Assembly: GCA_039591655.1 (NCBI GenBank)
Contig: JBDHDE010000048.1
Span: 1 to 21,371, forward strand
DNA: 21,371 nt
From: Gemmatimonadota bacterium
Lineage (GTDB): Bacteria; Gemmatimonadota; Gemmatimonadetes; Gemmatimonadales; GWC2-71-9
Reading direction: 5' to 3'
The translations under genes and the position numbers were made by a program. The notes beneath the pieces are model-generated. The model saw nothing but the letters and a program-made list of their open reading frames with translations, was not told where the DNA came from and ran no database searches. Below, piece by piece: positions 1 to 21,371 of this stretch (the stretch's first letter is position 1; each line of letters begins with the position of its first letter).

Positions 1-258
1 GACGACGCCGTTGCCGATCCCCAGGAGCATGATCCCCACCACGGCGGCGGTCCTCCAGTCCCGGGCGCGGCGCGGCAGTCGCCGTCCCAGGGCGAGGGCC
101 AGCACGAGCAGGATCAAGCCGGCGGTGAGAAAGCGAACGCCTCCGAAGAGGGCCGGAGGCAGGTGCCGCACGCCGATGCGAATGGCGAGGTAGGTCGAGC
201 CCCAGACCAAGCACACGACGAGATAGGCCGCAAGTACCCTGCCCCCGAGCGGCGTCAT
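1..258 (-). CDS. EamA/DMT-family transporter (YedA-like), N-terminal part; runs off the left edge
   Basis: Not in the ORF track. Manual translation from ATG at 258 gives MTPLGGRVLAAYLVVCLVWGSTYLAIRIGVRHLPPALFGGVRFLTAGLILL...VGIMLLGIGNGVV. The WGSTYLAIR / PP..RF..AG pattern is typical of EamA N-termini. Confidence 0.9.
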   Translation of the reverse strand, partial: MTPLGGRVLAAYLVVCLVWGSTYLAIRIGVRHLPPALFGGVRFLTAGLILLVLALALGRRLPRRARDWRTAAVVGIMLLGIGNGVV

Positions 259-274
259 GGCCGGCCGCGCCCGC

Positions 275-697
275 TCAGGGTACGGGGGTCGTCGTGTCCG
301 GTTCGGCTCCGATCATACGGTACATCGTGCCCGGCGCCGACGTCCGCGGGCCAATGATGATCCACAGCGGCGGCCCGTCCCGCTGGGCATGGAGCGTGAC
401 GTTTCCGTCGGCCGACCGGGTGTCGCCCACGATCTCCCAGCCCCGCTGCACCAGCGTCCGACGGTACCATGCGGCCACGGTATCGGGCGGGTAGCCGCTC
501 GTCCACGTGGTCTGCAAGGCGTCGCTGGTCCCCGAGTAGGACGTCAATACCGAGAGCGGGAACACCCATACGCCCCGCATCACGTTGGTGGCGGGCATCT
601 CCGGCGGGGGCTCCGAATCGCCGCAGGCGGCCAGGCCCAGCCCGAGCACCAGGGCTGCGGCAGCGAAACCGGTCGTCCAGCAACGCCACATATGCAT
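275..697 (-). CDS. Predicted lipoprotein of unknown function (start could be ATG at 691)
   Basis: 140-aa ORF with a hydrophobic stretch ending in lipobox LAA|C, then a globular-looking domain (WYRRTLVQRGWEIV). It ends 16 nt before the EamA start. Confidence 0.75.
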   Translation of the reverse strand: MHMWRCWTTGFAAAALVLGLGLAACGDSEPPPEMPATNVMRGVWVFPLSVLTSYSGTSDALQTTWTSGYPPDTVAAWYRRTLVQRGWEIVGDTRSADGNVTLHAQRDGPPLWIIIGPRTSAPGTMYRMIGAEPDTTTPVP

Positions 698-742
698 AGA
701 GCGAGAAGCCTAGCGCTCCGCAGGTGCAGTGGCAAGCGCTGC

Positions 743-772
743 ATGGTCCGGCCCTCCCGAACCCCGTATATT
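743..772 (+). promoter_or_regulatory. Possible sigma70-type promoter for the yebC run
   Basis: TATATT at 767-772 stands out as AT-rich in the GC-rich intergenic region. The -35 candidate (ATGGTC, 743-748) is poor. Confidence 0.35.
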
Positions 773-888
773 TCGCTCACCGCAGGCCGTGATTCGGGCC
801 GGATCGCGGCATGCGGATCGTCGTTCACCCTCGTTGGCAGACGTCCGCCCACCAGCATTCAGCGGTCCGGGCGTGGCCGGGAGACAGC

Positions 889-1638
889 ATGGCCGGTCAC
901 AGCAAGTGGGCGCAGATCAAGCGCAAGAAGGCAGCGACCGACGCGAAGCGCGGCGCCCTGTTCACCAAGCTCATCAAGGAGATCACCGTTGCGGCGCGGC
1001 ACGGCGGCGGCGATCCTGACGGCAACCCCCGCCTCCGCACGGCGATCGACACGGCCAAAGCCGCCAACATGCCCAACGACAACATCGAGCGCGCCGTAAA
1101 GAAGGGGACGGGCGAGCTCGAGGGCGTGCGCTACGAGGAGGCTACCTACGAGGGCTACGGCCCCGGCGGGGCCGCCATCATGATCCACGTCACGACCGAC
1201 AACCTGAACCGCACGGTGGCGTCGATCCGCCACATCTTCTCCAAGAACGGCGGCAGCCTCGGCGAGCCGAACTCGGTGGCGTGGATCTTCGACAGGCGCG
1301 GGCAGATCTATCTGGACGCCGGCCGGTACCCCGAGGACGCCGCGATGGAGGCGGCGCTGGAGGTGGACGGCGAGGACATGGTCACCGAGGGCGACCAGCA
1401 CGTCGTCACGGTCCGAGCCACGGAGCTGCACCGCGCGCGCGACGCCCTGCACCGCCACGGTGTCGAGGCGGCGGGCGCCGAGATCGCGCTGATCCCCCGT
1501 ACGACCGTGCGGGTCGAGGGCAAGGACGCCGAGCAGCTGCTCAAGCTGATGGACGCCCTGGAAGACCACGAGGACGTCTCCAAGGTGTTCAGCAACTTCG
1601 ACATCGACGCGGAGACCTTGGCGGCGGTCGCCGAGTGA
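889..1638 (+). CDS. yebC: YebC/PmpR family protein
   Basis: MAGHSKWAQIKRKK...FTKLIKEIT...NPRLR...YEGYGPGG...TDN.NRT signature. Start set at ATG 889 after GGGAG. Confidence 0.97.
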   Translation: MAGHSKWAQIKRKKAATDAKRGALFTKLIKEITVAARHGGGDPDGNPRLRTAIDTAKAANMPNDNIERAVKKGTGELEGVRYEEATYEGYGPGGAAIMIHVTTDNLNRTVASIRHIFSKNGGSLGEPNSVAWIFDRRGQIYLDAGRYPEDAAMEAALEVDGEDMVTEGDQHVVTVRATELHRARDALHRHGVEAAGAEIALIPRTTVRVEGKDAEQLLKLMDALEDHEDVSKVFSNFDIDAETLAAVAE

Positions 1639-2123
1639 CGGTGCGCGTGCTGGGCGTCGATCCCGGCACGGCGGCGACGGGGTTCGGAGTGGTGGAGCCC
1701 GTGGCCGGGCGGCCCGGCCGCCTCGTCGAGTGCGGCGTGATCCGCACCAATTCCCGAGACAAGCTGTGGCGCCGCCTGGACATCATCCACGAGGGCGTCA
1801 CCGAGCTGATCGGGCGGCACCGGCCGACCGTGCTGGCCCTGGAGAGCGTGTTCTACGCCAAGAACGTGCGGACGACGGTGACGCTGGGTCACGTGCGAGG
1901 CGTCATCCTGCTGGCTGCGGCCCAAGCCGGGCTCGAGGTAGCGGAGTTCACGCCCCGGGCCATCAAGAAGAGCGTGACGGGAGCCGGGGGTGCCGCCAAG
2001 CCGCAGGTAGGCCACATGGTTCAGCGACTGCTCAACCTCAAGGATCCGCCCCGGCCCAGCGACGCCGCCGACGGGGTGGCGGTGGGCCTGACATATCTCC
2101 TCACCCGGAGCCGAACCCGATGA
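1635..2123 (+). CDS. ruvC: Holliday junction resolvase RuvC
   Basis: VLGVDPG...ALESVF...IKKSVTG.G.A.KPQV...DAADG motifs. GTGA overlap with the yebC stop. Confidence 0.96.
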   Translation: MTVRVLGVDPGTAATGFGVVEPVAGRPGRLVECGVIRTNSRDKLWRRLDIIHEGVTELIGRHRPTVLALESVFYAKNVRTTVTLGHVRGVILLAAAQAGLEVAEFTPRAIKKSVTGAGGAAKPQVGHMVQRLLNLKDPPRPSDAADGVAVGLTYLLTRSRTR

Positions 2124-2713
2124 TCGCCGGGATCAGCGGCAGGCTGCTGTCGAAGACGGGGGATCGCGTGATCGTCGCCACCACCGGCGGCGTCACATAC
2201 GAGATCGGCGTGCCGCTGGGGGTGCTTGAGCAGCTCCCGGGCGCGGGGGCCGAGGTGGCCCTCAAGACGGTACCGGTGGTGCGGGAGGACGGGTGGGCGC
2301 TCTACGGGTTCATAGAGGAGCACGAGCGGGACGTCTTCCAGCGACTGCTGGGGGCGTCGGGCGTGGGCCCCCGGCTGGCCCTGGCACTGGTCTCGACGTT
2401 GGGCGGCGCGCGGGTGGTGCGGTCCATAAAGGAGAACGACCTTGCGGCCCTCTGTACCGTACCGGGGATCGGTAAGAAGACCGCCGAGCGCATCGTGCTG
2501 GAACTCAGGGACCGGCTGGGTGACATCGCCGTGCCCGGTGCGCCGGAGGCGGCCGCCGGGCCAACGGACCAGGCCGTCCAGGCACTCATCAACCTCGGTT
2601 ACAATTCCGCGGATGCCGAGCGCGCCGTGCGCGAGTCGATCTCACAGCAGGGCGCTGGCGAGCCGGTTGACCTCATCCGCGGTGCACTACAACTGTTAAC
2701 CAAGTCCAAATAG
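2120..2713 (+). CDS. ruvA: Holliday junction branch migration protein RuvA
   Basis: MIAGISG...GGVTYE...VREDGWALYGF...GVGPRLAL...VPGIGKKTAERIVLELRD...AVQALINLGY. ATGA overlap with ruvC. Confidence 0.96.
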   Translation: MIAGISGRLLSKTGDRVIVATTGGVTYEIGVPLGVLEQLPGAGAEVALKTVPVVREDGWALYGFIEEHERDVFQRLLGASGVGPRLALALVSTLGGARVVRSIKENDLAALCTVPGIGKKTAERIVLELRDRLGDIAVPGAPEAAAGPTDQAVQALINLGYNSADAERAVRESISQQGAGEPVDLIRGALQLLTKSK

Positions 2714-2726
2714 ACGAAATCGACCG

Positions 2727-2891
2727 ATGCTAACCGCCGAGTGGATCTGCACGTCTTGTGGCGCGACCAACCGCAAGCTGGTCGGGCCGGAGCAGACGGA
2801 AGCCGTCGACAAGTGCGTCACGTGCCGCACTAAGCACCGGGTGACGAAGGCCGAGCGCCCGGTACGCTGGGAGGCGACGACCAAGAAGTGA
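2727..2891 (+). CDS. Small Cys4 zinc-ribbon protein, 54 aa (apparently too short for the ORF track)
   Basis: Manual translation: [54 protein letters not shown]. Two CxxC pairs. It fills the ruvA-ruvB gap and its TGA overlaps the ruvB GTG (GTGA). Confidence 0.85.
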
Positions 2892-3896
2892 ACCGCACCG
2901 AGATCACGACCCCCGAAGCGCTCCCCGAGGAGAGCTCGGCGGAGGCCTCGCTCAGGCCCTCGCGGCTGGACGAGTTCGTCGGGCAGGCGACGGTCAAGGA
3001 GAACCTCCAGATCGCCATCGACGCCGCGCGCCAGCGGGCCGAGCCGCTGGACCACACCCTGTTCTTCGGGCCGCCTGGACTCGGCAAGACGACGCTGGCG
3101 ATCCTCATCGCCCGGGAGATGGGCGTGAACATCCGCACCTCCAGCGGGCCCGTGCTGGAGAAGCCGGGGGACCTGGTGGGACTCCTCACCTCGCTGCGGA
3201 GCGGAGACGTCCTGTTCATCGACGAGATCCACCGCCTGCGCCCCACGCTGGAGGAGTTCCTCTACCCCGCGATGGAGGACTACCGGGTCGACGTGCGAAT
3301 CTCGGAGGGGCAGAGCGCGCAGACGATCCCCATGGAGGTCGAGCCCTTCACGCTGATCGGCGCCTCCACACGCTACGGCATGCTCACACCTCCTATGCGC
3401 GCGCGCTTCGGGCTGGTGGAGCGGCTGGGCTACTACCCCACTGACGATCTGCAACGGATCGTGCTGCGCTCGGCGGGGATCCTATCGGTTGAAACCGATA
3501 CGGCCGGCTCCCACGAGATCGCCAAGCGGAGCCGTGGCACTCCCCGCGTCGCGAACCGGCTACTGCGGCGGGTGCGGGACTACGCCCAGGTGCGGGCGGA
3601 CGGCAGCATATCGCGGGAGGTCGCTGAGGCGGCGCTCAGCCGGCTCAACGTGGACGAGTACGGGCTCGACGACATGGACGCCCGGATCCTCCAGATCATC
3701 ATCGAGAAGTTCGACGGCGGGCCGGTGGGACTGAACACCATCGCCGTGGCCGTCGGCGAGGACGCCGGCACCCTCGAAGAGGTGTACGAGCCGTTCCTCA
3801 TCCAGCAGGGCTTCCTGCACCGCACGCCCCGAGGCCGCACGGCGAGCCCGGCCGCCTACCGACACTTCGGCTTCACCCCGCCCGCCGGGGCGCCCG

Positions 3897-6419
<2,523 letters not shown>

Positions 6420-6423
<4 letters not shown>

Positions 6424-6965
6424 GCCTTCGGCCGATCCATCTGCTGGGCTCACCCGTGCTGCGCGAGCGTGCCGCGGAGATCGCGCAGGTGGACGACGAT
6501 GTCCGGGAGCTGGCACGGGACCTCTTCGAGACCATGCAGGCCGACAGCGGGATCGGGCTCGCCGCCAACCAGGTGGGCATCGCCCGGCGCGTTGCCGTGG
6601 TTCAGACCGAGGAGGACGACTCGCTGGTGCTCGTCGATCCCGTCATCGTCGAGCGGGAGGGGACGGTGAAGGGCGAGGAGGGCTGCCTCTCCATCCCCGA
6701 CATCTTCGGCGACGTGGAGCGATCGGCGCGCATCGTGGTGGAGACGACCACCCTGGACAACGAGCGCATCCGGGTCGAGGCCAGCGACCTGAAGTCGCGG
6801 GCCATCCAGCACGAGATCGACCATCTGGACGGCATCCTGTTTCTCGATCACTTGAGCCCGCTAAAGCGGCGGATGCTCACGAAGAAGTGGCAGAAGCTGC
6901 GGAAGGGGAAATCCGGCTACGTGAAGGACGTTTCCGCGGAGGCTGCGACGAGCTCGGAGCCCTGA
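6420..6965 (+). CDS. def: Peptide deformylase
   Basis: GIGLAANQVG, EGCLS and QHEIDHLDG motifs. Confidence 0.98.
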
Positions 6966-6967
6966 CC

Positions 6968-7903
6968 GTGCGTGTCGTCTTCTTCGGGACGCCCGATTTC
7001 GCGGTTCCCTCATTGCGGGCCCTGCTGGGTGAGGGGTTCGACGTTGCCGCCGTCGTCACCCAGCCGGACCGGCCCCACGGCCGCTCGCGCTCCCGTCTCG
7101 TTCCCCCACCCGTGAAGGTCGTCGCGCAGGAGGAAGGTCTCGGCGTGCTCCAACCGGAAATGCCGAGCCAGCAGGAGTTCATCGATGAGCTGCGGGGCCT
7201 GGGCCCGTTCGATCTCGGAGTAGTGGTGGCCTACGGGCACATCCTGAAGCCTGCCGTCCTCGAGATCCCCGCCAAGGGCATGGTGAACGTCCATGCCTCA
7301 CTGCTGCCGAAGCTCCGGGGCGCCGCCCCCATCGAGCACGCGATCTTGGAGGGTTTCGAGGACACCGGCGTCTCGATCATGCAGATGGAAGCAGGCATGG
7401 ACACGGGCCCGGTGCTCCACACCGTGCCCACGCCCATTGCGGCCGACGAGACCGGCGGGGAGCTGACCGTGCGGCTGGCCGAATTGGGGGCGCTGGCTCT
7501 GGTGGAGGCGCTGGCGCTCATCGACGTGGAGGCGGCACACCCCATCCACCAGGATGACGAGCACGCCAGCTACGCGCCGAAGATCACCCGGGAGATCACC
7601 CGGATCCGCTGGGAGGAGACGGCGGCCATGGTCGCCCGGCAGGTCCGCGCGTTCGATCCCCGGCCCGGAGCGTGGACCACGGTCAAGGGACGTGAGCTCA
7701 AGCTGTTCGGGCCCCAGCCGGCAGACGAGTGGGAGGCGAACGAGGTGCCGGGCCAGGTGGTCGAGACCGACCCCGCTTTCGTGGTCGCCACCGGGGAAGG
7801 CGCCCTGCAGTTCCTCGACGTCCAGCCCGCAGGCGCACACCGCATGGCGGCACGGGAGTGGCTGAGGGGCCGCGGCTGCACCAAGGGCGACCGCCTCGGG
7901 TGA
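6968..7903 (+). CDS. fmt: Methionyl-tRNA formyltransferase
   Basis: VFFGTPDFA, VVTQPDRP, VVAYG, NVHASLLP.LRGAAPI, GMDTGP, YAPKI. Start set at GTG 6968. Confidence 0.97.
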   Translation: MRVVFFGTPDFAVPSLRALLGEGFDVAAVVTQPDRPHGRSRSRLVPPPVKVVAQEEGLGVLQPEMPSQQEFIDELRGLGPFDLGVVVAYGHILKPAVLEIPAKGMVNVHASLLPKLRGAAPIEHAILEGFEDTGVSIMQMEAGMDTGPVLHTVPTPIAADETGGELTVRLAELGALALVEALALIDVEAAHPIHQDDEHASYAPKITREITRIRWEETAAMVARQVRAFDPRPGAWTTVKGRELKLFGPQPADEWEANEVPGQVVETDPAFVVATGEGALQFLDVQPAGAHRMAAREWLRGRGCTKGDRLG

Positions 7904-8505
7904 GCGTTACCGTCCCACGACTGCACGCCGTCACCAACTCCGACGTCATCGCCCTGCCGGACCTTGCCGCGCGCGCCGCAGCTATCGCGGCGGCCGGGGC
8001 GGTGGCACTGCACGCCAGGGCGGGAGCTGTGGACGCCGCACGGCTCATCGAGCTGGCCCGCCTGCTGCGGGATGCGGGCGCCGCGCTGCTGGTGAACGAC
8101 CGCGCCGACGTCGTACGGCTGGTGGGCGCCGTCGGCCTCCACCTCCCTGCGAACGGACTCCCCGTGGCGGCCGCCCGGCAACTGCTGGGCCCGGAAGTGC
8201 TCATCGGCCGCTCCACGCACGACCCGGAGGAGGCGCGCGCCGCTCACGAGGCCGGCGCCGATTACGTCTTCCTGGGACCGATTTGGGAGACGGCGTCACA
8301 CCCGGGTCGCCGGCCCCTGGGCCCCTCCGCCATCGCGGCCGCGAGCCCGGCGAAGGTCATCGCCATCGGAGGCGTGACACCGGAGCGCGCCGACGAGTGC
8401 CGCGCGGCGGGCGCTCACGGCGTGGCGGCGATCTCCGCCCTATGGCACGTGCGGGACCCCGGTTCGGCCGCCCGACGGATGCTAGTATCTTTCGAAGACA
8501 CATGA
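7900..8505 (+). CDS. Thiamine-phosphate synthase ThiE / thiazole tautomerase TenI family protein
   Basis: LLVNDRAD, GLHL, IGRSTH, ADYVFLGP, VIAIGG, GVAAIS. Lies directly upstream of thiS-thiG. ThiE versus TenI is not resolved. Confidence 0.9.
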   Translation: MSVTVPRLHAVTNSDVIALPDLAARAAAIAAAGAVALHARAGAVDAARLIELARLLRDAGAALLVNDRADVVRLVGAVGLHLPANGLPVAAARQLLGPEVLIGRSTHDPEEARAAHEAGADYVFLGPIWETASHPGRRPLGPSAIAAASPAKVIAIGGVTPERADECRAAGAHGVAAISALWHVRDPGSAARRMLVSFEDT

Positions 8506-8714
8506 CCGATCCCATCACCATCGTCGTGAACGGCGAGGAGCGGCGGCTCAGTGCAGAGCTCTCGCTGAGCGATCTCCTCGCGCGGCTCGAGCTCGATCCG
8601 CAAGCCGTGGTGGTGGAGCTGAACAAGGAGATCGTGCGCCGCCCCGCCCTGGCCGAGACCACGGTGCGCGACGGCGACCGGATCGAGCTGGTGCACTTCG
8701 TGGGGGGTGGATGA
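8502..8714 (+). CDS. thiS: Sulfur carrier protein ThiS
   Basis: 70 aa, IVVNGE...VVELNKEIV...DGDRIELVHFVGGG with the C-terminal GG. Confidence 0.97.
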   Translation: MTDPITIVVNGEERRLSAELSLSDLLARLELDPQAVVVELNKEIVRRPALAETTVRDGDRIELVHFVGGG

Positions 8715-9493
8715 GCGCCGCCGACCAACCGCTCGTGATCGGCGGCCGGGAGTTTCGCTCCCGGCTGATGGTCGGAACGGGGAAGTACAGGGACAACGAG
8801 ACGATGGTGCGGGCCATCGGGGCGTCACGCGCCGAGGTCGTGACGGTGGCGGTGCGTCGGGTGGACCTGGACCGCACCAAAGAAGAGGGAGTCCTGTTCC
8901 ACCTGGACCCCAAGGAGTACTTCCTCCTGGCCAACACGGCGGGGTGCTACACCGCCGAAGACGCCATCCGCTACGCCCGGCTCGCCCGGGAGGCGGGCTT
9001 CAACGAGTTCATCAAGCTGGAGGTCATCGGCGACGAGGAGACGTTGCTGCCAGACGTGGCGGGGCTGCTCGAGGCGGCCCGGACGCTGGTCGCGGAGGGC
9101 TTCAAGGTGATGGCGTACACCAATGAGGACCTGGTGACGGCGCTCAAGCTGGAGGACGCCGGCTGCGCCGCCATCATGCCACTCGCCTCGCCCATCGGGA
9201 GCGGACTGGGACTCATCAACCCCTACACCGTCCGAACCATCAAGCGCAGGGTTTCGCAGCCGGTCATCGTTGACGCCGGCGTGGGTACCGCCTCCGACGC
9301 TTGCATCACCATGGAGCAGGGGGTGGACGGGATCCTGATGAACACGGCGATTGCCGCGGCGGAGGACCCCGTGACCATGGCGCGGGCCATGGGGGCCGCC
9401 GTGGAGGCGGGGCGCCTCGCGTACCTGGCCGGGCGCATGCCCCGGCGGGAGATCGCCGTCCCCTCCAGCCCCACCAGCGGCATGCTGGACTGA
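8711..9493 (+). CDS. thiG: Thiazole synthase ThiG
   Basis: SRLMVGTGKY, NTAGC, IKLEV, MPLASPIGSG, DAGVG, LMNTA, AGR, SSP. Confidence 0.98.
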   Translation: MSAADQPLVIGGREFRSRLMVGTGKYRDNETMVRAIGASRAEVVTVAVRRVDLDRTKEEGVLFHLDPKEYFLLANTAGCYTAEDAIRYARLAREAGFNEFIKLEVIGDEETLLPDVAGLLEAARTLVAEGFKVMAYTNEDLVTALKLEDAGCAAIMPLASPIGSGLGLINPYTVRTIKRRVSQPVIVDAGVGTASDACITMEQGVDGILMNTAIAAAEDPVTMARAMGAAVEAGRLAYLAGRMPRREIAVPSSPTSGMLD

Positions 9494-9494
9494 G

Positions 9495-10748
9495 GTGGCC
9501 AAGGCCCCGGATGCCCGCGTCGCCGCACTCGGCATCCTGAGCCTGGTGCGGGGCGGCCAACCCTTCGAGCAGGCCCTCACCACCGCCGCCGACACACTCG
9601 ACGAATTAGACCGTCGCCTGGCGCACGAGATCGCCGCCGGCGTGCTGCGCGCGCGGAGCGAGCTCGACGCTCGGCTCTCCCCCCTGGTTTCCGGCGACTG
9701 GCAGCACATCCCGGAGGACCTGAAGGACTCCCTGCGGGTCGGGGCCTACCAGCTGTTGAAGCTGTCGCGGGTGCCGCCCTACGCTGCGGTGCAGGCGACC
9801 GTGGAGGCGGCCAAGGGCGCCGGGGGGCGCAAGGCCGCGGGGCTGGTGAACGCGGTGCTGAGACGGCTGGCCGATGAGACGGACGCCGCGGGCCCGGCGG
9901 GGGAGGACGACCTCGCGTCCCGCTACTCCCACCCGGCGTGGCTGGTGGATCGTTGGCTGGCGCGCTATGGGGCGGAGGCCACCGAGGCCCTGCTCAAGCA
10001 CAACAACCGGCGCCCCGACCTCGTGATCCAGCCGGCGGGGCGCACGGCGGAAGAGTTGCACGAAGCCCTCACCGCCGCGGGAGTCGCGTTTCGCGCGGCG
10101 CCCTTCGGGGCCGGCCTCATCATCGAGACGTCGCGGGTGCGCGATCTCCCGGGCTACGACGCGGGCGCATTCCTGGTGCAGGACCCCGCCCAGGCACGGC
10201 TCCTAGGGTTCGCGGCGATTCCCGACGACGCCTTGGTATGGGACGCCTGCGCCGCACCCGGGGGCAAAGCCGCCATCCTGGGTCGGCGCTGCCGGGTGGT
10301 TGCCTCGGAGCTCAAGCGCGACCGGCTGGGGCTGTTGCGGGACACCACCGCGCGGGTGCCCGGCAGCGTCCGCCTGCTGCTGGCCGACGCAGCCCGACCG
10401 CCCTTGCGCCCGGGCGGCGTCCAAGTGGTGCTGGTGGATGCCCCGTGCTCGGGCACGGGCACCATGGCCCGGCACCCCGACGCCCGGTGGCGGCTCTCCC
10501 CGCCGCAGATCTCACGCAGCGCGGCTCGACAGGCGGCGATCCTGGAGGGGGTCGCCCCGGTGGTGGGGCCTGGCGCGCTCTTGCTATATATGACATGCTC
10601 GCTGGAGCCCGAGGAGAACGAGGATCAGGTGAAGCGATTCCTGGAGCGGCACCCGGAGTTCGACCGTGAAGCAGACGATCTGTTCGTCTTCCCCCCGGAC
10701 GGGGGGACCGACGGCGGGTACGCCGCGCGGTTGAGGCGCACGGCATGA
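9495..10748 (+). CDS. rsmB: 16S rRNA m5C967 methyltransferase RsmB/Sun
   Basis: NusB-like N-terminus (LVNAVLRR), SHPAWLV, VQD, DACAAPGGK, DAPCSG.G...HPD, YMTCS...EEN, DGGYAA. Confidence 0.94.
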   Translation: MAKAPDARVAALGILSLVRGGQPFEQALTTAADTLDELDRRLAHEIAAGVLRARSELDARLSPLVSGDWQHIPEDLKDSLRVGAYQLLKLSRVPPYAAVQATVEAAKGAGGRKAAGLVNAVLRRLADETDAAGPAGEDDLASRYSHPAWLVDRWLARYGAEATEALLKHNNRRPDLVIQPAGRTAEELHEALTAAGVAFRAAPFGAGLIIETSRVRDLPGYDAGAFLVQDPAQARLLGFAAIPDDALVWDACAAPGGKAAILGRRCRVVASELKRDRLGLLRDTTARVPGSVRLLLADAARPPLRPGGVQVVLVDAPCSGTGTMARHPDARWRLSPPQISRSAARQAAILEGVAPVVGPGALLLYMTCSLEPEENEDQVKRFLERHPEFDREADDLFVFPPDGGTDGGYAARLRRTA

Positions 10749-11545
10749 GGTTCCGGCGCCACGTGCCCCGGGGCTTCTACTGGACCGCGAAGCTCGAGAA
10801 GCTCACGGCGGGCATCGCGCGCCTGCGTGGCCTGCCCACGGGACAGCGGCTGCTGGTGTTGCTCGCCGCCTTCTTCGTCACCTTCTTCGGGGGCTACCTA
10901 GTGGCGGCCCTGGTCGTGTTCCCGTCACCGATTTTCGCCAGCGCTTCGGCGGTGCCGCGCGTGCTGGGGATGACCCGGCAGGACGCCGAGCGGGCCCTCA
11001 CCGAGGTCGGCCTCGCCGCCGGCGAGCTGGATGAGACCACGCACCCCACGCTGCCGCGGGGCGCCGTGGTGTGGCAGGACCCGCCGCCGGGCGTGGCGGT
11101 CTCCCCCCGGGCGGCGGTGAACCTGACGGTGAGCATCGGGCCGCAACGGGTGCCGGTGCCCGACCTCACGGGCTACGATGCTACGCTGGCGGGGCAGTTG
11201 ATCCTGGCCGCCGGGCTGCGCATTCGTTCCATCGACTCCACCCAGGCGCCAGTCCCCCGCGGGGTGGTGGTCAACACCCGTCCGCCGGCGGGGTCCACCC
11301 TGCTGCCGGGCAGCGGCGTGACGCTGGTTGTGAGCGTGGGCGCGCCGACGATCACCGTGCCGGACCTGACCGGCCTGACGCCCGACGACGCCGCGGCCGT
11401 GCTGGAACTGGTGGGTCTCACACTGGGTACGTCGATGCGGCGCACGTCCAACGCCGGCGACCCCGGGAGCATCATCGAGCAGGCCCCCGGGCCGGGCACC
11501 CTGAGCGCCCCCGGTACGGCGGTCAACATCACGGTAGCTAGATGA
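10745..11545 (+). CDS. Membrane-anchored protein with three PASTA domains and no kinase or PBP domain
   Basis: One TM segment, then three repeats of VP(R/D)(V/L)xG...A...GL...G.(V/I)..(Q/T).P..G....V.(L/I).V. Confidence 0.9.
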   Translation: MRFRRHVPRGFYWTAKLEKLTAGIARLRGLPTGQRLLVLLAAFFVTFFGGYLVAALVVFPSPIFASASAVPRVLGMTRQDAERALTEVGLAAGELDETTHPTLPRGAVVWQDPPPGVAVSPRAAVNLTVSIGPQRVPVPDLTGYDATLAGQLILAAGLRIRSIDSTQAPVPRGVVVNTRPPAGSTLLPGSGVTLVVSVGAPTITVPDLTGLTPDDAAAVLELVGLTLGTSMRRTSNAGDPGSIIEQAPGPGTLSAPGTAVNITVAR

Positions 11546-12228
11546 GGAAAGGCATGAAGCAACGCCAAATACGGATTGCGCCCAGCGTGCTGAGCGCCGA
11601 CCTGGCCAGACTGACCGACGAGATCGCGGTGGTGGAGCAGGGCGGCGCCGACTGGATTCACGTAGACGTGATGGACGGACACTTCGTGCCCAACCTCACC
11701 TTCGGCGCCGGTCTCGTGGCGGCGCTGCGGCGCATCACCGATCTGCCCCTCGACGTGCACCTGATGGTGAACCGCCCCGAGTGGTACATCGCGCCGTTCG
11801 CGGAAGCCGGGGCCTCGGTGTTCACCCTCCATCCCGAGACGACGGCCCACGTACAGCGCCAGCTGGCGCAGGTCAGGGCCTGCGGCATGAAGGCCGGTAT
11901 CGCCCTCAACCCCGGCACTCCGCTGACGTACCTCGAGGAGATCGTCGACGACATCGATCTCCTGCTCATCATGACCGTGAACCCTGGATTCCCGGCTCAG
12001 GAGTACGTTCCGACGGCGACCAAGAAGATCGCGCGGGCCCGCAAGCTGCTGCGGGAGTCGAAGAGCAACGCCTTCCTCGAGGTGGACGGCGGGATCTCCC
12101 GCGAGACGATTGCCGAGGCCCACAGGGCAGGCGCCGACACCTTCGTCGCCGGCTCGGCGATCTTTGGTGCGCCGGACCCGGGGAAGGAAGTGAACGAGCT
12201 GCGCAAGTGCTGCATGGCGGTGGTGTGA
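11542..12228 (+). CDS. rpe: Ribulose-phosphate 3-epimerase (start may be ATG 11554)
   Basis: IAPSVLSAD, HVDVMDGHFVPNLTFG, DVHLM, MTVNPGF, EVDGG, VAGSAIF. Confidence 0.98.
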   Translation: MRKGMKQRQIRIAPSVLSADLARLTDEIAVVEQGGADWIHVDVMDGHFVPNLTFGAGLVAALRRITDLPLDVHLMVNRPEWYIAPFAEAGASVFTLHPETTAHVQRQLAQVRACGMKAGIALNPGTPLTYLEEIVDDIDLLLIMTVNPGFPAQEYVPTATKKIARARKLLRESKSNAFLEVDGGISRETIAEAHRAGADTFVAGSAIFGAPDPGKEVNELRKCCMAVV

Positions 12229-12229
12229 C

Positions 12230-12793
12230 ATGACGCAGCGAGGACAGTGGATCGTCGTCCTGGCCATCGTCGGCTTGCTGGTTGGCGGCCTCGTCGTGGG
12301 CATGGCGCTGACCCCGGCGCTCCAGCCGGTGAGCGTGAACAGCGAGGCCCCCGACTTCCGCGCGGTAGACATCGTCACGGGCGACACGCTGGGCATCGAC
12401 GGCTACCGCGGCGAGGTCATGCTGATCAACATCTGGGCCACCTGGTGCGCGCCGTGCGAGGTCGAGATGCCCTCCATCCAGCGCCTGCACGAGAAGCTGG
12501 CGCCCGCCGGCCTCAAGGTCGTGGCGATCAGCGTCGACGACATCGGCACGGAGGCGGTGCGCACTTGGACGGAGGAGCGGGAGCTCAGCTTCCAGATCCT
12601 CCACGACCAGAGCGGGCGCATCCAGCGGCAGTACCAAACCACGGGTGTGCCGGAGACTTTCGTCATCGACCGCCACGGAGTGATCGTGAAGAAGATCATC
12701 GGGGCGGCCGAGTGGGATCACCCGGTGCAGGAAGCGCTAATACGCCGACTTCTCGGAGGTGACGACGCTGCAGTGGCAGAGTCTGGCGGTTAA
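12230..12793 (+). CDS. TlpA/ResA-like membrane-anchored thiol:disulfide oxidoreductase
   Basis: N-terminal TM, APDF, NIWATWCAPC..EMP, GVPETFVID. Confidence 0.93.
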   Translation: MTQRGQWIVVLAIVGLLVGGLVVGMALTPALQPVSVNSEAPDFRAVDIVTGDTLGIDGYRGEVMLINIWATWCAPCEVEMPSIQRLHEKLAPAGLKVVAISVDDIGTEAVRTWTEERELSFQILHDQSGRIQRQYQTTGVPETFVIDRHGVIVKKIIGAAEWDHPVQEALIRRLLGGDDAAVAESGG

Positions 12794-13706
12794 GGCACGC
12801 GACGGGATCCTGAGGAACTGGCCCATCAAGATCACGGCGCTGGTCCTGGCCGCGATCCTGTGGGCGGCGACCGCCGCGCAGGAGCCCGCGACGGACCTCG
12901 TGGACGTGCGCCTCGAGGTGGAGCCCCCCGAGGGACGCGCCCTGGCCGCGCCACTCCCGCCGGTGAAGGCGCTGTACGCTGGGCCGGGGCGGGAGCTGAT
13001 CAAGCTCTACGCCCAGCCGCCATGGGTGCACAGGGTGCTGCCCGACACTCTCACGGGCTCCATCTACCTGCTCGAGCTGTCGTTGGCCGACCTGACGGTC
13101 GAGAACGCCGAGGTCACGCCGCAGGACATCCAGCCGCGTATGGTCACGGTGCGCCTCGACGACGTGTTCCAGCGGACAGTACCGGTGGTGCCGCGCGTGT
13201 CCGTGATGCCCGACTCGGGATTCGAGCAGTTCGGCGGCGTAGCGGTGGTCCCCGGATCGGTCATCGTGCGCGGACCGCAGGCGCTCGTGCAGGGAACGGA
13301 CGAGCTGCACACCTTGCCGTTGGAGCTGGTGGAGGCCACCGAGCCCGTCACGCGCTCGGTCCCCATCGACACGTCCGCCCTGGGTGTCCTGCGGCTCTCC
13401 CACTCGCAGGTGGAGATCTCGGTGGACGTGGGCGCCGTCTCGGACCGGGTGATCATGAGCGTCCCCGTGGTGGTGCGGTCGGCCCGCGGCGGAAGCTGGG
13501 TGAGCGATCCGCCGGCAGTCATGGTGACGGTGCGGGGCCGCAGCTCCCGGCTCGATCAGCTCGATCGGGACAGCATCCAGGTGGTAGCGGAGATCAGCGG
13601 CGTGCAGCGGCGCATGGTCGTGGAGCTGGAGGTGATACCACCGGCGGGCATGAGCGCTTCGGCCACGCCCGACTCCGCCACGGTACGTCGCCGCGAACGT
13701 GATTGA
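12759..13706 (+). CDS. YbbR/CdaR-like membrane-anchored protein
   Basis: NWPIKITALVLAAILW N-terminal TM resembles YbbR proteins. It is followed by beta-rich repeats (VPVV...V.PGSVIVRGP; PPAVMVTVRG). Confidence 0.78.
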   Translation: MTTLQWQSLAVKARDGILRNWPIKITALVLAAILWAATAAQEPATDLVDVRLEVEPPEGRALAAPLPPVKALYAGPGRELIKLYAQPPWVHRVLPDTLTGSIYLLELSLADLTVENAEVTPQDIQPRMVTVRLDDVFQRTVPVVPRVSVMPDSGFEQFGGVAVVPGSVIVRGPQALVQGTDELHTLPLELVEATEPVTRSVPIDTSALGVLRLSHSQVEISVDVGAVSDRVIMSVPVVVRSARGGSWVSDPPAVMVTVRGRSSRLDQLDRDSIQVVAEISGVQRRMVVELEVIPPAGMSASATPDSATVRRRERD

Positions 13707-14739
13707 CGTAGTTCTAGGCATCGAGACGTCGTGTGACGAGACATCCGCGGCGGTCCTCGTACGGAACGGCCGTGGGCCGGAGCTCGCCAGCCTCGTCATC
13801 CTGTCGCAGGACGTCCACGCCGTGTTCGGCGGCGTGGTGCCGGAGCTCGCCAGCCGCGCGCACCTCACCGCCATCGGCCCCGTCGTCGACCGCGCGCTGA
13901 CGGAAGCCGGCGTTCCCCTGGAGGCGATCGACGCCGCCGCCGTCACCGCCGGCCCGGGGCTCGTCGGCTCCCTGCTCGTCGGCGTGTGCTACACCAAGGC
14001 CCTCGCCGCCACCGGCGGGCTAGCGCTCATCGGGGTGCATCATCTCGAGGGCCACGTCTTCGCCCCTGCACTGGAGGACCCGGACCTCGCGCCGCCCTTC
14101 GTGGCGCTGATCGTGTCGGGCGGGCACACGCTCTTGCTCGACGTGCCGCAGTGGGGACTCTATCGCCTTCTGGGCGAGACGCGGGACGACGCCGCGGGCG
14201 AGGCGTTCGACAAGGTGGGGAGCCTGCTGGACCTGGGTTATCCCGGCGGGCCGGCGGTCGAGCAGCTCGCCAAGGCGGGCACCCCGCGCTTCGACCTGCC
14301 CCGCCCGATGCTGGCCGAGGGGTTCGACTTCTCGTTCTCCGGCCTCAAGACCGCCGTGCTCCACACGGTGCGGGGGCTCGACGATCTGGAGGCGCACCGC
14401 GCCGACATCGCCGCTTCGTTCCAGGCGGCGGTGTTCGACGTGCTGGTCGCGAAGACCAGAGCCGCGCTGGAGCACACCGGCTACGCCACCGCCGTCCTGG
14501 GCGGGGGGGTCGCCTGCTCCCGCACCCTCACCGCCGTCATGGCTAAGCAGTTGGGGGGCCGTGCCCGCGTCGCCGTGGCGAGTCCTCGCCTGAACGCGGA
14601 CAATGCTGCCATGATCGCCCGCGCCGGGTGGTTCCACCTCGAGCGGGGCGAGCGGAGCGATCTCTACCTGGATGCTCAGGCGCGATTCCCCTGGCCGGGG
14701 CTGGAGCGCGCGCCGTCGCTGTCACCTTCACGAGGCTGA
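13699..14739 (+). CDS. tsaD: tRNA threonylcarbamoyladenosine biosynthesis protein TsaD
   Basis: LGIETSCDETS, GGVVPELASRAH, GPGL, HHLEGH, VSGGHT, DDAAGEAFDK, FSFSGLKT, GGV, DNAAMI. Confidence 0.98.
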   Translation: MIDVVLGIETSCDETSAAVLVRNGRGPELASLVILSQDVHAVFGGVVPELASRAHLTAIGPVVDRALTEAGVPLEAIDAAAVTAGPGLVGSLLVGVCYTKALAATGGLALIGVHHLEGHVFAPALEDPDLAPPFVALIVSGGHTLLLDVPQWGLYRLLGETRDDAAGEAFDKVGSLLDLGYPGGPAVEQLAKAGTPRFDLPRPMLAEGFDFSFSGLKTAVLHTVRGLDDLEAHRADIAASFQAAVFDVLVAKTRAALEHTGYATAVLGGGVACSRTLTAVMAKQLGGRARVAVASPRLNADNAAMIARAGWFHLERGERSDLYLDAQARFPWPGLERAPSLSPSRG

Positions 14740-14742
14740 CGC

Positions 14743-15597
14743 ATGACCGTCTACCCGCTGGCATTCTATATCGGCCCGGTGCAGATCACGGGCTTCGGCA
14801 TCATGGTCATGGTCGCATTCCTCATGGGTGGCTGGGTAGTCGGGCAGCAGCTGCGCGAGCGGGGCCTCAACGACCAGTACGCCTGGGACGTCGTCGTCGC
14901 CGCGGTGATCGGCGGCATCCTCGGCGCCAAGGTGTGGTACTGGGCGCTCGACCCCACCTGGGAGCGGTTCTTCTCACGGGCCGGGCTGGTGTGGTACGGC
15001 GGCCTATTCGGCGGCATCCTGGCGGTGTGGATCAACGGCCGGCTCAAGGGGGTGCCGCTGCGCTACACGCTCCAGTTGGTGGCGCCCGCCTGCGCCGTGG
15101 GGTACGGGTTGGGACGCGTGGGCTGCTTTCTGGTACAGGACGACTACGGCCTCCCCACCACCCTGCCGTGGGGCATGAAGTTCCCCGAAGGACTGCCCCC
15201 CACCACCGGGCAGAACCTGGCCCCCTGGGGAGTAGAGGTCCCGCCGGGGACGAGCCCCTTCGAGGTGCTGGCCGTGCACCCCACCCAGCTGTACGAGACG
15301 GCGATCATGCTCTTGGTGTTCTGGATCCTGTGGCGCATGAGGCATCAGCCCCGCGCGGCGGGGTGGCTGTTCGGCGCCTACATGGTGCTGTACGGGATCG
15401 AGCGCTTCCTGGTGGAGTTCGTCCGGGCCAAGGACGATCGGGTGCTGTTCGGGGATACGATCACCCTGGCGCAGGCTGCAAGCGTGGGGATTATCCTGGC
15501 TGGTGTCGCGATGGCGGCGCGATACTGGCGCGAAGATGACTTCAATCCTGCCGCACTGCCGGGACTGCAGCCGCAGCAGCCCCCGAAGGCGACCTAG
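14743..15597 (+). CDS. lgt: Prolipoprotein diacylglyceryl transferase
   Basis: Multi-TM protein with GLVWYGG, GRVGCFL...YG, HPTQLYE and RFLVEFVR. Confidence 0.93.
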   Translation: MTVYPLAFYIGPVQITGFGIMVMVAFLMGGWVVGQQLRERGLNDQYAWDVVVAAVIGGILGAKVWYWALDPTWERFFSRAGLVWYGGLFGGILAVWINGRLKGVPLRYTLQLVAPACAVGYGLGRVGCFLVQDDYGLPTTLPWGMKFPEGLPPTTGQNLAPWGVEVPPGTSPFEVLAVHPTQLYETAIMLLVFWILWRMRHQPRAAGWLFGAYMVLYGIERFLVEFVRAKDDRVLFGDTITLAQAASVGIILAGVAMAARYWREDDFNPAALPGLQPQQPPKAT

Positions 15598-16397
15598 GGC
15601 AGCGCCGCCTTCATCTCCTCCGCCGACTGCCACCGGTCTCCCCGGGCGTTGGCCATGGCCTTGTACAGCGTGTCCACCAACTGTTTCGGGGTGTCCTGCC
15701 GCAGCTTGCGGATGTTGGGGACCTTCCCCTCGAGGTGCAGCCTGAGCACCGCCTCTTCCCGCGGCGCCCAGAACGGCGGGCGGCCGGCCAGCGCCTCGAA
15801 CAACACGCACCCCAGCGAGTAAATGTCGCTGCGGTGGTCGATGTCATCGGCGCCCTCCACCTGCTCGGGGCTCATGTAGGCCGAGGTCCCCACCGCGAAC
15901 CCCGACCGGGTGAGGCGGTCGGTGCCCGCCTCGGCGATTGCCCGGGCGATGCCGAAGTCCAGCAGCACCGCGCCTTCGGGCGACAGCACGATGTTGTCGG
16001 GCTTCACGTCGCGGTGCACGATGTTCTTGGCGTGGGCGTACGCCAAGGCATCCAGCAGGTCGTGCGCCATGTGCAGGGTGTCTGAGATCGACGCCTGTCT
16101 GACGTTGGCCAAGTGCTCCCGCAGGGTCGGCCCATCCACGTAGGCCATCACGTAGTAGATGAGCCAGTCGTTCTCACCCGAGTCGACCAGCTTCCCGATG
16201 CGCGGATGGTCGATGGTCGAGAGGAAGGCGATCTCCCGCAGGAAGCGGTCGGCGGTGACCGACACCGCCAGCTGCGGGTGCAGCACCTTGAGCGCCACCG
16301 GCTGGTCCGACTTGTCGTATGCCAGAAACACCCTGGCGGCGCCGCCACGGGCCACTTCCCGCTCGACTCGGTAATGGTCGACCAGGGCTTCCTTCAC
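15594..16397 (-). CDS. Stand-alone Hanks-type Ser/Thr protein kinase (catalytic domain only)
   Basis: VARGGAARVF, VALK, REI, HRDVKPDN, DFG, GTSAYMSPEQ, DIYSLG, PPF. It ends right after subdomain XI, with no TM or sensor domain. Confidence 0.96.
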   Translation of the reverse strand: MKEALVDHYRVEREVARGGAARVFLAYDKSDQPVALKVLHPQLAVSVTADRFLREIAFLSTIDHPRIGKLVDSGENDWLIYYVMAYVDGPTLREHLANVRQASISDTLHMAHDLLDALAYAHAKNIVHRDVKPDNIVLSPEGAVLLDFGIARAIAEAGTDRLTRSGFAVGTSAYMSPEQVEGADDIDHRSDIYSLGCVLFEALAGRPPFWAPREEAVLRLHLEGKVPNIRKLRQDTPKQLVDTLYKAMANARGDRWQSAEEMKAALP

Positions 16398-16561
16398 TGA
16401 GGGAAGTAGATCGCGTCGCTTGATAGGTCACGCCTCGCGATGTTTCCGAGTTCAATAGTCGCGTTCCCGCGGCCGGGCGGCAAGCCGACGCGGCGCAGGC
16501 CGGGCCCCCCGCGCCTGGGGGCTGCAGGGCGCGAGAGGGATGCCGGGGAGGGGCGCCCGCG

Positions 16562-17557
16562 CTACCGCGGCGCGTCGTGCACCGTGCGCCTCGCGGTCCT
16601 CAGCTCCCGGATGGTGCCCAGGTGCTCCCGATAGGTGTGGGAGAACAGGTGCCGCCCGTCGGCCTGGGCGACGAAGTAGAGGTAATCGGTGGACGGGGGG
16701 TACAGCGCCGCGATGATGCTCGCGACGGACGGCTGGCCGATGGGCCCGGGGGGGAGGCCCTCGACCAGATACGTGTTGTACTCCGAGCGTACCCGGAGAT
16801 CGGCGAACGAGAGACGCCGCCGCTCGCCCAAGGCGTAGACCACCGTGGGATCGGCCTGGAGCCGCATGCCGCGCTCCAGTCGGTTGTGATACACCGAGGA
16901 GACGAACGCCCGGTCGACGTTCTGGGGCATCTCGCCCTCGATGATGGAGGCGAGGGTGACGATCTGATGGCGCGTCATGCCGAGGTCTCGAGTCCGCGCG
17001 CTCCACTCGGGGCGCCACCGTGCCTCGAAGGTGTCCGTCATCTGCCGCACGACGTCCAGGGCGGCGGCCTCCAGCGGCACGTAGTACCGCGTGGGGAAGA
17101 GGTAGCCCTCCACCGTCATCGCTGTGGAACCGACCCGTTCCACGACTTGCGGGTCCTGTGCAGCCACCTCGAAGCTCTCGGCGGTTACACCAAGCGCCCG
17201 CTCCACGCCCAGCGCCACCTCACCGATGGTGGTGCGCTCCCTGACCGTCACCGGTGCGACCTCCGGCGTGCCCCGGCGCAGCACCACCAGCACCCGCCCC
17301 ATGGGCATCCCCTGCTGCAGCGGATAGAGCCCCGGCTTGATGCCTTCGTGCTTGCGGCCCATCCGGGCGAAGCGCTCGAACTCCGGCGCCGACCGCACGA
17401 TGTCGTACGCCGCGAGGCTCTCGGCCACCGCCTCGATAGGGGCGTCGGGCACCGGCACCCACACCGCAGGCTGCGGGTTCTGCACCTCGCAGGCGGCGAG
17501 GGCGGCGGCGAGCGCCACCAGGACGGCTCGTGCGCGGCAGTCTGGTTGACCAGTCAC
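16562..17557 (-). CDS. mltG: Endolytic transglycosylase MltG (YceG family) with N-terminal lipobox
   Basis: EGYLFP, LASIIEGE, VYHNRL..GMRLQADPTV, YNTY, GLPPGPI, YLYFVA, HLFS. N-terminus AVLVALAAALAA|C. Confidence 0.95.
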   Translation of the reverse strand: MTGQPDCRARAVLVALAAALAACEVQNPQPAVWVPVPDAPIEAVAESLAAYDIVRSAPEFERFARMGRKHEGIKPGLYPLQQGMPMGRVLVVLRRGTPEVAPVTVRERTTIGEVALGVERALGVTAESFEVAAQDPQVVERVGSTAMTVEGYLFPTRYYVPLEAAALDVVRQMTDTFEARWRPEWSARTRDLGMTRHQIVTLASIIEGEMPQNVDRAFVSSVYHNRLERGMRLQADPTVVYALGERRRLSFADLRVRSEYNTYLVEGLPPGPIGQPSVASIIAALYPPSTDYLYFVAQADGRHLFSHTYREHLGTIRELRTARRTVHDAPR

Positions 17558-17618
17558 GCTGCCAGCCTAGGTATGCCCCGGGATCGGAGTCGGTGACTAA
17601 GGTAACAGGAGAGCTGGT

Positions 17619-17638
17619 CGCCGCCCGATGGGGCGGCG
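17619..17638. other. Perfect 8-bp GC hairpin between the FTR1 gene and mltG
   Basis: CGCCGCCC-GATG-GGGCGGCG. There is no U-tract on either side, so it is not a classical intrinsic terminator. Confidence 0.5.
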
Positions 17639-17748
17639 GTAAGAGGTTGTCACGCAAGGGGTTGGCTGCTGAGGAGCCGGTCGCAGTTGCCGGGCCTACG
17701 GCACGGAGCTTGACCATGGGTAAACCCTTGGCCGCCACCCCTATCTTA

Positions 17749-19761
17749 CTACGGCGAAACGCTTGCCCTCGCCCTCACCGGCTCCACCAGGAACACCCAC
17801 ACTATCGCCCCCGCCAACGCCGCTGCCACGAACAGCTGCGTCACGAACGTCTGATACGTGGGGAAGATTCCCAGGGCGGGAAGTGATGGCAGCCAGTCCA
17901 GCGGTGTGATGGAGATGACACCGGCTTCTTGCAGCTCCGCGACTCCCTTACCCGCGAAGCTGAACGCCATGAGGTAGAGCAGCGCGCTGGTCACCACGAA
18001 GAACTGCTTGAGGGGGATGCGCACGCCGTAGCGCTCGATGCCCAAGTAGACCGCGGCGAGAATCACCACACCGACGACGATGCCGGCCACGATACCGCCG
18101 GTCGCGGCAGCCGTTCCGTCGGACGTCGTGAACAGCGCGGCGTAGAACAGCACGGTCTCGAACCCCTCGCGATACACCGCCAGGAACGCCACGGCGGCCA
18201 GCGCCCACGCCCGGCCACTCCCCAGGGCGCGCTTCATCTGTCCCCCGACGAACTGCTGCCAGCGCCGCGCCTCGACCTTGGAGACCAGCCAGTACGACAC
18301 CCAGAACAGCACGGCGGCGGCCGCCAGCATCGTGACCCCCTCGAGCACCTCCTGCTGGGCCGGCGCGGCCCGGAACAGGGTGGCGAACGCGGCCGCGGTT
18401 AGCAGACTGGCCACCACCGCCGCCAACACGCCGAGGCCGATATCGCGCTTGCGCTCGGGCGCACCGGCGCGCACCAGGAAAGCCACCAGCGCCCCGATGA
18501 TAAGGATCGCCTCCATGCCTTCCCGCACCAGGATGATCAGCGACTGGACGAACAGCGCTCGGGGAGATGCGGTGGCGGTCAGTACTGTGACCGCTGCGTC
18601 GAGGGCCTGCTCCACTTCGCTCCGTGCAGCTTGCAGCCGCGGTGCAGCAGCGCGTCCTTCGACCGCAATCCGAAACTCGGCAAAGGCCTGCTCGACACGG
18701 CGGGCGGCGGCGGCGTTCCGCGCCTTGACCGAGCTTTCGATGCCCTCGAACACGAGGTAGGCATCCAGCGCTTGGCGGCTCGCACCGTCCCGATCACCCT
18801 CGAGGGCCGAGTGCACCGCTTCCTCCAGAACTACCTTTGCCCGGTTCGCGGTGCGCGCCGCCGCGAGCTTCCGGTCGGCGCCCAGCTCTTCGGCGGCCCC
18901 CGCGACGCGCGCGTACGCGACGATGTGGCTCAGCGCCGGGTCATCGCGCCGCAAGCCGGTGCGGGGAGCGAGCAGCGCTGCAAGTGAGTCGTCGCTCAGC
19001 TGCGCAGTTGCTGCGAAGTCGCTCACCATTACCGCGCAATCGACGCACCGCTCGGCCAACGCCCGGGCACCCTCCTCCGTTGCGTCGTTGGGCCAGCGCA
19101 GCATGGCGGCGTACAGGGCGAGGGCCCAGCGTTCGCTCTCGGTGAGCTGCTCGCCGAACCCCGGCATCGCGGTGCCTGCCACGCCCACGTTGATCTTGCG
19201 GAAGAACTCGAGCGGCGGCACAGCGCCGAGGGCGTCACCGTCGGTGAGATCGGCTGGGGGCGGCGTGAGAGTGGACGCCAACTCGCCGTCGCCCGCTCCG
19301 GTGATCCCGTGGCACGAGGCGCAGTACTGCCGGTACAGCGCGCGCCCCCGTACGAGAGATGGCGCATCGGCGGGCATCGGGTCGAGCGGCGCGCCGACCA
19401 CTGTCTCGAGCGCTTCGCGGAGAGCGTCGAGCTCGCTGCGCAACTCGGTCTCGGGAGCAAGAGCGGCGACACCCGTCGCCAGGCGATCGAGGTACGGCAG
19501 CGCCGCGTCGCCCGCGGCGGGGCTCAGCGCCGCTGCGCTCGCCCGCGCCTCCTCCAGGAACAGCCGCGCCTCGCCCAACTCCTCCTCCGACACCACCGCA
19601 CCGGCCACAACTCCCTCGGCGTACTCGGCCAGGGCAATGGTCGCCACGTCGGCGATGCGGCGTGCCACTGCGACGTCATCCTGCTGCGCGCCGGCCACCC
19701 GCGGGGCAGAGCTGGTGATTACCAGGAAGCCGACAAGGAGAGACCTGCAGTGAGATGCCAC
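17749..19761 (-). CDS. Cytochrome c / FTR1 iron permease fusion (PbrT/EfeU-like)
   Basis: Signal peptide, heme motif CASCH (19309-19323) with distal AMPGF, and a C-terminal multi-TM domain with two RExxE motifs (REGME, REGFE). Double stop TAG TAA. Confidence 0.93.
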   Translation of the reverse strand: MASHCRSLLVGFLVITSSAPRVAGAQQDDVAVARRIADVATIALAEYAEGVVAGAVVSEEELGEARLFLEEARASAAALSPAAGDAALPYLDRLATGVAALAPETELRSELDALREALETVVGAPLDPMPADAPSLVRGRALYRQYCASCHGITGAGDGELASTLTPPPADLTDGDALGAVPPLEFFRKINVGVAGTAMPGFGEQLTESERWALALYAAMLRWPNDATEEGARALAERCVDCAVMVSDFAATAQLSDDSLAALLAPRTGLRRDDPALSHIVAYARVAGAAEELGADRKLAAARTANRAKVVLEEAVHSALEGDRDGASRQALDAYLVFEGIESSVKARNAAAARRVEQAFAEFRIAVEGRAAAPRLQAARSEVEQALDAAVTVLTATASPRALFVQSLIILVREGMEAILIIGALVAFLVRAGAPERKRDIGLGVLAAVVASLLTAAAFATLFRAAPAQQEVLEGVTMLAAAAVLFWVSYWLVSKVEARRWQQFVGGQMKRALGSGRAWALAAVAFLAVYREGFETVLFYAALFTTSDGTAAATGGIVAGIVVGVVILAAVYLGIERYGVRIPLKQFFVVTSALLYLMAFSFAGKGVAELQEAGVISITPLDWLPSLPALGIFPTYQTFVTQLFVAAALAGAIVWVFLVEPVRARASVSP

Positions 19762-19842
19762 GGTAGCCGCCCTGCAATCCCTCAGCGAGTAGTTGGAGAC
19801 CCTGGGAGAACGAGCGGCGGAATCTAGATGAAGTTGGTCGGG

Positions 19843-19864
19843 ATTGCAAACCGTGTTAATAGTT
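19843..19864 (-). promoter_or_regulatory. AT-rich promoter/operator candidate upstream of the FTR1 fusion
   Basis: ATTGCAAACCGTGTTAATAGTT is an AT-rich island ~80-100 nt upstream of the start, with TATTAA on the minus strand. It only weakly resembles a Fur-type palindrome. Confidence 0.35.
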
Positions 19865-19900
19865 GACCACCTGCTTCGAGGTGCGGCGCGCAGCGATGAG

Positions 19901-20293
19901 TTAGGCGCCCTTTCCCAGCAGCACGACGACCGCGGCCGCGGCCGTCTCGGTGTGGGTGAGCGAGACCATCATCGAGCCGACCCCGAGGCGCTGGGCCACC
20001 TCTTCAGCTCGGCCGTGGAACAGCAGTGTGGGACGGCCGTCGTCGCGCCGGGCAACCTCGACCTCGCGCCACCCGATCCACCCGGTCTCGCCGTCCTGGT
20101 TCAGCGCCTTGAACGCCGCTTCCTTGGCGGCGAGCCGCGCGGCCACGTGGCGCGCCGGCGCCGCCTGCTCCACGCAGTAGGCGCGCTCGCTCTCGGTGAG
20201 GACCCTGGCGAGCACCCGGTCTCCCTTGCTGTCGAGCATCCGCGCCACCCGCGGCACGTCCACCAGGTCGATGCCGATCCCCAGGTGCGTCAT
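19901..20293 (-). CDS. acpS: Holo-[acyl-carrier-protein] synthase
   Basis: GIGIDLV...LTESE...AARLAAKEAAFKAL...GRP...VSLTH. Start set at ATG 20293 (TGATG overlap). Confidence 0.96.
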   Translation of the reverse strand: MTHLGIGIDLVDVPRVARMLDSKGDRVLARVLTESERAYCVEQAAPARHVAARLAAKEAAFKALNQDGETGWIGWREVEVARRDDGRPTLLFHGRAEEVAQRLGVGSMMVSLTHTETAAAAVVVLLGKGA

Positions 20294-21033
20294 CAGGCGG
20301 TCACCCTGCCCCACGTATCCACGAGCCACCCCGGCACCCCGATATACCCTCCGAGGATGAGCCCCAGCCACACGGCGGCGGCTAGTGCGATTGCCCCCAC
20401 GACCACCACCGGCCACAGCGGCCTGCGCCACCGCTCGACCTCGCCCACCACCCGCCGCCACCGCGCCACCTCGACATCAATGGCCTGCTCCAGCTCGAGC
20501 CACGCCGCCTCGAGGCGTCGGGCGCAGGTGGTCAGCGCATCCTGCCACGCCTCCACCTCCAGGCGCTCCAAGGCGGTGGCCTCGAGCGCCAGGGCGGCGC
20601 AGTCTTCCAAGCGATCCAGCGCCGGAACCAGCTCCGCGCCGGCCGAGCCCAGGCGAGCGGCCAGGGCTCCCTGCTCGGCAGCACCCAGCTCGAGTCGCTC
20701 CCGCCGCCGATTGGGCATCCGCACGGCCAGCGCCGCGGCATCGATCCATGCCGTCACCCGAGCCATCAGCATCTCGGCGACCCCCGCCACGGTTTCTTCC
20801 CACGCCTCCAGCCACGCGGTACGCCCCACGGCTGCCAGCGCCGCCTGTCGCTCCTCCCGCGCCGCGAGCCGGCGCGCTTCCCCCGCGCTCTCGAACAGGC
20901 GGGTGGCCAACCGGTAGCGCAACGCATCCAGCTCAAGGCCACCCGGGTCCTTGCCGGTGCCCGTAATCACCTTGCCGAGGTACGGGCCCAGCTCCGGGAC
21001 TCTGAGCGGGATGAGCAGCTTGGGATTGGTCAT
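20293..21033 (-). CDS. Hypothetical helical protein with C-terminal membrane anchor (246 aa)
   Basis: Start ATG 21033 (MTNPKLLIPLRVPELGP...) overlaps the HAD stop (ATGA) and the stop overlaps the acpS start. Ala/Glu/Arg/Leu-rich, with a hydrophobic C-terminal helix. Confidence 0.85.
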   Translation of the reverse strand: MTNPKLLIPLRVPELGPYLGKVITGTGKDPGGLELDALRYRLATRLFESAGEARRLAAREERQAALAAVGRTAWLEAWEETVAGVAEMLMARVTAWIDAAALAVRMPNRRRERLELGAAEQGALAARLGSAGAELVPALDRLEDCAALALEATALERLEVEAWQDALTTCARRLEAAWLELEQAIDVEVARWRRVVGEVERWRRPLWPVVVVGAIALAAAVWLGLILGGYIGVPGWLVDTWGRVTA

Positions 21034-21371
21034 GTGTAGATGGCGTCGATCACCGGCTGGGAGGCCGAGAAGTTGTCGAACACGGCGAACGCCCCGGCGA
21101 CCTTGAGCTCCTCGGCCGTATGCCACCCCGTGGCCACACCGATGGCCCGGGCGCCCACCCCGTTGCCGCAGGTCATATCGGAAGGAGTGTCCCCGATGAT
21201 CACGATCTCCTCGCCCTGGGGCACGCGTCCCATCAGGGGCGCCGCCCGCTCGGCGGCGATGGGCGGCAGCTCGCTGCGGAACGCGGAATCCGAACCGAAG
21301 GCCCCCACCCTGAAGCGCGACACGTCGATCCCCGCCGCCCCGAGCTTGAGCGTCGCTCCCCGCTCCAGGTT
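21030..21371 (-). CDS. HAD-superfamily hydrolase (phosphoglycolate phosphatase-like), C-terminal part; runs off the right edge
   Basis: The frame is open to the window edge: NLERGATLKLGAAGID...GAFGSD...IIGDTPSD...IGVATG. Confidence 0.92.
   Translation of the reverse strand, partial: NLERGATLKLGAAGIDVSRFRVGAFGSDSAFRSELPPIAAERAAPLMGRVPQGEEIVIIGDTPSDMTCGNGVGARAIGVATGWHTAEELKVAGAFAVFDNFSASQPVIDAIYT

Follow-up and report, generated by a model that had tools for sequence, protein, structure and literature searches.

The stretch of DNA analysed here (21,371 nucleotides, hereafter the window) keeps intact ruvC, ruvA and ruvB genes in one run, as do canonical bacterial RuvABC loci; unlike them, it presents an additional conserved gene between ruvA and ruvB. 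What this gene encodes, and whether its product works with the RuvAB machine, is the question that the locus raises. The same-strand run has the order yebC-ruvC-ruvA-X-ruvB-queA-tgt, where X is the gene under study and the other six all score above their NCBIfam cut-offs. Its first gene is yebC/pmpR at 889..1638 (+; NF001030, 335.6 bits, cut-off 243), followed by ruvC at 1635..2123 (+; TIGR00228, 126.4 bits, cut-off 100.65), which overlaps the ruvA start. The full-length ruvA of 197 residues at 2120..2713 (+; TIGR00084, 171.6 bits, cut-off 85) and the ruvB of 349 residues at 2888..3937 (+; NF000868, 491.6 bits, cut-off 282) are separated by a gap of 174 nt.

This gap holds a plus-strand reading frame (2727..2891) that begins with ATG at 2727, 13 nt past the ruvA stop, and closes with a TGA ending at 2891. 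Conservation, pN/pS and the predicted fold mark it as the gene for a Cys4 zinc-ribbon protein. A second reading of the sequence agrees with the first-pass annotation on its basic features: the frame encodes 54 residues with the layout W6-I-C8-T-S-C11-G-A-T-N15, 14 residues, C30-V-T-C33 and a basic tail; its stop shares GTGA with the ruvB start (GTG at 2888), the junction of yebC with ruvC being likewise GTGA and that of ruvC with ruvA ATGA; and its third codon positions are rich in GC (GC3 0.889), similar to those of ruvA (0.853), ruvC (0.883) and ruvB (0.92). That annotation had also called the gene hidden. The exact protein already stands in the NCBI, JGI/IMG and Logan gene calls, and relatives are annotated as, for example, "hypothetical protein"; the gene is thus unnamed, not hidden.

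Distribution and conservation of the 54-residue protein

The reading frame at 2727-2891 is a real, conserved gene, far beyond chance. A search with the single protein found a match in 22 of 24 genomes of the same family and in 0 of 16 genomes from two other families of the order. With a 22-row profile, one copy each was recovered from 121 of the 124 family genomes, while none of 176 genomes from eleven other families of the phylum (including one unpublished genome, G180) gave a match, which bears out the proposal of a lineage-specific gene. No second locus or second copy was found in the family genomes surveyed. Stops in relatives, which the annotation had named as evidence against a gene, are absent from the match in every one of the 121 genomes. 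In the core of 81 unique loci, a subset of the 121 that comprises best matches, weakest matches and matches with long open frames, stops number 0 in the coding frame and 45, 39, 1, 24 and 53 in the remaining five, the loci having been chosen by their match in the coding frame itself.

Twelve residues are invariant in these 81 loci (A4, E5, W6, C8, C11, N15, R16, D28, C30, C33, H37 and W48), eight of them other than cysteine. The four cysteines are thus present in 81/81 loci, and so are W6 and N15, the positions for which conservation had been in question. The most divergent member, at 37% identity, lacks several otherwise invariant residues and still lies between ruvA and ruvB. Among 13 close genomes the uncorrected pN/pS is 0.30 for the gene, close to the 0.28 of both ruvA and ruvC, with 0.15 for ruvB; by this measure the gene is under purifying selection like ruvA. 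Across 86 family sequences the protein has a median pI of 9.2 and a median net charge of +4.

Wider searches return the same lineage. In a pattern search of 185,579 species genomes, 472 of the 482 matches encode a relative; the best 80 are all recorded under Gemmatimonadota, and carriers are labelled Gemmatimonadota or Gemmatimonadales. The family profile gathered 1,617 clusters at 90% identity among 3,565 candidates. Against 1.84 billion representatives it gave 47 matches, and the 20 of these that we examined are family members, chimeric or frameshifted calls of the ruv region, or repetitive noise. Viral contigs gave three pattern matches, none of which was confirmed. The protein family is a mark of a single large Gemmatimonadales family, of which all genomes here are metagenome-assembled.

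No fusion of the gene was seen in genomes. Twenty matches with long open frames (230-414 aa) were considered as fusions and rejected as out-of-frame overlaps with ruvA. A search among longer proteins, in which 7,999 candidates were scored, gave 10 matches. In P0172 the ribbon is joined to a RuvB without its N terminus, and in P0170 to a truncated RuvA; each is one sequence on a short contig (3.7 and 1.3 kb, respectively), so that both are likely assembly chimeras or one-off deletions.

Predicted fold and protein-family placement

The protein is predicted to be a five-stranded, LysW-like zinc ribbon in which C8, C11, C30 and C33 would hold one zinc; the metal may instead be iron, as in rubredoxin. 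The AlphaFold2 model from 86 rows (pLDDT 91) has five strands, the fifth at residues 49-52, and that from 22 rows (pLDDT 86) has four strands and a loose tail. Covariation within the protein is consistent with the predicted strands (E25-T40, Q23-K41, A42-E49), and the pairs T40-E49 and A42-E49 agree with the fifth. The Cys4 zinc-ribbon character ascribed to the protein at first sight is thereby supported at the level of a confident prediction.

Structural comparison places LysW/ArgW (PDB codes 3wwl and 3vpb), likewise proteins of 54-56 residues with four cysteines, as the best whole-length match (Z 5.6 and 5.1, rmsd 1.8-2.0 Å; next unrelated row 3.6). The top LysW match extends over 45 residues at 1.8 Å, and its Z of 5.6, being below 8, may reflect only a common fold. 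In Foldseek, LysW/ArgW gave TM scores of 0.60-0.61 with E values of 0.35-0.96, and neither model gave a match at E ≤ 0.001. LysW is reported to depend on an EDWGE motif at its C terminus, closing with a terminal Glu (PMC10433800); unlike LysW as described there, the window protein and the aligned members lack EDWGE, and their C terminus is variable. The protein also differs from LysW in being basic and in having no recognised lys or arg genes beside it.

Sequence comparison gives no clear assignment to a described family: in Pfam, NCBIfam and PHROGs the protein reaches no cut-off or clear match; a PDB sequence search gave only weak matches (mS66, rubredoxin, GATA, bL33); and the ESM Atlas returned unnamed clusters first and then assorted zinc ribbons with low counts of shared features. 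The FmdB-type proteins (PF09723, TIGR02605), among which we take Ruc to belong, are likewise stand-alone with the spacing CxxC-x17/18-CxxC in the same N-terminal register. Of four zinc-ribbon sets tested with hhalign, FmdB is the closest profile (62%, E 7.6e-5), ahead of CPXCG (27%), MJ0042 (2%) and a phage ribbon (about 1%); the FmdB value is not specific, because the unrelated control pair FmdB and CPXCG reaches 56%. The FmdB cut-offs are not reached (14.8 against 34.4 for PF09723, 17.5 against 31.3 for TIGR02605), and 21 of 22 members match TIGR02605 below its cut-off. Unlike FmdB, the family has invariant motifs peculiar to it (TNR, D-x-C, H and RPVRW) and no long disordered tail, and true FmdB genes stand separately in genome G000. 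The CPxCG...DCxxCC motif of CPXCG proteins (PF14255) is absent, and CPXCG is not among the Pfam matches listed.

The first-pass annotation had pointed to RanBP2/NZF. The half motif W-x-C-x2-C-x3-N is indeed held in common with that class (PF00641), for which the annotation's consensus has a spacer of six residues between the N and the second CxxC pair, whereas it is 14 here. The kinship does not survive: PF00641 scores 13.3 bits against a cut-off of 27 and covers residues 5-16 only, structural comparison gives Z 2.5 over 28-29 residues, and the closest fold is that of LysW. Many family members carry at JGI the label Rpo12/Rpb12 (RpoP), a subunit of archaeal and eukaryotic RNA polymerase. We reject this identity: NF001607 matches 3 of 22 members (best E 0.021) with about 13-15 bits against a cut-off of 89, PF03604 matches 6 of 22 (best E 0.037), and Rpo12/Rpb12 reaches Z 3.1 with the first model and falls outside the top 50 with the better one; such a label seems to come from a generic match on four cysteines. 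The protein is a family of its own within the Cys4 zinc ribbons, neither RanBP2/NZF nor RpoP. Within a known protein class it makes up a new family that has gene calls but no name, and no description of it came up in the literature searched; database labels often wrongly make it L40e or a subunit of the archaeal RNA polymerase.

Gene order and natural losses

The place of the gene is nearly constant. Of the 81 unique loci, 80 have ruvA upstream and 80 have ruvB downstream, both misses being contig ends. The order ruvA-X-ruvB recurs in 80/80 further loci, a set that partly overlaps the 81 (76 tight, four with inserted genes), so the synteny that the annotation had proposed to check is kept wherever the contig extends far enough. 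The neighbouring junctions are just as constant: the pair is adjacent in 78/78 loci for yebC-ruvC, 79/79 for ruvC-ruvA, 77/80 for ruvA-X, 78/80 for X-ruvB and 65/69 for ruvB-queA. The synteny fits a role in the Ruv system, but unrelated neighbours keep theirs at least as well. Since the run lies on one strand with junctions of -4 to +13 nt, the gene would be co-transcribed with ruvCAB; a promoter and terminator scan of positions 600-4000 stayed at chance level, and Rfam gave no match in the window.

The junction between ruvA and ruvB accepts other genes. FkbM methyltransferase and glycosyltransferase genes lie beside the 54-residue gene, on one or both sides, in 4 of the 80 loci (L176:2054-4955, L196:3012-4955, L198:2205-2963 and L210:2200-2961), and in two of the 80 about 1.85 kb of other genes separate it from ruvB. 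In several genomes of the sister family f2 a class I/II aminotransferase gene stands between ruvA and ruvB (L103:1314-2468; also L095, L100 and L102), one copy having been profile-scanned and the others recognised by sequence. For many loci of f2 and f4, the stretch examined ahead of ruvB showed no ruvA.

Five family genomes gave no match to the protein. In three of them (G009, G020 and G262) ruvB has no match either, an indication of gaps in the assembly; from the other two, G075 and G089, the gene has truly been lost. The ruvA of G075 runs straight into ruvB with an overlap. What G089 retains is a cysteine-free remnant of the tail, 21 codons long and with W48 changed (L090:2060-2130, minus strand), which shares bases with the stop of ruvA and with the start of ruvB. 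When the search was loosened, neither genome gave a homologue at another place; one weak match in G075 was rejected as a CPXCG-type protein by its motif. A FastTree tree of RuvB, with every non-carrier and one half of the carriers included, places the two at separate positions inside the family. In the family f3, ruvA adjoins ruvB in 8/8 loci, and RuvB is 78-80% identical to that of the window. The gene is occasionally lost and dispensable, and the two natural losses, together with the sister family without the gene, provide ready-made controls.

In RuvB and RuvC, no alignment column sets the carriers apart from f3 and from the losses alike. In RuvA, W59 and G95 are invariant in 79/79 carriers, kept in both losses and rare outside the family; W59 lies two residues past what we take to be the acidic VRED pin. 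Between-protein covariation over 127 paired rows (effective number 68) reached a top Z of 5.0, with control pairs dominated by phylogeny.

Possible roles in and beyond the RuvAB machine

As a single mechanism, an optional accessory of RuvAB is the best that we can offer, and we hold it tentatively. The protein would likely be made together with RuvA and RuvB; E5, W6, N15, R16, D28, H37, W48 and the RPVRW tail may form one binding surface, which could dock on RuvA, RuvB or branched DNA, and the docked protein might then adjust branch migration or loading. Since intact ruvA-ruvB pairs also occur where the gene is missing, the protein would modulate the machine and would not be one of its core subunits. 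Modulators of RuvAB have a precedent in Bacillus subtilis, where DisA is reported to bind RuvB and to limit branch migration (PMC10804225). Single copy, fixed position (also in the most divergent member), invariant residues, the pN/pS of 0.30, basic charge and the LysW-like fold are what we count for such a helper, and they give it a real though minority chance; a gene order that is rigid anyway, the insertions at the junction, the two losses, f3 without the gene and the want of a RuvB or RuvC column that marks the carriers are counted against it and hold it to that level. If it is a true RuvAB partner, this textbook machine would have a dedicated small regulator within its own operon. The literature search, outside which lay most subscription journals and supplements, found no such RuvABC subunit and no description of the gene.

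A stronger form of the same idea is somewhat unlikely: here the protein would be a family-specific fourth RuvABC component not described before, a ribbon with the LysW fold that is produced alongside RuvA and RuvB and binds either the motor or branched DNA, with branch migration under its control. Its parallel would be a phage system in which the zinc ribbon is likewise encoded directly before ruvB, there fused to a region resembling domain III of RuvA (17 proteins aligned; hhalign 87.7%; no Pfam match in the three scanned). Unlike the phage system, which has no full ruvA directly upstream, the 54-residue protein stands alone beside a full-length RuvA and has no RuvA-III fusion, and, as the two ribbons are not detectably related (about 1%), the parallel is one of analogy only. 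In the phage loci (L264-L305), what precedes ruvB is either such a fused ribbon or an acidic protein, unrelated and about 135-147 residues long.

The chief alternative takes the protein for a passenger of the operon, a zinc ribbon whose conserved partner belongs to a process other than recombination (translation, tRNA modification or transcription, for example), and we give it a chance only a little short of even. Its gene would have entered a constitutive housekeeping run, at a junction tolerant of insertion, in the ancestor of the family, and stayed because the run rarely rearranges. The link to Ruv is weak because the neighbours are equally fixed, the ruvA-ruvB junction takes unrelated genes, the gene was lost twice and its overlap with ruvB is limited to 33 of 77 loci; moreover, the losses came without a distinguishing change in RuvA, RuvB or RuvC, the run also holds yebC, queA and tgt, and the weak matches of the protein spread over many unrelated classes of zinc ribbon. 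Against this stand a gene never found elsewhere or in two copies and the fact that no alternative partner was identified. Genome G000 encodes bL33 and FmdB elsewhere, so the protein does not replace those; as G000 also has RecO, replacement of a RecO zinc finger was set aside along with that of bL33. The recO gene of G000 (L225:1498-2250) encodes a zinc-finger region with only three cysteines (C-x2-D ... C-x2-C). As a class, such roles outside recombination are at least as likely as the RuvAB helper, and each member mechanism alone is less likely than it.

That the protein acts as a redox or zinc switch in the manner of Ruc (Rv0991c) is improbable. Here oxidation of the cysteines would free the zinc and activate a chaperone-like or regulatory activity, perhaps shielding the products of neighbouring genes under stress. 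The attraction lies in the FmdB-type profile, the best of those compared, with its shared N-terminal register and the matches to TIGR02605 below cut-off, and in Ruc itself, which carries its cysteines as CxxC-x17-CxxC, holds one zinc and becomes active as a chaperone when oxidised (PMC7448276). Ruc requires a long disordered C terminus (PMC7448276), whereas the tail here is short, conserved and predicted to form a strand; no chaperone genes were recognised in the window, and the FmdB probability is unspecific in view of its control.

The junction with ruvB has also been read as the point of the gene, the annotation having offered a peptide whose translation controls RuvB. Over 77 loci, for which distances rest on automatic start picks, the gene overlaps the ruvB start in 33 and lies within 20 nt of it in 62, with gaps of up to 177 nt elsewhere. 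Translational coupling is plausible in the window and its close relatives, and it is not the conserved feature of the family. That the frame is a translated spacer carrying ribosomes from ruvA to ruvB and setting the RuvB dose, its protein incidental, is most improbable: the GTGA overlap here and the close spacing in most loci, a ruvB apparently starting at an overlapping CTG in one relative and a cysteine-free remnant in G089 that still overlaps both neighbours would suit it, but the 12 invariant residues, a pN/pS equal to that of ruvA, the confident predicted fold, the gaps and 1.85-kb inserts before ruvB and the direct overlap of ruvA with ruvB in G075 argue against it and leave the earlier suggestion largely unsupported. 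In two loci the ruvB start that overlaps the stop of the gene is apparently non-standard (CTG in L012, ATA in L006); these could be coupling-dependent starts or assembly errors.

Three further features of the window deserve mention. RuvB ends with Q-x-S-I-F-D (window 3900-3937), which resembles a beta-clamp binding motif; Q339 is nearly invariant and covaries with F343, and other families have a similar tail. Divergent from yebC, on the minus strand, lies a frame for 140 residues with a lipoprotein-like N terminus (275-697; no NCBIfam match at E 1e-8). At 17749-19761, also on the minus strand, a frame for 670 residues carries in its translation a CxxCH motif, followed by a region that we take to resemble the FTR1 iron permease.
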